Program-made: the position numbers and the translations under genes
The notes under the pieces: model-generated
What the model saw: only the letters and a program-made list of their open reading frames with translations
Told to the model about the DNA's origin: nothing
Databases searched by the model: none
Part shown: piece after piece, positions 1 through 64,000 of the stretch
Position numbering within the stretch: the first letter of the stretch is position 1
Layout of the letters: every line of letters starts with the position of its first letter
Assembly (NCBI GenBank): GCA_965214775.1
Contig: OZ243974.1
Location: 128,001-192,000 of the forward strand
Direction: 5' to 3'
Source: Nitrosopumilus sp.
GTDB lineage: Archaea; Thermoproteota; Nitrososphaeria; Nitrososphaerales; Nitrosopumilaceae
Length of the DNA: 64,000 nt

Positions 1-92
1 AAAGTCACTAAAACTTGAATTTTTTTAAAAAAATTACATGATAAATTGTAAAAATTTACAGGATTCAAAAGGCACCGGCATATCCCATTTTG

Positions 93-284
93 TCAATCAG
101 GTTCCCAGAATTGCATCACATACATGCAGTTATTGCATCTCCACAATCTAATGTGGATTCCATTGTCAGTGTCTGCAACATATCTTCCGTCATCCATCTG
201 CATGACTCTTGGCAGATAGTTTATCTCAGGACTCTCAAGCCATTCGTTTTGTTGGCAATTGGGGCACTTGATTCTCGGAGGCAC
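93..284 (-). CDS. small Zn-ribbon protein (CxxC...CxxC)
   Basis: C-terminal part of ORF 93..467; GTG start at 284 gives MPPRIKCPNC...WRCNNC. Confidence 0.65.
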   Translation of the reverse strand: MPPRIKCPNCQQNEWLESPEINYLPRVMQMDDGRYVADTDNGIHIRLWRCNNCMYVMQFWEPD

Positions 285-351
285 AAATAGGATACAACAG
301 CATGGCAAAAGAACATTACGACAAAAAGAGAAAATAAAAGATATTTCTGAA

Positions 352-1017
352 TCAGAATCCTTTTGGAAGGGTGCCACGTTTTGGTTTTGGCGGTTCTGGA
401 GGAGGTGCCTGTTGTTGTTGTTGCTGTGCTTGTGCTTGTGCTTGTGCTTGTGCACCAACACCCTCAACGCTCAAGTTAGCGCCGCTGAAACTGCCAAACG
501 TTTTGTCCGGTGAGTGGTATGCAAGTCTTGCCCTTGTTGCAAAGTACTGGTTTGATGGTTGCGTGTAACCAGTAACCTTTGCCTTTTGCTCATTCCAGTT
601 TGTTGTTGGAACTTTTCCGACTGGAGCGGTTCTTCTAACAAAGTATCTGTTGGGAGCCGGCGAATAACCTGTAACTTTAGCCCTGTACTCGTGAAAGCTT
701 GTTTCTGGAGCGTCATAGTACGCGTTCTCCAGGGCCTCCTGTACGGTTGCCGGAGGTTGTGAAACTGTCTCAGCCGGCTTTGGTGCTGCTTCCTGTGGCT
801 TGGGGGATTCTGCCGGCTTTTCCATTCCTTTAGGAAGGGTTCCTTTTGGTTTGGTTGCTGCAGCAGGCTTTTCGGCCGGCTTTGTCTCAGCGGGCTTTGG
901 TATTTTCTGTGGTTTAGCTGCTTCAGCTAGTTTTGAAAGTTTTGACAACTTTGCTTCCAATTCGGCAATCTTGGCTTCAAGATCCTTTTTCGTTTGCTTT
1001 TTAGCAGAGGCCATCAT
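352..1017 (-). CDS. low-complexity Pro/Ala/Lys/Gln-rich hypothetical protein
   Basis: 221-aa ORF with N-terminal coiled coil, internal repeat KVTGY(S/T), AQ/Q runs and repeated GTLPKG. Confidence 0.75.
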   Translation of the reverse strand: MMASAKKQTKKDLEAKIAELEAKLSKLSKLAEAAKPQKIPKPAETKPAEKPAAATKPKGTLPKGMEKPAESPKPQEAAPKPAETVSQPPATVQEALENAYYDAPETSFHEYRAKVTGYSPAPNRYFVRRTAPVGKVPTTNWNEQKAKVTGYTQPSNQYFATRARLAYHSPDKTFGSFSGANLSVEGVGAQAQAQAQAQQQQQQAPPPEPPKPKRGTLPKGF

Positions 1018-1104
1018 TCTGCTTGGACTGTGTGGGGTTTATGTACATTTGGGTCGATCACCGCTAATAAAACTTGATCAAGTTTTATATGCACAGATAA
1101 ATCA

Positions 1105-1488
1105 ATGAATGCGATGGACGACTTTGAGAAGGAATTCCCGGATTTTGATTGGAGAAATACTCCGGCATACAAGCATCCGGGAGGCAAGGATTGCCCATGT
1201 CCCAAGCATGAGTACATCAGAGAACAGATCAATTTTGCAAAGCAGGTAAGCGAAAAAGGAAAAGAGGCATCCAAAGTCACGCTCAAGTTTTGTCCCGATC
1301 ATTACAGGGTGTACATGGAAGAAGTGATTCCTGCAATGCCACTAAAGTACAAACTGCTGACAAAGATTGCGCTAAAACTTGGAGCGATTCAGGTGGAGCA
1401 GCTAAAATACATGGAATCAGAATTGTGCTTTTACTGCAAGTTCGGCTCTGGCGGTTATGACAAAAAAACAGAATTGCCTCCAATGTGA
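1105..1488 (+). CDS. hypothetical protein, Cys/His-containing
   Basis: 127-aa ORF with CPCPKH, CPDH and CFYC motifs. Confidence 0.75.
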   Translation: MNAMDDFEKEFPDFDWRNTPAYKHPGGKDCPCPKHEYIREQINFAKQVSEKGKEASKVTLKFCPDHYRVYMEEVIPAMPLKYKLLTKIALKLGAIQVEQLKYMESELCFYCKFGSGGYDKKTELPPM

Positions 1489-1535
1489 GAAGGCAGTCAG
1501 TAACATTTTAACTTGAACCAACTTTCAGATCTGTA

Positions 1536-2978
1536 TTGCCAATTGAGGACATTCAGGAGTTTATCACAGAGTTAGAAAAGCAGGGAGAGCTAAAACGGGT
1601 AAAAACCGAGGTTGACACCAATCTAGAGATTGCAGAAATCATGAGAAGAGGGATGTATTCAGATGGCCCTGCAATTCTCTTTGAGAACGTCAAGGGATAT
1701 GACATGCCAGTTTTAGGAAATGCGTTTGGTTCTATGAGAAGGCTGGAGATTGGTTTGGAGATGACAGATTTTACGGAAATCGGCCAGAGAATTGTCGACA
1801 TGACAAAGATGGATATGCCATCAGGGTTACTAGGAAAAATAAAAAAACTTCCAGAATTATCAAAGATGACTGCATCATTTCCCAAAGCAGAAACATCAGG
1901 ACCTGTAACAGAAATTACATCAACTGATGCGTCATTTCACGAGTTGCCAGTTCTAAAATCATGGCCCAATGATGCAGGACGGTTTATCACACTAGGGCTA
2001 GTTGCTACAAAACATCCCGAGACGGGGGTTAGAAACTTGGGGGTTTACAGGATGCAAATTGTAGACAAGACTCATGCCATTATGCACTGGCAAAAACACA
2101 AGCGGGGCGCACAACACGGGGACATTTCAAAGGACATGGGGGAAAAGATCCCGACTGCAATAGTTGTTGGTTCAGAACCGTCAACAGTATTCTCATCAAT
2201 TGCCCCGGTTCCCGAGGGATTGGACAAGTATTTGTTTTCAGGAATTGCAAGGAAAGAAGGAATCAAGACTGTAAAATGCAAAACAATTGATTTGGATGTC
2301 CCGGCAAACGCAGAGATTGTTTTGGAGGGATACGTGGATCCTGCCGACATTAGAGACGAAGGGCCATTTGGAGATCATACAGGATACTATACTCCTGTTG
2401 AGCCATATCCGACTTTTACACTAACAGGAATTATGAGAAGAAGGAATCCAGTTTACGTTACAACAGTTGTTGGCAAGCCAGTTCTCGAGGATGCGTACAT
2501 TGGCAAAGTAATCGAGCGCTCATTTTTGCCATTGATCAGAATGTTCCATCCAGAGGTAGTTGACTTTGGTATGCCGGCCGCCGGTTGGTTCCAAGGTTTT
2601 GCAATTATTTCAATCAAGAAAAGGTATCCGGGACAGGCAAAGAAAGTCATGATGGGGCTTTGGGGAATGGGACAGCTGTCCCTAACCAAGATGTTTGTCG
2701 TAGTAGATCAAGACATTAATGTTCATGACATAAATGACGTCTTGTGGGCAATTACAACCCGAGCTGATGCTGCAAGGGACACCATAATCATCAACAATGC
2801 CCCAACTGATACGCTAGACCCGGCATCACCACTTGTCAACATGGGATCCAAAATGGGAATTGACGCAACACAGAAAACAAAAGAGGAAGGATATGAGCGT
2901 GAGATTCAACAGCAAGTCAGAGTGGATGATGAGACTAAAAGTACAGTGGATTCCAAATGGTCCGAATACGGATTATGA
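1536..2978 (+). CDS. ubiD: UbiD-family (menaquinone biosynthesis) decarboxylase
   Basis: EGPFGDHTGYY motif, RNLGVYRMQ; adjacent to mqnC. Confidence 0.92.
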   Translation: MPIEDIQEFITELEKQGELKRVKTEVDTNLEIAEIMRRGMYSDGPAILFENVKGYDMPVLGNAFGSMRRLEIGLEMTDFTEIGQRIVDMTKMDMPSGLLGKIKKLPELSKMTASFPKAETSGPVTEITSTDASFHELPVLKSWPNDAGRFITLGLVATKHPETGVRNLGVYRMQIVDKTHAIMHWQKHKRGAQHGDISKDMGEKIPTAIVVGSEPSTVFSSIAPVPEGLDKYLFSGIARKEGIKTVKCKTIDLDVPANAEIVLEGYVDPADIRDEGPFGDHTGYYTPVEPYPTFTLTGIMRRRNPVYVTTVVGKPVLEDAYIGKVIERSFLPLIRMFHPEVVDFGMPAAGWFQGFAIISIKKRYPGQAKKVMMGLWGMGQLSLTKMFVVVDQDINVHDINDVLWAITTRADAARDTIIINNAPTDTLDPASPLVNMGSKMGIDATQKTKEEGYEREIQQQVRVDDETKSTVDSKWSEYGL

Positions 2979-4091
2979 TGCCGAAACAGGATTATAGAAA
3001 TTGTCCCTCTCTTCTGCCTGATAGCCAATCTGATGAATTGCATCCATGATTATTTTGCCAGTCAGCTCAGTTGAGCGGGCGCCAGTACAAGAAACCACTT
3101 CTTCCCCAATCAGTGTGCCGCCAAAGTCATCGGCGCCATATTGCAAGGCCAGCTGTGCCATCCCAATGCCGTTTGTAAGCCATGAAGATTGAATGTGGGC
3201 AATTAATCCGTCAAACACCAGTCTGGAAATCGCAATCATCTTCAAGAGCTGTGTTCCACCTGTGCCATATTCCACAATGCCTTCCTCATTCAACAGGGTG
3301 TTGTTTGGCTCAAAGTTCCACGGAATAAAGGCCATGAACCCCTCTGTCTTTTCCTGCAGTCTTGCAATTTTGTAAAAGTGATCAACAATGTCTTGTCTGT
3401 TTTCAACGTGCCCGTACATCATTGTTGCAGATGCTGGAAGGCCAAGTGAATGCGCCTCGTCCATGATTCGTATCCAGTCATCGCTAGAAATTTTTTTCGG
3501 ACTGATTACATCCTTGACAGAATCAACCAAGATTTCGGCTCCTGCCCCCGGAATTGATTGCAGGCCAGATTCTTTTAATCTGGAAAGAACTTCCCTTGTG
3601 GATGATTTTTCAACTTTTGCAATCATGTCGATTTCAGAGGCGGACAGTCCATGAACTCCAACATTTGGGAATTTCTTGCGAATCATTCCAAAGACATTCT
3701 CGTAATATTCAATATTCAAATTTGGGTTATGTCCGCCTTGGATCAAGACTTGACGAATCCTGAACATGTCCCACGAGGTCTTTATTCTGGATTCGATTTG
3801 ATCAAGTGTCAAGGTGTAAGAGTCATCAGCACCAGGCGATCTGTAAAATGCGCAAAACTTGCAATCAGTAATGCAGACATTAGTATAGTTCAAAATTATG
3901 TTGTTTACAAAGGAGGCCTTTTTACCAAATTGATTTCGAGTCAGATGTCCGGAGACCAGCCCCATCAGATGTACGTCGTCAGATTCCAACAGTCTCATGC
4001 AGTCTTCAGGATCCGGTCTTTGTCCATTCAGGGAGTTTTCCAAAATATCTTTGATGTCGCTTTTTTGAATTTGTTCAGTTGTCTGACTCAA
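2973..4091 (-). CDS. mqnC: cyclic dehypoxanthinyl futalosine synthase (radical SAM, CofH/MqnC family)
   Basis: NYTNVCITDCKFCAF CxxxCxxC, PGAGAEIL, ATMMYGHVE, FIPWNF. Confidence 0.85.
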   Translation of the reverse strand: MSQTTEQIQKSDIKDILENSLNGQRPDPEDCMRLLESDDVHLMGLVSGHLTRNQFGKKASFVNNIILNYTNVCITDCKFCAFYRSPGADDSYTLTLDQIESRIKTSWDMFRIRQVLIQGGHNPNLNIEYYENVFGMIRKKFPNVGVHGLSASEIDMIAKVEKSSTREVLSRLKESGLQSIPGAGAEILVDSVKDVISPKKISSDDWIRIMDEAHSLGLPASATMMYGHVENRQDIVDHFYKIARLQEKTEGFMAFIPWNFEPNNTLLNEEGIVEYGTGGTQLLKMIAISRLVFDGLIAHIQSSWLTNGIGMAQLALQYGADDFGGTLIGEEVVSCTGARSTELTGKIIMDAIHQIGYQAEERDNFYNPVSAS

Positions 4092-4202
4092 TTGATTTTC
4101 ATCCTTTGGAATTTCTATTTAATCCTTGATAGAAATGACGAACGTTGTATTATATGGAAAAGTGTCTTCACTGTTAATTGATCTCCATCCTACAGTATTC
4201 CC

Positions 4203-4293
4203 GTAAGAGTTTACCCCTCAGGCGACATTGCTGGCCGGAGCCTTCATGATCACACCTGCTGTGCCGTATCTCGGGGGAGGGGTAAACTCTTAC
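4203..4293. mobile_element. MITE family A copy 1 (91 bp)
   Basis: TIR GTAAGAGTTTACCCCT/AGGGGTAAACTCTTAC; 9-bp TSD AGTATTCCC at 4194-4202 and 4294-4302. Confidence 0.9.
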
Positions 4294-4561
4294 AGTATTC
4301 CCAAAAGTAACCTAAAAATGGCTCCAAATTCAAAACAGAACAAATCCGGTCATCAGCAGATTGACACGCCATCGCCTGTACCGTCACGAGTCTGGTTACA
4401 TCGGGGGAGGCTGATCCCAAGTAGCAGCTAAAGCTCTGGAATCCATTCCTGATTTTAGACAGGAATTCTGTGTGAACTGTCATTTTTGGTGGCAAAATCC
4501 GTGTGCAAGCTTTCAGAGATGTTGTCAAAAATTCCCTGATGGGCAGTCTATTGATGGTCGT

Positions 4562-4743
4562 GTTCAGCACAAAGGGTAGCCTGCGGCAGACTCCTTTGAC
4601 AATATGGGATACCGCATACCGCAGCTGTCAATAGACTTTATGCGTAATTGGTTCAGATCTAGGATTATTACGAACAAATTCGTCTCATTCAGATCGATTA
4701 CGCATAAAGTCTAATGAGTGCGTTCAGCACAAAGGGTAGCCTG
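4562..4743. repeat. 22-bp direct repeat pair
   Basis: GTTCAGCACAAAGGGTAGCCTG at 4562-4583 and 4722-4743, bracketing a MITE B copy. Confidence 0.85.
4632..4713. mobile_element. MITE family B copy 1 (82 bp)
   Basis: 17-bp TIR TAGACTTTATGCGTAAT; near-identical inverted copy at 19537-19618. Confidence 0.85.
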
Positions 4744-4808
4744 AGAGATGATCCGAGATCAGAAACTGCAAATGCCGTGATTTTTCAGCACATCTTTCAA
4801 GTAATTTC
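4740..4808 (-). repeat. dispersed repeat family D, partial copy
   Basis: reverse complement matches the 3' part of the repeats ending at 11085 and 17110 (GCAGTTTCTGATCTCGGATCATCTCTCAGG). Confidence 0.75.
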
Positions 4809-4864
4809 ATGAATCATGTACATTTTGCCGGCACTTGGATCGGTTTGGCATACATTGTGCCCAT

Positions 4865-4942
4865 CAGACTTTGTGCGTAATCGGCACAAATCAGAAAAAT
4901 CAGGCAGTTTTTACGCCATTTTTGGCAAATACACATATGATC
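4865..4942 (+). repeat. dispersed repeat family C
   Basis: AAAAATCAGGCAGTTTTTACGCCATTTTTGGCAAAT; related copies near 30677-30737 and 47021-47078. Confidence 0.6.
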
Positions 4943-5271
4943 TATTTGATCATAGTTTGCTAATTTCGAATCAACTCTCAGTAAAACTAGTAGAAAAGAG
5001 TGAAGCTTAATCCATGAACAACAATGTGTCTCAATGTAATTGACAGGCAAATCTTGGAAAAAATGTCCAACAGGTTAGGTTTGCCAACAAGATTGGAATC
5101 ATACCAGCTCCAAAGAAAGCTCAGGATACTGGGAATTGACATGTCTGCTTAAGATATTAGCGAAATTATCAACACCATAAAACCTGTAATTAAAGATACA
5201 GTTCTGTGGTTCTGTGTAAGATTGGTGACCTAGAATGCGGATATTCTCTGAATTGAGATTTTATTTTATGC

Positions 5272-6393
5272 CTAGACAGAATACTTGCTTAGCGAGGCAT
5301 TCTGGATGATGGTCTTCCACTTGTTGATGCCGTCCACGACAATCAAGGATGCCTCCGCAGGCGTCTTTCCCTCCAGGCTTCCGTGCTTTTTGGTGTAATT
5401 GTAGTAGACCCTCATTCCGTCAAGTATGGCCGTATCCATCTTCTTGAGGCCCCTGAACACCTTCTCGCGGTCTCTGATCTCGCCGTTGAGCCTCTCCATC
5501 CTGTTGTTGTTGTCCCGGTCTCTTTTTCCTGCCAGGTGGATATGTCTTACGTGATTCGTACCCTTTCCGAATACCCTCCTTGAGGACTTGGCATATGCCG
5601 GCAGGCCGTCCGTGATGAAGTTTCTGGGGCTTTTTCCGGTATGTGATTTTGTCAGTTGTAATAGACTGTCCGCATTGTGCTGGAACTTGTTGTCTGCCAG
5701 GTCGGAGGCCAGCCAGTAGCGCGTATCGTCATCCATCGAGGCGAATAGATAGCACTGCCTGCCGCTGATTTTCACCCATACCTCGTCGGCCCGGAACCAG
5801 CTGCCGACCCGTGGAACGATTCCGTTGAGGTATGTCGATGTCATCCTGGAATAGTCTCTAACCCAGTTGTATACCGTCTTGTGGCTTACACTGATTCCAA
5901 GCATCTCGTAATGGTTGGAGATGTCACGGACGCTCATCCCCGTATAATACATCTGCAACGCGCCCGTTATGATGGATTCGTCAAACCTCCTGTTTTCGAA
6001 TCCAAAGTTTGCAGTAAACCTTCTCTTACAGTCTTTACACTTGAACATCTGCATTGTAGAGCTTTTGTTCTTCTTTAATCCCTTCCTGACGATGTTGCCA
6101 GAATCGCAGAACTTGCACAGGTTAAGCCTTGACCTTTCAATGATTCTAAACCCGTCGTGTCCGAACACGTTTCTTCTGACATACTCCAGTATTACCTTGA
6201 TGTGCTTGCAGTCCGATTTTCTGCTCCGGTGGTCCGGACACTCACAGACAAGCCCGCTGCCCGTCCTAGATACGGTATAGAACTTGGATGGATCTGACTG
6301 GGATCTGACCCTGAAATCATTCGTACCAATGATCTGGGTGGCGTGACCCGGAGTCTCCATGATCTGTTTTGCACGTCGGTCTCTTGCGTTCAT
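5272..6393 (-). CDS. IS6-family DDE transposase with N-terminal SWIM finger and Zn ribbon
   Basis: CECPDH..CKH (SWIM), CKFC..CKDC, HTH (SHKTVYNWV), RADEVWV / FITDGL / NNRMERLNG; GAGGAGG RBS upstream. Confidence 0.9.
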   Translation of the reverse strand: MNARDRRAKQIMETPGHATQIIGTNDFRVRSQSDPSKFYTVSRTGSGLVCECPDHRSRKSDCKHIKVILEYVRRNVFGHDGFRIIERSRLNLCKFCDSGNIVRKGLKKNKSSTMQMFKCKDCKRRFTANFGFENRRFDESIITGALQMYYTGMSVRDISNHYEMLGISVSHKTVYNWVRDYSRMTSTYLNGIVPRVGSWFRADEVWVKISGRQCYLFASMDDDTRYWLASDLADNKFQHNADSLLQLTKSHTGKSPRNFITDGLPAYAKSSRRVFGKGTNHVRHIHLAGKRDRDNNNRMERLNGEIRDREKVFRGLKKMDTAILDGMRVYYNYTKKHGSLEGKTPAEASLIVVDGINKWKTIIQNASLSKYSV

Positions 6394-6434
6394 TCACATC
6401 CCTCCTCGAAAACTAATATAGAACAAAAAAGATG

Positions 6435-6519
6435 CGGTGGGTGTGGGATTCGAACCCACGAAGGCTTTCCACCTTGCAGGTCATAAGCCTGCCACTCTAA
6501 CCGACTAAGTGAACCCACC
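6435..6519 (-). tRNA. tRNA, anticodon UAU (Ile by anticodon), class II long variable arm, G73 discriminator
   Basis: GGTGGGT/ACCCACC acceptor; ACTT/GAGT D-stem with A14 G15 G18 G19 A21; GCAGG-CTTATGA-CCTGC anticodon arm; AAGGTGGAAAGCCTTC variable arm; GTGGG-TTCGAAT-CCCAC T-arm. Confidence 0.9.
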
Positions 6520-6529
6520 ATGCATTATA

Positions 6530-6572
6530 TTATACGTACGTTTATTTATACCTAGCTCTTATACGTACGTAT
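6530..6572. promoter_or_regulatory. TATA box for the tRNA flanked by two operator-like repeats
   Basis: minus-strand TATAAATA at 6543-6550, about 25-30 bp before the tRNA; TTATACGTACGT at 6530-6541 and 6559-6570; ATACGTACGTAT palindrome at 6561-6572. Confidence 0.6.
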
Positions 6573-6589
6573 GGTTTTTATACATCTTC

Positions 6590-6766
6590 ATGGTATACGA
6601 CATATTGACGCGATGGAAAAAGAACGAAACCGAGTTTTCCGTAAAACTCTCGTTTGATGGAAGAAACAGCATGTCATGCAGGATACCGAAACCCATTCTG
6701 GAAATGCTCGGTGAACCAGAGTCCATCACGTTCCGAATCAAAAACAACAGGATTGTGGTGGATTGA
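6590..6766 (+). CDS. AbrB/MazE/SpoVT-like small DNA-binding protein
   Basis: 58 aa from ATG 6590; SMSCRIPKPILEMLGEPESITFRIKNNRIVV fits the swapped-hairpin pattern. Confidence 0.7.
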   Translation: MVYDILTRWKKNETEFSVKLSFDGRNSMSCRIPKPILEMLGEPESITFRIKNNRIVVD

Positions 6767-6816
6767 TATGAGCGCCGAAACCACTAACCCACCCCCCGGA
6801 TGGAAAAACCGAATCA

Positions 6817-7398
6817 TCATGCCCTGGTCCATTCTATATGTCCGTTTACACCATGTTTGTCATAGGTTTTCAAAATATCGTCACAGAACTTGGCCAATGC
6901 GTAATCGTTGACCTTTTTTGATCTGGCCAGTAGGTTAACAAACAATTTTTTTGCGGTTTCCGTCTGGTTGTAGTTTTTCTTTTTGAAGTTGTGTGCCGCG
7001 CACAATACCTGCCCGTTTTCCACCGTTGACTCCCCACCCTTGTCTCTGGGTTTTATGTGATCGATATGCAGCTTTACACCGTCTCTTTCGCCCTTGCCAC
7101 AAACAACGCATTTGTGTTGGTCTCGTTCCAAGATTTCTGCCTTCTGTTTTGACGTGAAATTTTGCAATTTTATTGCGTCCTGTGGGTTGTAGCGGTAAAC
7201 TCCGGTGTTTACCTTGGTCAGAACACCTTCCTGGTGCAGGCTTCTTATCTGTCTATCCGGATCACGGAATACCCTGCCTGTACGCTCGTTATATTCTGAG
7301 ACTGCCCAGTCCACAATCTCCGGATGTTTTATGCTGCGATTCGGGTTGTTCCTGTAATACTCCAGGATTACGTCACGCTGGGTAACCGTGTCTGACAC
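6817..7398 (-). CDS. HNH endonuclease, putative restriction endonuclease
   Basis: CVVC...LHIDHIKPRDKGG...NGQVLCAAHNFKK; overlaps the methyltransferase stop. Confidence 0.85.
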   Translation of the reverse strand: MSDTVTQRDVILEYYRNNPNRSIKHPEIVDWAVSEYNERTGRVFRDPDRQIRSLHQEGVLTKVNTGVYRYNPQDAIKLQNFTSKQKAEILERDQHKCVVCGKGERDGVKLHIDHIKPRDKGGESTVENGQVLCAAHNFKKKNYNQTETAKKLFVNLLARSKKVNDYALAKFCDDILKTYDKHGVNGHIEWTRA

Positions 7399-8184
7399 AC
7401 CTCCTTTTCTATTCGCTTTTCTGCAAGGCTGTAATACTCGTCAACTAGTTCTATCCCCACCGACCTGCGGCCGTTTTTCATGGAGGCAACTATTGTCGTG
7501 CCGGAACCGGCAAACGGGTCAAGTATGACGTCATCAACATATGAAAACAGCTTGATGCATCTTTCTGGCAGTTCCTCCGGAAACGGCGCCGGATGCCCGT
7601 TCTTTTTTGCACCTGGAAACGTCCACATGCCGTTTGTCCATTCGATGAACTCGTTCCTTTCGATTGTACTTATTCCTCTGCGGTCACGTTTCCACTCGTC
7701 CTTGTAAAGTACGATTATGGCCTCAACAGGTGCTATCACATGCGGTGCAGAAGCCGACAGCCACGATCCCCATGCCGTCCTCCTTGATATGTTGCCCTCG
7801 TTCCAGACTATTGTTGCATGGTATTTCCATCCTGCATCAAGAGCTATCTTTGTCAGGTCGGCACATGTGGGCCTCTTTCCCTGCTTGTTCTTGTCCAGAC
7901 CAATGTTAAGACAGAATCTGCCCGTTGAACGTGTCCAATGAAGTACATTACTAATCCATTTTTCTGAGAATTTCAGGTATCTCTCATAGGATATGCTGTC
8001 ATTGCACCCCCCCCCCACCTTCATAATCAAGGCCTACGTTGTAGGGAGGTGATGTCACGGTAAGATCTACTGAATTGTTTCGAATTGTCGATTTTTTGGT
8101 CGTATCCCCTCTGACTAGCCTGTATTCAGGTTTCTCCACAAAACCCTTTTTGGTTTGTGTTTTTTTAATCCTTGGCTTTGTCAA
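7368..8184 (-). pseudogene. beta-class N4C/N6A DNA methyltransferase, frameshifted at a G10 tract
   Basis: TSPPYN in ORF 7999..8184; HPAPFP and ILDPFAGSGTT in ORF 7368..8030; removing one G at 8007-8016 joins the two frames. Confidence 0.88.
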
Positions 8185-8237
8185 TTTGATCTCACCCTTT
8201 CCTTCTGACTGTAGTTATCCAATCACTGCCTACCTTA

Positions 8238-8320
8238 TATAGCAACGGGCATAAGTCTTTGAGTCAAAGTAGGTCATAACTACGCGTAAAAAACCTCAAT
8301 TATTTCTGCTCGTTGCTATA
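8238..8320 (+). mobile_element. MITE family E (about 83 bp including TA flanks), inside the IS6 element
   Basis: TATAGCAACG..CGTTGCTATA ends; 7 copies in window. Confidence 0.9.
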
Positions 8321-8610
8321 CAACTCCCATTCCACATAGTTGCTTTTCCTGATCGCATCCGTGACCCTCCTTGCAGAGAACGCCTCACTAAGTAAAAATT
8401 TCGTCTAGTCGTAAAAATCGAATCTGAAGAAGATCCACATTTCAGGTCTCGAAGATTACATAGAATCTAGAATACTCCTGCCTTATCAAGCCGATCTCGG
8501 AAGCGTTCACATTCTAGGTCACCAATCTTACACAGAACCAGTTCTGTTTATCAGAGGGAGATACAATTTGAGAAGACATATCAAAACATTAAGAGTACAT
8601 GAGTGTCATG

Positions 8611-8693
8611 TATAGCAACGTTCACAAATAATTGAGGTCTTTTACGGGCAATCTGACCATGTTTTGACTCAAAGACTTCTGCTCGTTGCTATA
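8611..8693 (-). mobile_element. MITE family E, divergent subfamily
   Basis: same TIRs; internal sequence matches copy 47079-47161. Confidence 0.85.
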
Positions 8694-8947
8694 TGAAATC
8701 AGGCCACAGAGTGGAAGTGCCGATCCATCGTTTTATCATTCAATATGAATTGGGAGGTGGCTGGTTCAAATTTAGTGAACAGTTATTGCGAGAGATTTTC
8801 CATGAATTTTTGCCAGATACAAAAGTGAAGTGTAAGACAACGAAAACTACAGTTATTGCGTCAATTTCACCAGGAGAAAGATCTAGCGAGCATAACGGTT
8901 ACCGGAAGAATAAAGCTTTTAAAATATCCGTCAATACGATAATCAAC

Positions 8948-9370
8948 ATGAAACAAAAGACTGCATCAAGAAGCATCAAGATTCTAGTAGCAAAACTAGG
9001 ACTGGACGGACATGACAGGGGCGCCCTTGTCCTATGCAGGGCATTCAGAGATGCCGGAATGGAGGTAATCTATTCGGGATTGTTTGCCACTCCGGAAAGA
9101 GTTGCGCAGATTGCAGAAGACGAAGATGTGGATGCAATTGCAATGAGCTTGCTTAATGGCGCGCATGGAACGCTATTTCCAAGAGTCGTAAAGGCACTAA
9201 AAAAGAAAGGAATCAGGGACGTTCTCGTAGTTGGGGGAGGAGTGATTCCAGAGGCAGATCACAAGGCACTAATCAAGTCAGGAGTAGGCCACGTGTTTGG
9301 TCCAGGCACGCCACTGCCAACAATCATTGATCACATCAACACGGGCGTTGTAAAATTAAGAAAAATATAA
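8948..9370 (+). CDS. methylmalonyl-CoA mutase, cobalamin-binding small subunit
   Basis: AKLGLDGHDRG B12-binding motif, VVGGGVIP; ATG at 8948. Confidence 0.9.
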   Translation: MKQKTASRSIKILVAKLGLDGHDRGALVLCRAFRDAGMEVIYSGLFATPERVAQIAEDEDVDAIAMSLLNGAHGTLFPRVVKALKKKGIRDVLVVGGGVIPEADHKALIKSGVGHVFGPGTPLPTIIDHINTGVVKLRKI

Positions 9371-9380
9371 GAAAAAAAGA

Positions 9381-10379
9381 TTATTCTGTGGAATCAGGCC
9401 ACATCATTTTACGCATTTTCTTGCCGACTTTTTCAATCTGGTGCGCGTCATATTCCTTCATGTATTTGTCAAATGCGTCCTTGCCGCTCTTTTGATATTC
9501 AGAAATCCATTCGCTGTTGAATGTGCCGTCTTGAATCATTGCAAGGACTTTTTTCATGCTTTCCTTGTTTGCAGCATCCATAACCATTGGTCCACGGGTC
9601 AATCCACCATATCTGGCAGTTTCACTAACGCGCCTCCACATTCCGTTAATCCCATATCTTTGAATCATGTCTACAATGAGTTTGAGTTCATGCAGAACTT
9701 CAAAGTAGGCAATTTCTGGTTGATATCCTGCCTCAACTAAAGTTTCAAACGCATTTGTCACCATGGAAGCTGCGCCTCCGCAGAGGTCTGCCTGCTCACC
9801 GAACCAGTCAGTCTCTACTTCTTCTTTGAAGGTAGTCTTGATTAATCCAGCTCTGGCACTTCCAATCCCTTTTGCGATTCCCAATGCCCTATCCCAGGCC
9901 TTTCCCGTAAAGTCTTGCTCCACTGCAACAATTGACGGAGTTCCAAAGTTATCAAGATAGGTTTCTCTGACTTTTGAACCTGGTCCTTTTGGTGCAACCA
10001 TGATAAGATCAGCGTTGGATGGTACCTCAATCCATTTCCAGTAGACTGCAGCTGCATGAGAAAACGACAGTGCCTTTCCTTCAGAAAGATTTGGCCCGAT
10101 TTCATCTCTGTACACTTGACTTTGAATCATGTCAGGAATCAGGATGTGAATAATGTCACCTTGCTTGGTCGCTTCGGCAACAGACATTACTTTATGGCCA
10201 TCATCTTTGGCTTTTTTCCAGCTGTTTCCGCCTTCCTTAAGACCCACAATTACATTCAGGCCAGAGTCTTTCATGTTGTTTGCTTGTGCGTCACCTTGGA
10301 TTCCATAACCAATTACAGCAATCGTTTGATCCTTTATCGGGTCAAGGCTGATATCGTTATCTTTCCATGTTTGTGCCAT
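9381..10379 (-). CDS. ilvC: ketol-acid reductoisomerase
   Basis: IGYGIQG, APKGPG, EVETDWFGEQADLCGG, AYFEVLHELKLIVD. Confidence 0.95.
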   Translation of the reverse strand: MAQTWKDNDISLDPIKDQTIAVIGYGIQGDAQANNMKDSGLNVIVGLKEGGNSWKKAKDDGHKVMSVAEATKQGDIIHILIPDMIQSQVYRDEIGPNLSEGKALSFSHAAAVYWKWIEVPSNADLIMVAPKGPGSKVRETYLDNFGTPSIVAVEQDFTGKAWDRALGIAKGIGSARAGLIKTTFKEEVETDWFGEQADLCGGAASMVTNAFETLVEAGYQPEIAYFEVLHELKLIVDMIQRYGINGMWRRVSETARYGGLTRGPMVMDAANKESMKKVLAMIQDGTFNSEWISEYQKSGKDAFDKYMKEYDAHQIEKVGKKMRKMMWPDSTE

Positions 10380-10920
10380 GCTAACTACTAACACAAATAT
10401 TGCAAATATTAACTATGGAATCTAAATCTCGATGATTTTCTCGCATGACCTGCACTTTACAGCGACTTTTTTGCCAGGCAAGCGAATGAACCTTTTTGAG
10501 CCACAGTCAGGACATATTGGGCAAGCACGTACAGGTTCCATCAGTGTCTAATAGTTCGGCATCAGATTTAGAAATTACGGATGGCCGGTTTTTCGCATCA
10601 ATTCTGCCTAGAAACTCAAACACAGCATTTGGGCACACTGCCTTTTTCAACCTTCATTACCAATTATCATTGAGCGGGTCTTTGCAGCGTTAAATTCACC
10701 CCTGTTCGAAAACCAGAATCAGATACAGGTTTCCGAATCAGATAAAAACAGAGACGTGATCATTTCCACAGCAGAGCTTGTCAAATTGTGATAGAAGAGA
10801 TGCGTTAATGCATGATATCGATGTTGAAATGTTTGATTGATTTTGCAAGCAAGCAAAATAAAATTTGCGCAAATCAACAAAAGATTTTTTTAGAGAATTG
10901 TAAATCATCTCGATTCTCTT

Positions 10921-11085
10921 TGCAGAAAAGTGAATTAAAATTAGCGGACTAATCATGTACAAACGAATTTGCATCATCAAACAGGCCAAAATGCTTGCAA
11001 ACGGCAGGTTGTCTGCAAAATTACTTGACAGATGTACTGAAAAATACGGGCATCTGCAGTTTCTGATCTCGGATCATCCCTCAGG
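10921..11085 (+). repeat. dispersed repeat family D copy
   Basis: colinear with 16947-17110. Confidence 0.75.
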
Positions 11086-11156
11086 CAGCAGCCGCAATAG
11101 CAGCAGCAGCAACAACAACGGCAAGCATGCAAAAACTAAAATCTAATTTCATCCGT

Positions 11157-12080
11157 CTACTGGATTGAACCGCTGCCAAGAATTCTTATGGTCGGGGATT
11201 CAGGTTTTAGAACAACCGCAGTCTGGCCTTTTTTACAAATGATCGGTTTCTCAAAAACAAGTTTTAGAGGAGCAACTGATGAAAATTTGGCTGCCTTGAT
11301 TTGCAGCCCAACATTGACAAGGCATCCTTGGTTTTCGGAAATCTCACCTTTGTAAAATGGAATTTTTACAAAATCCAGTTCTATCTCAGAGACCACATCG
11401 CCAACATTTGACTCAGAAATCACATCTCCACGTCCAATCTCGTCAGGTTTGGCCCCCTTGACTGCCAAGCCTACCCTGGCAGGACATGCAGATTCCCCAA
11501 CCGGATCATCATGCATCTGAATGGACTTTATCAAAACCTCAACGTCTGCAGGATACAGTTTCAAACTGTCATATTGTTTGATTTTGCCATTTGTCACTTT
11601 GCCCAAAATAACAGTTCCGACCCCCTTGACATCAAAACAATGATCAATGACCATTTCAGAATGACCGTCAGTAGAAATTGGCTCCAACTTGTCCATCTCT
11701 TCTTTGATTTTGTCTTGATCTGCTTTGATGTAATTTTCAACTATTGTTCCTTTGATCATTGCGTCTAGTTTTGTCTCGTCAACCTCAAAGGTATGAGACA
11801 GGATTCCCTTGTCTTTTTTTAGTGCATCAAGCGCAATTATCTGCTCTCCGGTAAATTTGTCAAGTTTGTCAACATGAAATATCACGTATTCTGCCAGATT
11901 AATTGCCTGAAACAGCGGTTGAATCTTATCAGGAAACCCGCTTGGAGTGACCCAGGTTTTGATAATGTTTGATTCCTTCCTGTCAAACAGGGAGAGATCA
12001 GTCACGGTTCCCTTTTTTCCAAACTCAGATGCGATTTCTTGCTTTCCCAAGACAACAAAATTGATAGATTTGACCATCAT
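11157..12080 (-). CDS. SelB/EF-Tu domain-2-like translation factor homologue
   Basis: IDHCFDVKGVGTVILG and IKSIQMHD; degenerate G domain. Confidence 0.85.
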   Translation of the reverse strand: MMVKSINFVVLGKQEIASEFGKKGTVTDLSLFDRKESNIIKTWVTPSGFPDKIQPLFQAINLAEYVIFHVDKLDKFTGEQIIALDALKKDKGILSHTFEVDETKLDAMIKGTIVENYIKADQDKIKEEMDKLEPISTDGHSEMVIDHCFDVKGVGTVILGKVTNGKIKQYDSLKLYPADVEVLIKSIQMHDDPVGESACPARVGLAVKGAKPDEIGRGDVISESNVGDVVSEIELDFVKIPFYKGEISENQGCLVNVGLQIKAAKFSSVAPLKLVFEKPIICKKGQTAVVLKPESPTIRILGSGSIQ

Positions 12081-12364
12081 GATGACTGCTTTTGGATAGA
12101 CTTTATGAAGTTTTGACTAATCAAAGGCGACGCCGCAAAAAGCATAAAGTGATACCATTTAGAATTTTTCAAGAAATCAAAATCAAATCAAATCAAACAG
12201 CAACTAACAGGGATATTCTGACAAATCATTGGCAGAATCCGTCTTCTCGTCTAGGATATGCAGATGATACAAGATCAGATGATTATTATTTTTGGTCAAA
12301 CTTACGCCTAATTTCATGAATATGATGGGCATTTTTTCTATAAAAGACTAGTGAACAATTGGTA

Positions 12365-13117
12365 CTAGGGAAACGATTTTAGTGCTGATGCATAGTTTGC
12401 AAAACGATGGTTTTTTGGTTTAACCAGCCTTTGAGAGTATTTTTTGATGGGCTTTCCAATTGCGCCATCTAATCCCAGAGGCCCCAAGACATATTCCTCC
12501 CTGTCTGCCCATTTCAAGACCTCATCAGAAGGGGCAAAATAGTTCAGGATTTTTTTGTTTACGGTATATTGCAAGATTTTCCCGTATTTTTTTGAGGATG
12601 GAACGTCCCTTGCAATGGAGGCCCCAAAGAGATAGACGCCTTCAACAATCCCTCTGTTGGAGGGTTTTCTAGACAGATATTCCAGAGTGCTCAAAATAAC
12701 CTGTGAGCCAAGAGAATGGCCCATTAGTCGAATCTTGGTTTTAGGGCTGGACTTTTTGAAATCCTCGATGAACAGTCCCAGGTTCTTTCCATTCTTTCTT
12801 GCAATGCCTTGGCCAACAGCAAGAGCGTGTTTTGCATGTTTGATCAGATGGGCGCCCGTGGTGTTGGAGTCATAACTAAAGCCAACTACGGGGTGAGAGT
12901 ATCCCAGTCTGCGTAATCGGTTTCTGGCCAATCGGACTTTTGCAACTGCCCCGGCATTGTCATTTCTTAATCCGTGAATCATAATGGTCAATTCTTTGGA
13001 GCCGGCAAATCTTTCAAAGTCCTTTTTCGGGTAAATATGATACCTGTTATTTTTTAGAGTTTTGGCTGAGCCAAGATCATAGTATCCCCTGGTGGAAATT
13101 CGCGGAATAGGCCTCAT
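12365..13117 (-). CDS. alpha/beta hydrolase (DUF726/DUF900-like)
   Basis: IHG oxyanion motif, GHSLG nucleophile elbow; ATG at 13117. Confidence 0.8.
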   Translation of the reverse strand: MRPIPRISTRGYYDLGSAKTLKNNRYHIYPKKDFERFAGSKELTIMIHGLRNDNAGAVAKVRLARNRLRRLGYSHPVVGFSYDSNTTGAHLIKHAKHALAVGQGIARKNGKNLGLFIEDFKKSSPKTKIRLMGHSLGSQVILSTLEYLSRKPSNRGIVEGVYLFGASIARDVPSSKKYGKILQYTVNKKILNYFAPSDEVLKWADREEYVLGPLGLDGAIGKPIKKYSQRLVKPKNHRFANYASALKSFP

Positions 13118-13118
13118 T

Positions 13119-14777
13119 TTATTTGGATGGCGGCGGTCCCAGCTGTCTTTTATGGTCTTCAATGTCTTTGCCCTCTACTTTGGAAAACAGAGGAGATGCC
13201 TCTCCAAGCAAATGTCCTCCGGATATCCCAAGCTCAGACATGTCATCCCATTTTCCAGAAACGGTGTCTCCGAGTCCTAGCTGGGCCCAGATTTTATTTG
13301 CAGAAGCAGGCATGAACGGCATGATTGCTATTGCCAGACTACGTACTGCATTCACAGACAGATATACGCAGCTGGCAGTTCCCGGGCCTTTTTCCCATGG
13401 TGCCTTATGCTGAAAGTACTGGTTAAAGAAAGAAGAGAATTCCATGATTTTTTTGAGGGCCCTGTCAAGATGATTTTGCCCCATCAGAGTTCCAACATCA
13501 GAGGGGAGTGTTCTGATCTTTTGTTCTGCCCCGGCATCCTTTTGATCAAAGGGTTCGGGTTCTGGAACTCTTCCCTCAAAGGCTTTTTTGGTAAATCCCA
13601 ATGCCCTGTTGACAAAATTTCCAAGATTTCCAATCAATTCAGAGTTTATCCTGGTTGCAAAATCATCCCAGTCAAAATTCAAATCGTCTTGTGAGTAGGG
13701 GTTGATGGATACAAGATAGTATCGCAGATAGTCTGCCGGATAATACTGTAAGAATTCCTTTAATCCGATGTACCAGTTTCTGCTCTTGGATATTTTCTTT
13801 GCCTGCAGAGTCAGATGTCCGCGTGTGGGTATGTGGTCTGGAAGCTTGTACTCACTTCCCATCCCCAGCCGCATTGCAGGCAAAAACAAGTAGTGGTGAT
13901 AAACGATGTCTTTTCCAATAAAGTGATAGATGTCAGCGGAATTCCAAAATTCCTTTCCATCAATTCCCTTATCGTTTAGAAATTTCAAGGCAGTGGAAAT
14001 GTATGCCAGATGGTTGTCAAACCAGCCGTAAAAGACCTTGCCTTTGGCACCATCCAGCGGAATGGGAACGCCCCATGCAATGTCACGGGTGATGTCCCAA
14101 TCAATCAGTCCGGATCTTATCCAGTTTTGGACATACTTTTTTACATCTTTTTGAAGATGGTCGTTTTCCTCAAGCCACCGATATAGCGAATCACCGAAAT
14201 TTTTCAGTCTGAAGAAATAGTGGTTTGTTTTCTCTTTTACGGGAGGCTGGCCGCATATTGCACATTTTGGATTCAAGATTTCCTCTGGAATTCGGCCACA
14301 AACCTCGCACAGATCAGAGTACTGATCCTCGGCGTCGCAGTGGGGACATGAGCCTTTCACATATCGGTCAGGCAGAAATTTTTTGTCGTTGTTGCAATAA
14401 AACTGGATGATTTCCTGCTCATATATATGGCCGGCGTCGTTCAGCTTTTTGAAGACCTGCTGGACAAATGCAATGTTTTCCTCAGAGCTGGTTTTGTAAA
14501 AATAGTCAAAATCTATGTTAAATGAATTAAAATCATCATAGTCACGCTTGTTCCAATGGGCAACGTACTCTTGAGGAGTCTTGCCCTCTCTTTCGGACTG
14601 AAGCAGGATAGGAGTGCCGAAATCATCAGAGGCACACACATAGTAAGCTTCCACACCGGTCAGTTTCAGGTATCTGGTCGTCACATCGGCGGGAAGGTAC
14701 GTGGATGCCACGTGCCCCAGATGGATTTCCCCGTTGGCATACGGCAGTGCACTGGTGATGATTGCTCTTTTGGCCAC
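13119..14777 (-). CDS. metG: methionyl-tRNA synthetase
   Basis: ALPYANGEIHLGH, Zn knuckle, KISKS. Confidence 0.96.
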   Translation of the reverse strand: MAKRAIITSALPYANGEIHLGHVASTYLPADVTTRYLKLTGVEAYYVCASDDFGTPILLQSEREGKTPQEYVAHWNKRDYDDFNSFNIDFDYFYKTSSEENIAFVQQVFKKLNDAGHIYEQEIIQFYCNNDKKFLPDRYVKGSCPHCDAEDQYSDLCEVCGRIPEEILNPKCAICGQPPVKEKTNHYFFRLKNFGDSLYRWLEENDHLQKDVKKYVQNWIRSGLIDWDITRDIAWGVPIPLDGAKGKVFYGWFDNHLAYISTALKFLNDKGIDGKEFWNSADIYHFIGKDIVYHHYLFLPAMRLGMGSEYKLPDHIPTRGHLTLQAKKISKSRNWYIGLKEFLQYYPADYLRYYLVSINPYSQDDLNFDWDDFATRINSELIGNLGNFVNRALGFTKKAFEGRVPEPEPFDQKDAGAEQKIRTLPSDVGTLMGQNHLDRALKKIMEFSSFFNQYFQHKAPWEKGPGTASCVYLSVNAVRSLAIAIMPFMPASANKIWAQLGLGDTVSGKWDDMSELGISGGHLLGEASPLFSKVEGKDIEDHKRQLGPPPSK

Positions 14778-15220
14778 ACAGGAATCACGCTAACTTGATC
14801 TTAATAGTTTACTCATTGATAAAAGGATGCCCAGCGGATGACATGAGCAGGTCGGTTTGTGATTTTTCAGGCTCCTGGCAAGACATCTGTAAATGCCGTA
14901 GGACTGTTTTTGCTGAAATTGTTCCTCCGTGTTGCTTGCAGTGTTTTTACAGCCAGCCAATCACAACCCCTTTACTATTTTTTGTTGCGTATAATGACAT
15001 GGCTCAAAGGTTTTTTGTAACATGCAGGACTCTGGAAGTTTGGGCATGAATTTTCTTACTAGCAAATGCCGATTGTGTTATATGGAAATAATGTCCGCTA
15101 TTCATTGATGTCCCTCTCCATCCATTTTGGGTCGGATTTCCTGATCGCTTCTGTGGCAGTTTTGTCCTAGAACGCCATGATGGGCGTCTGGCAGTCGGTT
15201 ATGCCCAGATCAAAGTGCAT

Positions 15221-16462
15221 CTACCAGCTATTGGCATATTTGATTTGTTCAGGGGTTAATTTGTCGATTTTGAGATTCATTGCTTTGAGAGCATCACGTG
15301 CCACTTGGGTGTCAATTTCTTCAGGCACCACAACCACCTTGTTGCCCATTCTCTTGTGGTTTTTGAGGATGTACAGGATGGACATAATTTGATTTGAAAA
15401 TGATTGCGCCATTACCTCCGGAGGGTGGCCTTCGGCAGCCACGAGGTTTGCCAGTCTGCCTTTTCCGACAAGATACACTCGCTTGTCGTTTCGCAGATGG
15501 CATTCATCCAAGTTTGGCCTTACCTCCCTTACTGATTTTGACTTTGTCAGCAAGAATTTGGTGTCAATCTCAACGTCAAAGTGGCCCACGTTTCCCATAA
15601 TTGCTCCCTCCTTCATTTTCAGTATGTGCTCTTTTCGGATTACGTCAGTCATTCCAGTACACGTGACAAATATGTCACCGGCCTTTGATGCCTCAGACAT
15701 TGGCATTACTTCGTATCCATCCATGTGTGCTTCCAATGCCTTGACAGGATCAACCTCAGTTACAATGACTTTGCCCCCCATTGCTGCACAGCGAGACGCT
15801 ACGCCTTTTCCGACCCAGCCATAACCGACGACGACTATCTTTTTTGTTGCAATAAGGAGGTTCATTGCACGGAGATACCCATCAATGGTGCTTTGACCAG
15901 TGCCATAACGATTGTCAAACATGTGTTTGGTGTACGCCTCGTTGACTACAATTACCGGATATCGAAGCTTTCCCTGTTTTTCCACAGCCTTGATTCTAGT
16001 GACTCCGGCAGTTGTCTCTTCAGTTGCGCCCAAAATGTTGAGTTTTTGGTGCTTTTTGTCAAAATGAGCTTTGACATTCATGTCTGCGCCATCGTCGGTC
16101 AAAACAGTCGGTCTGTGGTTTAGGACTTGGTCGATGCACCAATCATATTCCTTGTTTGTTTGATCATTCCAAGCATAAACATGAATTCCTTGTGATGCTA
16201 AAAATGCGGCAATGTCATCTTGTGTGGTCAGGGGGTTTCCTCCACATGCTGCAACGTTGGCGCCCAGTTCTTTTGCACCCATAAGAAGTACCGAAGTTTC
16301 TTTTGTAATATGCAGACAAAATCCCAGAGTGACACCTTTTAGAGGTTTTGATTTTCTTAATCGGTTAATCGTGTTGTCTAAAATTTGCATGTGAGAGCGG
16401 GCCCATTCGTAGGAGAGCCTTCCCTTTTTTGCAAGCATTGGATCCTTTACTTTGCTCAACAA
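15221..16462 (-). CDS. ahcY: adenosylhomocysteinase
   Basis: EETTAG, FDNRYGTGQS, GYGWVGKG, GHFDVEID. Confidence 0.96.
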   Translation of the reverse strand: MLSKVKDPMLAKKGRLSYEWARSHMQILDNTINRLRKSKPLKGVTLGFCLHITKETSVLLMGAKELGANVAACGGNPLTTQDDIAAFLASQGIHVYAWNDQTNKEYDWCIDQVLNHRPTVLTDDGADMNVKAHFDKKHQKLNILGATEETTAGVTRIKAVEKQGKLRYPVIVVNEAYTKHMFDNRYGTGQSTIDGYLRAMNLLIATKKIVVVGYGWVGKGVASRCAAMGGKVIVTEVDPVKALEAHMDGYEVMPMSEASKAGDIFVTCTGMTDVIRKEHILKMKEGAIMGNVGHFDVEIDTKFLLTKSKSVREVRPNLDECHLRNDKRVYLVGKGRLANLVAAEGHPPEVMAQSFSNQIMSILYILKNHKRMGNKVVVVPEEIDTQVARDALKAMNLKIDKLTPEQIKYANSW

Positions 16463-16533
16463 TTGTGGCTTTGGATCATCATATAAAATTCTATCATGCG
16501 AATCTAAATAAATGACAGATTTTAGAAAAAATC

Positions 16534-16836
16534 ATGGTCTGGAAGAAGATTGCAGAGAAAGGAGGCATTGTCTCAGGAAAAGGCAAAGCCTTTGAAATTG
16601 AAGGAAAACAAATTGCAATTTTCAATCAAGACGGATATCATGCAATAGATGATCTGTGTGTTCACCAGGACGGATCAATTGCGCCAGGAAAACTAGAGGG
16701 AGACATTGTCGAGTGCCCGCTTCATTTTTGGCATTACAACATCAAGACAGGAGAGCTGACAGATTATCTAAAGGACGTCAAGCTTGAGACATATCCGGTT
16801 GAAGCAAGAGATGACGGCATCTACGTAGACATTTGA
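16534..16836 (+). CDS. Rieske [2Fe-2S] ferredoxin
   Basis: CVH...CPLH ligands. Confidence 0.9.
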   Translation: MVWKKIAEKGGIVSGKGKAFEIEGKQIAIFNQDGYHAIDDLCVHQDGSIAPGKLEGDIVECPLHFWHYNIKTGELTDYLKDVKLETYPVEARDDGIYVDI

Positions 16837-16946
16837 GATCATTTTAAGATTTAGGCAAAAAGGGAAGGAAGAGTGCAAAGTTCGTCTTATTCTTCTCGTC
16901 TTATTCCTCCCATTTCTTCTTCTTCTCCTCAACTGCCTTTGTGCCG

Positions 16947-17110
16947 TGCATAGAGTTGATTTGAAATTGGCAGATTCGGATCATGCATGAACGAATTTAC
17001 ATCAAATCGATTAAAATGCTTGCAAATTACAAACTATCTGTGCCATTGCTTTACAAATGTACAGAAAAATCCTGGCATTTGCAGTTTCTAATTTCGGATC
17101 ATCTCTCAGG
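16947..17110 (+). repeat. dispersed repeat family D copy
   Basis: colinear with 10921-11085. Confidence 0.75.
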
Positions 17111-17247
17111 GACATCTGTGTCAAGCACATATCACGCATGCATATATCACTGCAATGATGCCGCCACGCAAAATCAGTGTTTGAAGTAGTGCGTGTTCAA
17201 AATAAGCTAGTTTTTGACAGGATTTTTATTCTGAAATCTGTCAAATC

Positions 17248-18045
17248 ATGCTGTTGAATCAAGAGATTGTTGAGGAAATCCAAAACCAGGACTATCCTGC
17301 CATTGCAGAGATGATAGAAAATTTTCTGGTTAATGAGATGGAGAAAAACAATGCAGAGGGTCTGATTTTAGGACTGAGCGGAGGAATTGATTCGGCAGTT
17401 CTTGCCTATATCTGCAAGGGAAGACTCAAAGAAAAGACCACTGCCATCATCATGCCAGACACCTCAATCACGCCAAGTTCAGAGACCGAAGATGCAATGA
17501 GGATGATATCACTCACAGGAATCAGATACAAGTTAATTGACATCAAGCCAATCGTGACTGAGTATGGAATGTATCTTGAACCAAACGAAAAAGGAAAAGG
17601 AAATCTCAGGGCCAGAATCAGAACAAATATTTTGTATTACTATGCAAATGCCAAAAACTATCTGGTATTAGGTTCCAGCGATAAAAGCGAATACAACACA
17701 GGATATTTTACCAAATACGGAGACGGGGCATCAGATATAACTCCGATTATTTCACTTTACAAGCTGCAGGTCAGAGAGCTTGCAAAATTCTTGGGAGTTC
17801 CCCAAAACATCATCGCCAAGAAGAGCAGCCCCTACTTGTGGAAAGACCATGAGGCCGAATCCGAGTTGGGCACGACATACGAGGAGATTGATTCGATTCT
17901 GTTTTGCCTTATTGATAAGAAAATGACAGTAAAAGAGGTTGCAGGCAAAACAGAAATTGACCAAACCACAGTAAGCAAGATCTACCAATTATATCAAAAC
18001 AGCGAACACAAAAGATCACTGCCACAAAAACCCAGCATGAAATAA
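17248..18045 (+). CDS. nadE: NH3-dependent NAD+ synthetase
   Basis: LGLSGGIDSA, GNLRARIR, GYFTKYGDG. Confidence 0.95.
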   Translation: MLLNQEIVEEIQNQDYPAIAEMIENFLVNEMEKNNAEGLILGLSGGIDSAVLAYICKGRLKEKTTAIIMPDTSITPSSETEDAMRMISLTGIRYKLIDIKPIVTEYGMYLEPNEKGKGNLRARIRTNILYYYANAKNYLVLGSSDKSEYNTGYFTKYGDGASDITPIISLYKLQVRELAKFLGVPQNIIAKKSSPYLWKDHEAESELGTTYEEIDSILFCLIDKKMTVKEVAGKTEIDQTTVSKIYQLYQNSEHKRSLPQKPSMK

Positions 18046-18046
18046 A

Positions 18047-19468
18047 ATGATCATACAAGACACACTATCAAACACAAAGCAAGAGATAGACATCTCAAAA
18101 AAGATACTACGAATTTACCTTTGTGGAGTTACTGTATATGACGAGTCTCATATCGGGCATGCCAGAACAATCATTGTTTTTGACGTATTAAGAAGATATT
18201 TGGAGCAAAAAGGCTTGCAGGTTGAGTTTGTTCAGAACTTTACAGACGTGGATGACAAAATCATCAACAAGGCAAAAAGCGAGAACACTTCAACTGAAGA
18301 AATCAGTGCAAGATACATCAAGAGTTACTTTAGTGATTTTGATCGATTAAATGTAAAAAGAGCCACAAACTATCCTAAAGCCGCAGAACACATCAAAGAC
18401 ATCATCAGATTCATTGAGAAATTGGTTGAAAAGGGAGTTGCTTATGAATCAAAAAACGGGGTATATTTTTCGGTTTCAAAATTTCCAGAATACGGAAAGT
18501 TGTCCAAAAAGAAGATTGGCGAATTGCAGACAGGTGCAAGAATTGAAATCGACGATGCAAAAAAAGATCCGTTGGACTTTGCAGTATGGAAGTTTTCAGA
18601 CATAAAACCGGCATGGGACAGTCCATGGGGGAGGGGGAGGCCAGGTTGGCACATCGAGTGCTCTGCGATGAGTATAAAATACCTTGGAGAGAACTTTGGC
18701 ATTCACGGGGGGGGAAGAGACCTCATATTTCCCCATCATGAAAACGAGATTGCGCAATCCGAGTCATGTACGGGCCAACCATTTACCAAAACTTGGATGC
18801 ACGTGGGAATGGTAACCATGAAAGGCGAAAAAATGTCAAAATCCCTAGGCAACATAAAATCAGTAAAACACGTGCTAGAAAATTGGGGGCCCAACGTCAT
18901 CAGACTGTTCTGTCTGTCAGGACACTATTCAAAGCCGATAGATTATTCTGAAGAGCTCTTAAAAGAGAATCTCACAAAATGGAGGCAGGCAGAAACTTGT
19001 TACTTTGAACTAATACATGCAGACAGCGCGGAAGGAGGAGGAGATGCAGCAAACATCACAAGTCAATGCAAGGAGAACTTTGACAGGGCACTAGATGATG
19101 ATCTGAACACACACTTGGCATTGTCCTCATTTTTCCAGCTAGTCAGAGAAACAAACAAAATGGCATCAAGAGGAGTGCTAAGCAAGCCAAATTCAGAGAA
19201 GATCATGGAGGAGTTTCAGAGAATGTCAAAAATTCTGGGCCTACGCATCCAGGAAATGTCCCCATCAGAAAAACAAGAAATTGATTCCATGATTACCAGA
19301 CGGGAGGAACTAAGAAGAGAAGATCGGTTTGAGGAAGCAGATGAAATTCGAGACAAAGTCAGTCAAATGAACATAGAGTTAATTGATCACAAAGGAAAGA
19401 CCGTTTGGGTCAGAAGAGAAGGGATCAAAGCTGACATCCATACTATAGCAACGGGCAGAAGTCTTTGA
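18047..19468 (+). CDS. cysS: cysteinyl-tRNA synthetase (stop codon lies in a MITE)
   Basis: CGVTVYD..HIGH, GRPGWHIECSAM, KMSKS. Confidence 0.96.
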   Translation: MIIQDTLSNTKQEIDISKKILRIYLCGVTVYDESHIGHARTIIVFDVLRRYLEQKGLQVEFVQNFTDVDDKIINKAKSENTSTEEISARYIKSYFSDFDRLNVKRATNYPKAAEHIKDIIRFIEKLVEKGVAYESKNGVYFSVSKFPEYGKLSKKKIGELQTGARIEIDDAKKDPLDFAVWKFSDIKPAWDSPWGRGRPGWHIECSAMSIKYLGENFGIHGGGRDLIFPHHENEIAQSESCTGQPFTKTWMHVGMVTMKGEKMSKSLGNIKSVKHVLENWGPNVIRLFCLSGHYSKPIDYSEELLKENLTKWRQAETCYFELIHADSAEGGGDAANITSQCKENFDRALDDDLNTHLALSSFFQLVRETNKMASRGVLSKPNSEKIMEEFQRMSKILGLRIQEMSPSEKQEIDSMITRREELRREDRFEEADEIRDKVSQMNIELIDHKGKTVWVRREGIKADIHTIATGRSL

Positions 19469-19525
19469 GTCAAAGTAGGCATAACTACGCGTAAAAAACC
19501 TCAATTATTTCTGCTCGTTGCTATA
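19444..19525 (+). mobile_element. MITE family E overlapping the cysS 3' end
   Basis: TIRs and internal identity to 8238-8320. Confidence 0.9.
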
Positions 19526-19536
19526 GGATCTGATGA

Positions 19537-19618
19537 TAGACTTTATGCGTAATCGATCTGAATGAGATGAATTTGTTCGTAATAATCCTAGATCTGAACC
19601 GATTACGCATAAAGTCTG
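19537..19618. mobile_element. MITE family B copy 2
   Basis: inverted near-identical copy of 4632-4713. Confidence 0.85.
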
Positions 19619-19827
19619 ATGTACAAAAAAATGGCCTGATAATCTTTGAAACGTTTTTTTGAATCGGTCATCTATGGTGTCGAACGAAAATTCTTCAACG
19701 CATATGGGTACGAAATACACATGAAAACGCTTCCTGTTTTTGAAGAACTTTTAATCGCCACTGTAGATACATTACATACAACGGCCAAAAGAGTCTCAGA
19801 TCTGCTCAGATGAATTTTCTCATAGTT

Positions 19828-20514
19828 TCAAAATCCATTTGAAAAGTCCTCAAGCATGTTTTGATTTTTAGTGAGTCGGTTCATTGCAAAGAATGCGCCA
19901 CCGACAATTCCTGCCTGGTAAAAGGTATACAAAAATACTCCTGACGAGGTGGGATCCGATTTTGTGAAACTCAAAACAAGCATTGTAAAGAAGACGAAGG
20001 TTCCAACAAACGTGACTGTCCTGTTTAGTAATCCGGAATTCATTCCAACAATTCTTTTGGTAGCAGATGCCATCAATGTAATACTAGTAATAATCAAAAA
20101 CGTTGCTCCGCCATTTGCAGTTACAAATGCAGTCAGCCATGCAATCAGACCATCGTCAAGAATTGAGAGTTCTGGCATGATACTGCCGCCATTTATTGCA
20201 AAGTTTACTGCGCTAAACATTCCCCCAATTACAAAAAAGAACAGGAAAATTTTCACAATCGACCTTTTGAAAGGACTCCGGGTTTCTGATGGATTTACAG
20301 CCCGCTCTGCAATTCTAACTCCGTATAGAAATCCTACGGCCATGGCAGGCAGGAACATGATGTTAATCAAGATGGGAGATTCTTCGTTGATCTCCTCAAT
20401 CTGGGGATGGAAAATCAGGAATAAAACTACTGCAAGGGCTGCTGCGGCCCCAAATAGCATCAAGCCCAGATATCGGTGATCCTGCGACCCAGATATCTGA
20501 TCCCAGTTATACAT
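19828..20514 (-). CDS. integral membrane protein
   Basis: 228 aa, about 6 hydrophobic segments. Confidence 0.75.
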   Translation of the reverse strand: MYNWDQISGSQDHRYLGLMLFGAAAALAVVLFLIFHPQIEEINEESPILINIMFLPAMAVGFLYGVRIAERAVNPSETRSPFKRSIVKIFLFFFVIGGMFSAVNFAINGGSIMPELSILDDGLIAWLTAFVTANGGATFLIITSITLMASATKRIVGMNSGLLNRTVTFVGTFVFFTMLVLSFTKSDPTSSGVFLYTFYQAGIVGGAFFAMNRLTKNQNMLEDFSNGF

Positions 20515-20641
20515 TTTATAGGCTCATAAGAAGATAATTAAAGAACAAATCGAAAAATCATTTGTTCAAATAATCAATTCTATTTACCCTTTTTAGTAGT
20601 AGAAACAGCCAGTCTGATACATGAGACAAAGAAAAGGAGGA

Positions 20642-20860
20642 ATGAGGGCAGGAAGGGTAGCAAAACTGACAATTATTGTCGGGATCATTGTGATGATTTT
20701 GGGAAATGTCTTTAGTTTTCAGGGCCAGTCAGTTATCGGACCTGAGACATCATTCATGTATTCAAATCCAGATTGGATAACACACGGAATCCAGATTGTG
20801 ATTGTCGGTGGAATAATTTTTGGGGCAGGAGTTGCCATGGCAATGGCAAGGCGAAATTAG
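20642..20860 (+). CDS. small 2-TM membrane protein
   Basis: two hydrophobic helices around QGQSVIGPETSFMYSNPDW; alternative start at 20621. Confidence 0.7.
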   Translation: MRAGRVAKLTIIVGIIVMILGNVFSFQGQSVIGPETSFMYSNPDWITHGIQIVIVGGIIFGAGVAMAMARRN

Positions 20861-21156
20861 TTGATTGCTCTAAGAGTTATCGTACTTTGAATGTTTCCAA
20901 GTTTTCTAATCTTTGATGTTATTACCTGATTCATCTCTACATGATTTTCAGTTTCAAATTCGGCTACAACGTCATAGCTTCCATAGGTAATCAGGCAGTT
21001 TTTTATTTCAGGAATTTCTTCTAGTCGGAAGCAAAGGGCCTGCTCTTCTCCCATCTTGCAACCGATTAGCATGATGCCTTTTGCATTAAATTCAGCTTTT
21101 TTAGAAGAGTCCAACTTAAAGGCACCTGATCGGTTGATTCTGGAACCAAGTTTCAA
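20857..21156 (-). CDS. Lrp/AsnC ligand-binding-domain protein
   Basis: ITYGSYDVVAE..IRKLGNIQSTITL; start uncertain. Confidence 0.8.
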   Translation of the reverse strand: MKLGSRINRSGAFKLDSSKKAEFNAKGIMLIGCKMGEEQALCFRLEEIPEIKNCLITYGSYDVVAEFETENHVEMNQVITSKIRKLGNIQSTITLRAIN

Positions 21157-22349
21157 AATCCGGCATGTATCGGATCAGAAGGTTTCATGATCTCCCTTAA
21201 CAGAATGGTTGCAAATGAACCGCGAGACAAAGTGAACTGTACAGAATTGTTTTGAGACGAGTAATCGGTGCATTGGGCCGATGCCTGCCTAAATCCCCCT
21301 TCGCTGCTAACCTCCTGCATTTCTCTTATGAAAAAGTCCTTTGGGGAGATTTCTTCCCGCCTTAATATTTTTGAAATGTAATGATCAAACCTGGTTTTTT
21401 TGTAGTAAGAGTATCCGACAAACGGCAATGCAAGATTTTGATCCAAACCCATTACAAACCTGCCAATTTTTCCATGAAAATCAAAACACACGTCTCCTGA
21501 TTCGGCCTCAAAAAGACTCTCGCCCCCAGCAAAGGCATCACTCAGAGAGCAGTTGAACAGATATGACTGGCATGCCTGGACATAGAACCTTCGTAACGAT
21601 ATCGGAATGGACCTTACGGCTTTAAAGTAATCATCATGTTCGATCATTTCTTTTAGAACAATCCTTTCAATATCCATCTGATACGGCACTTGCCTAAGAT
21701 ACCTTGAATAGTTTGCCTTGTCAGCCAGTTTTTCTCTAATCTCAGTATTTTCCTTGGAATCATATGTCGAAGTAAATGAAAGAATCAGTTCAACTGCTTT
21801 CTGGAAATTTTTCTGAACAATTGCCTTGCCAATCAAGTGTGTGACAGGTCTCTTTGAGCCAAATCTCTGATACCCGTAAAAATTCAAAATTTTGTCATGC
21901 TCGGCAAATGACGACAGTCCATCTTTGCTATTTTGAATGGCTATTTTGAAATGATTTCCCACCATGTCTTTTTTTAAAAGAGGCTTTTTGACAAACCCCA
22001 AATGAGATAGCGAGTATTTTTCAGAAGAAAAATCTTCAATCTGCCTTCCTTTGTTTTTGGCACAAACATACTGCTCAGTAACTGCCGATGCGTCTTTGAG
22101 TCCCAATGATTTTACACGCAGGCCTTTTTTTCTAAAAATATCAGACAGTGCGTGATTTGTGTCAATTCTTCTCTTTTGTAATTTGTAAACAGCATAGTCG
22201 CCTTCAGGCTTGATTGAACTTTTTATTTTTTCAGAAATTACTTCGTACACTTTAAAGTCTTCAGGAGAGTTTCGGATTGTTCCTCCTATTCCATCAGAAC
22301 TTGTACTGTAAACGGTGATTCCAATTTGGGAATCTAGGTTGGGTATCAC
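21153..22349 (-). CDS. truD: tRNA pseudouridine(13) synthase
   Basis: PEDFKV, GLKDASAVTEQ, NFYGYQRFG, FTLSRGSFAT. Confidence 0.93.
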   Translation of the reverse strand: MIPNLDSQIGITVYSTSSDGIGGTIRNSPEDFKVYEVISEKIKSSIKPEGDYAVYKLQKRRIDTNHALSDIFRKKGLRVKSLGLKDASAVTEQYVCAKNKGRQIEDFSSEKYSLSHLGFVKKPLLKKDMVGNHFKIAIQNSKDGLSSFAEHDKILNFYGYQRFGSKRPVTHLIGKAIVQKNFQKAVELILSFTSTYDSKENTEIREKLADKANYSRYLRQVPYQMDIERIVLKEMIEHDDYFKAVRSIPISLRRFYVQACQSYLFNCSLSDAFAGGESLFEAESGDVCFDFHGKIGRFVMGLDQNLALPFVGYSYYKKTRFDHYISKILRREEISPKDFFIREMQEVSSEGGFRQASAQCTDYSSQNNSVQFTLSRGSFATILLREIMKPSDPIHAGF

Positions 22350-24004
22350 TCTATTGTCACTGTGACGAATTTGCCAATTGCCACATCAGTTGTTTGAAGC
22401 CCAATCAGAACCTTGTATGTTCCGGGAGGCGCATCCTCAGAAGCAGAGATGTCAGTGGTGATTGTCCGCGTGGTATTATCATCATAGATATCATCGGTAT
22501 AATTATCATCGCCATTATCCGTGTTGCCCAGCTGGAAAACAGACGGGGAGTCATGTGTCAATTCAACATCAATAAAATCATGGGTCGGGGAAAGAACGAG
22601 GCTTACTCCCATCGGGTCTTTTTGAGACTTTGTGGACACTGTGAAATCAAAGTGTGCCAAGCCTCCAGGCTCCAAAGTAAGAGAGTCTGATTCCAATTGA
22701 ATTTCGGCAGGAAGCGGAACGGAGGTATCAACTACGCCAATGTTGTTTTCAACCCATTCAGTAAACCAAACCTTTGGACCGTCAACAGTAAAACCAAATA
22801 CTTGCGCCATACCGCAGTCAGACAGCATCAAGCCGGTTCCGGGATCACAGTCAGCCCAGTAGGGGTTCTTGGAAGGAACGTGATACTCCACCAGGGATTC
22901 TGTCTGAGGATTCATCACAGAGATGTTGTTGGATGTATGCGCATTAAAGACAATTCTTCCGTCATCATCGGCTTGCATCCAATATGGCCTGGAGACAGGG
23001 TTTTTTATTATGCCGGTTTGGTTGCCGTATGTACTGAACATGGGCTCTGCAGTTACATACTGGGTGTAGATTTCAGTGGATGGATCAAAACTGAAGAACG
23101 AGGAGGAACTGGTGTCGGCCAGCCAAATTCTTCCATCGTTGCCTACCTCAATACCATTTGGCGTCAGCAACTGAGGTGGAAGTTCAAAAATATCCGCATG
23201 ATCTATTGTAGGCAAGAATGCCTCGCCGGTCTGAAAAACTGCAGTCCTGTATGCAGTATAATCAAACTTTAGCAGGACACCGCCTTGTTGGGACAGCCAG
23301 TTCGTATACCAGACATTGTCGTCTTTGTCAATTGCAAAGTCTGCCGTAAATGAATTTTCAAAAGGCGAGGGAACGCTCAGATATTCGATTTCGTCGGCGG
23401 ATTGTGCAAGCTCAAGGAAGCTGATCTTGTTGCCAGTAAAATCGTTAATTATCATTTGAGAGCCGTCAATTTGCAGTCTTTGGGGCAGAGAATCGCCACC
23501 TTCTGAAGGATATGAGATTCTGCGGTATTCCTCATCAATGGTTGAAAATTCCCAGACTGAATCGTGTGCTTCGTCTGTAAACCACAGGGAACCATCAGGG
23601 GCATAATCAATTCCCCACATCATGGAACGGGCTCCCGGCGGCCAAGAAGGATTCGCATATTCTGTAAAAGTTTCAGTCGCAGGATCAAACTTTCCCAAAC
23701 TGCCGGTATTGGTCTCAGTAAACCAGACGTTTCCATCGTAATCAGTGACGATTGCCAGAGGATTTGTACACTCAGTTGGGATGGAGTACTCTTGAATGTA
23801 TCTCGTTGATTTTGGCTCTCCGGTTCCGCAAAATTGTGCGCGGCTTGCATCAGGAAAATTATCTGCAGGGGTTCCAGTACGCGTAAATTCAGGATTGTCT
23901 ATTTCTTCCTGCATTATGTTAGGCATACTTGCAGCAGTTGCCCAAAACAGCAACGAGCCGCCAAACAGTACCGTGAAGATAATGCCCTTGGTTTGTTTTT
24001 TCAC
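22346..24004 (-). CDS. secreted Vgb-lyase-like beta-propeller protein
   Basis: signal peptide; repeated DGNVWFTE / DGSLWFTD / DDNVWYT blades; Ig-like C-terminus. Confidence 0.8.
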   Translation of the reverse strand: MKKQTKGIIFTVLFGGSLLFWATAASMPNIMQEEIDNPEFTRTGTPADNFPDASRAQFCGTGEPKSTRYIQEYSIPTECTNPLAIVTDYDGNVWFTETNTGSLGKFDPATETFTEYANPSWPPGARSMMWGIDYAPDGSLWFTDEAHDSVWEFSTIDEEYRRISYPSEGGDSLPQRLQIDGSQMIINDFTGNKISFLELAQSADEIEYLSVPSPFENSFTADFAIDKDDNVWYTNWLSQQGGVLLKFDYTAYRTAVFQTGEAFLPTIDHADIFELPPQLLTPNGIEVGNDGRIWLADTSSSSFFSFDPSTEIYTQYVTAEPMFSTYGNQTGIIKNPVSRPYWMQADDDGRIVFNAHTSNNISVMNPQTESLVEYHVPSKNPYWADCDPGTGLMLSDCGMAQVFGFTVDGPKVWFTEWVENNIGVVDTSVPLPAEIQLESDSLTLEPGGLAHFDFTVSTKSQKDPMGVSLVLSPTHDFIDVELTHDSPSVFQLGNTDNGDDNYTDDIYDDNTTRTITTDISASEDAPPGTYKVLIGLQTTDVAIGKFVTVTIE

Positions 24005-24163
24005 AATAAAATTGACAAAGTGCCTTTGTTATATCTTTTCTAATGGGGGATTACAGTAGACGTAAATGCAAACCCTCAAAACCACCACGGCCTACGACAG
24101 GCCGGCAAATCCGTACCCTGCAAGATTCCTTCTTCTGGAAGTCACGATGCGCTCATGTACGGC

Positions 24164-24246
24164 TATAGCAACGGGCAGAAGTCCTTGAGTCAAAGTAGGT
24201 CACAACTATACGTAAAAAACCTCAATTATTTCTGCTCGTTGCCATA
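24164..24246 (+). mobile_element. MITE family E
   Basis: near-identical to 8238-8320. Confidence 0.88.
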
Positions 24247-24292
24247 TGTCAGGTAGATTGTCAAAACATGTGTATCACATATTCTGCTGCAA

Positions 24293-24958
24293 CTATATCT
24301 CTAGTTTTCTCTTTATTTTGGATATTTCAGACTCTAGTTTTTGAAATCTCGAGTCCAGCATGTCACTTACGTTTGATGACAGATTGCGTATCTCAGAGAT
24401 TGTCTGGTCCTGCTTGTCAAGCATCTGGTCCTGCTTGTCAAGCATCTGGTCCTGCTTGTCAAGCATCTGGTCCTGCTTGTCAAGCATCTGGTCCTGCTTG
24501 TCAAGCATCTGGTCCTGCTTTGAATCGAGCTTTCTCAGATACATGGCACCGGTGCCGAACCCCTCTACCATCTCTGCTAGCATTGTCTGCGAAAGTCTGA
24601 AGTTCTTTTGCTCAAATGACATGTTTTGTGTTGATTGGGCATCCATGCCCTCGTGCCTGATCTCAAATGTCTTAAACTCGTCCTTTTTTTCAGAATAGTT
24701 CTTCTGGATGTTTTCTATGAGAATTGGATTCTTGTAGTTCTCCAATGCTGTGACAAATCTGTCGATGCCGTCCTCTCTGCCTTCGCATACGATTCTTACC
24801 GTGCCGTCGCTTAGGTTCATGACATAGCCCTTGAGGCCACACGTGCTTGCATCATGCCGAACCACGTAGCGAAGCCCCACGCCTTGGACAATGCCCTCTA
24901 GCACGATTTCTGCCCTTTTCATCTGCTCCATGATGGATTCATCTGTCCAGAATTGCAT
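24293..24958 (-). CDS. acylphosphatase-domain protein with C-terminal heptad-repeat coiled coil
   Basis: GIVQGVGLR and GYVMNLSDGTVRIVCEG; (KQDQMLD) repeats. Confidence 0.85.
   Translation of the reverse strand: MQFWTDESIMEQMKRAEIVLEGIVQGVGLRYVVRHDASTCGLKGYVMNLSDGTVRIVCEGREDGIDRFVTALENYKNPILIENIQKNYSEKKDEFKTFEIRHEGMDAQSTQNMSFEQKNFRLSQTMLAEMVEGFGTGAMYLRKLDSKQDQMLDKQDQMLDKQDQMLDKQDQMLDKQDQMLDKQDQTISEIRNLSSNVSDMLDSRFQKLESEISKIKRKLEI
24403..24520. repeat. 21-bp perfect tandem repeat, about 5.6 units
   Basis: unit TCTGGTCCTGCTTGTCAAGCA. Confidence 0.95.
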
Positions 24959-25152
24959 ATAAGGATTTCATTTTTGTCAGTCTGTTGCATAGTTCAATTT
25001 TTTACTTGAATTTGCTTTAAATGATAAATCCAGATAAAGCAACAATTGATTTTTGATCTACTGTGATCAAAATCAGTAGTTTTTTGACGAAAAAGGAAGT
25101 TATGCAATAGGCTAATTTTCGTACAACAGAGTTTACATTTCCGTCCACTAGA

Positions 25153-25521
25153 TTAAAGCAGTTTTAGTTCCCCCGTAATCCTATCAATCAGATTCTCCGG
25201 GGCAGGCCCTATCGAGATACAAGTAACAGTGCCGGGGGCAAGTTGTGTGTGACCGGCATCTGAGACCTCAGACCATGGCAAATTCAGATCAATTGCACGT
25301 ATTTTTATTTCTTGCAAATCCTTGATTGAGGGGACTTTGAGGACGACTTTTTCTTGACTGCCCCACCATTGTTCATACCATTCAGGATTGGATTTTCTGA
25401 CATGTTCTGCGCCAAGAACACAGGCATGTCCAACCTGGGCGGCAATCTTGCCTTTACCCATTTGAAGATCGGTTCTCACTACAATTACCTGCTTTATGTC
25501 ATCCATGGAGATACCAGACAA
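25153..25521 (-). CDS. pth2: peptidyl-tRNA hydrolase Pth2
   Basis: VRTDLQMGKGKIAAQVGHA, DAGHTQL. Confidence 0.94.
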   Translation of the reverse strand: MSGISMDDIKQVIVVRTDLQMGKGKIAAQVGHACVLGAEHVRKSNPEWYEQWWGSQEKVVLKVPSIKDLQEIKIRAIDLNLPWSEVSDAGHTQLAPGTVTCISIGPAPENLIDRITGELKLL

Positions 25522-25572
25522 CGGCTCAATGAAAAACTTTTGAATTAAATAATTGACAAAGAAACAAAATCT

Positions 25573-26712
25573 GTGTACTACTCAGATGTCGTTGTGGCCG
25601 GGGGAAGCGTGGCAGGACTGTTATGTGCAAGGGAAATTGCCGCCAGAGGGCATTCAGTCACAGTCATTGAGGAGGATTACGAAATCGGAACGCCTGAGCA
25701 TTGTGGGGGACTGGTCAGCCTGTCAGGCCTGCAAGAACTTGGAATAATTCCTTTCAGAAGCACGTTTGATCACTTTATTGAATCAGCTAGGATCAAATCC
25801 CCCAACGGAAGCCACTTTACAATTGATTCAAAGAAACAGAAAGTGATTGAAATCAGCAGGAGGGAGCTTGACAAACAGATTGCGTTTCAGGCCCAAAAGA
25901 GCGGTGCGGCCATCAAAGTAAAGACCAGTTTTCAGGGGATGACTGAGAATGGAATCAGGACAAATGACGGACAGATTGACTGCAAAATTTTCGTGGATGC
26001 AAGAGGAGTTTCATCATTGGTTCATAAAGACAGAACGGGGATTCTGCCATCAGCCCAATATGAAATCTATGCAGACTGGATAAAGAAAGGAAGAGTAGAC
26101 GTAATTTTTGATCAGGAAAAGTATCCCGGATTTTTTGCATGGGTGATTCCGTCAGGAGAAAGCAGGGGAAAAGTCGGAATGGCAGGCAGGGGCATTAACA
26201 CGGCTCAAGCCATGGAAGAACTGCTAAAGGACAAGGGTGATTTTTCAGTAATAAGAAAGATTTTTGCCCCAATTTGGATCAAGGGTCCGATTGAAAACTT
26301 TGTAGAAGGAAAAACAGTGATTGTCGGAGATGCCGCAGGACAGGCCAAGCCGACTACTGCAGGGGGAATCTACACGAGCGGAATGGGCGGAGTTTTTGCA
26401 GGACAGGCAATTGCAAAATTTCTGGAGACAGGAAACCAAGAGGATTTGGAACAGTACCAGAAAAGATGGAACAAGAGGTTTGCAAAAGAATTTGAAAGGC
26501 AGTTGCTTGTAAGAAAAATTCTCGAAAGACTGGACAACAACACAATTGACAGGTTATTCGAGTCTGCAACACCAGAAATCATAGCAGAAATTTCTAAAAA
26601 GGATGACTTTGACTTTCATGCCGGCTCCATTATCAGACTGCTAGGAGTCAAAGGATCCATCAAAACTGTTCAAACCCTGATAGGCGGAGAACTCAAAAAG
26701 ATTCTAAGATAA
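25573..26712 (+). CDS. geranylgeranyl-reductase-family FAD oxidoreductase
   Basis: Rossmann start, PEHCGG, FAWVIP, VGDAAGQ..TAGGI. Confidence 0.85.
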   Translation: MYYSDVVVAGGSVAGLLCAREIAARGHSVTVIEEDYEIGTPEHCGGLVSLSGLQELGIIPFRSTFDHFIESARIKSPNGSHFTIDSKKQKVIEISRRELDKQIAFQAQKSGAAIKVKTSFQGMTENGIRTNDGQIDCKIFVDARGVSSLVHKDRTGILPSAQYEIYADWIKKGRVDVIFDQEKYPGFFAWVIPSGESRGKVGMAGRGINTAQAMEELLKDKGDFSVIRKIFAPIWIKGPIENFVEGKTVIVGDAAGQAKPTTAGGIYTSGMGGVFAGQAIAKFLETGNQEDLEQYQKRWNKRFAKEFERQLLVRKILERLDNNTIDRLFESATPEIIAEISKKDDFDFHAGSIIRLLGVKGSIKTVQTLIGGELKKILR

Positions 26713-26764
26713 ACGTGCCGGACTTTCAGGGAAGGTATAAATGATGTTTGGCAAGATTTCAGGT

Positions 26765-26944
26765 ATGTCCTCTACAATTGTATTGCCAAAATGTAACGGC
26801 TGCAACAGATACATTATGCCCAATGATAAATGTGTGAAATTCAACTGTCCGGAATGCGGCAACGAGCTGATATGGAGATGCCAGAGCTGCAGGGAAGCGG
26901 CAAGAAGATATACCTGCTCCTCATGTGGATTCACGGGACCTTGA
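26765..26944 (+). CDS. double Zn-finger protein (HVO_2753/DUF1610-like)
   Basis: four CxxC pairs, FNCPECG, ends CGFTGP; precedes EF-1beta. Confidence 0.85.
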
Positions 26945-26949
26945 AGAAA

Positions 26950-27231
26950 ATGGCACAATTACTCTTCATTACAAAAATCCTGCCTGAAGGAACCAAAGTC
27001 GATTTAGACAAGCTTGCAGAAGCAATCCAGTCATCACTGCCAGAGGGCATCAACATGAAAAGACATGCCAAGGAACCATTGGCATTCGGGTTGGAATTTT
27101 TGAAGGCAGAGTTCATTCTAGAAGACAAGGAAGGCCAGAGTGATGCACTTGAAGATGCCGTAAGAGGCATAAAAGGCGTCAGCGAATTCGAAGTGCTCAA
27201 CATGAGCAGAATGTCAGTTGACATGAAATAG
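26950..27231 (+). CDS. ef1b: elongation factor 1-beta
   Basis: KILPEG..EPLAFGL; ATG at 26950. Confidence 0.9.
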
Positions 27232-27239
27232 GTGGTTTT

Positions 27240-29411
27240 TTGGCTCGCAAAGAAGAACCTTTGCAAATGAGAATCGGGGAGGCAAAGCAGCGCGACGTAG
27301 GCAAAAAGCGTGCCAGGATTGGTCCTGAGGCAATGGACTTTCTCAAAGTCACTCCAGGAGACGCCATTGAGGTAACGGGTTCAAGATCAAGCTGTGCAGT
27401 CGTATGGCCAGTAGACGAAGACGAGAAATTTCCAGACATCATCAGGGTTGACGGCCAAACAAGAAAAAATGTCGGTGCGTCGTTAAATGACATTGTAAAG
27501 ATTAGAAAGATAGCTTCAAAAATTGCAAAGACAGTCGCGTTAACTCCCGTAAATGATTCGGTTACTGTGGATAAGGAATTTACGGATTTTGTGAAAAACA
27601 GACTGAAAGGGCTGCCAATTACTCACGGCGATGAGATTTCTGTAATGATTTTAGGCAATTCAATGGACTTTAAAATTACAAAAACGACCCCCAAAGGAGT
27701 GGTAAAGATTGACCGCTCCACAAATTTGAATATATCAACTGAGAGTGCAGTTGATAGAAAAGTCAGAGTGACCTACGAAGAAGTCGGGGGCCTTGGACAC
27801 GAAGTCAAGGCAATGAGGGAAATCGTAGAACTTCCGCTAAAACACCCGGAATTGTTTGCAAGGCTGGGAATTGAACCGCATAGTGGAATTTTGCTTTACG
27901 GCCCCCCGGGATGCGGAAAGACGCTGCTTGCAAAAGTCATGGCAAGCGAATCAGAGGCCAACATGTTTTCAATTAACGGCCCGGAAATCATGAACAAGTA
28001 TTATGGCGAGACAGAAGCCAAGCTCAGAGACATCTTCAAAGAGGCCAAGGACAACTCCCCAAGCATAATTTTCATAGACGAGATTGACGCGATTGCCCCA
28101 AAAAGAGAGGAGGCATACGGGGATGTGGAAAAAAGGGTTGTCGCACAACTGCTTGCTTTGATGGACGGATTGACCGACAGAGGAAACGTCATCGTCCTTG
28201 GGGCAACAAACAGGCCAGACAGCGTAGATCCTGCATTAAGGAGGCCAGGCAGATTCGACAGGGAATTTGAGATCTCAGTGCCAAATGAAGACGGAAGGCT
28301 GGAAATCCTACTGATCCACACAAGAGGGATGCCAGTCAGCGACGAGATTGACCTGAAAGATTTAGCTTCGGAGCTGCACGGATATACGGGTGCAGACATC
28401 AAGTCGCTGTGCAGGGAAGCTGCAATGAAATCAATCCGCAGGTATCTGCCAGAAATTGATCTTGAAACCGAAAAGATTCCCTCCGAGGTACTGCAGTCAA
28501 TGCAGATCAAGCTGATTGACTTTTATGATGCGATGCACGAGGTCGTTCCGACTGCCATGAGGGAGTTTTACGTCGAAAGGCCAAAAGTCTGGTGGCAGGA
28601 TGTCGGAGGTCTTGAGGAGATCAAAGATGCGCTTGCCGATAATCTGATCATGGCCATGAGGGAGCCAAGCAAGTTCACCAAGATGGGAATCAAACCCCCC
28701 AGAGGCGCATTGATTTACGGCCCCCCGGGATGCGGAAAGACGCTGCTTGGAAGAGCCTTGGCCACAGAGACGGGCGCAAACATGATTCTTGTAAGGGGCC
28801 CGGAGATTCTTTCCAAATGGATAGGAGAATCCGAAAAAGCAATCAGGGAAATCTTTAGAAAAGCAAAGGCCTCATCGCCATGCGTTGTAATCTTTGACGA
28901 GTTAGACTCACTTGCACGAAGCAAGTCCGGAGAGGGCGGAGTTGGGGAAACAATACTTAGCCAGCTGCTAACTGAGATCGAGGAAGGGATTACAACATCT
29001 CGGGTGGCAGTCATCGGAATCACAAACAGGCCAGACATATTGGATAATTCGTTACTTAGAACCGGCCGTTTGGATTTGGTCCTGTATGTATCCCCGCCAG
29101 ACGAGAAGGGAAGGCTGGAGATCATTGAGATTCTAACAAGAAAGATGCCGCTAAGCAAGGATGTAAAATTGCAAGAGATTGCAGTTGCAACGCAAAACTA
29201 TACTGGTGCAGACCTGGCAGCACTGTGCAGGGAAGCTGCAGTTCATGCCATGAGGGATAAATCTGCAAGGATTACCAGTCAGGACTTTGCAAACAGCTTA
29301 AAGCAGGTAAGACCGTCAATTACCAAGGAAGTTGACCAATGGTACAACTCAGTTAAGGAAAGTATATCTAATGTAGTACCGCAATCAGGAGATAAGACGT
29401 TTTACGGATGA
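27240..29411 (+). CDS. cdc48: CDC48/VCP AAA ATPase
   Basis: two GPPGCGKT AAA modules, DPALRRPGRFD. Confidence 0.95.
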   Translation: MARKEEPLQMRIGEAKQRDVGKKRARIGPEAMDFLKVTPGDAIEVTGSRSSCAVVWPVDEDEKFPDIIRVDGQTRKNVGASLNDIVKIRKIASKIAKTVALTPVNDSVTVDKEFTDFVKNRLKGLPITHGDEISVMILGNSMDFKITKTTPKGVVKIDRSTNLNISTESAVDRKVRVTYEEVGGLGHEVKAMREIVELPLKHPELFARLGIEPHSGILLYGPPGCGKTLLAKVMASESEANMFSINGPEIMNKYYGETEAKLRDIFKEAKDNSPSIIFIDEIDAIAPKREEAYGDVEKRVVAQLLALMDGLTDRGNVIVLGATNRPDSVDPALRRPGRFDREFEISVPNEDGRLEILLIHTRGMPVSDEIDLKDLASELHGYTGADIKSLCREAAMKSIRRYLPEIDLETEKIPSEVLQSMQIKLIDFYDAMHEVVPTAMREFYVERPKVWWQDVGGLEEIKDALADNLIMAMREPSKFTKMGIKPPRGALIYGPPGCGKTLLGRALATETGANMILVRGPEILSKWIGESEKAIREIFRKAKASSPCVVIFDELDSLARSKSGEGGVGETILSQLLTEIEEGITTSRVAVIGITNRPDILDNSLLRTGRLDLVLYVSPPDEKGRLEIIEILTRKMPLSKDVKLQEIAVATQNYTGADLAALCREAAVHAMRDKSARITSQDFANSLKQVRPSITKEVDQWYNSVKESISNVVPQSGDKTFYG

Positions 29412-29417
29412 TATGTC

Positions 29418-29714
29418 ATGGCAGTTCCAATCAGAAACAGAGTATTTGACAAGATAAAAGAGGCAGGGTCGCTGACGGATGCCGAGCTTTACAAGAGCCT
29501 CACAAAAGACGGCATGGTGCTGGCCGAAGACAAATTCAACAAAATCCTGCTTGATCTGGAGATTCTCGGTCTGATCAAGGTATCCTGGATTACAAAAGAC
29601 GAAAAAAGAATAGAGGTATTTGTTGTCAAGGAAGAGAAAGACGCCGTAGATGAAGAGAACAAGAAGATGGCAGAAAAGGATTACGAGGCAAGTTTTCCCG
29701 GGTTTGACAAGTAG
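29418..29714 (+). CDS. small winged-helix-like hypothetical protein
   Basis: 98 aa directly after cdc48; NKILLDLEILGLIKV. Confidence 0.75.
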   Translation: MAVPIRNRVFDKIKEAGSLTDAELYKSLTKDGMVLAEDKFNKILLDLEILGLIKVSWITKDEKRIEVFVVKEEKDAVDEENKKMAEKDYEASFPGFDK

Positions 29715-29950
29715 TCCTTGGAATTAGCCAAAAATTTTCACCGGTTGTATGAGGTTGCCTGCCATCCCTCTCCCCATCCAATCAGGCACGAATTGTAACA
29801 GATCGGGCTCTGGAAGTTCAGGCGTGAATTTTGCCATCAAAAAAGACCATTCAAACATAATTTGTGCCTAAAATCATAAATCACTTCTAGAACCTATCTG
29901 TTACCCTGTTAGGCCCAATACAACAATTTTTAGTATGTAACCAGTAGCAA

Positions 29951-30625
29951 TCACCAAAACTGCCGTATATGATCATCACGATATATTCTCATTCTTTCAT
30001 AGAGTTTAGAATTCCTAAATACGATTACATTAAACTGAATAGAATTTTCTTTCTTAGTGGCAACCTCCATCGAGTCCTTGTATTCACTTATAATTCCCCC
30101 TATTCCTAATGCGTCTGCTATACTCTTTAAAATAGAATTAAGAAATTGATAAAATCTTTCCTTGGAAATTTTGAAATTACGTAATTTTGTTTGTACATAG
30201 CGATAAAATTTTTTTATGGGTTCAGGGAGAAAATTTACGCTTTTTATGTCATTTTTTTCTTCATGATCCGTATTTGAATGAAAGATCATTTCATTAAGTT
30301 TGATAAATGACTTTACGAATGCAATTTTTTTGGAGTGATAATCCTCTCGAATGATAGTATAGATTTTATATTTTCTTGCCAATTCAGAGTCGGAGAGGCC
30401 GTGACTTTTTAGATTGTGAGATTTCATGTGATCGAGTACAGATTTTTTCATTTTCTCAAATTCGAGGTTTATAATCTCCAAATTTTTTTGGAAACTAGGA
30501 ATTGTACTCTTTAGCTCAGAGGAAATAAAAAAATCCATAAAGTTATTTACAAAATCATGAAAATCATCGTTTGTGTTTGATAATATCTTGTTAAGCATTT
30601 GAGTATCATTATCTTTTAAACTCAT
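29951..30625 (-). CDS. AT-rich hypothetical protein downstream of the defence operon
   Basis: 224-aa ORF, visibly lower GC than its flanks. Confidence 0.6.
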   Translation of the reverse strand: MSLKDNDTQMLNKILSNTNDDFHDFVNNFMDFFISSELKSTIPSFQKNLEIINLEFEKMKKSVLDHMKSHNLKSHGLSDSELARKYKIYTIIREDYHSKKIAFVKSFIKLNEMIFHSNTDHEEKNDIKSVNFLPEPIKKFYRYVQTKLRNFKISKERFYQFLNSILKSIADALGIGGIISEYKDSMEVATKKENSIQFNVIVFRNSKLYERMRIYRDDHIRQFW

Positions 30626-30818
30626 ATTTTTTCATAATTCCAACCAGATAATTAAAGGTAGATTTTATACAGTCTATGCAGATCAAAAAATCCGGCAGTT
30701 TTTACGTCATTTTTAGCAAGTGCACATAAAATCTGATGTAGTTTTTTGGAAAAAACACTAGTCTGAGAATTAGATCATTCCCAATATCTGCAACCCAGCA
30801 AAAATTCCCAAATTATGA

Positions 30819-33545
30819 TTAAAGCAGTCTGGTTTGACCTTGGTTTAAGCCGTGATTCATCTCGTCCATGATCTTGGCTTTGCCAGACAAAAAGCCATCC
30901 AGTAGTTTTGATTCGTCGCTGCCAGGGTTTGATTCGGAAATTGCCTGTGCCACCTTGTAGAACACCTCGGATCCACCAAGATCGTTTTTGTCAAGCTCCT
31001 CTAGCATCTCATCACGTTTGTTGTCCTTCCATAGCAACACAACTCTATGCAGCACGTCGATCCATTCGTGTGAGCTTATCTCATCCATATTACGCTCTGT
31101 TGGGCCCAAAACCTTGATGAATTCCTTGTCTTTTTTTATAAAGCCCTTGTTGTATTGCCGCTCTATGTCCACGCCCACGCTCTGGGCCATCTTCAAGGCA
31201 TCATCAAAGGGAACCTTTGCAATCCCATGAGCCCACCTCCACAACACATAGAATCTGGTCATCTGTGAGATCTTGTCACCAAAATCGCTGTGTAATACTT
31301 GGCTGATTGCAAAATCTGTTACCGTCTTGCGAACGTCGTCTAGGAGGCGTATTGTGGTAATTTGTACGCCGCTGTCATCCACAACCTTATCATATCTTCC
31401 AAAGATCTCAATTGATGCGCCTATTGCAGATATAAAAAAATCTGCACCGGATATTCCCTGCTCCCACAAATGATGCAGCTTCGCCTCTATATGCTTTAAC
31501 ATGTCCTTTTTCACGTCACGATAAAACCCAGTCTCTTCCTTTGGAATCTTTCTTGCCACCATGTATATCGAGGAGCTAAGTGCCGCGGTCTCTTTTGCAA
31601 CCATTCTTGCCTTCATCTCAGTATTGATTGGCCATGCGCCTGTTATGACCAATCCAGAGTCCAAGATTGAATTAATCAGTGTCTCCCACCCTTCCGTGGA
31701 TTTGTGGGCATAAACGATCACTGCAATGCCGTCTTTTTTCAACACGCGGTATATCTCTGCAAAGGATTTTGACAGTATTGACTCAAAGTCTTTTTTTGTC
31801 TTGATTGATTTTTTGGAATTTTCGACAAGTTTTTTGTCTATTCCACACACTAGTGGCAACGTCGCCACTGCCTCGTCTGATTTTGGCGTGAGCGGGGTTG
31901 AGAACAGTTCGGGATACAGATGCCCAACGCTTCGTTTCAGCCAGACATAGAAAAAATCAGATATGACAGAGTAGTGTATGTTATCATAGTATGGAGGATC
32001 CGTAAACACTGCATCAAAATAATTATCAGAATACGATAAAGAGGTTGCAGACTCTTGAATTATTTTTGAGGCAGGTTCCATTATACTAGAGCAGTGTTCT
32101 ACCCCTCTCAGTACCCAATCTTGAATATTTTTCCACCCTACACTCGTAAACGGATTGAGCTCCACATAGTCCCAAGCCATTTGTAACGCTTGTCTTCCAA
32201 AAACGTGCTCAATCTTTTCCCCGACTACATTATATAAAACCAGATTGGTGTTCTTGTCTGCTAGTCTGTCCAGCATGATTGCCAGGTATGCCGTAACCGC
32301 CTTTGCATATTCCTCATCATATTCTTCATCCAGCATGAGCTGGTGTGCCATCCTGATCTTCTCTAGAAACACAGTCATCGCAAGGGCTTGACGTGTGTTG
32401 AACAGATCAGACCATTTGGTTATCTTATACATCATTGGTATTGTATATCTCCAATATGATCCGCCTTGTACGTGTTCCTTGTTTTCAGGGGTTGGGATTA
32501 TCTCGTCAGGTATAGGGTTTATGTCATACTCTTTTGACATTCTTTTCGCGTCAAGGTATTTTACGGCAGATTGGAACAGCTTCAAATCAGATTCGTTTGC
32601 AGGACGGTATTTCTTTCCCGGCATTCCGTTTTTGCTTGTAACCACTGCTATCTGTTTCTCCCATGACTCCATTCTCCAAAAGATATCCTTCAATGTCTTG
32701 GGATCTATTACCGTACCGCATGCAATGCACACTGTAGTTGCCCTTGATATGGTGCCCCTGTTGGGATCAAAGTCTGCAGGCATCTCATCGTATCCCGTAC
32801 CGACAATATTGAACCTGATTTTTTTTCGATCAACGCGTGGATATACTGCTATCTTTTTGTTTTCCTTTTTGACAAGCCAGTAGCTGCGCATCAACGGAAT
32901 CTCCGTACCGCATTTTGGGTTCTGGCAGGAAATGGTTCTGGCAGTGATATACCCTACCGAGACAGAATCGTCCCCTTCTGTGTAAAACTTGCCAATCTCC
33001 TCAAGTGATCTGTCAAATACCCAATCAGACCATTTTTTGATGTCATCAAGCAGTGGATTCCTTCCATCGTTGAGAGCCAGGCTGTTTTCCTTGTGTGTTC
33101 TGCCAAACTTTTGTGGGTACTCCAGAGTGCACTTTTGAATCAATATGGCCACGGGGTTGATGTCAGACGAGTATGTCTCACAGCCAAGGCGTAATGCCTC
33201 AAGCGGTATGGAGCCGCCACCGCCGAACGGATCCAAGACCTTGGGAGCAACTCCCCCATTATTCTCTAGGATCTCCTTTTGTATTCTGGAGATTAGTTCG
33301 TGATTCTGGACGCTTTCCCATTTGGACAGTTCTGCGATCAGGGAGTTTTTTGTGCCCCATTCCTCAATGTTCTTTGGCGGATTCACCAGGGACGCATAGA
33401 TGGTGGCCCGTGACGAGGCCAACGGGCGCCGCGCCCACCACAGATGAAGCGTCGATATGTGCCCGTGACGTATTGATTTTTCCCTAGATGATTCCTTGCT
33501 GACCTCCCTTACCGGAAAGATCTCGCCGATGAGTCTGCGCTTCAT
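30819..33545 (-). CDS. DUF1156-type adenine DNA methyltransferase
   Basis: LHLWWARRPLA, VLDPFGGGGSIP, Zn ribbon, TDPPYYDN; ATG at 33545 overlaps the helicase stop. Confidence 0.9.
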   Translation of the reverse strand: MKRRLIGEIFPVREVSKESSREKSIRHGHISTLHLWWARRPLASSRATIYASLVNPPKNIEEWGTKNSLIAELSKWESVQNHELISRIQKEILENNGGVAPKVLDPFGGGGSIPLEALRLGCETYSSDINPVAILIQKCTLEYPQKFGRTHKENSLALNDGRNPLLDDIKKWSDWVFDRSLEEIGKFYTEGDDSVSVGYITARTISCQNPKCGTEIPLMRSYWLVKKENKKIAVYPRVDRKKIRFNIVGTGYDEMPADFDPNRGTISRATTVCIACGTVIDPKTLKDIFWRMESWEKQIAVVTSKNGMPGKKYRPANESDLKLFQSAVKYLDAKRMSKEYDINPIPDEIIPTPENKEHVQGGSYWRYTIPMMYKITKWSDLFNTRQALAMTVFLEKIRMAHQLMLDEEYDEEYAKAVTAYLAIMLDRLADKNTNLVLYNVVGEKIEHVFGRQALQMAWDYVELNPFTSVGWKNIQDWVLRGVEHCSSIMEPASKIIQESATSLSYSDNYFDAVFTDPPYYDNIHYSVISDFFYVWLKRSVGHLYPELFSTPLTPKSDEAVATLPLVCGIDKKLVENSKKSIKTKKDFESILSKSFAEIYRVLKKDGIAVIVYAHKSTEGWETLINSILDSGLVITGAWPINTEMKARMVAKETAALSSSIYMVARKIPKEETGFYRDVKKDMLKHIEAKLHHLWEQGISGADFFISAIGASIEIFGRYDKVVDDSGVQITTIRLLDDVRKTVTDFAISQVLHSDFGDKISQMTRFYVLWRWAHGIAKVPFDDALKMAQSVGVDIERQYNKGFIKKDKEFIKVLGPTERNMDEISSHEWIDVLHRVVLLWKDNKRDEMLEELDKNDLGGSEVFYKVAQAISESNPGSDESKLLDGFLSGKAKIMDEMNHGLNQGQTRLL

Positions 33546-36500
33546 TGCGCCTTTTTCCGTATCTCCTCTGGGCTGACAAAGTACCGTACCACCTTTGAGT
33601 CGGCCTCTAGGTTCTTTGCGGGATTTTGTATGATGATTGGTCTGGCTCCGGGTTTTGTCGCGTTCCACACCACATACAGATAGTATGCTTCTCCCATCTG
33701 CGATGCCTGGTACCACTCGTTTGTGGTCAGCGCGACGGATCCCTCTCCTGCCCTTGCCTTGACTTCTATGTACCGTGTATAGTCGTCTTTGTTGGAACGC
33801 ACGTCAAATCCCAGGTTCTCCTTTGATACGTCATGTGGTTCCCTTCCCTCGCTTCTCTCAAACTCCATTGCCACCCTCATGCCTGCACGCTCCACATCGG
33901 GGTCGTTTTGCATCTCCTGTCCGCCGGCTGTCACTAGCGGCTTTATGCGTATTATTCCCGCAAATGAGGGCGTGCTCATAGTAAGGCTCTGCTCCTTTTT
34001 TATGGTCTCCTCAAGATCCTTCTTGCTCTCCTCGTACCGCTTTTTCTTCTCCTCCTTGTTTCTGATTGCAAGATCCACGTTGTCTCCATTGTCCTTGCGG
34101 ATCTGTAGATCCCCCAGATTGTTGTCCAAGTCCCTGATTGACTGGCTGAGTGATTCTACCCCGTATTTTCGTTTTATCTCGGCTTGGCGATCGCGCTCTT
34201 TTTGCAGCTCCTCGTTATACTCCTCCAAGGACTTCATCACGTGTTCTAGTACGCCGGTCTTTATGCGGTCTATATCCACCGGAACCCTGCTTTTCTCCTC
34301 GGATTCCTTCAGATCCCACACTATGATTGGATGGACGGGTCTGACCGTGCCTGATTTTTCATCAACAAAATGAGAGAACAGCTTTTTTCCCGCGATTTGG
34401 TTTGTTCCATCCCTTACCTCGCCCTCCTGAAACACCACGTATCCGTCAAGCCCGTTTGGATCCAGGAAGGTTGCGCCACGCCGCATCTCATGACCAAAGC
34501 TCTTGTCGATCCAATACAGTACTGCCTCAAAGAGCGGGTGGCCAAACGTGATAAAATCCGAGTCCGGATGCTTGAAGGCCGTCTCCTTGTCAAACGTGGC
34601 CTTTGGATATGATCTAATCAGCGTACCAAACCGTTTTTTGAAGTCATCTGTCTCTGCAATGCTTCGGATTTCATACGGTATCGAATCGATTGTGATAAAT
34701 CCATCCTTGCGGGTGTGAAGCTTGCCATCTGCACGCAAAAACGCCCTTTTAAACAACTCCTCGGTGTACTTGGGAATAAGCTTGTTTTCAAGTGCTTTTG
34801 CCTTCATCTCCTTCATGCCGGTATGGTCAATATACTTGGTTGCAAGGCTGTCTCCAAGTTTGTCTTTTATGCCTGCAATGTATTCATCATCCACATTTAT
34901 GTCCAGATCCATGATGATCTCGTCCTGGGAGCGCGCATTGGCAGCGGCGTCTACCAACAGTTGTGTAAGGCTCTTGCCAGGAAGTATTTCACTTATCACG
35001 TCAAACACCTTGTCGCTTGACATTATCTGCTTGATCTCATCGAGCTTCTCAAAGAGCTTGATCATTATCTGGCCTTCACGGGTATCTGATGCCACCATGT
35101 TGAACACCGTTACCTCGCGCTGCTGTCCGTATCTGTGTATTCTGCCCATGCGCTGTTCAAGTCTGTTAGGGTTCCACGGGAGATCATAGTTTATCATGAG
35201 ATGGCAGAACTGTAGGTTTATGCCTTCACCGGCTGCTTCTGTAGCCACCATGATCTGAGTCTGGTTTTTGAATACGGCCTCTGCCTTTACCCGCTCTTCA
35301 AGCGGCATGTTGCCATGAATCGTATTGACCGAATACCCCCAACCCAGTATCTTTCCCTCGATATACTGCAGCGTGTCCTTTGATTCCGTAAATATCAGGA
35401 TCTTTTTCTTGGAGCTTTCCTTGCTCATGTCAGACAGTGTGTTCCTTAGCTGGCTCAGCTTTGTCTCATTCTCATCGTCGATTATCTTTTGGGCCTGTGA
35501 TATCAGCCTGCCAAGGGTCGATATCTCATTTTCCAGCTCGTGTCTGTTCTCTGCCACGCTCAGGGTCTCCCATACTGCCTCCTTTTCCCAGCGATCCTCC
35601 TCACTCATGTCATCCAAATCATCCTCGGTGTACACCTTGGACGGATTTGGCTCATCCTTGACGGCTCCCTCCAGCATCTTTTCGAGTCTATACCTCCTAC
35701 GATCCAGGGATCTTAGGAGAGCGTATGTGCTTGAGGCCATCCTGCGCTGTAATATCAGGAGGGCAAACCCGATGTGTCGCTTTTTGTCTGATTTCAATGC
35801 CTTGTCGTATTGTTCCTTGACGTATACGGACACATCGTTATACAGATTCTTTTCCGGATCAGACAGCAGTATGTCCGGTGTCTGAACCACCCGCGGGACA
35901 AACAGGGGATTGCCCTCAAAGTCAGTCATGTCTTCTTTGATCCTGCGGAGAAACAATGGATTGTCTTGGCTGTTCAGGGACTCTTTTATCATGGCAGCGG
36001 TCTTGAAAAAACCCGGGTTTAACAGGTCAAGAAAAAGCCTAAAGTTTTCCGGATCACCCCTGTGTGGTGTGGCCGTAAGAAACAGCAGGTGTTCGCTGTT
36101 TTTAGAAAGGATCTCCCCCAGTCTGTACCGGCCGGTTTTTTCCGTCTTTTCCCCGTACTTTACGGCGCTCATCTTGTGCGCCTCGTCCACCACTATAAGG
36201 TCAAACTCGGAATTGGCCAGTGATGGGAGAATCTCCTCGCGCTTTGCAAAGTCAATTGATGTGATTATCTGGTTTTCTTTCATCCATGCATTCTCTGCAT
36301 ATTGAGCCCTCATGTAACTGCGTGAAACTACTGTAAACGTTTCAGAAAACCGATCCCTTAGCTCCCTGCTCCACTGATCCTTGAGGTGTCCAGGAACCAC
36401 GATCAGTATGCGCCGGATTATCCTGCGCATTTTCAACTCTTTGATTATCAACCCGGCCATGATCGTCTTTCCGGCTCCGGGATCATGTGCCAGAAGGAAC

Positions 36501-36862
36501 CTTATCTTGGGCATCCTAAGCACGTATCCGTACACGGCCTCGATCTGGTGTGGAAGAGGATCCACCTTGGATGCGTTCATTGCAAGTAGCGGATCATACA
36601 AGGAGGCAAACCGGTATCTCTTTGACTCAAGTGCCAAGAAGATCTTCCATGCCTCGCTCGTAAAGTCTGTTGAAACGGTTTGCGTGCTCAGATCAGCAAG
36701 GTCACTCTTGCGGATCATTTGATCAACCGGCTCGTTTGATATGGTAGTAGTGGCAACCAGTTGGACATAGTCCCCGTGCGGGACCACTTTTTTGACGTGA
36801 ATTGGTTCTGGCCATTTTGATCCCGTAACCACGATGCCGGATTTTAATTCGTCAACGTTCAA
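33542..36862 (-). CDS. SNF2-family helicase with C-terminal DUF3883 PD-(D/E)xK nuclease
   Basis: DPGAGKT, DEAH, LTATPH, QRMGRIHRYGQ; GFDVRS..YIEVK. Confidence 0.92.
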   Translation of the reverse strand: MNVDELKSGIVVTGSKWPEPIHVKKVVPHGDYVQLVATTTISNEPVDQMIRKSDLADLSTQTVSTDFTSEAWKIFLALESKRYRFASLYDPLLAMNASKVDPLPHQIEAVYGYVLRMPKIRFLLAHDPGAGKTIMAGLIIKELKMRRIIRRILIVVPGHLKDQWSRELRDRFSETFTVVSRSYMRAQYAENAWMKENQIITSIDFAKREEILPSLANSEFDLIVVDEAHKMSAVKYGEKTEKTGRYRLGEILSKNSEHLLFLTATPHRGDPENFRLFLDLLNPGFFKTAAMIKESLNSQDNPLFLRRIKEDMTDFEGNPLFVPRVVQTPDILLSDPEKNLYNDVSVYVKEQYDKALKSDKKRHIGFALLILQRRMASSTYALLRSLDRRRYRLEKMLEGAVKDEPNPSKVYTEDDLDDMSEEDRWEKEAVWETLSVAENRHELENEISTLGRLISQAQKIIDDENETKLSQLRNTLSDMSKESSKKKILIFTESKDTLQYIEGKILGWGYSVNTIHGNMPLEERVKAEAVFKNQTQIMVATEAAGEGINLQFCHLMINYDLPWNPNRLEQRMGRIHRYGQQREVTVFNMVASDTREGQIMIKLFEKLDEIKQIMSSDKVFDVISEILPGKSLTQLLVDAAANARSQDEIIMDLDINVDDEYIAGIKDKLGDSLATKYIDHTGMKEMKAKALENKLIPKYTEELFKRAFLRADGKLHTRKDGFITIDSIPYEIRSIAETDDFKKRFGTLIRSYPKATFDKETAFKHPDSDFITFGHPLFEAVLYWIDKSFGHEMRRGATFLDPNGLDGYVVFQEGEVRDGTNQIAGKKLFSHFVDEKSGTVRPVHPIIVWDLKESEEKSRVPVDIDRIKTGVLEHVMKSLEEYNEELQKERDRQAEIKRKYGVESLSQSIRDLDNNLGDLQIRKDNGDNVDLAIRNKEEKKKRYEESKKDLEETIKKEQSLTMSTPSFAGIIRIKPLVTAGGQEMQNDPDVERAGMRVAMEFERSEGREPHDVSKENLGFDVRSNKDDYTRYIEVKARAGEGSVALTTNEWYQASQMGEAYYLYVVWNATKPGARPIIIQNPAKNLEADSKVVRYFVSPEEIRKKAQ

Positions 36863-36871
36863 TGCTCATCC

Positions 36872-39415
36872 TCATCCACTCAGGTCATTTTCTGAGTCGT
36901 CGACTACTCCCATCTGTTCCAGTGTCTCACGTATTCTTTTGAGATCCGCATCCGTCATGGAACCGTTCTTGGCATTTATTCCAAGGCGGATAGACTTGAA
37001 CTTCTCATTCAATAGGCGCATTATGCCCCATGCATCGTTTAGCTTGCCTTCTGGAACGTCAAACGTATGATCAAACTCATTTACTGATTTTGTGTCGACA
37101 GGGTGAGGTTTGTCGGGTTCATTGTCGACGGGTTCTGGTTCTGGATCAGCTCTCGATATCGTGACTGACTCCTTTGTACACATAGAATCGTGTATGATGA
37201 TCTCGTTATCTGCAAATGCCACGGATGAATCATCTTTGAAGAACTTGCATGATGGTTTTTCGTCAATCAGCTCACCTAGACCAAATGTTCCATTTTTAAC
37301 GCCTTCTGTGATCGAGTCTTCTATGACATTCCTGCCTGTAGGCCTTCGACTTCCCCTGGTACTGAGCATCAGTTCGTACATCGATGCAGTTCTTGTGAAT
37401 TTACAGTGTTTTAGGTACTCATCCTTCAAAATAAGTGCGCCTACCTTCTCGTGAATCTGCTGCTCGGTGCCAAGTCGTTCAAACACGCGATCTGATATGC
37501 CAACCGATTCACCTACAGTAGGAATTCCCAGATCATACATATCACATGAGGTTTGAGTTGGAACGTAGAGATTTCTATAATATTTTTTTAGGGCGTGCGG
37601 TAGAGATGTTTTTTCTTTCTCCAACTCATTTTTGATATCCGTTTTTTGCTCTTCCCTTAGATTTAGACTTGAATCGGACATGATCTGTTTCAGTGCGATC
37701 ATGGCCTTGAGTTGGCTTACGAACTGCTTTCTCTCTGCTTCAGGAGGACACAAAAAGAATATAGAATTTCTGTATACGCGTGGTATGCCGTCACCCTTGT
37801 TCTCTAAAATATCTTCGCGTAGGCTCTGATCATCCTCAGATAAGATTACCAGCTTTAACGTGGGCGAATCCTCTACATCCTTGGGACTGGAGGGCCATAT
37901 GCTTGTACGAAGCCTCTGCCCCCCCCCCCCGATACTTGATTCCAGCAATATTTTTTCATTATCGCGTACTTCTTGGTCCGTAATGTTTTCCATCTTGTCT
38001 ATCCTGAGTCGGTTTATGTTAGGTTCGCTGGAAAAGAGATACCTGTCGTTTTCGCTCTTAAAATAGGACAGTTTGTTCTTGAATGTTGCAACGACGTCAC
38101 CTATTACACTTGAGTGCATGTTCCTGTTGGATGCGGCTCTTTTGATCTGATTCATCGTCGCACCGTTTGCACCACCGCCGGAAAAAGAGTACATGAAGAT
38201 CGCCGTTGCAGTCTTGATGCCAAGACGCAGTCCCTTATATGCGGCACCGACATCCTGTTCTGCACGCACCGCACCAGAGGAAGGATCTGTAATGTCCTTT
38301 GCTATGACACTGTCAAACTTGTCCCCTATGTGTCCTAGAAGCTCCCTTCTCATCTCGTCGTCTTTCAGATCAAAGTCAGACAGTGTGATGTATGGCCTCT
38401 CGCTATCCCTGAGAGAATAAACCACCATGGATAACAGTCTCAACACGCCTCTAGTTCGCTGAAACGACGGGAAGCTGCCCCAGTTCTGGTACAAGGCATC
38501 TATTACCTGAGGAAGAAACGGGTATGTCTGTTCGAATCTTTCCCTGTATTGTTTGGCGGTATTTTTTGGGGGAAGTATGGACTCTCTTTCACAGTAATCG
38601 ACAAAATCCGAGATTATCTCTTCTGCATCACTCTTTATGTCGCTTTCAGGTGTGGAAAACAGCCTAGCCCTTATGATATCGGGAACATCGGCCGGATCTG
38701 TTGGTGTAATCTTTTTCTCTTTTCGTCCGGCCACCTTGCGCAGTTGCAGTAATAACTCCTCTGCCGACGCCTTGTCGGCCATTTCATACACGCTTGCAGG
38801 AAAGCTAGCAACCACGCATACACGATCCAATCCAGATACAGCCTCGCTGAGCTGCTGCATGAATGTAATGGTCTGCTTTGCCAGTGTCGTCCCTTCAACT
38901 TTTATGCCGGCCCCGACTGAAACATGGGAAAACAACTCATCGATTAGGATTAGTACTGAACTGTGTTTTTCCAACACCTCATTTAATTTTTCCCTGCCCG
39001 GAGCCAGTTTTCCAGACAGCTTGTCTATCTTCCCATCCAGCTGCTTCTCAATCATTTCCCACACCGTGTCATCGGGGCTCATGGATGTGCCTACAATGAC
39101 AACTTGCTTGGCCCCCCATTGTTTCGCACGGTGATACAAAGCTATCATGGCGTGGGTCTTGCCTCCGCCAAAGGGAGTCTCAATATGCATGAATCCATCT
39201 CCGCTCTTGCCCTGTAGCCTATTTTGCACATTGTCTAGGATTGTTTGAAGATTCTTTGTAATGTGGGTTTTTTTAAAGAATGTTTTTGGATCGTTATACT
39301 CTTCAGAACCCCTCTTTTTGAACGTGTCCCACAAATCAGCTGCAAACACATCCATAGCGAGCTTCTTGTTTAGGATATCGGCATGTGGAACCGCAATAGT
39401 ATGAAATGCTTTCAT
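36872..39415 (-). CDS. DUF499 AAA+ ATPase
   Basis: VFAADL, TPFGGGKTH, LILIDE, YPFLP, FQRTRGVLRLL. Confidence 0.9.
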   Translation of the reverse strand: MKAFHTIAVPHADILNKKLAMDVFAADLWDTFKKRGSEEYNDPKTFFKKTHITKNLQTILDNVQNRLQGKSGDGFMHIETPFGGGKTHAMIALYHRAKQWGAKQVVIVGTSMSPDDTVWEMIEKQLDGKIDKLSGKLAPGREKLNEVLEKHSSVLILIDELFSHVSVGAGIKVEGTTLAKQTITFMQQLSEAVSGLDRVCVVASFPASVYEMADKASAEELLLQLRKVAGRKEKKITPTDPADVPDIIRARLFSTPESDIKSDAEEIISDFVDYCERESILPPKNTAKQYRERFEQTYPFLPQVIDALYQNWGSFPSFQRTRGVLRLLSMVVYSLRDSERPYITLSDFDLKDDEMRRELLGHIGDKFDSVIAKDITDPSSGAVRAEQDVGAAYKGLRLGIKTATAIFMYSFSGGGANGATMNQIKRAASNRNMHSSVIGDVVATFKNKLSYFKSENDRYLFSSEPNINRLRIDKMENITDQEVRDNEKILLESSIGGGGQRLRTSIWPSSPKDVEDSPTLKLVILSEDDQSLREDILENKGDGIPRVYRNSIFFLCPPEAERKQFVSQLKAMIALKQIMSDSSLNLREEQKTDIKNELEKEKTSLPHALKKYYRNLYVPTQTSCDMYDLGIPTVGESVGISDRVFERLGTEQQIHEKVGALILKDEYLKHCKFTRTASMYELMLSTRGSRRPTGRNVIEDSITEGVKNGTFGLGELIDEKPSCKFFKDDSSVAFADNEIIIHDSMCTKESVTISRADPEPEPVDNEPDKPHPVDTKSVNEFDHTFDVPEGKLNDAWGIMRLLNEKFKSIRLGINAKNGSMTDADLKRIRETLEQMGVVDDSENDLSG

Positions 39416-39698
39416 GTGATATTATCGATATTGTATCAGTTTTATATCTAATGACTCCGTGCCTGGCCCTGGCCAACCAAGTAGGAATTTTCATGCGGTG
39501 GTGGTTTTTGTGTCTGGCCAGCTTGGTCAATATCGTCTACATTTCTTGGTTTTAGGCCCGATTATGGCACGTTTTACCTGGCTGGTCATGGCAGGCCCGA
39601 CTAGCAATGCTATTAATTTCAGATCTGCAAAAGTCTTGTGTGAATCTTGCAGATTTTCCTGAATCCAGATTTTCTTGACGCTTGGATGATTCTAAAAG

Positions 39699-40586
39699 CT
39701 AGAACAAGGGAACATGAAATGCGGCATCCAATGCCACTGCCACAAAGATAATTGTCAGATAAGGGGCAGTAACTTTGTATGCTTTCCAGGCAAATTCGGG
39801 CGTGGGGGTTTTTGTCAATCTGTAATGGTATGCAAGCATCAAACCTCCAGATACTGCTGCAATAACAGCATAAACAACGCCCATGCCATCTGGAACAAGC
39901 GAGAGAACCAGGGAATACGGAAGCAGGATTACGGTGTTGCCCAAGATGTACTTTGAAGTTTTTTGCATTCCAATAACAACTGGCAGCATCGGAACCTTAG
40001 CTTGTGCATATTCGTCTTTGATCTTCATTGCAAGACACCAAAAGTGTGACGGAGTCCAGACAAACACCAAAAAGCCGACCAGGAATCCCAAAAGATCCAT
40101 GCTGCCAGTTGCAGCTGCCCATCCGGCCCATGCTGCCGCACTTCCAGCAATGCCGCCGACTACGATGTTTGAAGTGTTCAGGCGCTTCAGCCAGACAGTG
40201 TAAACGACCACATATGAGAAGATCCCGACTGCAATAAAGAATGCAGATACCGGGTTTAGCAAAAAAAAGCCGTAAATAACGGAGATGCAGCTGACTGCCA
40301 GTCCGTAAACTAAAACGTGTGATGCGGCCATCCTTCCAGACGGGATAGGCCTTGAACTTGTCCGGGTCATTTTTGGATCAATGTCTTTGTCATAATAATG
40401 ATTCAAGGCACTAGAGCCGGCCGATGCCAAAGCTCCGGCAACGATAATGTGCAGGTATGCCCAATAATCAAGCTCAGGTGCCCCTGAAACCAGTCTGCTT
40501 GCTGCAAACATGGAAGTTACAGCAGTTATTACCAAGAGAACCACGATTCGGGGTTTGGATATCTCCATTACTTCGTTAAATCCCAA
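39699..40586 (-). CDS. cyoE: protoheme IX farnesyltransferase (heme O synthase)
   Basis: KPRIV, DIDPKMTRTSSRPIPSG, WTPSHFW. Confidence 0.93.
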   Translation of the reverse strand: MGFNEVMEISKPRIVVLLVITAVTSMFAASRLVSGAPELDYWAYLHIIVAGALASAGSSALNHYYDKDIDPKMTRTSSRPIPSGRMAASHVLVYGLAVSCISVIYGFFLLNPVSAFFIAVGIFSYVVVYTVWLKRLNTSNIVVGGIAGSAAAWAGWAAATGSMDLLGFLVGFLVFVWTPSHFWCLAMKIKDEYAQAKVPMLPVVIGMQKTSKYILGNTVILLPYSLVLSLVPDGMGVVYAVIAAVSGGLMLAYHYRLTKTPTPEFAWKAYKVTAPYLTIIFVAVALDAAFHVPLF

Positions 40587-40688
40587 CTCACTGTATCCTC
40601 TTCCAAAGCCATTTAATTTATTCGTCTGCGAGATCCGTTGGATTTCATCAAAAGGAATAAGTATCTAAGACCTACCAGCTAACGTTAA

Positions 40689-41483
40689 ATGAGTAATTGG
40701 GATCTCATGATGCCAGGAATGGGACTTACGGCCATAGGCTTGGCCGGATTGACCTTATCTTATGCCGGCTTGGCACACACATTCATCGATGGAATGCATG
40801 CCCTGACCGGTTTGACCATGTTTGTAGGCCTGATCTTCCTGGCGACAGGCATTCTTGATGGAGGGATCTCGACCAGCAACAGGGCAAAGGCTACGGTTTT
40901 GGTAATTTTATCCATCTCACTTGGGTTTGGCATGTTTGCACTGACCTGGAACACGTCAGATTACACAATCACATTGGCAGGAATCCTGATGGCAATTGCA
41001 TTCCCATCAATTATCATTGCATACCTGGCAATGAAGCATCCAACCTTGCTAAAACCGGTTGGTTCAATTGTCGGAATGGCAGGGGCCACCGGAATCATCA
41101 TGTGGTTTGCATTTGGATTTGTCAGTCCTGATCAATACATGATGCCGCAGGCCACCGAAGTTGATGAACCGGCAGAAGAGGAGGTTGCGCCAAAAGGACC
41201 GGTATTTGCAATCGAAATACTAGAAGGTTCTGCAACAAAGGGAAACCCAGACTATGATCCTGATGTTGCAACAGTCTCACAGGGACATGTTATTGAATGG
41301 ACCAATGCAGATTCCGTAATACACACAGCTACAAGTTTTGAAGACCAGGGAGAAACATTTGACACAGGCCTGATGGATGCAGGTGAAGTTTATTCTTTAG
41401 ATACGACTGATATTGCTCCGGGTGAATACGAGTATTTTTGTCTGGTTCACCCATGGATGATTGCAACTCTTAACGTAGAATAG
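40689..41483 (+). CDS. membrane-anchored plastocyanin/cupredoxin protein
   Basis: five TM helices, then WTNADSVIHT..YFCLVHPWM. Confidence 0.88.
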   Translation: MSNWDLMMPGMGLTAIGLAGLTLSYAGLAHTFIDGMHALTGLTMFVGLIFLATGILDGGISTSNRAKATVLVILSISLGFGMFALTWNTSDYTITLAGILMAIAFPSIIIAYLAMKHPTLLKPVGSIVGMAGATGIIMWFAFGFVSPDQYMMPQATEVDEPAEEEVAPKGPVFAIEILEGSATKGNPDYDPDVATVSQGHVIEWTNADSVIHTATSFEDQGETFDTGLMDAGEVYSLDTTDIAPGEYEYFCLVHPWMIATLNVE

Positions 41484-41485
41484 AT

Positions 41486-41878
41486 TTGCAGAAGATATTT
41501 TTACCTCAATCAATTTTAGAAAACCTGAAAAAACATGCTGAAAATGAAAAGCCAAACGAGTCATGTGCCATGCTGTTTGGAAAAGAAAACAGGGTCTCAT
41601 ACACATTTCTAACAGAAAACATGGAAGAATCACCCGTAAAATTCACAATCCCAAACGAACAGCTGATCAAAGGATACAAAATTGCCAAAGAAAAAGGTCT
41701 TGAAATGGTGGGGATCTTTCACTCACATCCGAATTCAGCGGCATTCCCGTCAGACAAAGACAGAAAATTCATGGAGATCAATCCGGTTGCCTGGATAATT
41801 TATTCAGGAATCAACAAGGATTTCAGAGCGTTCGTTTTAGAGCAAGAAATCAAGGAAATAAAGATTTCAAAGGACTAA
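41486..41878 (+). CDS. JAMM/Mov34 metalloprotease
   Basis: PNESCA, FHSHP..PSDKD. Confidence 0.9.
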   Translation: MQKIFLPQSILENLKKHAENEKPNESCAMLFGKENRVSYTFLTENMEESPVKFTIPNEQLIKGYKIAKEKGLEMVGIFHSHPNSAAFPSDKDRKFMEINPVAWIIYSGINKDFRAFVLEQEIKEIKISKD

Positions 41879-42267
41879 CTCCGTAGAACAAAAGTGGCAG
41901 TCTCTCCTTTTGCTTTTTCCAAAATCCGTTTGTCAGGCGAAACGATTTTTCCAACAATATTGACAGGAGAGGCAGGAGTGATTTCACCGGGCTTTCCAAT
42001 CGGAGTTGGGCCATAAAACAAACATACTGCCTTGCCGGTTGGCCAGTATGCAACGTCGTTTAGTTCAACAAGAGATTTTGCATTTTCTTCTGGTTGAGCG
42101 ACAGGAGAACTTGACGAATAGACTTCGCCACCCCATACATGCAGATCCACGGTGAAAGGAAGCTTCTCAACGAATTCCTTTACAGTTTTCGGGGAGTTTG
42201 TATCGTCTAATTCGACGCGAATCGAAGAAGAGGAATCACGTAATTTGATTTCCATGTTGTACTTCAC
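41875..42267 (-). CDS. cyclophilin-like fold protein (DUF369-like)
   Basis: WGGEVY, VAYWPTGKAVCLFYGPTP. Confidence 0.85.
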   Translation of the reverse strand: MKYNMEIKLRDSSSSIRVELDDTNSPKTVKEFVEKLPFTVDLHVWGGEVYSSSSPVAQPEENAKSLVELNDVAYWPTGKAVCLFYGPTPIGKPGEITPASPVNIVGKIVSPDKRILEKAKGETATFVLRS

Positions 42268-42377
42268 AGTTTAATCTCAAAAATACAAGATAAAAATTTT
42301 GAATCTGACTGCTAGTGCCAACTGAAATTGCAGGCACCCTTTCTTTAAAGCAAATGAGGCAAAAGATCCCATGTAAT

Positions 42378-43736
42378 TTGAGTGAGGTTGTAGTTATTGG
42401 GGCAGGAATCGGCGGCTTGTCCACGGGGGCGCTGCTGTCAAACGAGGGCATCTCAGTAAAGATTTTTGAAAAATCATCCAGAGTCGGCGGGCGGACAGCA
42501 TCGATGGTCTATCGAAATCATATTTTGGACAACGGCTTTCACATAATGCCATTTTACAAGACATCTGCAGTTTATCAGGTTCTTGAGAAGATAGGAATTG
42601 CCTCAAAACTCAAACTGGCTCTGGTGGACGACATTTCATTCTTTAAGGACAAAAAATTCTTCAAATACCCAAAGGGAATAGCAGACATTCTAAGGCTGTC
42701 AATAATTCCAGTTTCTAGCAGAATCAAGCTCCTATGCATACTTTTTCCCATGGCTTTCTCATCAATGAAAAAAGCAGAGGAACTAGACGGGAAATCACTT
42801 ACAGAGATTACAGACAGGCTGGACAAAAACACAAAAGCATTCTTTGATGCAGTCTGCATGCTGGCCTTTGCCGATACTCCCGAGCATGTTTCGCTGGGGG
42901 AATTTGTCAGAACGATCATCAGGGCCAATCCATTCAAAGGAGGAACAAGTGAATTTGCATATCCAGAGGAGGGGGGATACGACAAGATATGTCAGAGACT
43001 ATCAGACTTTGTCATCGAGAAGAATAACCAGGTAAAATTGAACTCACCAATCAAAAAAATTCTCATCAATGACGACAACAAAGTCAGGGGGGTCCTAAAC
43101 AGTCAAGGAGAGCTTGTCAAGGCAGACAGCGTTGTTGTCGCATATCCCGCATACATTGCAGTCAAACAGCTTTTTGATGAAGGCGTGTTTGATCAAAAAT
43201 TCTTAAACAAGGTTGAAAAGCTAAACAAGACAACATCCGTAGTTGAAACCCATTTTTGCACATCGGAAAAAATTGACGGCAAGCAGATTGTTTTTCCAAC
43301 GGGTCAAGGTTACACGTCAAAAGGAATCTTTTTCATTTCAAACATGACTGACAAGGTTTCACCTCCAGGAGAGCATCTGCTTATGGCAGGAACCCCCGTC
43401 CCATCAGAACACACAGAAAGCCCAGAAAAAATCAGGGAGATCAGCAGAAAGATGAGAGAGGAGATTGCAGGAATTTATCCAAGCTTTGAGAAATCGCTAT
43501 TGTGGGAGCGTCCAATGGCTTGGAGGCTAGTCGAAGCAGTAGCCAAGGAACCTGGAATGGTATGGAAGCAAAAGATGCCGCATGAGATTGACGGCATCAA
43601 GGGATTGTATTTTGTAGGGGATTCCACCATAAGCTATGGGATTGGCACGGACTCTGCTGCCCACAGCTCATTGCTCTGCCATCCAAAGATAATGAACCAG
43701 CTGACAGCAGGAAAGGAGAACTTTATTTTAAATTAA
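42378..43736 (+). CDS. phytoene-desaturase-like FAD oxidoreductase
   Basis: VIGAGIGGL, EKSSRVGGR, DNGFH, LYFVGDS; TTG start at 42378 preferred. Confidence 0.85.
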   Translation: MSEVVVIGAGIGGLSTGALLSNEGISVKIFEKSSRVGGRTASMVYRNHILDNGFHIMPFYKTSAVYQVLEKIGIASKLKLALVDDISFFKDKKFFKYPKGIADILRLSIIPVSSRIKLLCILFPMAFSSMKKAEELDGKSLTEITDRLDKNTKAFFDAVCMLAFADTPEHVSLGEFVRTIIRANPFKGGTSEFAYPEEGGYDKICQRLSDFVIEKNNQVKLNSPIKKILINDDNKVRGVLNSQGELVKADSVVVAYPAYIAVKQLFDEGVFDQKFLNKVEKLNKTTSVVETHFCTSEKIDGKQIVFPTGQGYTSKGIFFISNMTDKVSPPGEHLLMAGTPVPSEHTESPEKIREISRKMREEIAGIYPSFEKSLLWERPMAWRLVEAVAKEPGMVWKQKMPHEIDGIKGLYFVGDSTISYGIGTDSAAHSSLLCHPKIMNQLTAGKENFILN

Positions 43737-43761
43737 ATATACCCTTTTTCTGATTACAGTC

Positions 43762-44019
43762 ATGGAAATTCACGTATACGACACCTATGTCAAGGCAGCA
43801 GACGGTCATACCATGCACTTTGATGTAATTACCGGTGAAAAAGACCACGACAAAGCCATCTCGTATGGCAAGGAGTGGCTATCATCCATCGGCGAAGGCG
43901 ACGCAGCAATGACTACAAACGAGTGCCAGTTCTGTCACTCGCAAGGCGCGCCAGAGCCTGTAGAGCAGGCAATTAAGGAGAAAGGCTACTTTATCCAAAA
44001 AATGGAAGGCTGTCCTTAA
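43762..44019 (+). CDS. DUF2024-like protein
   Basis: VYDTYV..HTMHFDV..ECQFCHS. Confidence 0.8.
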   Translation: MEIHVYDTYVKAADGHTMHFDVITGEKDHDKAISYGKEWLSSIGEGDAAMTTNECQFCHSQGAPEPVEQAIKEKGYFIQKMEGCP

Positions 44020-44082
44020 AAACACTTTTTTCCTTTTTCATCAAAGGAATTGGTTTTTTTATGGACTGGTGTTTCATATTGC

Positions 44083-44271
44083 ATGGCCGAACACAAATAT
44101 TCAAAATGGACAGTCGAAGGAGATAAAAAAATTGAATGGATATGCGGATGCTTTCAAACCGCAGATGATTTCTTCAAGTTTTGTGAAAAGCATGAAGAGA
44201 CCTTGAAGAAAGCAATCCAGGCCCAGGTTGACGAGCTGGACATGACAGAAATTGTTGAGGAAAAATCCTAG
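44083..44271 (+). CDS. small hypothetical protein
   Basis: ATG at 44083; WICGC..FCEKH metal-binding-like motif. Confidence 0.65.
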   Translation: MAEHKYSKWTVEGDKKIEWICGCFQTADDFFKFCEKHEETLKKAIQAQVDELDMTEIVEEKS

Positions 44272-46307
44272 AGGGCGATGATTGCCACAAATGCAGACAC
44301 AAATACGATTGCAATCGTATTTAGCAGTTTAATCACGGTGTTCAAGGCAGGGCCTGCAGTATCTTTGTAGGGATCACCGATAATATCTCCCACGACTGCA
44401 ACCTTGTGGGCTTCAGAACCCTTCTCTCCTTTCATCTCGACCAGTTTCTTTGCGTTATCCCATGCGCCACCGGTGTTTGCCAGGTGGTATGCAAGCAAGA
44501 TTCCGGTTACAACAGAGCCCATCAACAGGCCTGCCACTGCAGTCGGGCCCAGCAGAATGCCAAGGATGATCGGTGCGATGATTGCCACAAGTGCCGGCTT
44601 GTACAGTTCCTTAATTGATGCGACAGTTGCAATATCCACGCATCGGGCATAATCAGGCTTTGATTTGCCGGTTAGAATTTCGAGATCGGACTTGAATTGC
44701 CGCCTGACCTCGTCTACCATCTTTCCTGCTGCACGGGATACGCCGTTAATCAGTTGGCCGGTAATGATAAAGGGAATCAGCCCCCCAACCAAAAGACCGA
44801 CAATGATTGCCGGATTTGTCAGACTGTAATCCAAATCCAAAACACCCTCAAAAATATGCGCTGCCTCAAATTGGAATGCCTGAATCATTGCCAGTGCTGC
44901 TAGTGCGGCACTTGCAATTGCAAATCCCTTGGTGACGGCTTTGGTGGTATTTCCAACAGCGTCAATTTCATCGGTAACCTTGCGATTTTCCTCGCCCATT
45001 CCAGTCATCTCGACGATTCCGCCTGCATTATCGGCAATCGGACCAAATGCGTCAATACTTAGAACGATTCCTGCAAGACTCAGCATTGCCATGGCAGTCA
45101 GGGAGGTTCCAAAGATTCCATACAGCACCGGATCTGCGCCTTGAGGAGCTGCTGCAGCAGAGATGCTGTACGATATGATGATTGCCACAACCAGTGCAAT
45201 CATAAATGGGCCAGTTGATTGCATTCCCTTGATGATTCCCATCAGAGTCAGGGATGCATAGCCCCATTTTGCAGAGTCTGCAATCTCGTTAACAGGACCG
45301 TGTTTGTAGCTGGTATACCTGTCAGTGATTTTTTGAATCACAGGAACCAGTATTACTCCAATTACGGTTGTTCCAAACAGGGCATATGCCGCCTGGGTCT
45401 GCTCGATGAATTGCGTGATAAAGACATAGTTTAATGCGATTGCGATTCCAGCTGAAACATAAAACGAGCGGTTAAGTGGCTTCATTACGTCTGTAACCCC
45501 CTTGGAACCGACAATCACCACGCCGATGATTGATGCGATCATTCCTGACGATCCAACAAGAATCGGATATAGGAAATAGTCTGGCGCGCCAATAAGTGCT
45601 GCAATCAGCAGTGCTGCCAAAATTGTAACAATGTAGGATTCGTAAACATCAGAGCCCATTCCTGCCGCATCCCCAACGTTATCCCCGACGTTATCGGCAA
45701 TGGTTGCCGGGTTTCTGGGGTCATCTTCAGGAATGTTTGCCTCGACTTTTCCGACCAGGTCTGCACCCATATCTGCAGCCTTTGTGAAGATCCCGCCTCC
45801 AATTCTAATGAACAAGGCAATCAGGCTTGCGCCAATTCCGACACCTGCAATGGTGATCGGGTCTGGAAAAACAATGTACAGTCCAGCAATTGCCATCAAG
45901 GCCATTGCAGGCACTGCAAGACCGACAGTGGCCCCGCCCCTAAAGGCCATGGCAAATGTTTTTCCCAGGCCGTCACTGCTCAGATGTGCAGCTCTGACTG
46001 CCGCTTTGACCGTGATTTTCAGCGAGATGATTCCTGCCACTGCAGACAATGCCGCTCCAACTGCAAATGCAAGACCGTTTGAAGGGGTGAGAAACGCCCC
46101 AATAATTACAGTCAGTGTGATTGCAACAGGCACAATAATCTTCATCTCTCTTTTCAAAAATGCGGCTGCGCCGACTTTGACAGCATTTGAAATATCCCTC
46201 ATCTCTTTTGTTCCAGATGGTTGTTTTGAAATCCAAGCGACCAAACCTCCGGCCACCAAAAATGAGGCAACCCCTGCAACAAATGGCAGAATCTCAGAGA
46301 CTTCCAT
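44268..46307 (-). CDS. hppA: membrane-bound pyrophosphatase, K+-independent H+-pumping type
   Basis: DMGADLVGKVE, DNVGDNVGD; GNTTKA has Lys at the K+-dependence position. Confidence 0.93.
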   Translation of the reverse strand: MEVSEILPFVAGVASFLVAGGLVAWISKQPSGTKEMRDISNAVKVGAAAFLKREMKIIVPVAITLTVIIGAFLTPSNGLAFAVGAALSAVAGIISLKITVKAAVRAAHLSSDGLGKTFAMAFRGGATVGLAVPAMALMAIAGLYIVFPDPITIAGVGIGASLIALFIRIGGGIFTKAADMGADLVGKVEANIPEDDPRNPATIADNVGDNVGDAAGMGSDVYESYIVTILAALLIAALIGAPDYFLYPILVGSSGMIASIIGVVIVGSKGVTDVMKPLNRSFYVSAGIAIALNYVFITQFIEQTQAAYALFGTTVIGVILVPVIQKITDRYTSYKHGPVNEIADSAKWGYASLTLMGIIKGMQSTGPFMIALVVAIIISYSISAAAAPQGADPVLYGIFGTSLTAMAMLSLAGIVLSIDAFGPIADNAGGIVEMTGMGEENRKVTDEIDAVGNTTKAVTKGFAIASAALAALAMIQAFQFEAAHIFEGVLDLDYSLTNPAIIVGLLVGGLIPFIITGQLINGVSRAAGKMVDEVRRQFKSDLEILTGKSKPDYARCVDIATVASIKELYKPALVAIIAPIILGILLGPTAVAGLLMGSVVTGILLAYHLANTGGAWDNAKKLVEMKGEKGSEAHKVAVVGDIIGDPYKDTAGPALNTVIKLLNTIAIVFVSAFVAIIAL

Positions 46308-46342
46308 GTTATATCAGCTTGCCCCAGTCTGGGAAATATAAA

Positions 46343-46720
46343 TCAAATAGAGGGGGCCCTGGATCTTTTTTGATATGGCAAAAATGTTTTGCCTTTCAGT
46401 CCTTGCCTGACAAGTTTGTTGAATCTTTTTCCATGGGCAAGATATGGAAATCTCATGTGGATTAGTTCATGGACAATGGTGTCCTCCAGGGTTTTTTCAT
46501 CTGGGATTTTTCGTACATTTATGAAGACCAGGTTGTGTTGAAGGTAGGAAACCCCGTAGTATTTGTAGGCAGAAGTCCGCCTTCCTTCGGTCATCTCCTT
46601 TGGCGCGTCAAGAACTTCCCTAGTCGTAAGTAAAATTTCAGGTTCCGGAATAGAAAAGCGGTCAGAATAAATTCCGACTTTTTCCAAAATCCGTAATTTA
46701 AGCTCGGGATCTAGTTTCAC
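46343..46720 (-). CDS. HExxH zinc metalloprotease-like protein (YgjP/SprT-like)
   Basis: TIVHELIH..HGKRF. Confidence 0.8.
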   Translation of the reverse strand: MKLDPELKLRILEKVGIYSDRFSIPEPEILLTTREVLDAPKEMTEGRRTSAYKYYGVSYLQHNLVFINVRKIPDEKTLEDTIVHELIHMRFPYLAHGKRFNKLVRQGLKGKTFLPYQKRSRAPSI

Positions 46721-46904
46721 ATATCCATATCTATCAATCTGCGTTTATCTTGAAATGTCAATTCTTGTACAAATTTTGGTTTAAGATGATACAGTAATCA
46801 TTGGAAAATAAAGCGAGTCTTTAACAATCGTTGATTGTACGGCAATCTCAGACACAGTTGGAATTCGATTGTTTTTCAGTTTTATTCTGGCATCATTTTT
46901 CATG

Positions 46905-46995
46905 GTACGAGTTTACCCCTCAGGCGACACTGCTGGCTGGAGCATTCGTGATCACGCCTGTTGTACCGTATCTCATGGGAGGGGTAAATTCATAC
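46905..46995. mobile_element. MITE family A copy 2
   Basis: 9-bp TSD TTTTTCATG at 46896-46904 and 46996-47004. Confidence 0.88.
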
Positions 46996-47078
46996 TTTTT
47001 CATGTGTATGCAATAGGCCTTGTGCATAATCGGTGCAGATCAAGAAAATCAAAAATATTTTACGTCATTTTTGACAGA

Positions 47079-47161
47079 TATAGCAACGAGCAGAAGTCTT
47101 TGAGTCAAAACAGGGCCAGATTGCCCGTGAAAGACATCAATTAATTGTGAGCGTTGCTATA
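47079..47161 (+). mobile_element. MITE family E, divergent subfamily
   Basis: TATAGCAACG..CGTTGCTATA ends. Confidence 0.85.
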
Positions 47162-47462
47162 TCAGCAGTTGAAAATGTACGCTCTGAATTCCAACTCCGA
47201 GATTGCGTCTTTGCCCATTCACAGCTCTGCACGCATGGGATATACATGCCAAGATCCCACGAGACGGCGGCCACAAATAACAGTGACACATTTTCAACTA
47301 CTGAGATATGCACAGAGTCTAATACCTAAAAATCAATTTTGTTGCTTGACTAGCTACAGTCAAACATGGCTTGTTTTGATTCTTCTAACTATGAATTAAC
47401 AGGGTCAGAGGTTTTAGCAGTGCAATCATCAATCATACAGCCACCGTCTCATCACACCCCGA

Positions 47463-47960
47463 TTATTCCATTAGATCCAGCAAGGATTGTGCTTTATTTC
47501 TAATTTCGGGAGTTACCTTGGCTATGACTAGGCCCTCATTTGGCTGACCATACATCACAATTGCGTTTTCTGGAGCATGGATGCATGCTGGAAGCACCAG
47601 AAGATCCTCTTCCCCATTAACTGTCAGTCTTACTGGAAAGGTCATGGAAAATGATTTTTTTATCATCTCAATACTCTGGTTTGTAATTTCTGCAGGAGGG
47701 TTATCCACCGACAACTCAACAGTCTCCAATGTCATCTTTGGATGGATTCTTTTTTTGCGTTTTTCGATGCCATCGACGATTTGCAAGGAAGGAATTAGAT
47801 CAAAATCAATCATTTTTTCAGTTGTTCTGTCTCCAACCGTGATTAGATAGTAATTGCTTCCAAGATGCCCCAAGACAGTTTGCTTGTCGGCATTCTCTTC
47901 AGGAACAAGCGTTCCCAAAGGGATTTTCATTTGTTCTCTTAGCGATTCAGGAAGTCTCAC
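47463..47960 (-). CDS. GTP-dependent dephospho-CoA kinase (DUF359)
   Basis: ITVGD, VDNPP, GEEDLL, YGQPNEG. Confidence 0.88.
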   Translation of the reverse strand: MRLPESLREQMKIPLGTLVPEENADKQTVLGHLGSNYYLITVGDRTTEKMIDFDLIPSLQIVDGIEKRKKRIHPKMTLETVELSVDNPPAEITNQSIEMIKKSFSMTFPVRLTVNGEEDLLVLPACIHAPENAIVMYGQPNEGLVIAKVTPEIRNKAQSLLDLME

Positions 47961-47971
47961 ATAAATCAGAA

Positions 47972-49111
47972 TTAGTTTGAAGTTTGTGTTTCAGGGACAG
48001 TTTCAGGCGTATCTTCTTTTGCAGAGTCATCAGCGGTTCCCTCAGACTCTTTTTCTTGCTGCAATTTTGCTGCAAGAATACTGCATTGTGCGGCAATATT
48101 TTTTGCAGTTGTTCTGAAAGCTTTGGCACTTGGAGAATCAGGATTTGTTATCATGATTGGCTTTCCCAAATCAGAGCCAGACATAATTCCAGAGTTTAGC
48201 GGGATTTCACCCAAGAAGGGCATCTTGAATTGCTCGCTGATTTTCTTTGCGCCGCCATCTCCAAAGATGTAATGCTTATCATCGCAGTTTGGGCAAATAA
48301 AATGACTCATGTTTTCTACGACTCCGATGATTGGAACGTTGAGTTTTTCAAACATTCCAATTGCTTTGACTGCCACGTTGCTTGCAACATCTTGAGGGGT
48401 TGTAACTACAAGAATTCCAGTAATAGGAATTGTTTGTGCAAGCGTTAATGGAATATCTCCCGTACCAGGAGGCAAATCGACTATCAGATAATCAAGATCA
48501 GACCAGTTGGTGTCCACCAAAAATTGTTTTAAGATTCCAGATATGATCGGACCACGGTAAATTGCTGCCTGGTGAGATTGTTCTGCAAAGAATCCAAATG
48601 AGACGACTTTCAGGCCATTTGCATGGGCCGGTTGAAGTTTGTTGTCTTCAACTTCCATGGAACCGTCTTTCATTCCAAGCATTAACGGAATGCTTGGGCC
48701 ATAGATGTCAGCATCAAGCAATCCGACCTTGGCTCCGGTTTGAGACAGTGCCAGTGCCAAGTTTAGTGAAACGGTGGATTTTCCCACACCGCCTTTTCCG
48801 CTTGCAACGCCAATGATGTTCCTTACAGTGGCCATTCCAGTATCCTCGTCTAATGAACGGCCTTCCATTACTTTTGCAGTGACATTCATGTCAAAGCTCT
48901 TCAGTTCAGACAATTGGCCAATAGCTTTTCTAACATCATCCTCGATTTCCACATTGAACGGGCATGCAGGGGTGGTAAGCTCTAAAGTAAACTTCAGGTT
49001 GTTGTCATCAAGTTCCAAGTCTTTGATCATTCCCATGGAGACAATGTCTTGTTTCAGGTCAGGATCAATTACGGTACTGAGCTTTTCTAAAACTTGATCT
49101 ACGCCAACCAT
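47972..49111 (-). CDS. mrp: Mrp/NBP35 Fe-S cluster carrier ATPase
   Basis: TTPACP N-domain, SGKGGVGKST, DADIYGPS, DLPPGTGD; ATG at 49111. Confidence 0.93.
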   Translation of the reverse strand: MVGVDQVLEKLSTVIDPDLKQDIVSMGMIKDLELDDNNLKFTLELTTPACPFNVEIEDDVRKAIGQLSELKSFDMNVTAKVMEGRSLDEDTGMATVRNIIGVASGKGGVGKSTVSLNLALALSQTGAKVGLLDADIYGPSIPLMLGMKDGSMEVEDNKLQPAHANGLKVVSFGFFAEQSHQAAIYRGPIISGILKQFLVDTNWSDLDYLIVDLPPGTGDIPLTLAQTIPITGILVVTTPQDVASNVAVKAIGMFEKLNVPIIGVVENMSHFICPNCDDKHYIFGDGGAKKISEQFKMPFLGEIPLNSGIMSGSDLGKPIMITNPDSPSAKAFRTTAKNIAAQCSILAAKLQQEKESEGTADDSAKEDTPETVPETQTSN

Positions 49112-49161
49112 TGCGTGAAAAAGTCCGCCTGCATTATTTAAAGATAGGTTAGGCACGAATG

Positions 49162-49252
49162 GTGCAAGTTTACCCCTCACTTGAGATATGGCGTGGCAGG
49201 CGTGATCATGAAGACTCCGGCCAGCAGTAACGCCTGAATGGTAAACTCTTGC
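49162..49252. mobile_element. MITE family A copy 3 (inverted, no TSD visible)
   Basis: reverse complement aligns to 4203-4293. Confidence 0.8.
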
Positions 49253-49303
49253 CAAAAAAACATCCAAAGATTCATAAATTGAGATTCAAGAAAAACAGCA
49301 CAG

Positions 49304-49903
49304 TTGTTTTCCATATCTACCCTGGTTGATGTTGTTAGGATCCCCCCAAGCCTGTTTGGAACCACACTCAAAAAGGCAGCAGTAAACATTCTCAAGGAAA
49401 AATACGAGAGCATGATTAATGCAGACCTGGGTTACATCATCATGATTTTAGATGCCAAGGTCGACGAAATGGGAAAAATGGTTGCAGGAGACGGAGGCAC
49501 GTTCCACAAAGTCGAGTTTGAGGCATTGACATTTTATCCAAAGCTGCAAGAAATTGTCCAAGGGGAAATTGTAGACATTACAGACTTTGGCGCATTTGTA
49601 AGAATCGGCCCGACAGATGCGTTACTCCACCTCTCACAGGTCATGGATGACTATCTAAAGAGCGATGTAAAATCCGGAATGATCCTGGCCAGTCAGAGCG
49701 GAAGAACGTTAAAAGTCGGTTCAACACTTCGTGCAAGAATTACTGCAGTTTCACTAGGAAAGGCAGCTGCAATGGGCAAAATCGGAATCACATGCAGACA
49801 GCCGTTCCTTGGGGCAGACGGTTGGATTGCAGAAGAGATTAAGAAAGCAGAAGGAGGCGCCCTCGAAGAGCCGGCCAAGGAAGCAAAAGTAGAGGCAAGT
49901 TAA
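49304..49903 (+). CDS. rpo7: RNA polymerase subunit Rpo7 (E')
   Basis: DVVRIPPSLFG, S1 domain FGAFVRIGPTDALLHLSQ. Confidence 0.94.
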   Translation: MFSISTLVDVVRIPPSLFGTTLKKAAVNILKEKYESMINADLGYIIMILDAKVDEMGKMVAGDGGTFHKVEFEALTFYPKLQEIVQGEIVDITDFGAFVRIGPTDALLHLSQVMDDYLKSDVKSGMILASQSGRTLKVGSTLRARITAVSLGKAAAMGKIGITCRQPFLGADGWIAEEIKKAEGGALEEPAKEAKVEAS

Positions 49904-49904
49904 G

Positions 49905-50093
49905 ATGGCAAGAGAGATGGCATGCAGAAAATGCAAGTTCGTAACAACAGGAAAGGTTTGTCCGGTCTGCAAGTCGGCAGATCTAACGCCTGATTGGAAC
50001 GGAATTGTCCTGGTAGTTGATCCCACAAATTCTGAAATTTCTAGAACGTTAGGCATCACTCAGAAAGGCAAGTATGCAATCAAGGTAACATAA
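49905..50093 (+). CDS. spt4: transcription elongation factor Spt4 (E'')
   Basis: ACRKC..CPVC, GKYAIKV; follows rpo7. Confidence 0.93.
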   Translation: MAREMACRKCKFVTTGKVCPVCKSADLTPDWNGIVLVVDPTNSEISRTLGITQKGKYAIKVT

Positions 50094-50134
50094 AAAAATC
50101 TAAATCCTTAAAATCACAATAGCAATTACTAATT

Positions 50135-50962
50135 ATGTTGTCATCATCATCATTTGATTCCAAAAAACAGTTATCACAGTTTCTATCCGAGGATGTTGGC
50201 AGAGGCGACATTACATCTGCGTTACTTGCAAAGAGAAAAATTTCTGCAAGAATTATTTCCAGAGAAAAGGCGATCATTGCAGGCACGAAATACGCAAAAG
50301 AGATCTTCAAAATCAAGGGATGCAATGCAGTAATTGAAAAAAGAGACGGAGGCAAGATTTTGCCAAACCAGACGGTAATCAGGGTAACAGGCGATGCGGG
50401 AAAGATTCTTGCATGCGAAAGAACGGTTCTCAATTTACTTGCCAGAATGAGCGGAATTGCCACACAGACAGACAAACTCGTAAAAAAAATACCAGGCAAA
50501 ACAAAGCTGTATGCCACAAGAAAGACTGCCCCCGGTTTGCGCTATTTTGACAAAGAGGCAGTCGAGATTGGCGGCGGGCAGAAACACAGGCTGAGGCTAG
50601 ACGAGATGGTGATGATCAAAGACAACCACATTGCCGCAGAAAAATCATTGTCATCATTGATTCAAAAGGCAAAGAAAAAGCACAGAAGATTCGAGGTGGA
50701 GGTCGAAGACGTTTCAGATGCGTTGCTTGCAGCAAAGGAAGGGGCAGCAATCATCATGTTAGACAACTTTACACCCGGCCAAATTGCAGAGGCAATTCAA
50801 GCCTTAAAAGACAACAGGCTAAGAAAAACGGTCCAGCTGGAAGCTTCTGGAGGAATCACGTCAAAAAACATTGCAAAGTATGCAAAGACAGGCGTGGATA
50901 TTATTTCTGTCGGAAGCATTACAAACTCAGTCAAGGGCATCGACTTTAGTCTGGAAGTTTAA
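50135..50962 (+). CDS. nadC: quinolinate phosphoribosyltransferase
   Basis: EDVGRGDITS, ATRKTAPG, IKDNH, MLDN, EASGGI. Confidence 0.95.
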   Translation: MLSSSSFDSKKQLSQFLSEDVGRGDITSALLAKRKISARIISREKAIIAGTKYAKEIFKIKGCNAVIEKRDGGKILPNQTVIRVTGDAGKILACERTVLNLLARMSGIATQTDKLVKKIPGKTKLYATRKTAPGLRYFDKEAVEIGGGQKHRLRLDEMVMIKDNHIAAEKSLSSLIQKAKKKHRRFEVEVEDVSDALLAAKEGAAIIMLDNFTPGQIAEAIQALKDNRLRKTVQLEASGGITSKNIAKYAKTGVDIISVGSITNSVKGIDFSLEV

Positions 50963-51357
50963 GACAGTTCGGACAGCAATTCAGATACGGACTTGTTTTC
51001 AGGGTCCACCTCCTTGATTTTTTCACAGCACTCGACTGCCTTTCTTTTCTCGCTTAGTTTTTGATGAGAGTACGCCTTTAGCAACAGGACATCAACGTCA
51101 TAGGCTCCAATCTCAAGGGCTCTGTCAAAATAAGAGATGGCAGTCTTGTGCTTGTTTTTCAGATAATAGATTCCCCCCATGGTAAACAGCACGTCATGGT
51201 TGTTTGGCACCTTCAGGAGATATTCCGTGCCTGATTTTATTGCCGGGTCATATTTTTTGTCCTTGACGAGTCTTTTGAATTCTTTGAGTTTTTGAGTATT
51301 CTTTTTTTGCTGGGGATCTTTTGGAGATCTGCCAAACAGCCCAGCCAACAGAGTCAC
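50959..51357 (-). CDS. TPR-repeat protein
   Basis: GGIYY..AISYFDRALEI TPR pattern. Confidence 0.8.
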   Translation of the reverse strand: MTLLAGLFGRSPKDPQQKKNTQKLKEFKRLVKDKKYDPAIKSGTEYLLKVPNNHDVLFTMGGIYYLKNKHKTAISYFDRALEIGAYDVDVLLLKAYSHQKLSEKRKAVECCEKIKEVDPENKSVSELLSELS

Positions 51358-51361
51358 ACAG

Positions 51362-52318
51362 CTAACTTATTGCAAGCATTCTGTCAATTGCCAGACGCGC
51401 CTTATCTGCAATGTCTTTGGGAACCGTAACGACGTTTTTTTCGTTGATTAATGTATCATAGACGTTTTCCAAGTTTATCATTTTCATGTATTGGCATTCG
51501 GCTTTTTCTGATGCTGGAACGAATGCTTTTTCAGGATTTTGCTGTCTCATCTTATACAAGATTCCGGTTTCAGTCGCAACAACAAAGTTTTTGGAAGGTG
51601 ATTTTTTTACATGATTCAGCATCCCTTCAGTAGAAAGAATAGAGACCTTCTTGTCATCATAGCTGCCATCGGCTACATCATACATCATAGGCGTGGTACA
51701 GCTGCACTCAGGATGAATGACAAATTCGGCACCTTTCATTGATTCTAATTTCTTTGCAACGTCGTCTGGAGTAATTCCGGCATGAACGTGGCATTCACCT
51801 GCCCAGATATGCATGTTTTTCCTTCCAGTCATTTTTGCCACATAAGAGCCCAAGAACATGTCAGGCAGGAACAAAATTTCCCTGTCTCTGGGAATTGCCT
51901 TAACGACATTGACTGCATTAGATGAAGTACAGCAGTAATCCAGTTCGGCCTTGATTTGTGCAGTGGTGTTCACATAGCCTACTGCAATGGCATTTGGATG
52001 CTGTTTCTTCCAATTTCTTAGCTCATCTACAGTAATTGAATCAGATAAAGAGCACCCAGCCTCCAAATCTGGAAGCAGTACCTTTTTTTGCGGACTGATG
52101 ATTGCAGCAGTCTCGGCCATAAAGTTCACCCCACAAAACAAAATTGTTTTTTGCGGAACCTTTGCTGCCTGCCTTGAAAGGCCAAGAGAATCCCCCGTAA
52201 AGTCAGCAATGTCCTGGACGTCGGGAATTTGGTAATTGTGGGCAAGTATGACAATGTCTTTTTCCTTTTTGAGCCTCAGTATTTCGTCTTTGAGTCGTGA
52301 GGATTGTTGTACAAGCAT
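51362..52318 (-). CDS. nadA: quinolinate synthase
   Basis: LAHNYQ, FCGVNFMAET, YVNT, HPEC. Confidence 0.95.
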   Translation of the reverse strand: MLVQQSSRLKDEILRLKKEKDIVILAHNYQIPDVQDIADFTGDSLGLSRQAAKVPQKTILFCGVNFMAETAAIISPQKKVLLPDLEAGCSLSDSITVDELRNWKKQHPNAIAVGYVNTTAQIKAELDYCCTSSNAVNVVKAIPRDREILFLPDMFLGSYVAKMTGRKNMHIWAGECHVHAGITPDDVAKKLESMKGAEFVIHPECSCTTPMMYDVADGSYDDKKVSILSTEGMLNHVKKSPSKNFVVATETGILYKMRQQNPEKAFVPASEKAECQYMKMINLENVYDTLINEKNVVTVPKDIADKARLAIDRMLAIS

Positions 52319-52417
52319 AGTCCTATGAAAATTGAAGTCAAGGGGATTTAAAGAATGGGAAGTAGTCCATATTTCTCAAGGATTCCGCCAAATGTGGCAA
52401 TTATTGCCATCATCATA

Positions 52418-53236
52418 TCACGTTCCAATCTGAATCTCATCTGAGCAATACTTTCTCAGAGTCTCGATTGCAGACAGGATTGCCAATCTGCTTGTTTTCG
52501 GATTGTTTGGGTCCGGAAAGTTTTCAGTCGTAAATGACATTCTTCCAAATTTTCCGGTAGCCTCTATATGATGAGTGTTTCTGTCAGTATCAGAGTCTGC
52601 GACGATTTTTACTCTGGTTTTTTCACTGCCCATGCCAGACAGAGAAAGCAAGGCAGCAACGTTGATGTTTGCCGGAAACAATGATACTGCCTCTCTTGCA
52701 GTTCCTTGGAAAATTACTGTCGGAGAAGAGATGTCATCCAGATTAATTTCAGAGGATTCAAAAAACTTTGCACCTTTAAGGGAGCGAGGATGTTTTGTGG
52801 TTGTAATGGAGAGGGATTCCAGTTCGTCTTTTACTGACTTTATCCCGTCAAGTCCGGCAATAGCCCCCGAGGGAAGATAGATGGCTTTTTTAAAGTCCCT
52901 GCATGCATCAGAGAAGATCTCCCATACTGATTCATCAAGCAAGGCGCCAACGCTCATTATCATCAGGTCTCGTCTGTTCTGCAGGACGCTCAGGCCCGCA
53001 TCCTTTACGGCATCCTGAGATGCAGCCTCTACGACAATGTCTACAGGATGCAGAGACAGCAGATGAGAGTTTTCAACTATTTCAGGCTTGGCAGTTAGTC
53101 TTGAAACCAGGGTTTGGGCTGCTTGCTTTGATTCATCAAAAACGTGTGTCAATGCTCCGTTGATCTTTCCAGAATCAATTGCCAGTGCAATTTGAGTTCC
53201 AATTGCGCCGCATCCCAAAAGACCGATTTTTTTCAA
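52418..53236 (-). CDS. nadX: aspartate dehydrogenase
   Basis: GCGAIG, SGAIAGLD, FPANINVAA, NPKTS; next to nadA. Confidence 0.92.
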   Translation of the reverse strand: MKKIGLLGCGAIGTQIALAIDSGKINGALTHVFDESKQAAQTLVSRLTAKPEIVENSHLLSLHPVDIVVEAASQDAVKDAGLSVLQNRRDLMIMSVGALLDESVWEIFSDACRDFKKAIYLPSGAIAGLDGIKSVKDELESLSITTTKHPRSLKGAKFFESSEINLDDISSPTVIFQGTAREAVSLFPANINVAALLSLSGMGSEKTRVKIVADSDTDRNTHHIEATGKFGRMSFTTENFPDPNNPKTSRLAILSAIETLRKYCSDEIQIGT

Positions 53237-53594
53237 CAGTGATGGTTGGATCTGTCTGTCTATTAATTAGTTCTAGGCGCAAAAGCAGAGTCCATGGTGA
53301 ATACTTTTAAGAAAAAACGGCAAAGCAGATGCAGTGAATGCAACAACTCGAGGAATTTTTCTTGGAATCTCTGCCATTTTACTAGTATCATCAGGCATGC
53401 CAGTCGATGCACAGGCAGTCGAATCGCCAAAAAAACAGATCAAAAGAGGGATTGCTCCTGAAGACATCCAATGTAATGTCTGGCTGGAACTATACTGACG
53501 ATCATTGAAAATTTCGCCTGATTACACGTCTTGTGAAGGTTTATAGACGCTATATGAAATCTTATCAGTATCCTGTGATATACAATTATCGTTG

Positions 53595-53712
53595 GGCCTG
53601 AGAGTCGATGTGATCTTACCATGTACAAGGGTGTTTTATAGACTGACTCGTAACAGCAGGCGGAAAGCAATATACCGCGTAGACGGTGAATGGGAGATTC
53701 CGCCCGGATCAG
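53595..53712 (+). ncRNA. putative IS110 bridge RNA (boundaries approximate)
   Basis: two stem/internal-loop/hairpin modules; TTTATAGA (53635-53642) equals the left target flank; ATGGGAGA (53690-53697) equals the element's right end. Confidence 0.72.
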
Positions 53713-53740
53713 GCATTTTGATCAAAAAGGAGGTGATAAC

Positions 53741-53965
53741 ATGATCAACTCGGCCACAGCAGTACGAAACGACTCAAGACTTGGTTCTATATATGAAAGG
53801 ATAAGAAAGAGACGAGGATGGCAGAAGGCAAAGATTGCAGTTGCAAGGCATATGCTGGAGATAATCTGGCACATGCTGACCACCGGAGAAGAGTACCGCA
53901 CTCAGAACAAGACTCTCACGCAGAGAAAGTATAAGAGGATGCATCGCATAGCAACATTGTCCTGA
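53741..53965 (+). pseudogene. IS110 recombinase C-terminal remnant
   Basis: AGGAGGTGA RBS then MI-NSATAVR..YERIRKRRGWQKAKIAVARHMLEIIWHMLTTGEEY; no DEDD domain. Confidence 0.8.
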
Positions 53966-54047
53966 TTCGGAACATCACGCTGGCAAGGGTCCACGGTAGG
54001 ATCTGGTACGATTTCATATGGGAGATCTCCGCCATGGCCCTTCTGAC

Positions 54048-55124
54048 ATGAACAAGACGAAAATCCTCACGGATGCCATGCGTGTCGAAAAGGATAACAG
54101 GGTTTATACCAGAATCCTAGCGGTGCGCTCCGTACTGCTTGGCAACACCACTGCACAGACCGCAGAGATTGCCGACGTGACACAGCGTACAGTACAGATG
54201 TGGGTTGAGAGGTTTGAGCTTGACGGCGTTGACGGTCTCCGTGACTCCCCCAACAGGGGGAAAAAGCCAAAGGTCCCAGTCGGCAGGATAAAAAAGATCG
54301 CCACGAGGGTGCGCAGGATGGAAAAGCTCACCCCGAAGAAGATGCGCAACTGGGTGCGCCGCAAACTGCATGTCACATACAGCGTTGGAAGCATCAGAAG
54401 AATCCTGCGCACGATGGGATTCTCGCTAAAGACGTCAACTACCAAGCTGGCAAATGCTGCCGACGCAAAGGAGGTAAGACGGTGGCAAAGGGAGGCAAAA
54501 GACACGATTAGGCTTGCAAAAAGGCGCGGATTCAGGATAACCGTACAGGACGAGTCGATATTCGTCAGTACGGGAAGGGACGGCAGAAAGTTCGTACAAC
54601 TTCAGGTCCTATTTAAACCGCCTAGGAATCTAGGAAGTATTTGCTTGCCAGTATAAATAGGACCTGAAGTTGTACGAAAGTTCTGGTCGCCAGTGGGGGA
54701 CAGGATCGAGGTGCAACGATCCGGCAGAAGGGAGCGCGTCGTGGTATACGGAACGGTTGCAGACGACGGAACCAGGCTGATGCACACATACGACAAGTTC
54801 AACAGCATAAACTTTGTGCGTTATCTCAAGCAGGCGCACAGAAAGTGGGGAAAGGTACTGATGGTGATGGACAACGCATCACAGCATAAGACCGGAAGGG
54901 TTCGTAGGTACCTGAAGAAAAATCCCGACGTTGTCCTGCTGTACCTGCCGGTAGCTAGGCCGGAGCTGAGTGGCATAGAGCCAATCTGGAAGGATGCCAA
55001 GTACAGGCTGGTCACATCTGCCTTTTACGATACGGCAGATCACCTCAAAAGAGCCGTCTCAGAATACTTTAGGACGTGTTCCATTAAAGTTGACATCTAC
55101 AAATATCTTGAGCGCCGCGTGTAA
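54048..55124 (+). pseudogene. IS630 transposase disrupted by a MITE
   Basis: nearly identical to 59113..60099; the 90-bp insertion introduces TAA at 54654-54656. Confidence 0.9.
54594..54675. mobile_element. MITE family F (82 bp)
   Basis: 22-bp perfect TIR GTACAACTTCAGGTCCTATTTA; 8-bp TSD GAAAGTTC; empty site in IS630 copy 2. Confidence 0.92.
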
Positions 55125-56033
55125 AGAAGGCGAAATTTTCAATGATCGTCAGTATAGTCATCAGGGATAACGGAAATCCGGCCTGTGTTACAGCAAGTAC
55201 TGCTGAAAAGATGAAGAGTTTGGGAATTGCCTTTGGCCTGGCTCCTGTTTCAAAATCCGAAAATCAGATCCAATCAATTCCAGCATCAGGTGAATCCACA
55301 GTCAGTTTCTACATTACAGATCATGATTTGAATTTGGCCCATGGCGGAGTGGAAATCATTGAGACGGACGGACTTTTGGAATTTACGGTTAATGGGAAAG
55401 CAATTCCCGGACCAGAAACAATGATTGAGACGGGTCCTAATACAGGTCAGTTTTATGTAAAGCTGGAACTGCCTGACACAGTAAATGGAAGACAAATCAG
55501 CCAGGATGACATCGTTCTGGTCAGATATCTGGATCAATCAGATGATGCAGGAGAGCAGAGAGTTCTAGTCAAATCTGTAAAACTTTCAAAAACGTTTGCC
55601 AAAATCCAGACGGCAGGAGGAGGCGGCTCAAGAATAGGACATGAGTTTACCGTGCGAATATACGAGTCGGATGCAAATATGGATTCCAAGGAAGTGGACA
55701 GAATTTCTCTGAGTTTGTTAGAGTTCAGAGGGGAGGGCGGAATCAGAACAACATTGGCAAATCCAAAATTTGACGCAAACTCTGCATTCCTTTTAGAAAC
55801 AGAACCCAACTCAAGCACATTTGAAGTGAAGGTAAAAATTCCAAGGGAGGTGGATGGAAAAACAATCCACATCGGAGACAAATACGAAATCAGATATATC
55901 GACAGATCCACTACGTCAGATACGGATGAGAAAGTGATCTTCAGTGGCAGGATTGGATGATGGTTTTAATGGATCAGGTTTGTCAATATTCAGTATAACC
56001 TAAAGATTTTATTCAAAACAACGAACTAGTTGT

Positions 56034-56870
56034 GTGCTCAATACTGTATACAAGGATGCCATCGTAAACAGAGACAAAATGCTCTCAGTTCTCAAAGGTC
56101 CCAAATTTGAGGAAATTATCAACAAGGCAAGAGAGAACTGGGTAGAATTTACGCCTGTAAAAGAAGAAGTTGTTACAGCAGGCATCGATAGTAGTTTCAA
56201 TAATACAAAATTTCAAGGAATTGATCTTTGGGCAACCACGGCTGTATCCATCAAAGATGATGGTGAAATTCTGGTTGATTTGCATGATTCAGGATTAGGT
56301 TCAGACACTAACTTGTCTAGAATTGCAAGTAGAATGGAAATTGAAGCCTGTGAGAAAACAGTGGATGCGGTAGATTTGGTTTTGATGGACGGATCTTTGC
56401 ATTCACAGTTTCTGACAAGACAATCAACGCTTGATGCACTTGTTGTAAAAACAATGAAAAAAAGAAACAATGTAATCTTTATTGCAAAAACATCAAACAC
56501 AAAAAAACAATTTGAAAAACTAGGTTCACTTGCCGGAGATATCTTCTATTACAATCATGTAACAAACAACCCCGGATTTAGTAAAATCTTTGTAGAGAGA
56601 AAATATGGCATAGACAAGATAATCTCTTCTACTTTTGTCAGGTTAAGCGACTCTACCCCCATTATCAAATTAGAATTTTTAGGAGGGCAAATTAATGAGC
56701 AGAAAATCAAGTCTGTAATGAACAAGATATACAAAACAAGTATTGGAGGCTATCCATATGCTCTCAAATTAGCTCACAACAACTGTAAGATATCCGACAA
56801 GGAACTTGGAAAAATGGTAAGCTTATTAGGATTAAGTAATGAGATTGGTTCAAGGGAGGTCTTGGGTTGA
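56034..56870 (+). CDS. nurA: DNA double-strand break repair nuclease NurA
   Basis: AGIDSS, LMDGSL, GYPYALKLAHNNCKI; overlaps herA. Confidence 0.9.
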   Translation: MLNTVYKDAIVNRDKMLSVLKGPKFEEIINKARENWVEFTPVKEEVVTAGIDSSFNNTKFQGIDLWATTAVSIKDDGEILVDLHDSGLGSDTNLSRIASRMEIEACEKTVDAVDLVLMDGSLHSQFLTRQSTLDALVVKTMKKRNNVIFIAKTSNTKKQFEKLGSLAGDIFYYNHVTNNPGFSKIFVERKYGIDKIISSTFVRLSDSTPIIKLEFLGGQINEQKIKSVMNKIYKTSIGGYPYALKLAHNNCKISDKELGKMVSLLGLSNEIGSREVLG

Positions 56871-58399
56871 GTCTTGGTTTTGTTGTTGGTGAATCCAAAC
56901 CAACTTTTGTAACTGCAATTACATCAAGAGCATTATCTGTTGGAGAATACATCAAAATTGGTTCTGGCCAAGGAGAGATCTTGGGATTGGTTGAAAGATC
57001 TTCAGTTTCAAGTGCGGCATTTGCTGATGTGAAAAATTTTGATGAAGCAGTAGAAAGTACTGAAATTGCAGAGATAAACAAACGCGATAAAACATTTACG
57101 GCCAATATTGGAATTTTGGGATTCCTCAGTAATTTGAAGAAGGGCAAGTCAATCATCCCCGCAATTCCGCCTATTCCAGGCACAGAGATAACACAGCCAA
57201 CAAAGCAGGACCTTGAAGAGATCTTCAGTCCTAAGGAAAATGGCTGGGTAAAGATTGGGAGTCTTTTGAGAAACAACACAATTGATGCATGTATTAATTT
57301 AGACAAAATAGTTTCAAGACATTTAGGAATTCTTGCCATGACAGGAATGGGCAAGAGCAATCTAGTCTCATTAGTTACAAAACAAATTTCCAGACTAAAG
57401 GGAACAGTAATTATTTTTGATTATCATAATGATTACACATCTCTAAACATTCCCAGAGTCAATGTGATTGATGCAAAAATCAATCCCAGGTTATTGGATG
57501 CAGACCAACTTTCAGAAGTTTTAGAAATTAGAGACGGTGCAAATGTGCAACAAAGAGTCCTAAGAATGGCATTCACAAAACATGTCAAAGAAGCAAAAGA
57601 ATTTTGGAGTAAGTTAGAAACAGAGATTGATTCTATCGTAAACTCTGAAGATAGAAGATTAAAGGAAGTCAGAACATCAGCTTACAGAGTTCAGGATATT
57701 ATCGAAGAGGCACAAAAAAGATTTGAAGATATTTTAGATCCCGACATGGGAGATCCCATCAGTTTTATCAAAGAAGGCAGGACAAATGTATTGAACATTT
57801 CGGAATTATCTGAAAAACAGGCAAATGTTGCTGTTGCGTTTTATTTACAACAGTTGCTCAAAGATAGAAAAGATGCAAGCATTGCAAGACATGGGAAAAC
57901 AAAGAGACAGAGAAATTTCAGATTCAATTCACCAATTTTTGTAATAATAGAGGAGGCACATGTGTTTATTCCAAAAGATCACGATACCAGTGCAAAATAT
58001 TGGGCTGCAAAAATTGCCAGAGAAGGAAGAAAGTTTGGTCTCGGTTTAGGAGTAGTTTCTCAAAGACCTCGGAGTGTGGATCTTAATGTGCTCAGCCAAA
58101 TGGGCTCCTTTGCAATAATGAAAATTATCCAAGAAGATGATCAAAGGCAGATAGCCTCAGCCACAGAGTCTACTAGCCGTGAATTAATTGCTCAATTGAC
58201 ATCTTTGAACGTTGGAGATGCGGTTTTGGTGGGTCAATGGACCAATTTGCCATCTTTGGTGCATGTTGAGGAAGTAAAAGAGAAAATAATGGGATCAGAT
58301 CAAAGTGCAGTTAATGCATGGGCTAATGCTGAGAAAATGAACAAGGTTGCCATAGAATCAACACAGGGCTTAATAAAGAAAGATTTGTTGTTAGACTAA
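56867..58399 (+). CDS. herA: HerA helicase
   Basis: RHLGILAMTGMGKS, IEEAH, IAREGRKFG, SQRP. Confidence 0.93.
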   Translation: MSLGFVVGESKPTFVTAITSRALSVGEYIKIGSGQGEILGLVERSSVSSAAFADVKNFDEAVESTEIAEINKRDKTFTANIGILGFLSNLKKGKSIIPAIPPIPGTEITQPTKQDLEEIFSPKENGWVKIGSLLRNNTIDACINLDKIVSRHLGILAMTGMGKSNLVSLVTKQISRLKGTVIIFDYHNDYTSLNIPRVNVIDAKINPRLLDADQLSEVLEIRDGANVQQRVLRMAFTKHVKEAKEFWSKLETEIDSIVNSEDRRLKEVRTSAYRVQDIIEEAQKRFEDILDPDMGDPISFIKEGRTNVLNISELSEKQANVAVAFYLQQLLKDRKDASIARHGKTKRQRNFRFNSPIFVIIEEAHVFIPKDHDTSAKYWAAKIAREGRKFGLGLGVVSQRPRSVDLNVLSQMGSFAIMKIIQEDDQRQIASATESTSRELIAQLTSLNVGDAVLVGQWTNLPSLVHVEEVKEKIMGSDQSAVNAWANAEKMNKVAIESTQGLIKKDLLLD

Positions 58400-58588
58400 A
58401 TTGTTACCTGATATGCCGATTTCACCCGTTTGTTCCACAAGAGCACCGCCGTTTATGTGCCTGATTTTTACGGATTTTGTGTCAAAAAATCACACATGGT
58501 TGATGTGTCAGACAAGACGTATCTTGGCAGCCTTTGCCGCTGCGTCTTTTTCCTCTCGTACTCAGGCAATTCTGCAGACAGAGGAGAG

Positions 58589-58697
58589 TCCTCGTTCTCA
58601 TTGTACCGACAAGTCTGTTCTGCTGACATGCAAAATCCCATGCATGCAGAGCCGTGGATGGATCCTCGTTCTCATTGTACCGACAAGTCTGTTCTGC
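58589..58697. repeat. 35-bp direct repeat pair, 39-bp gap
   Basis: TCCTCGTTCTCATTGTACCGACAAGTCTGTTCTGC at 58589-58623 and 58663-58697. Confidence 0.9.
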
Positions 58698-59035
58698 CCC
58701 TCAGTTGTCCTGTCCCTTGCCTTTATGACATTTTCTAACGTGGTTATTCTGTCTGTAATCGATGCAATTGCGGTCTCAGGCTCACGATATGTTGGCCGGC
58801 GACCTTTTATGATGCCGATGTTGTGCGGGGGTTGTATTTGGATCAGTGGGATTAGGACATATCAAACAGATTGTCAAGGTACAGATGGCCACACACTTGG
58901 CACGTGCCACCAATGTTATTAGTTACAAATCAAAGTTACATCAGAATCATCATGGGAATTCCAGTCAACGGAACACCGGAGTTTGTAAAACTTTTCCAGT
59001 CTCTAAATAAAACAGAACGACTATTCAGGGAACTA

Positions 59036-60128
59036 TACTGACGATCATTGAAAATTTCGCCTGATTACACGTCTTGTGAAGGTTTATAGATCTCCGCCAT
59101 GGCCCTTCTGACATGAACAAGACGAAAATCCTCACGGACGCCATGCATGTAGAAAAGGATAACAGGGTTTATACCAGAATCCTGGCGGTGCGCTCCGTAC
59201 TGCTTGGCAACACCACTGCACAGACCGCAGAGATTGCCGACGTGACACAGCGTACCGTACAGATGTGGGTTGAGAGGTTTGAGCTTGACGGCGTTGACGG
59301 TCTCCGTGACTCCCCCAACAGGGGCAAAAAGCCAAAGGTTCCAATCAACAGGATAAAAAAGATCGCCATGAGGCTGCGCAGGATGGAAAAGCTCACCCCA
59401 AAGAAGATGCGCAACTGGGTGCGCCGCAAACTGCATGTAACATACAGCGTTGGAAGCATCAGAAGAATCCTGCGCACGATGGGATTCTCGCTAAAGACGT
59501 CAACTACCAAGCTGGCAGATGCTGCCGACGCAAAGGAGGTAAGACGATGGCAAAGGGAGGCAAAAGACACGATTAGGCTTGCAAAAAGGCGCGGATTCAG
59601 GATAACCGTACAGGACGAGTCGATATTCGTCAGTACGGGAAGGGACGGCAAAAAGTTCTGGTCGCCAGTGGGGGACAGAATCGAGGTGCAACGATCCGGC
59701 AGAAGGGAGCGCGTCGTGGTATACGGAACGGTTGCAGACGACGGAACCAGGCTGATGCGTACATACGACAAGTTCAACAGCATAAACTTTGTGCGTTATC
59801 TCAAGCAGGCGCGCAAAAAGTGGGGAAAGGTTCTGATTGTGATGGACAACGCAGCACAGCATAGGACCGGAAGGGTCCGCATGTACCTGGAGAAAAATCC
59901 CGACGTTATCCTGCTGTACCTGCCGGTAGCCAGGCCGGAGCTGAGCGCCATAGAGCCAATCTGGAAGGATGCCAAGTACATACTGGTCACATCTGCCTTT
60001 TACGATTCGGCAGATCACCTCAAAAGGGATGTCTCGGAATACTTTAGGACGTGTTCCATCAAGGTTGACATCTACAAATATCTTGAGCGCCGCGTGTAAT
60101 CAGGCGAAATTTTCAATGATCGTCAGTA
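59036..60128 (+). mobile_element. IS630-family element copy 2, intact (1093 bp)
   Basis: TIRs TACTGACGATCATTGAAAATTTCGCCTGATTACACG; TA duplication at 59034-59035 and 60129-60130. Confidence 0.95.
59113..60099 (+). CDS. IS630 transposase
   Basis: HTH domains; QDES, MDNAAQH, LPVARPELSAIEPIW DDE motifs. Confidence 0.93.
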   Translation: MNKTKILTDAMHVEKDNRVYTRILAVRSVLLGNTTAQTAEIADVTQRTVQMWVERFELDGVDGLRDSPNRGKKPKVPINRIKKIAMRLRRMEKLTPKKMRNWVRRKLHVTYSVGSIRRILRTMGFSLKTSTTKLADAADAKEVRRWQREAKDTIRLAKRRGFRITVQDESIFVSTGRDGKKFWSPVGDRIEVQRSGRRERVVVYGTVADDGTRLMRTYDKFNSINFVRYLKQARKKWGKVLIVMDNAAQHRTGRVRMYLEKNPDVILLYLPVARPELSAIEPIWKDAKYILVTSAFYDSADHLKRDVSEYFRTCSIKVDIYKYLERRV

Positions 60129-60364
60129 TAGATGCAATCTTAGAGGCACTTGCAGAAAACCCCCTACTAGGGGAACGGATAAGATTTGAATTGGTTCCAA
60201 AATCACTTAAGAAGCGGTACCCGGATCTTGACAACCTGTTGCGGGTTGAGGTAAACAAGAGATGGCGTTTGTTGTATACTTTAGTCGGATGGCCACAAAA
60301 CAAAACGGTGTATGTCTTGATGGCCATGCCTCACAAAGAATATGATAGACTGTTTGGCTATTGA

Positions 60365-60655
60365 TCACTTCAATGGAATTGAATTCTCTTCCAAACCAAC
60401 CAGTCCCGGTTTGTCTCTTGCAAATATCCAGAACACCGCACCGTTCTTGTCGTATGCTATTTTGTTTGATTCTTCTAAACACACTAGAACTTTCTTGAAG
60501 GTGGCATGTTGTATGCGACGTGGCAATGCGTTATACAGTTCTGTTGCAGTTCTAAAATCTCGATTTGACTCTATTGTCTGCTCTACCATTTGTATCGTAT
60601 CAAGAGTCGGGCTGTGAGTCGTTTTCTTTGCTGCAACAGCTGCACTTTTACTCAT
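60365..60655 (-). CDS. winged-helix-like hypothetical protein
   Basis: SPTLDTIQMVE..TELYNALPR..LEESNKI..G.VFWI. Confidence 0.7.
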   Translation of the reverse strand: MSKSAAVAAKKTTHSPTLDTIQMVEQTIESNRDFRTATELYNALPRRIQHATFKKVLVCLEESNKIAYDKNGAVFWIFARDKPGLVGLEENSIPLK

Positions 60656-60692
60656 ACAATGTAATGAACATTATTGTATATTTACATTATTG

Positions 60693-60775
60693 TATAGCAA
60701 CGGGCAGAAGTCTTTGAGTCAAAGTAGGTCATAACTACACGTAAAAAACCTCAATTATTTCTGCTCATTGCTATA
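60693..60775 (+). mobile_element. MITE family E
   Basis: near-identical to 8238-8320. Confidence 0.9.
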
Positions 60776-60780
60776 CATAC

Positions 60781-60901
60781 CAGTCTTCCCAGAAGTACGC
60801 GATTCATGACTGTGCAGATGGTGGTAAGTGAATCTGCAGGCATCATAATTTGGTTTGCCTCAAATCAGGAGCCGTTTTCCCGGTTACTTCTGGGAAGACT
60901 G
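60781..60901. mobile_element. MITE family G (121 bp)
   Basis: 17-bp perfect TIR CAGTCTTCCCAGAAGTA; ATAC on both flanks. Confidence 0.75.
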
Positions 60902-61051
60902 ATACATGCATACAGTCCTCTCAAAAGTTCCCAGGAAAACGGCTCCAAGCTCAAAACAGTGTAAACCAAGCTGCCTGCAGATCCGCACGTCGCCGTCTCC
61001 ATCCCCACGAGTCGTGCACGTCTGGAAAGACGGACATGCAGTTAAGCATGA

Positions 61052-61134
61052 TATAGCAACGAGCAGAAATAATTGAGGTTTTTTACGTGTGGTTATGACC
61101 TACTTTGACTCAAAGACTTCTGCCCGTTGCTATA
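61052..61134 (-). mobile_element. MITE family E (inverted)
   Basis: reverse complement of 60693-60775. Confidence 0.9.
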
Positions 61135-61270
61135 CATAGAATTGAAAGATGGTCATTTCTTATCGAAATGGGTACATATGTATCAAAATTATAGTTCATT
61201 TTTTTGATGTGCGCACTACGAAATGTACTCTAAATCAAGCATCAATAATGATGTTTGGACTCTCATCGTC

Positions 61271-61360
61271 GAAAGAGTTTACCCCTCAGGCGACACTGCT
61301 GGCCGGAGCATTCGTGATCACGCTTGTTGTGCCGTATCCCATTGGAGGGGCAAACTCTTC
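61271..61360. mobile_element. MITE family A copy 4
   Basis: 9-bp TSD CTCATCGTC at 61262-61270 and 61361-61369. Confidence 0.88.
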
Positions 61361-61689
61361 CTCATCGTCGATCCCATGTACACGGTACATAATCTTAGTA
61401 CGCAGGCATGATTTTGTGACACAGGTACTTTTTGTGCTCAGCAATCAAGGCGACTTTCAGGCCCAACAGCAATGCCAGATCACAGGATACAGATAAGATT
61501 TCACACAGCGTCTTAAGCTTGGCAGTCATTTTACGGGAAACGATTTTGATAATCCCTTCATGAGGCGCACAAAATAAAATTTTAACCTTGAAGAATTCAA
61601 ATCAGATACAGACAAGCAGAGAAGGCGCACAAAATAAAATTTTGAAAAACGCTATTAATAAATAAACATAACTAAAACTGCATACAGAA

Positions 61690-62829
61690 TTGTTGTTTTC
61701 ACATATTTCAGATACACATTTAGGGCTTGTACAATATGGTTCAGAAGAAAGAGCACAGGATATCTATGATGTTTTTAATCAAGCTATAGATACATCAATA
61801 AAAGATCACGTCAATTTTGTTATTTTTGCAGGAGATGTTTTCGATGTTCCAAATCCAAACGGAACGGCGGTTGTTCAAATGGCAAATGGATTAAAGAGGC
61901 TAAAAGAAAATGACATTGATTCATTTTTTATTTTAGGAGAACACGATATTAGCAGGGTTAGAACAACGCCAATTCCATACGTATACCACAATTTAGGATT
62001 CTCAAATTACATTGGCAACGGTGAGCCGCATAAACACAAAGGGGTTTTGATTGTAGGTTTTGACAAGATTAGAAAGGCAGAGATTTCACAGTATGAAGAA
62101 AAATTTTCTAAAATAGACAAGGATGTAAAAAATCACAACGGACATAAAATTTTGGTTTTACATCAAGGCGTTACAGAATTTAACAAATTTGCTGGAGAAA
62201 TCCAATCAACAGATCTTCCAAAAAATTTTTCATACTATGCAATGGGACATTTACACGACAAAGACATCAAACAATTCAATCATCTTAATGGGCCAATAGC
62301 ATATCCTGGTTCAACTGAACTAACTATAAGTGAAGGGATTAAGGAAAGCAAGAAAGGATTTTTCGAAGTAGATATTTCAACTCAAGAACCGAAACCCAAT
62401 TGGATAGAATTAGACACAAGACCACAACTTTCATTTGAAACAGATTACGACAAATTGGCTCAATCTATTAACAAGATTTCTGAAAGAGTTTCAGGGCTTG
62501 TAAAAAAGCCAATAGTCGAAGTGAAAATCAAAGGAGATACTATAGAAACAGACCACATTCAGGCTCAAATTTCACGCCTAAATGCTCTTGTTTTGAGATG
62601 CTTTTGGAGAATTAGTGCAAAAAAGGTTTCGGATTCTTCGGTGTTTTTGGATAGGCCAAATGTAATCGATGACGAAATGTTGCGATTGGCAACCGATGCC
62701 CTAAATTCTGAAGAATCTGCCAATTTTGCAATAAAGGAACTGCTTCCGGTTCTTACAACTGGCAAAACAGAACGTGCATCAGAGTTAGTCTACGATAATT
62801 TTGAAAAATTCAAGGAGAAGAAAAAATGA
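61690..62829 (+). CDS. mre11: Mre11 nuclease
   Basis: HISDTHLG, AGDVFD, GEHD, MGHLH, YPGS. Confidence 0.92.
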   Translation: MLFSHISDTHLGLVQYGSEERAQDIYDVFNQAIDTSIKDHVNFVIFAGDVFDVPNPNGTAVVQMANGLKRLKENDIDSFFILGEHDISRVRTTPIPYVYHNLGFSNYIGNGEPHKHKGVLIVGFDKIRKAEISQYEEKFSKIDKDVKNHNGHKILVLHQGVTEFNKFAGEIQSTDLPKNFSYYAMGHLHDKDIKQFNHLNGPIAYPGSTELTISEGIKESKKGFFEVDISTQEPKPNWIELDTRPQLSFETDYDKLAQSINKISERVSGLVKKPIVEVKIKGDTIETDHIQAQISRLNALVLRCFWRISAKKVSDSSVFLDRPNVIDDEMLRLATDALNSEESANFAIKELLPVLTTGKTERASELVYDNFEKFKEKKK

Positions 62830-64000
62830 TCACATTAATAGAATTAGGAGACTTTTTGGCACATTCAAATACAAAACTAGAATTCGAGAATGGGGTTACA
62901 GTCTTTGTCGGACATAACGGAGCAGGAAAATCAAGCATCATTGATGCAATTACATTTGCTCTTTTTGGTCGGCATACTAGAAAATCAAACAAAGGACTAA
63001 TCAAAAGGGGAACAAATCAAGGATTTGCAAAAATAAATTTTTCGGCAAATGGAAGAAACTTTGAAGCGGTAAGAAAAGTAGACACTAAGGGAAATCTATC
63101 AGCTAAATTATCAGAGTTGCGTGATAATGACCAAATTGAATTAGCAGCTGGAGAAAGAAAACAGTTTGGGGAATCGATGACAAGCGAGGTTGAAAAAATA
63201 ATTGGTCTTGACTTTGAAAAGCTGAAAATTGCTTCAATTGTTCAACAGGGAGAATTGAATGCGATTATCAAAGCAAGGCCAAAAGAATTCAAAGAGTTGC
63301 TTAATGCAATTATTGGAATTGACAAGCTAGACACTGCGGTCGAATCTATGAAGGTTGTAAACAAAGAATTTCGTGAAAAGATTAATGAAAAAATCGGATA
63401 CGATGATACGCATATTGATATTTTATCCAGAGATCTGAAAAGAAATCAAGAAGAAATCGAACGATCAATTCCCACTAGAGCAAAACTGGAAGAAGAGCAA
63501 AAAAAACTGCAAAAGGAAACTGAAGAAATTAGAAAAAGGATTGAGACAGATGCGCCTAAAATTGACAAAATCGATCAGATTAAATTAAGAAAAAAAGATC
63601 TGCTTTCATACGCCAAAGAGGCCATACGAGAGATTCAAGAAGAAATATCAGAAAATGAGCGTAAAATTAGGGATTGCCAGGGATGTTTTGAAGATGCAAC
63701 GCAAAAAGAGGATCTAGAATCTAAAATCCGCATAGTAGAGGAAACAATTGAAGATACAACTAAAAAAATTCAGGAAATGACAAATCAAGTTGCATCATTA
63801 AAAGAGAAGTTAATTCTTGCAGAAAAGCTACAATTAAAAGACAACAAATGTCCAGTGTGCGGTTCTAATGTTGAAAAACTAAACCCATTATTTCAGGAAG
63901 AACACCTCAAAGAAGAAATCAACACATTGCAAGATCAGATTTTCTCAAAAGGAAAAGAAAAAGAAATTTACAAGAAAAAAAGAGCGGGATTCTCAGAAAA
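62826..64000 (+). CDS. rad50: Rad50 ATPase (runs off the window end)
   Basis: ATG at 62826; GHNGAGKSS Walker A, VQQGE Q-loop, coiled coil, CPVC Zn hook near 63849. Confidence 0.9.
   Translation, partial: MITLIELGDFLAHSNTKLEFENGVTVFVGHNGAGKSSIIDAITFALFGRHTRKSNKGLIKRGTNQGFAKINFSANGRNFEAVRKVDTKGNLSAKLSELRDNDQIELAAGERKQFGESMTSEVEKIIGLDFEKLKIASIVQQGELNAIIKARPKEFKELLNAIIGIDKLDTAVESMKVVNKEFREKINEKIGYDDTHIDILSRDLKRNQEEIERSIPTRAKLEEEQKKLQKETEEIRKRIETDAPKIDKIDQIKLRKKDLLSYAKEAIREIQEEISENERKIRDCQGCFEDATQKEDLESKIRIVEETIEDTTKKIQEMTNQVASLKEKLILAEKLQLKDNKCPVCGSNVEKLNPLFQEEHLKEEINTLQDQIFSKGKEKEIYKKKRAGFSE

What the first reader, a model, noticed from the sequence alone, without database searches (positions are those of the whole stretch)
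6425..6550. Transposon-borne chimeric tRNA: Leu/Ser-type body with an Ile UAU anticodon, a candidate mistranslating or decoy tRNA
Seen: an 85-nt cloverleaf with all stems paired and invariant bases intact (U8, A14, G15-C48, G18G19, U33, TTCGA). Anticodon loop is CTTATGA, the variable arm is 16 nt, the discriminator is G73, with an upstream TATA box and downstream T6 run. Known: archaea normally read AUA with agmatidine-modified tRNA-Ile(CAU); tRNA-Ile has a short variable loop and A73; long arms mark Leu/Ser tRNAs; SerRS uses the long arm rather than the anticodon and tRNA-Ser has G73. The loop is one base from Leu(UAA) CTTAAGA. Inference: if charged by SerRS or LeuRS it would insert Ser or Leu at AUA (possibly AUG) codons. 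This could sabotage AUA-rich viral genes, bypass TiaS, or replace or decoy for tRNAs cut by anticodon nucleases. Its linkage to an R-M pair suggests a defence role.
Basis: partly seen in the sequence, partly recalled or inferred. Interest (0 to 1): 0.92.

Follow-up and report, generated by a model that had tools for sequence, protein, structure and literature searches.

The report
Transposon-borne serine-type tRNA reading isoleucine codon
An insertion sequence of an ammonia-oxidising archaeon carries, exactly where its transposase transcript should start, an intact long-armed serine-type tRNA whose anticodon reads the isoleucine codon AUA, an archaeal counterpart of the odd mis-matched tRNAs known from soil bacteria and nematodes.

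Summary
Window 6435-6519 (-) is an intact 85-nt class II tRNA with loop CUUAUGA (UAU, G37), G73 and a roughly 16-nt variable arm.

UAU is no error. It recurs in a second copy in this genome, in two other genomes with compensatory stem changes, and in contigs of three other studies.

The tRNA lies in a 3,332-bp IS6-like transposon with 30-bp inverted repeats and an 8-bp target duplication. Its G1 replaces the G of the leaderless transposase ATG, so it sits at the start site of a promoter shared with a small AbrB/MazE-like gene.

It belongs to a family of 21 aligned class II tRNAs from Nitrosopumilaceae. All five helices covary. G73 occurs in 20 of 21 and A35 in 21 of 21. Anticodons are GAA, UAU, GAU and leucine types only.

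The body is serine-type: Ser model beats Leu model, and the nearest outside relatives are native tRNA-Ser.

The host has TiaS, a CAU tRNA beside it, and uses AUA often.

Best reading (about 0.42): a promoter-captured, probably serylated missense tRNA. Charging and expression are untested.

The R-M linkage is not conserved. This is a new archaeal variant of allo-tRNA and nev-tRNA-like mismatched tRNAs.

The parts
5200..5207 (.). Left copy of the 8-bp target-site duplication AGTTCTGT
   Evidence: Flank comparison. The same 8 bases follow the right inverted repeat.
5208..5237 (+). Left terminal inverted repeat of the IS6-like transposon (GGTTCTGTGTAAGATTGGTGACCTAGAATG)
   Evidence: It matches 8510-8540 in inverted orientation without a mismatch over 31 bp. 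Five further copies lie elsewhere in the genome; four of them form two further pairs, each with an 8-bp duplication, and one stands alone.
5272..6393 (-). DDE transposase, 373 aa, with an N-terminal zinc-binding part
   Evidence: Pfam DDE_Tnp_IS240 at 2.3e-14. NCBIfam IS6 family transposase scores 123.2 bits against a cut-off of 125. It is 83% identical in protein to the copy beside the second tRNA.
6394..6434 (-). Spacer between tRNA and transposase. It holds the T6 run directly after G73 (6424-6429), a TATA-like box (CTATATTA) and GGAGG before the ATG.
   Evidence: Sequence. A related spacer (YTATATTAAT..) follows most of the family's tRNAs printed; L003, L156 and L161 lack a clear one.
6435..6519 (-). 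Class II tRNA with anticodon UAU (+ strand 6483-6485), G37 and G73
6520..6589. Divergent promoter region. It holds a TATA-like box for the tRNA (+ strand 6541-6550) and two copies of the palindrome-containing 12-mer TTATACGTACGT (6530-6541, 6559-6570) that flank it. These are candidate operators.
   Evidence: for the repeats. Searches show the same layout, and in L201, L204 and L205 the same ACGTACGTATA core, in tRNA-less copies. Operator function is inferred.
6590..6766 (+). Small protein, 58 aa from ATG 6590. Homologues start at the position of TTG 6602 (MTRWKK..). Likely an AbrB/MazE/SpoVT-like DNA-binding regulator of the insertion sequence.
   Evidence: There is no Pfam, NCBIfam or PADLOC hit. 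An HMM of 11 homologues finds exactly 3 copies in the genome, each beside an odd class II tRNA. The collection holds 483 relatives, and every organism name among the 120 listed is Nitrosopumilaceae or Thaumarchaeota. The AF2 model has pLDDT 73.6. Eighteen of the 24 Foldseek rows shown are MazE, VapB, AbrB, SpoVT or pSSV C56/C68 chains, including all of ranks 1-13, but all have E above 1.
6817..7398 (-). HNH endonuclease, 193 aa, cargo of the transposon
   Evidence: Pfam HNH at 3.2e-9. PADLOC REase_II matches weakly, at 2.6e-6.
7368..8030 (-). Type II N6/N4 DNA methyltransferase, 220 aa, cargo of the transposon
   Evidence: Pfam N6_N4_Mtase at 4.3e-35. PADLOC MTase_II scores 247.8 bits.
8510..8539 (-). 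Right terminal inverted repeat
8540..8547 (.). Right copy of the 8-bp target-site duplication AGTTCTGT

Best explanation
SHOWN. The locus is an intact class II tRNA gene with a serine-type body (7/5 acceptor/T arrangement, long variable arm, G73, G1-C72, G30-C40). Its anticodon has left the serine boxes and is UAU.

It is a passenger of an IS6-like insertion sequence of Nitrosopumilaceae. In ordinary copies of that element, a small AbrB/MazE-like gene and a leaderless transposase gene diverge from one promoter region. In a minority lineage, the tRNA's G1 takes the place of the G of the transposase ATG. The tRNA therefore sits at the start site of that promoter. It is followed by an oligo-T run. 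The transposase follows behind a short spacer with its own TATA-like box.

INFERRED. The tRNA is transcribed from the element's promoter, probably under the AbrB-like repressor that binds the TTATACGTACGT repeats. It is matured, receives m1G37 rather than t6A37, and is charged by the single host SerRS. It then competes weakly with the native agmatidine-bearing tRNA-Ile2 at AUA and inserts serine.

Sister copies with GAU, GAA or Leu-type anticodons would do the same at other hydrophobic codons.

What the element gains is open. The likeliest options are a conditionally harmful, addiction-like or stress-linked payload, or simply a tolerated selfish passenger.
For: A real and selected tRNA:
- On 21 family members, 97.2% of cells pair, against 37-49% when partners are slid.
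- 21 of 26 pairs show double changes, including 5 of 5 in the anticodon stem and 5 of 5 in the variable arm.
- The anticodon loop is kept: A35 21/21, A38 21/21, U33 18/21, purine 37 in 20/21.

UAU is conserved across divergence:
- It occurs in the window copy, the second genome copy, G080 (with G5-C68 changed to A5-U68) and G641.
- G641 has anticodon stem UCGGG/CCCGA in place of GCAGG/CCUGC, with the same loop CUUAUGA.
- Independent contigs agree.

Serine-type body:
- G73 occurs in 20 of 21.
- The window tRNA scores 67.5 bits on a model of native Ser and 48.4 on a model of native Leu. All 21 score higher on Ser.
- The family model's out-of-family hits that were given loci, 11 of 11, are native tRNA-Ser.
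- Its best native hit in the own genome is Ser(GCU).
- By the identity review (PMC9976931, passages read), archaeal LeuRS needs A73 plus a sequence-specific variable arm. G73 is an antideterminant against H. volcanii LeuRS. G73 and G30-C40 are SerRS determinants in M. barkeri.
- The native Leu variable-arm signature (CUYWYAGGRGUU) is absent.

Placement at the start site:
- tRNA-less copies read TATA, about 22 nt, then the ATG of the transposase.
- tRNA-bearing copies read the same, with the tRNA beginning at the G of that ATG.

Transposon: IRs and an 8-bp duplication.

Not needed for normal decoding:
- TiaS and an adjacent tRNA(CAU) are present.
- The native set is complete, including an intron-bearing Leu(UAA).
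- The genome has one SerRS and one LeuRS.

Precedent:
- Bacterial allo-tRNAs with Ser identity are most often UAU and lie near transposon and toxin-antitoxin genes (PMC5389517, section 16 read).
- Yeast tRNA-Ser with GAA or GAU anticodons was among the 11 most depleted of 64 (PMC6125640, passages).
Against: - No expression or charging data exist. No RNA run holds the stretch.
- On the native Ser model the tRNA scores far below native Ser (67.5 against 92-109 bits). That is about what native Leu tRNAs score on the same model (60-65). It is a third kind of class II tRNA, and SerRS acceptance is an extrapolation from euryarchaeal and other model systems.
- G37 with a U36 anticodon cannot carry t6A37, which should weaken AUA reading.
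- AUA is frequent, 19.7 per 1000 codons in 545 long ORFs. Efficient Ser insertion would be harmful to the host and to the element's own genes. The element's AUA codons align with Ile or Val in homologues.
- Several family copies are decayed or truncated: 6-nt loop, C33, broken acceptor pairs.
- Six allo-tRNA(UAU) species tested in E. coli did not translate.
- The alignment used was fitted to the model, which favours pairing.
Confidence: 0.42

Rival explanations
1. The tRNA-shaped RNA serves the insertion sequence itself and is not used in translation. Having taken over the regulated promoter, it acts with its oligo-T run as a terminator or insulator, or as a processing signal for RNase P and RNase Z. 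This would uncouple or lower transposase expression. The anticodon would then be free to drift.
For: - The position at the transposase start site is exact and conserved. A T-run and a conserved spacer with a new TATA-like box follow.
- A related class II tRNA(GAA) stands before a transposase of a different kind in G478.
- Anticodons differ between copies.
- The tested allo-tRNA(UAU) species were inactive in translation.
- A missense tRNA for a common codon should be costly.
Against: - Processing enzymes need mainly the acceptor/T domain. Yet the anticodon stem pairs in 100% of cells with 5 of 5 pairs covarying, and the variable arm also covaries in 5 of 5.
- The loop keeps 7 nt, U33, A35, a purine at 37 and A38.
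- This points to selection on the whole tRNA, including the parts read by SerRS and the ribosome.
Confidence: 0.3
2. It is charged with leucine, like the nematode nev-tRNA(UAU). It would cause a mild Ile-to-Leu replacement at AUA. Sister copies with Leu anticodons would then be ordinary spare tRNA-Leu.
For: - The loop CUUAUGA is one base from the Leu(UAA) loop CUUAAGA, which occurs in family members L174 and L197.
- G37 is Leu-like.
- All anticodons are Leu or one step from Leu.
- nev-tRNA(UAU) is leucylated in vitro (PMC3333845 and PMC4300185, abstracts only).
Against: - G73 occurs in 20 of 21, while all five native Leu tRNAs have A73.
- G73 is an antideterminant for an archaeal LeuRS, and archaeal LeuRS reads the variable-arm sequence. 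The conserved native signature is absent.
- The Leu model scores lower than the Ser model for all 21.
- The out-of-family relatives examined are tRNA-Ser.
Confidence: 0.08
3. It is a defence-related decoy or spare tRNA. It would either soak up an anticodon nuclease or, together with the neighbouring R-M pair, harm AUA-rich invaders.
For: - The same transposon carries a type II methyltransferase and an HNH nuclease.
- One sister transposon in the genome carries predicted nuclease and methyltransferase genes, judged by eye from printed translations (an HNH-like C-terminus, an NPPF motif) with no family search.
- The small neighbouring protein has an antitoxin-like fold (weak).
Against: - Of the 23 related loci searched by tblastn, none showed the HNH and only L002 showed an MTase.
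- No PIN, PrrC-like or other anticodon nuclease gene is adjacent.
- The small protein is a regular part of tRNA-less copies of the element: 0 of 30 metagenome loci have the tRNA.
- No copy of this tRNA type was found in viral contigs.
Confidence: 0.07
4. It is a true AUA decoder charged with isoleucine, making TiaS dispensable.
For: - UAU and GAU, both Ile anticodons, make up 8 of 21 family anticodons.
- This genome has two IleRS genes, 88% identical.
Against: - It has a class II body, G73 and G37, not the A73, A37 and short variable loop of Ile tRNAs.
- TiaS and an adjacent tRNA(CAU) are present.
- The same body carries GAA and Leu anticodons.
- All 10 other genomes checked had a single IleRS: five with such tRNAs (G080, G641, G676, G432, G059), G415 which also carries one, and four without any found.
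Confidence: 0.03
5. It is a hitch-hiking tRNA pseudogene on its way to decay, without function.
For: Truncated and damaged copies exist (L153, L159, L160, L239, L241, L251). The distribution is patchy.
Against: The window copy has every stem paired. Family-wide compensatory change occurs in all five helices across several genera. UAU with an identical loop is retained at 77% overall identity.
Confidence: 0.05

Closest known systems
Bacterial allo-tRNAs, especially allo-tRNA(UAU) (Mukai et al. 2017, PMC5389517; section 16 and passages read)
   Same: Both are long-variable-arm tRNAs with Ser-type identity elements and non-serine anticodons. UAU is the commonest group in both. Both are found beside transposon-related and toxin-antitoxin-type genes. 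Damaged copies are common in both. Use in translation is doubtful in both.
   Different: Allo-tRNAs have an 8/4 or 9/3 acceptor/T arrangement and are bacterial, mainly from Acidobacteria and soil metagenomes. This tRNA has the canonical 7/5 arrangement and is archaeal. It sits at a defined place, the transposase start site of one insertion-sequence family. Its anticodons are restricted to NAN.
Nematode nev-tRNAs, nev-tRNA-Ile(UAU) and nev-tRNA-Gly(CCC) (PMC3333845, PMC4300185; abstracts only)
   Same: Both are class II tRNAs whose anticodon (UAU) belongs to neither Leu nor Ser. Both are conserved within one lineage and are potential missense decoders.
   Different: nev-tRNAs are eukaryotic, chromosomal and leucylated in vitro. 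Here G73 and the body point to Ser, and the gene is carried by a prokaryotic insertion sequence.
Engineered or natural tRNA-Ser anticodon variants, namely the yeast tS(NNN) library (PMC6125640, passages) and the CUG-clade yeast tRNA-Ser(CAG) (recalled)
   Same: SerRS ignores the anticodon, so a Ser body with GAU, GAA or Leu anticodons mistranslates. In yeast, GAA and GAU were among the most harmful anticodons, and variants with G37 tended to be milder than those with A37.
   Different: Those are laboratory constructs or a fixed codon reassignment. Here it is a natural mobile-element passenger with unknown charging.
Minor tRNA-Ile(UAU) of Nanoarchaeota, Korarchaeota and some bacteria (recalled)
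   Same: The anticodon UAU reads AUA without agmatidine or lysidine.
   Different: Those have class I bodies with Ile identity. This tRNA has a long arm, G73 and G37, and the host keeps TiaS.
IS6-family insertion sequences with passenger genes, and toxin-antitoxin pairs embedded in Tn3-family transposition modules (recalled)
   Same: It has a DDE transposase with terminal inverted repeats and an 8-bp duplication. A cargo and a small regulator sit at the transposase promoter.
   Different: The transposase scores just under the curated IS6 cut-off (123.2 against 125 bits) and has an added zinc-binding N-terminus. The promoter-proximal cargo is a tRNA, not a protein toxin.

Membership tests
tRNA (Rfam RF00005) | Cloverleaf with conserved D and T loop bases, scoring above the gathering threshold | tested here: met
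   59 bits against 29. ARAGORN detects it. Fold z = -3.97.
Class II tRNA-Ser (archaeal) | Discriminator G73, long variable arm, G30-C40, G1-C72 | tested here: met
   All are read from the sequence. The determinants come from PMC9976931 passages.
Class II tRNA-Ser (archaeal) | Serine anticodon (NGA or GCU) | tested here: not met
   The anticodon is UAU.
Class II tRNA-Ser (archaeal) | Body resembles native tRNA-Ser more than tRNA-Leu | tested here: inconclusive
   The Ser model gives 67.5 bits and the Leu model 48.4, but native Ser scores 92-109. The family model's 11 out-of-family hits that were given loci are all tRNA-Ser. The models were built from 5 sequences each.
Class II tRNA-Ser (archaeal) | Charged by SerRS | not testable with these tools
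   The genome has one SerRS gene. No biochemical data exist.
Archaeal tRNA-Leu | Discriminator A73 | tested here: not met
   It has G73, while the five native Leu tRNAs have A73.
Archaeal tRNA-Leu | Conserved variable-arm sequence of the native Leu tRNAs (CUYWYAGGRGUU) | tested here: not met
   The window arm is AAGGUGGAAAGCCUUC.
tRNA-Ile (AUA-reading minor species) | Class I body, A73, A37 (t6A) | tested here: not met
   It has a long arm, G73 and G37. Only the anticodon fits.
allo-tRNA | 8/4 or 9/3 acceptor/T-stem arrangement | tested here: not met
   It has a 7-bp acceptor and a 5-bp T stem.
allo-tRNA | Ser-type identity elements with a non-Ser anticodon, near transposon or toxin-antitoxin genes | tested here: met
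nev-tRNA | Nematode lineage; leucylated | tested here: not met
   The host is archaeal. Named relatives of the neighbouring protein are Nitrosopumilaceae or Thaumarchaeota. Charging is not testable.
IS6-family insertion sequence | IS6-type DDE transposase | tested here: inconclusive
   NF033587 scores 123.2 bits against a cut-off of 125. Pfam DDE_Tnp_IS240 scores 54.2 bits against 27.
IS6-family insertion sequence | Terminal inverted repeats and an 8-bp target duplication (the 8-bp figure is recalled) | tested here: met
   Three elements in the genome each have IRs and an 8-bp duplication.
AbrB/MazE/SpoVT DNA-binding domain | Swapped-hairpin beta fold or a family profile match | tested here: inconclusive
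   There is no Pfam or NCBIfam hit and no PDB sequence hit. All Foldseek rows of ranks 1-13 are from this fold group, but with E above 1. One UniRef name says AbrB/MazE/SpoVT.
Type II restriction-modification pair | Methyltransferase plus cognate endonuclease | tested here: inconclusive
   MTase_II scores 247.8 bits. The HNH protein matches REase_II models only weakly, at 2.6e-6.

The most novel reading that the evidence does not exclude
Insertion sequences of ammonia-oxidising archaea carry a repressor-controlled 'toxic tRNA'. This would be a serine-accepting tRNA aimed at hydrophobic codons (AUA, AUY, UUY, CUN), the replacements that harm proteins most.

Derepression of the element's promoter would then trigger proteome-wide Ile/Phe/Leu-to-Ser mistranslation. 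Triggers could be loss of the labile AbrB/MazE-like protein, stress or infection.

That would be an RNA toxin acting through the genetic code, serving addiction, abortive infection or transposition-coupled stress. It would be the first natural deliberate-mistranslation module in archaea.
Probability: 0.15. Interest if true: 0.9.

Novelty: new variant of a known kind. Interest (0 to 1): 0.72.

Why it matters
Natural tRNAs whose body and anticodon disagree are rare. They are the raw material of codon reassignment and of regulated mistranslation.

This case offers four things:
- an archaeal example with a canonical fold;
- a whole family, with anticodons confined to hydrophobic NAN codons;
- a defined genetic address, the start site of a transposase promoter shared with a small regulator;
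- horizontal spread between genera.

That makes several questions directly testable:
- Can mobile elements carry translation-altering RNAs as payloads?
- Is SerRS's blindness to the anticodon exploited in nature?
- Is there a link between bacterial allo-tRNA(UAU) and transposons or toxin-antitoxin genes, as that paper suggested but could not explain?

It also warns annotators that 'tRNA-Ile(UAU)' and 'tRNA-Phe(GAA)' calls in Nitrosopumilaceae genomes can be such passengers.

Tried and rejected
- Whole-collection scan. Nothing can be said from it about archaea outside the genomes searched otherwise.
- Earlier findings.
- Expression. No RNA holder is listed. This says nothing for or against expression.
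- Private recoding. I tested whether the element's transposase is written in a private code, with AUA at conserved Ser or Leu positions. The 8 alignment columns with AUA in UAU-bearing copies hold mostly Ile or Val in homologues, with Leu, Asn or Glu in two of the columns and never Ser. Phe codons of the GAA-bearing copy showed no such pattern either. Rejected.
- Missing native Leu(UAA). ARAGORN and Rfam missed this tRNA, which raised the idea that the odd tRNA replaces it. BLAST found it with two introns and A73. Rejected.
- tRNA as an integrase attachment-site remnant. There is no integrase. The 3' fragments (G000 2238951-2239026; L153) carry the same downstream spacer, so they are truncated element copies. 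Rejected.
- Tight protein-tRNA pairing. In this genome the small protein occurs only beside such tRNAs, 3 of 3. But 0 of 30 metagenome loci with the protein have the tRNA. The protein belongs to the insertion sequence, not to the tRNA.
- IleRS duplication linked to the tRNA. Ten other genomes, six of them with such tRNAs, have one IleRS. Rejected.
- Virus origin. One viral contig has the small protein, and none has a UAU class II tRNA of this T-arm type.
- Tools. tRNAscan-SE isotype models are not available here, so I used two small home-made covariance models instead.
- Papers. The allo-tRNA Figure S5 and the yeast Table S2 (score for UAU) may bear on the comparison and were not seen.
- Unpublished genomes. 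G077, G092 and G093 (flagged) gave only about 75-bit, 84-nt hits. I took these to be native tRNA-Ser by likeness to the hits I did inspect (L169-L171), and did not inspect them.
Full report
**1. The observation**

ARAGORN reports one tRNA in the 64-kb window, at 6434-6519 on the minus strand, with anticodon tat. Rfam's tRNA model matches 6435-6519 (-) end to end at 59 bits, against a gathering score of 29. The RNA folds on its own into a five-arm cloverleaf. Its MFE is -37.2 kcal/mol, z = -3.97, and 0 of 200 shuffles fold as well.

Read from the sequence:
- the acceptor is 7 bp (GGUGGGU/ACCCACC) and the T stem 5 bp with loop UUCGAAU;
- the anticodon stem is GCAGG/CCUGC and the loop CUUAUGA, giving U33, UAU, G37 and A38;
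- the variable region is 16 nt with a 4-5 bp stem;
- the discriminator is G73, and CCA is not encoded.

A T6 run follows directly. A TATAAATA box lies about 23-30 nt upstream.

**2. UAU is not an error or a private mutation**

The complete genome (2.83 Mb, one contig, 47% G+C) holds a second copy at 597064-597149. It is 94% identical, has the same loop and a re-paired variable arm.

A BLAST of 101 genomes of the same family found one further full-length copy, in G080 of another genus, at 95% identity. It has the same loop, and G5-C68 is changed to A5-U68.

A wider BLAST of 401 family genomes added G641, at 77% identity. Two anticodon-stem pairs are changed on both sides (GCAGG/CCUGC to UCGGG/CCCGA), the variable arm is different, and the loop is still CUUAUGA.

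Logan contigs of three other studies cover the anticodon with no listed difference. One of them carries the G080-type A5-U68 variant.

**3. The host does not need it**

ARAGORN with introns finds 57 tRNA genes. The apparently missing native Leu(UAA) exists at about 1565150-1565271, with two introns and A73.

TiaS is present at 727859-728200, about 560 bp from a tRNA(CAU) gene at 727225-727299.

AUA is a common codon, at 19.7 per 1000 in 545 long ORFs, which is 30% of Ile codons. The genome has one SerRS and one LeuRS.

**4. Where it sits**

The gene order on the minus strand is: type II methyltransferase (7368-8030), HNH nuclease (6817-7398), tRNA (6435-6519), then a 373-aa DDE transposase (5272-6393). 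A 58-aa ORF (6590-6766) lies on the plus strand between them.

A 31-bp match without a mismatch (30-bp repeats proper) lies at 5208-5237 and, inverted, at 8510-8539. The 8 bases AGTTCTGT flank both ends.

Two more pairs of the same repeats in the genome enclose 2.4-kb and 6.35-kb elements, each with its own 8-bp duplication. The larger carries predicted nuclease and methyltransferase cargo, judged by eye from the translations.

So the tRNA lies inside a 3,332-bp IS6-like transposon that moved as a unit. The transposase scores 123.2 bits on the IS6 model, against a cut-off of 125.

**5. The conserved neighbours are the element's own parts, not the R-M pair**

The two copies in this genome share 84% identity over window 5296-6801. 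That stretch covers the transposase, the tRNA and the small ORF, but not the HNH or methyltransferase genes.

The small protein (consensus MTRWKKDETEF..PKPI.E.LG.P.S..F.IK) lies divergently upstream of the tRNA in 14 loci, including the window. An HMM finds exactly three copies in this genome, each beside an odd class II tRNA.

It has no Pfam, NCBIfam, PADLOC or PDB sequence match. An AlphaFold model (pLDDT 73.6) gives Foldseek hits led by MazE, VapB, AbrB, SpoVT and the pSSVi/pSSVx C56/C68 proteins. These fill ranks 1-13 but all have E above 1. I call it AbrB/MazE-like with reserve.

It has 483 relatives in the protein collection. Every organism name among the 120 listed is Nitrosopumilaceae or Thaumarchaeota. 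That places the host family.

**6. The key anatomical finding**

A metagenome scan with the protein alignment returned 30 loci. None has a class II tRNA (ARAGORN; family model).

In those loci the small gene diverges directly from the transposase gene. The transposase was found in 12 of the 16 metagenome loci I passed to tblastn. The layout is a TATA box, about 22 nt, then the ATG of a leaderless transposase.

In tRNA-bearing copies the same promoter is followed by ..AT and then G1 of the tRNA. This holds even for the ACGTACGTATA repeats, which the window shares with L201, L204 and L205. The tRNA therefore begins exactly at the G of the former start codon.

After G73 comes, in most copies, an oligo-T run and a spacer (YTATATTAAT.TTCGAGG) ahead of the transposase ATG.

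In the window, two copies of TTATACGTACGT (6530-6541, 6559-6570) flank the tRNA's TATA box. I infer that they are operators of the small protein.

So a minority lineage of this insertion sequence has a tRNA gene placed at the start site of its regulated promoter.

In G478, two related tRNA(GAA) genes stand in the same way before a transposase of another kind. I recognise it as IS1595-like from memory.

**7. A family, under selection**

Covariance-model and BLAST searches covered the own genome, 151 and 401 family genomes, 401 order genomes by exact pattern, and 151 phylum genomes. They gave 21 alignable class II tRNAs of this kind from at least 7 genera, plus truncated or damaged copies.

On the 21:
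- 97.2% of cells form standard pairs, against 37-49% with slid partners;
- 0 of 500 shuffles reach the observed values;
- 21 of 26 pairs have changes on both sides;
- this includes 5 of 5 in the anticodon stem and 5 of 5 in the variable arm.

The caveat is that the alignment was fitted to the model. A MAFFT and RNAalifold run on 9 members gave 18 of 27 pairs with compensatory change.

Loop statistics:
- anticodons are GAA 7, UAU 4, GAU 4, UAA 2, GAG 2, CAG 1 and CAA 1;
- A35 21/21, A38 21/21, U33 18/21 and G73 20/21.

Selection on the anticodon arm and the variable arm argues for more than a processing signal.

The distribution is patchy. In the 401-genome BLAST, 9 genomes had a hit to the tRNA plus spacer, once the 7 hits in genus g24 are set aside; two of those I saw to be native Leu(CAA), and the rest look like them. 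The 95% identity between genera indicates horizontal spread.

**8. Which amino acid?**

I built small covariance models of native tRNA-Ser and native tRNA-Leu, 5 sequences each.

All 21 odd tRNAs score higher on the Ser model. The window tRNA scores 67.5 against 48.4, and the differences range from +1.7 to +29.6. None approaches native Ser at 92-109 bits, and native Leu tRNAs themselves reach 60-65 on the Ser model. It is a third kind of class II tRNA, closer to Ser.

Two independent results agree:
- The family model's best native hit in the own genome is Ser(GCU) at 72.7 bits.
- In 151 genomes of the phylum, its out-of-family hits that were given loci, 11 of 11, are native tRNA-Ser: 10 GCU and 1 GGA.

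By the identity review (PMC9976931, passages):
- archaeal Leu identity needs A73 and a sequence-specific variable arm;
- G73 is an antideterminant for H. volcanii LeuRS;
- G73 and G30-C40 are SerRS determinants in M. barkeri.

The window tRNA has G73, G30-C40 and G1-C72. It lacks the conserved native Leu arm sequence.

Serylation is therefore the best prediction. It is extrapolated from other archaea and untested.

A C35-to-A change in a Ser(GCU) ancestor would give GAU. One further step gives UAU or GAA. This is inference.

**9. What it does**

I commit to a promoter-captured, probably serylated missense tRNA that reads AUA weakly. G37 excludes t6A37, and the native tRNA-Ile2 competes with it. 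Confidence is about 0.42.

The main rival, at about 0.30, is a tRNA-shaped RNA that serves the element (terminator, insulator or processing signal) and is not used in translation.

I tested and rejected the idea that the element's transposase is written for this tRNA. Its AUA codons align with Ile or Val in tRNA-less homologues.

Leucine charging, isoleucine charging, a defence decoy and plain decay are less likely, for the reasons given under the rivals.

The bold reading is a repressor-controlled toxic tRNA aimed at hydrophobic codons. Two facts make it attractive:
- In yeast, tRNA-Ser with GAA or GAU anticodons was among the 11 most depleted of 64 (PMC6125640, passages).
- Two of six allo-tRNA(UAU) variants killed E. 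coli (PMC5389517, section 16).

Nothing here shows it.

**10. Comparison with what is known**

The closest known things are three.
- Bacterial allo-tRNAs have Ser identity, non-Ser anticodons with UAU the largest group, and neighbours that are transposon and toxin-antitoxin genes. They have 8/4 or 9/3 stems and are bacterial.
- Nematode nev-tRNAs are class II with UAU but are leucylated and eukaryotic (abstracts only).
- Engineered tRNA-Ser anticodon variants are the third.

Five literature searches were run. Three of them bore on archaea, and none of the listed papers describes an archaeal or insertion-sequence-embedded case. That covers only the held open-access library and those terms.

I rate the finding a new variant of a known kind.

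**11. Limits**

- There are no RNA data.
- The single scan of all species' genomes was wasted on a pattern that Streptomyces tRNAs also match.
- Genome samples are samples: 'not found in those searched' is all that can be said.
- tRNAscan-SE was not available.
- Supplementary files of papers were closed.

Noticed in passing
G000:C1:1984520-1987894 (-) and G000:C1:2233982-2237257 (+), outside the window: The genome has two full-length isoleucyl-tRNA synthetase genes, 88% identical in protein. Ten other genomes of the family that I checked have one. The second copy lies about 1.7 kb from a truncated copy of the IS-borne tRNA.
   Followed up: partly
window 4203-4293, 4632-4713, 8238-8320, 8611-8693 and others: The intergenic DNA around the transposon is built of short interspersed repeats of about 80-95 nt (MITE-like). 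Each has dozens to over a hundred copies across the genome at 75-99% identity.
   Followed up: no
G000:C1:1565150-1565271 (-): The native tRNA-Leu(UAA) carries two introns, one in the D arm region and one after position 37/38. Both ARAGORN and the Rfam listing missed it; BLAST with other Leu tRNAs found it.
   Followed up: partly
G000:C1:1032247-1038596 and 1293462-1295829: Two further IS6-like elements have the same inverted repeats and their own 8-bp duplications, but no tRNA and no small regulator. The larger carries a 361-aa protein with an HNH-like C-terminus, a 273-aa methyltransferase-like protein and a 707-aa protein. This looks like defence cargo but was not run through family searches. 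It also holds a tandem repeat coding (SGVWCLV)n at 1034433-1034834.
   Followed up: partly
L167 and L194 (G478:C13 about 1619977-1620066 and 1523880-1523969): Class II G73 tRNAs with anticodon GAA stand directly upstream of a transposase of a different type (N-terminal zinc ribbon, ..ELFEMFPDDKTAE..; IS1595-like by recall), with a similar TATA-containing spacer.
   Followed up: partly
L197/L198 (G065, G478), L174 (G041), L162 (G059), G000:C1:1744619-1744714: These are further class II tRNAs with G73 but leucine anticodons (UAA, CAA, UAG). No IS-type flanks are recognisable. If G73 means serine, they would read Leu codons as Ser.
   Followed up: no
G000:C1:302585-302666 (+) (L199): The family model gives a 41-bit hit here that ARAGORN does not call as a tRNA. 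It was not examined.
   Followed up: no
G000:C1:1294380-1294470 (upstream of the transposase of the 2.4-kb element): An 8-bp stem GTGAGGGC...GCCCTCAC is followed by C, an oligo-T run and the usual spacer, at the place where the tRNA sits in the window. It may be a gutted remnant of the tRNA.
   Followed up: no
L151 (G014), L239 and L251 (G063), L159 (G000 2238951-2239026): Some family members carry an insert of about 14 nt after position 37 (..CUGAAG[CGGUUGCCUCAGAG]A..) that looks like an intron. ARAGORN does not call them, and their splicing motif was not checked.
   Followed up: no

Follow-up and report, generated by a model that had tools for sequence, protein, structure and literature searches.

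Two copies of an IS630-type element lie on the plus strand of the window (the whole stretch of DNA analysed, 64,000 nucleotides in length). Copy 1 (53491..55156, +) has inverted ends flanked by TA, and its reading frame, interrupted near 54594-54676 by an insertion of 83 bp, is left in two parts of 212 aa and 143 aa. In copy 2 (59034..60130, +) the 328-aa ORF is intact and contains, according to Pfam, DDE_3 (PF13358, 2.1e-20) together with HTH_32, HTH_33 and HTH_29. A DDE_3 transposase with an N-terminal HTH, inverted ends and a TA duplication are all characters of the IS630 family, and the TA-flanked ends TATACTGACG...CGTCAGTATA were found in three copies. Copies 1 and 2 can be aligned throughout except for a 478-bp insert, which in copy 1 is situated between GGTTTATAGA and TCTCCGCC. 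The empty target in copy 2 was already described in an earlier note on this DNA and is indeed present at 59081-59098 (+), where it reads GGTTTATAGA/TCTCCGCC or, when divided at the core dinucleotide defined below, GGTTTAT-AG-ATCTCCGCC. It lies 23 nt upstream of the start codon (59113), directly after TTTATA, between the inverted repeat and the start codon; judged by its letters, TTTATA may be the TATA box of the IS630 promoter. An occupied IS630 leader contains the element and one AG more than an empty one, with no other difference and no duplication beyond this core.

The insert proposed in the earlier note is real, but its boundaries had to be moved, as the junction of the window copy has a 3-bp ambiguity with AGA on both sides. 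In other copies CATATGGG is followed by the right flanks AG|TTCC..., AG|ATCAT... or AG|ATTGA..., and in the left flanks of all copies AG immediately precedes ACGCTATATG. On account of these flanks the repeated core is AG, and not AGA as the note had it, and the element, 476 bp of IS110/IS1111 type running from ACGCTATATG to CATATGGG, occupies 53547..54022 (+). The left copy of the core (53545..53546, +) consists of the final two bases of the left target GGTTTAT-AG, in accordance with the empty site in copy 2 and with the right flanks AG/TTCC and AG/ATC elsewhere; the right copy (54023..54024, +) is followed by the right target ATCTCCGCC. The A after AG in both loops of the predicted guide RNA opens a 2-nt handshake segment and lies outside the core. 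The subterminal inverted repeats are perfect and 10 bp long: ATATGAAATC on the left (53552..53561, +), preceded by the 7-bp extension AG+ACGCT, in which one AG is counted, and GATTTCATAT on the right (54010..54019, +), followed by the 3-bp extension GGG (54020-54022). The left inverted repeat is kept in all aligned copies (alignment A1).

A full-length parent, which the earlier note had recommended looking for together with other copies, was found in the same genome as a 1,334-bp element, e.g. at genome positions 2746645, 2030287 and 2751227. Its recombinase of 359 aa (376 aa from an upstream ATG) contains DEDD_Tnp_IS110 (PF01548, 3.3e-28) and Transposase_20 (PF02371, 5.8e-21), and among solved structures those closest to it are the transposases of ISCro4 and IS621, each with E ~1e-11. 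The mini element corresponds to positions 1-205 and 1048-1333 of the parent, and the deletion endpoints lie in the repeats ATGATCAAC (start codon region) and ATGGTCAAC, a 9-bp near-repeat. What remains of the gene is an in-frame ORF of 74 aa (53741..53965, +) which keeps the native GGAGGTGAT and start codon and encodes Met-Ile-Asn followed by the last 71 residues of the 359-aa recombinase, in good agreement with the 72 or so residues estimated before. It has no catalytic domain, and a Pfam search of this ORF gave no match. Because only 71 C-terminal residues are left and Pfam recognises none of them, the mini is a derivative and not an autonomous member of the family, as had been suggested. 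It is only 476 bp long, lacks a functional transposase, is bounded by the ends of its autonomous parent and has copies at several sites, and in these respects it is like a MITE.

The genome is a single contig of 2.83 Mb, and its archaeal nature was confirmed by the SSU rRNA, which scores 1459 bits with the archaeal model and 1097 bits with the bacterial one. The mini insert has 46 match places in it. Family members belong to two subfamilies with a DNA identity of ~68%; there are 29 matches to the bridge-RNA model described below as opposed to intact, stop-free recombinase frames in only 3 copies, and these three intact copies are all set to TCAGT-AG-TTCC. Guides directed at IS630 were found on no intact full-length copy in the genome. 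Similar repeats are present in 16 of the 150 related genomes searched. The RNA region precedes the ORF in every copy, and this holds also for the 19 orthologue loci matched by the model.

The left end of the element contains a putative bridge-RNA gene (53596..53714, +), which scores 176.6 bits with the covariance model R1, built from twelve left ends of one subfamily and a hand-written five-helix structure. The predicted RNA of ~120 nt has two internal-loop modules with a common closing stem, P1 (53596-601/53709-714, +). The target module is formed by P2 (53602-607/53644-649) and P3 (53617-620/53630-633), the donor module by P4 (53659-665/53698-704) and P5 (53673-677/53684-688), all on the plus strand; MFE and centroid folds agree with these helices. 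Both modules had been noticed previously, and their components are present as described: GAGTC 53602-53606 and GACTC 53645-53649 with TTTATAGA at 53635-53642 in module 1, and GGCGGAA 53659-53665 and TTCCGCC 53698-53704 with the inner ACCG/CGGT and with ATGGGAGA at 53690-53697 in module 2. A search of 36 loci with R1 returned 27 matches, 26 of them strong, which include the second subfamily and 19 of the 29 loci of other genomes, whose recombinases are 42-56% identical; each match in other genomes lies directly upstream of a recombinase gene.

Standard pairs occupy 93.1% of cells in the R1-matched alignment, compared with 30-42% when the partners are slid by 1-3 columns, 22 of the 28 pairs are compensatory (changes on both sides), and none of 500 shuffles reached any of the observed pairing measures; these values come from an alignment fitted to R1 and hence biased toward the structure, and one of its 27 rows is from an unpublished genome (G283). 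An unfitted MAFFT alignment of both subfamilies analysed with RNAalifold recovered P2, P3 and P5 independently, again with compensatory changes. The 3' part of the donor module was mis-aligned there, which is the reason why the model was built from one subfamily. Conserved U.G and G.U pairs (in 22-24 of the 27 rows) assign the RNA to the plus strand. An antisense RNA was considered and rejected, since these pairs would turn into A.C mismatches and, in addition, the core-pairing bases would sit at the 5' ends of the guides. Folding of the single copy, one of the checks proposed earlier, gave the same helices (-35.8 kcal/mol) but no stability above that of shuffled sequences (z = -0.58), so the support for the structure is comparative and not thermodynamic. 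A search of Rfam with 52500-55500 at E up to 10 returned nothing relevant, only a weak snoRNA match outside the element.

Four guides and two handshake segments can be assigned within the loops, all on the plus strand. In the target module the right target guide GTGATCT (53610..53616) has the reverse complement AGATCAC, which agrees at 6/7 positions with core plus right target, AGATCTC; the left target guide TTTTATAG (53634..53641) contains TTTATAG, i.e. left target plus core, with the base before it mismatched, and is followed by the handshake AC (53642..53643), equal to the first two bases of the element. The donor module carries the right donor guide AGCA (53666..53669), complementary to the left-end bases 3-5 (GCT) and mismatched at the fourth position, and the left donor guide AATGGGAG (53689..53696), in which ATGGGAG equals right end plus core and which is followed by the handshake AT (53697..53698), the dinucleotide with which the right target ATCTCC begins. 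The element therefore does retain the bridge-RNA-like guide that was claimed for it, with a target loop matching the IS630 leader and a donor loop matching its own right end. The right-hand guides, described before as weakly recognisable, were both identified by comparison of relatives: GTGATCT for the target, where other classes have CGGAACT/AGTTCC, ATGATCT/AGATCAT or GTAAACT/AGTTTAC, and AGCA for the donor, which in the subfamily of this copy pairs at 3/4 positions and does not cover the core. A contiguous right donor guide adjoining the core was searched for and not found. By chance one given 8-mer would be expected ~0.003 times in ~190 nt of one strand; covariation, described below, is the more powerful test.

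Each guide class in the genome is directed at a repeated sequence. Thirteen sites have the left flank of the IS630 leader; in 3 of them the left end of an IS110 element is inserted at the same base and 10 are empty, and an extra IS630 copy carries only the right end of an IS110 element, at that same base. This is consistent with the earlier statement that the leader of a multicopy IS630 is the target. The second target class, TGACCGCCAAGCTTAT-AG-ATCATGGGCG, has 8 sites (3 occupied) and is followed, 57 nt further downstream, by an ORF whose product contains a DDE_Tnp_1 domain, and the third, GCAATGCAAACAAAC-AG-ATTAGCGC, has ~20 intergenic sites (3 occupied). Altogether at least seven guide pairs are found on one scaffold.

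A second IS630::mini composite is present at genome positions 1121552-1124177. Host and insert are 99.4-99.5% identical to the composite in the window, its 336-aa host frame is still open, and the sequences outside the TA-flanked IS630 ends differ between the two. Near-identity combined with different outer flanks indicates that the composite moved as a unit by IS630 transposition, and the window copy was probably carried to its locus within an IS630. The deletion junction of this type of mini (type 1) is found at four loci (181548, 1124121, 2787937 and 808414) belonging to three site classes, and three minis have derived sites in common which are found in none of the longer copies. Mini 2787937 is within a rearranged tandem, which speaks against independent movement. 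The same junction, guides and IS630 flank are also present in a genome labelled as another genus (G250), 97.8% identical over 462 bp, in a composite broken by a different insertion; with the query used, no full-length copy of the same subfamily above 79% identity was found in that genome. Another type of mini (type 2) joins positions 1-383 and 1223-1333 in frame and is found at three loci of two site classes, where its left guides match at 5/6, 4/6 and 6/6 positions.

These distributions bear on whether the minis have moved. It is possible, if rather doubtful, that the mini decayed in place and never moved by itself: a full-length element inserted in the IS630 leader would have lost its recombinase gene later, between the 9-bp repeats, and the other copies would have arisen through transposition of the IS630 composite together with recombination or gene conversion among family members. 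The composites with their different outer flanks are in accordance with this. A longer copy at 1252186 (positions 1-573) has the same right target guide and is inserted at the same base of another IS630, and the near-repeat at the endpoints means that the deletion could recur. Moreover, mini 808414 is recombinant: on the left, both guides included, it resembles the longer copy 549053, which is in the same target, and on the right it resembles the minis, so recombination between copies could spread the deletion without transposition. Against decay in place stand the minis at three site classes that share one junction and common derived substitutions, the second mini type, which is also in two site classes, and the state of the minis themselves, which keep the ends, both donor guides and all five helices, with R1 scores (166.7-177.8 bits) equal to those of full-length copies. 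The 29 RNA-model matches, set beside only 3 intact recombinase frames, also speak for movement of the minis. Because the same junction and the shared derived sites recur at different sites, we lean, by a little, towards mobilisation of the mini lineage in trans. Such a history would begin with insertion into the IS630 leader in an ancestor of this IS630 lineage; the IS630::mini composite would then have been spread by IS630 transposition, including to the locus in the window, and the mini lineage would, as we narrowly favour, have reached two or more further site classes by movement or recombination, with recombinase supplied in trans.

Covariation of the loops with the flanks, a check also suggested in the earlier note, was examined in this genome and in relatives. 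Among 18 distinct flank/guide pairs of this genome the left target guide agrees with the left flank at 81 of 108 variable positions, and shuffled pairings agree at 41.9 +/- 6.7 on average, with 0 of 20,000 reaching 81; as the copies are related, this is not a true probability. Copy 2169389 is a clear miss, with 1/6 agreement between its flank and its own left guide. For the right target guide 31 of 40 positions agree in 8 complete elements (shuffles 23.0 +/- 2.6; 85 of 20,000 reach 31), and in the second subfamily the guide GTAAACT matches the flank AGTTTAC at 4 of 5 right ends. Sixteen orthologues were scored by eye, with L043 and L056 unscorable and the unpublished L038 left out: left guide plus handshake agree with the left junction at 9/9 positions in nine, 8/9 in two, 7/9 in two, 6/9 in two and 5/9 in one. 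L045 and L046 have TG as the core instead of AG, in the two loops as well as at the two junctions. Where the right end is altered in orthologues (GGAAG, GGATG), the left donor guide is altered with it, and the right donor guide co-varies as well (AGTG/CACT, AGCA/TGCT, AGCT/AGCT, AGTA/TACT, GGCA/TGCC, AACG/CGTT, GTC/GAC), the first 3-4 bases of the 5' strand of the donor loop being complementary to left-end bases 2-5 in seven different triplets. Thus the loops vary with the flanks and the stems stay fixed.

These observations also bear on the reading in which the 5' structure is a leader by which the recombinase mRNA is regulated, in its translation or its stability, and in which the flanks share 8-mers with the loops by coincidence. 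The structure is indeed part of the 5' untranslated region and immediately precedes GGAGGTGAT-ATG, and long structured leaders inhibit translation in ISPpu9 (PMC12288879). We nevertheless regard this reading as very improbable: the loops change with the flanks in the 18 pairs and 16 orthologues on fixed stems, core and donor guides co-vary with the element ends, and a pure leader would not stay intact in copies that have no enzyme. Chance or an assembly artefact, such as repeat collapse or a chimeric join inside IS630, can practically be dismissed, for although the region is highly repetitive and short public-run contigs end at repeat borders, the genome is a single contig, the same junctions are found at a second locus and in another genome, and junction-bearing sequence is present in contigs of four runs. 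Two contig joints were considered as traces of mobility and rejected. A joint skipping the 478 bp, taken as a candidate excision, is explained by empty IS630 copies of the same genome, and a back-joint with TTC between, taken as a candidate circle, is a full-length copy beside an IS630 end. Five sequencing runs contain the stretch, and none of them is recorded as RNA.

From the sequence matches, the covariation of guides with flanks and of the stems, the anatomy of the deletion and the target census, all of which were directly observed, we consider it likely that the insert is a non-autonomous, internally deleted archaeal element of the IS110 family which carries its own guide RNA and has the history outlined above. 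According to this explanation the left end would encode a bridge (seek) RNA, ~120 nt in length and built of two internal-loop modules; the RNA would be made and bound to recombinase. AGC(A) of the donor loop would pair with left-end bases 3-5, and the two bases after each left guide (AC, AU) would match the start of the partner DNA, as they do in IS621. The DEDD recombinase from a full-length copy would then recombine the circle junction CATATGGG-AG-ACGCTATATG with the target at their common AG.

A more speculative possibility, to which we give rather little weight, is that the minis are free-standing guide cassettes in an RNA-guided network of insertion sequences acting against other insertion sequences in an archaeon. 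Donor loop and ends are common to all members, so any of the 29 RNA genes could steer circles; circles from the three remaining recombinase genes would be steered by at least seven target specificities, and a guide class would need no enzyme of its own in order to survive and spread. The targets of the classes are promoter-proximal leaders of rival insertion sequences (IS630-type and DDE_Tnp_1-type) and an intergenic repeat (~20 copies), and the IS630-directed class now survives only on gene-less copies. Footprints of such steering might be the copies at sites that match the guides of another copy (2169389, 2787937, 2634798) and, likewise, recombination scars at guide-coding DNA.

Bridge and seek RNAs were defined in bacterial elements in 2024. 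Bridge RNAs are defined by four guides and handshake segments (PMC11208160, PMC11208158), and the segments assigned above fit this definition. The present element resembles IS621 (Durrant 2024, PMC11208160; Hiraizumi 2024, PMC11208158) in that the RNA occupies the non-coding left end, ahead of the gene for a DEDD recombinase, and has two pseudo-symmetric internal-loop modules, target and donor. In both, the left guides have the bottom strand as their partner and the right guides the top strand, target and donor have a common dinucleotide core, a 2-nt handshake follows a guide, and the pairing of the right donor guide is weak or discontiguous. It differs from IS621 in the order of guides, since each loop has the top-strand guide on its 5' side and the bottom-strand guide on its 3' side, whereas in IS621 LTG is at nt 50-58 and RTG at nt 77-80 (PMC11208158). 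Further differences are the core, AG on the gene strand as opposed to CT in IS621, the handshake, which here comes after the left guides with the right donor guide off the core, and the subterminal inverted repeats, the archaeal host and the distant protein similarity (E ~1e-11).

Much of this is in accordance with the IS1111 elements with seekRNA (ISEc11, ISKpn4; Siddiquee 2024, PMC11187229), in which subterminal repeats are usually 11-13 bp with extensions of 7/3 bp and the top-strand guide comes first, in reverse of the IS110-type order. Like them, the element has perfect subterminal repeats with asymmetric extensions (7-bp AG+ACGCT and 3-bp GGG), the top-strand complement is 5' of the bottom-strand match, with GTGATCT (53610-16) preceding TTTATAG (53635-41), and relatives are naturally reprogrammed to different sites. 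Unlike most of them, it has the non-coding region upstream and not downstream of tnp, and the repeat is 10 bp as opposed to 11-13; a few IS1111 members, e.g. ISMtsp17, also have an upstream non-coding region (PMC11187229). DEDD recombinase domains in the parent, a structured two-loop RNA and loops complementary to both strands around a common core are those of the IS110 family in the broad sense. The narrow, IS621-like IS110 group is not indicated, as the element has inverted repeats and its guides come in the opposite order. Judged by its sequence the element is IS1111-like, although its RNA is upstream of the gene, and this label rests on the ends and the guide order.

The nearest counterpart of the mini itself is MITEPpu9 of ISPpu9 in Pseudomonas putida, as described in PMC12288879. 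It is likewise a small gene-less derivative between IS110-family ends, it has more copies than the transposase, and movement in trans has been proposed for it; it differs in having the small RNA Ssr9 where the archaeal mini has a complete bridge-RNA gene and an in-frame recombinase stub, and in its non-archaeal host. In open-access text no natural gene-less derivative with its own bridge RNA was found, MITEPpu9 being the only gene-less IS110 found, nor did open-access text yield a worked archaeal example with several guide classes; the supplementary lists of PMC11208160 and PMC11187229 may already include this family. A preprint by Vaysset et al. includes 662 archaeal IS110 recombinases.

Bridge and seek RNAs, natural reprogramming, insertion into mobile elements, a MITE of the IS110 family and mining of bridge RNAs at scale are all already in print, and what is described here is a clear natural example of a known mechanism and not a new one. 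Targeting of other mobile elements, too, is already known for the IS110/IS1111 family: IS4321 and IS5075 (IS1111 family) reportedly insert in the terminal repeats of Tn21-family transposons, a finding of Partridge and Hall in 2003. A fixed target within another mobile element is common to those two and to the present element, which differs from them in that the targets are leaders of IS630-type and DDE_Tnp_1-type elements, the host is archaeal and there are several guide classes in one genome.

The value of this archaeal genome is that of a natural reprogramming series, with one scaffold and at least seven guide pairs, every one of which corresponds to a different multi-copy target. The IS1111-like order, the AG core and the handshake after the left guides offer ready test cases for the rules of guide recognition. 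Two independent gene-less derivatives retain the RNA, and the system lends itself to asking if a gene for a guide RNA is able to survive as a satellite of the enzyme. As regards annotation, the family accounts for ~29 repeats in the genome and for the interruption of some IS630 copies just 5' of their start codon. One more trace of the same IS110 family is present in the window, a left-end fragment of 60 bp on the minus strand (61451..61510), at a site resembling the second target class (..GCCAAGCTTAAG).

Three loci look like scars of recombination at the DNA that encodes the bridge-RNA guides. In the single 2.83-Mb contig of the genome to which the window belongs (G000:C1), an IS110 copy at 1348582-1348669 (-) is truncated exactly 3' of its own left target guide, and the sequence joined at the break fits the right target guide of the same copy (TTCAGTAG/TTCCGA, with the slash at the break). 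At G000:C1:2788405-2788420 (+) AG links a right end to ACTGACTC, which in another mini (a gene-less derivative that retains the bridge-RNA gene) stands 3' of the left target guide. The third candidate (L088:1490-1520) is in G250, another genome with the same IS630::mini composite, where a copy begins immediately 3' of the left donor guide (TTTTATAG/ATTCCGCC). The DNA encoding a left guide is identical in sequence to the left target or left donor plus the core, so it may itself act as a pseudo-site.

Among the copies at G000:C1:2169389, 1129867 and 2634798, some combine a right target guide from one class with a left target guide from another, or have a flank that fits the guides of a different copy. 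Such patterns would fit either recombination between copies inside the target loop or guidance by the RNA of another copy.

In both of the two independent mini types (window 53741-53965; G000:C1:2784518-2785004) the deletion is in frame and the native ribosome-binding sequence and start codon are kept, with predicted stub products of 74 and 77 aa, respectively. Chance may account for this pattern (about 1 in 9), or translation through the stub may be required.

Two mini copies carry, at the identical position (mini base 375), an insertion sequence of ~1,044 bp (G000:C1:1122707-1123746 and 2788695-2789735), with 15-16 bp of mini sequence duplicated at its flanks. It is present in at least eight near-identical copies and its ORF is similar to that of the DDE_Tnp_1-type element, the leader of which is the second IS110 target class.

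In IS630 copy 1, host of the window's mini, an 83-bp insertion (window 54594-54676) splits the transposase ORF into 212 aa and 143 aa; the composite at G000:C1:1121552-1124177, otherwise 99.4% identical, lacks it. At G000:C1:2030287-2032718 an IS630 left end directly adjoins a full-length IS110 copy (CATATGGG-AG-TTCC-TATACTGACG) of target class TCAGT-AG-TTCC, which is similar to an IS630 end plus its flank in reverse complement (GTCAGTATAGTTCC).

Elsewhere in the window, shortly downstream of a 510-aa ORF (56867-58399), there are two perfect 35-nt direct repeats (58589-58697; 74 nt from start to start, spacer 39 nt), with dimensions similar to those of a two-repeat CRISPR remnant.
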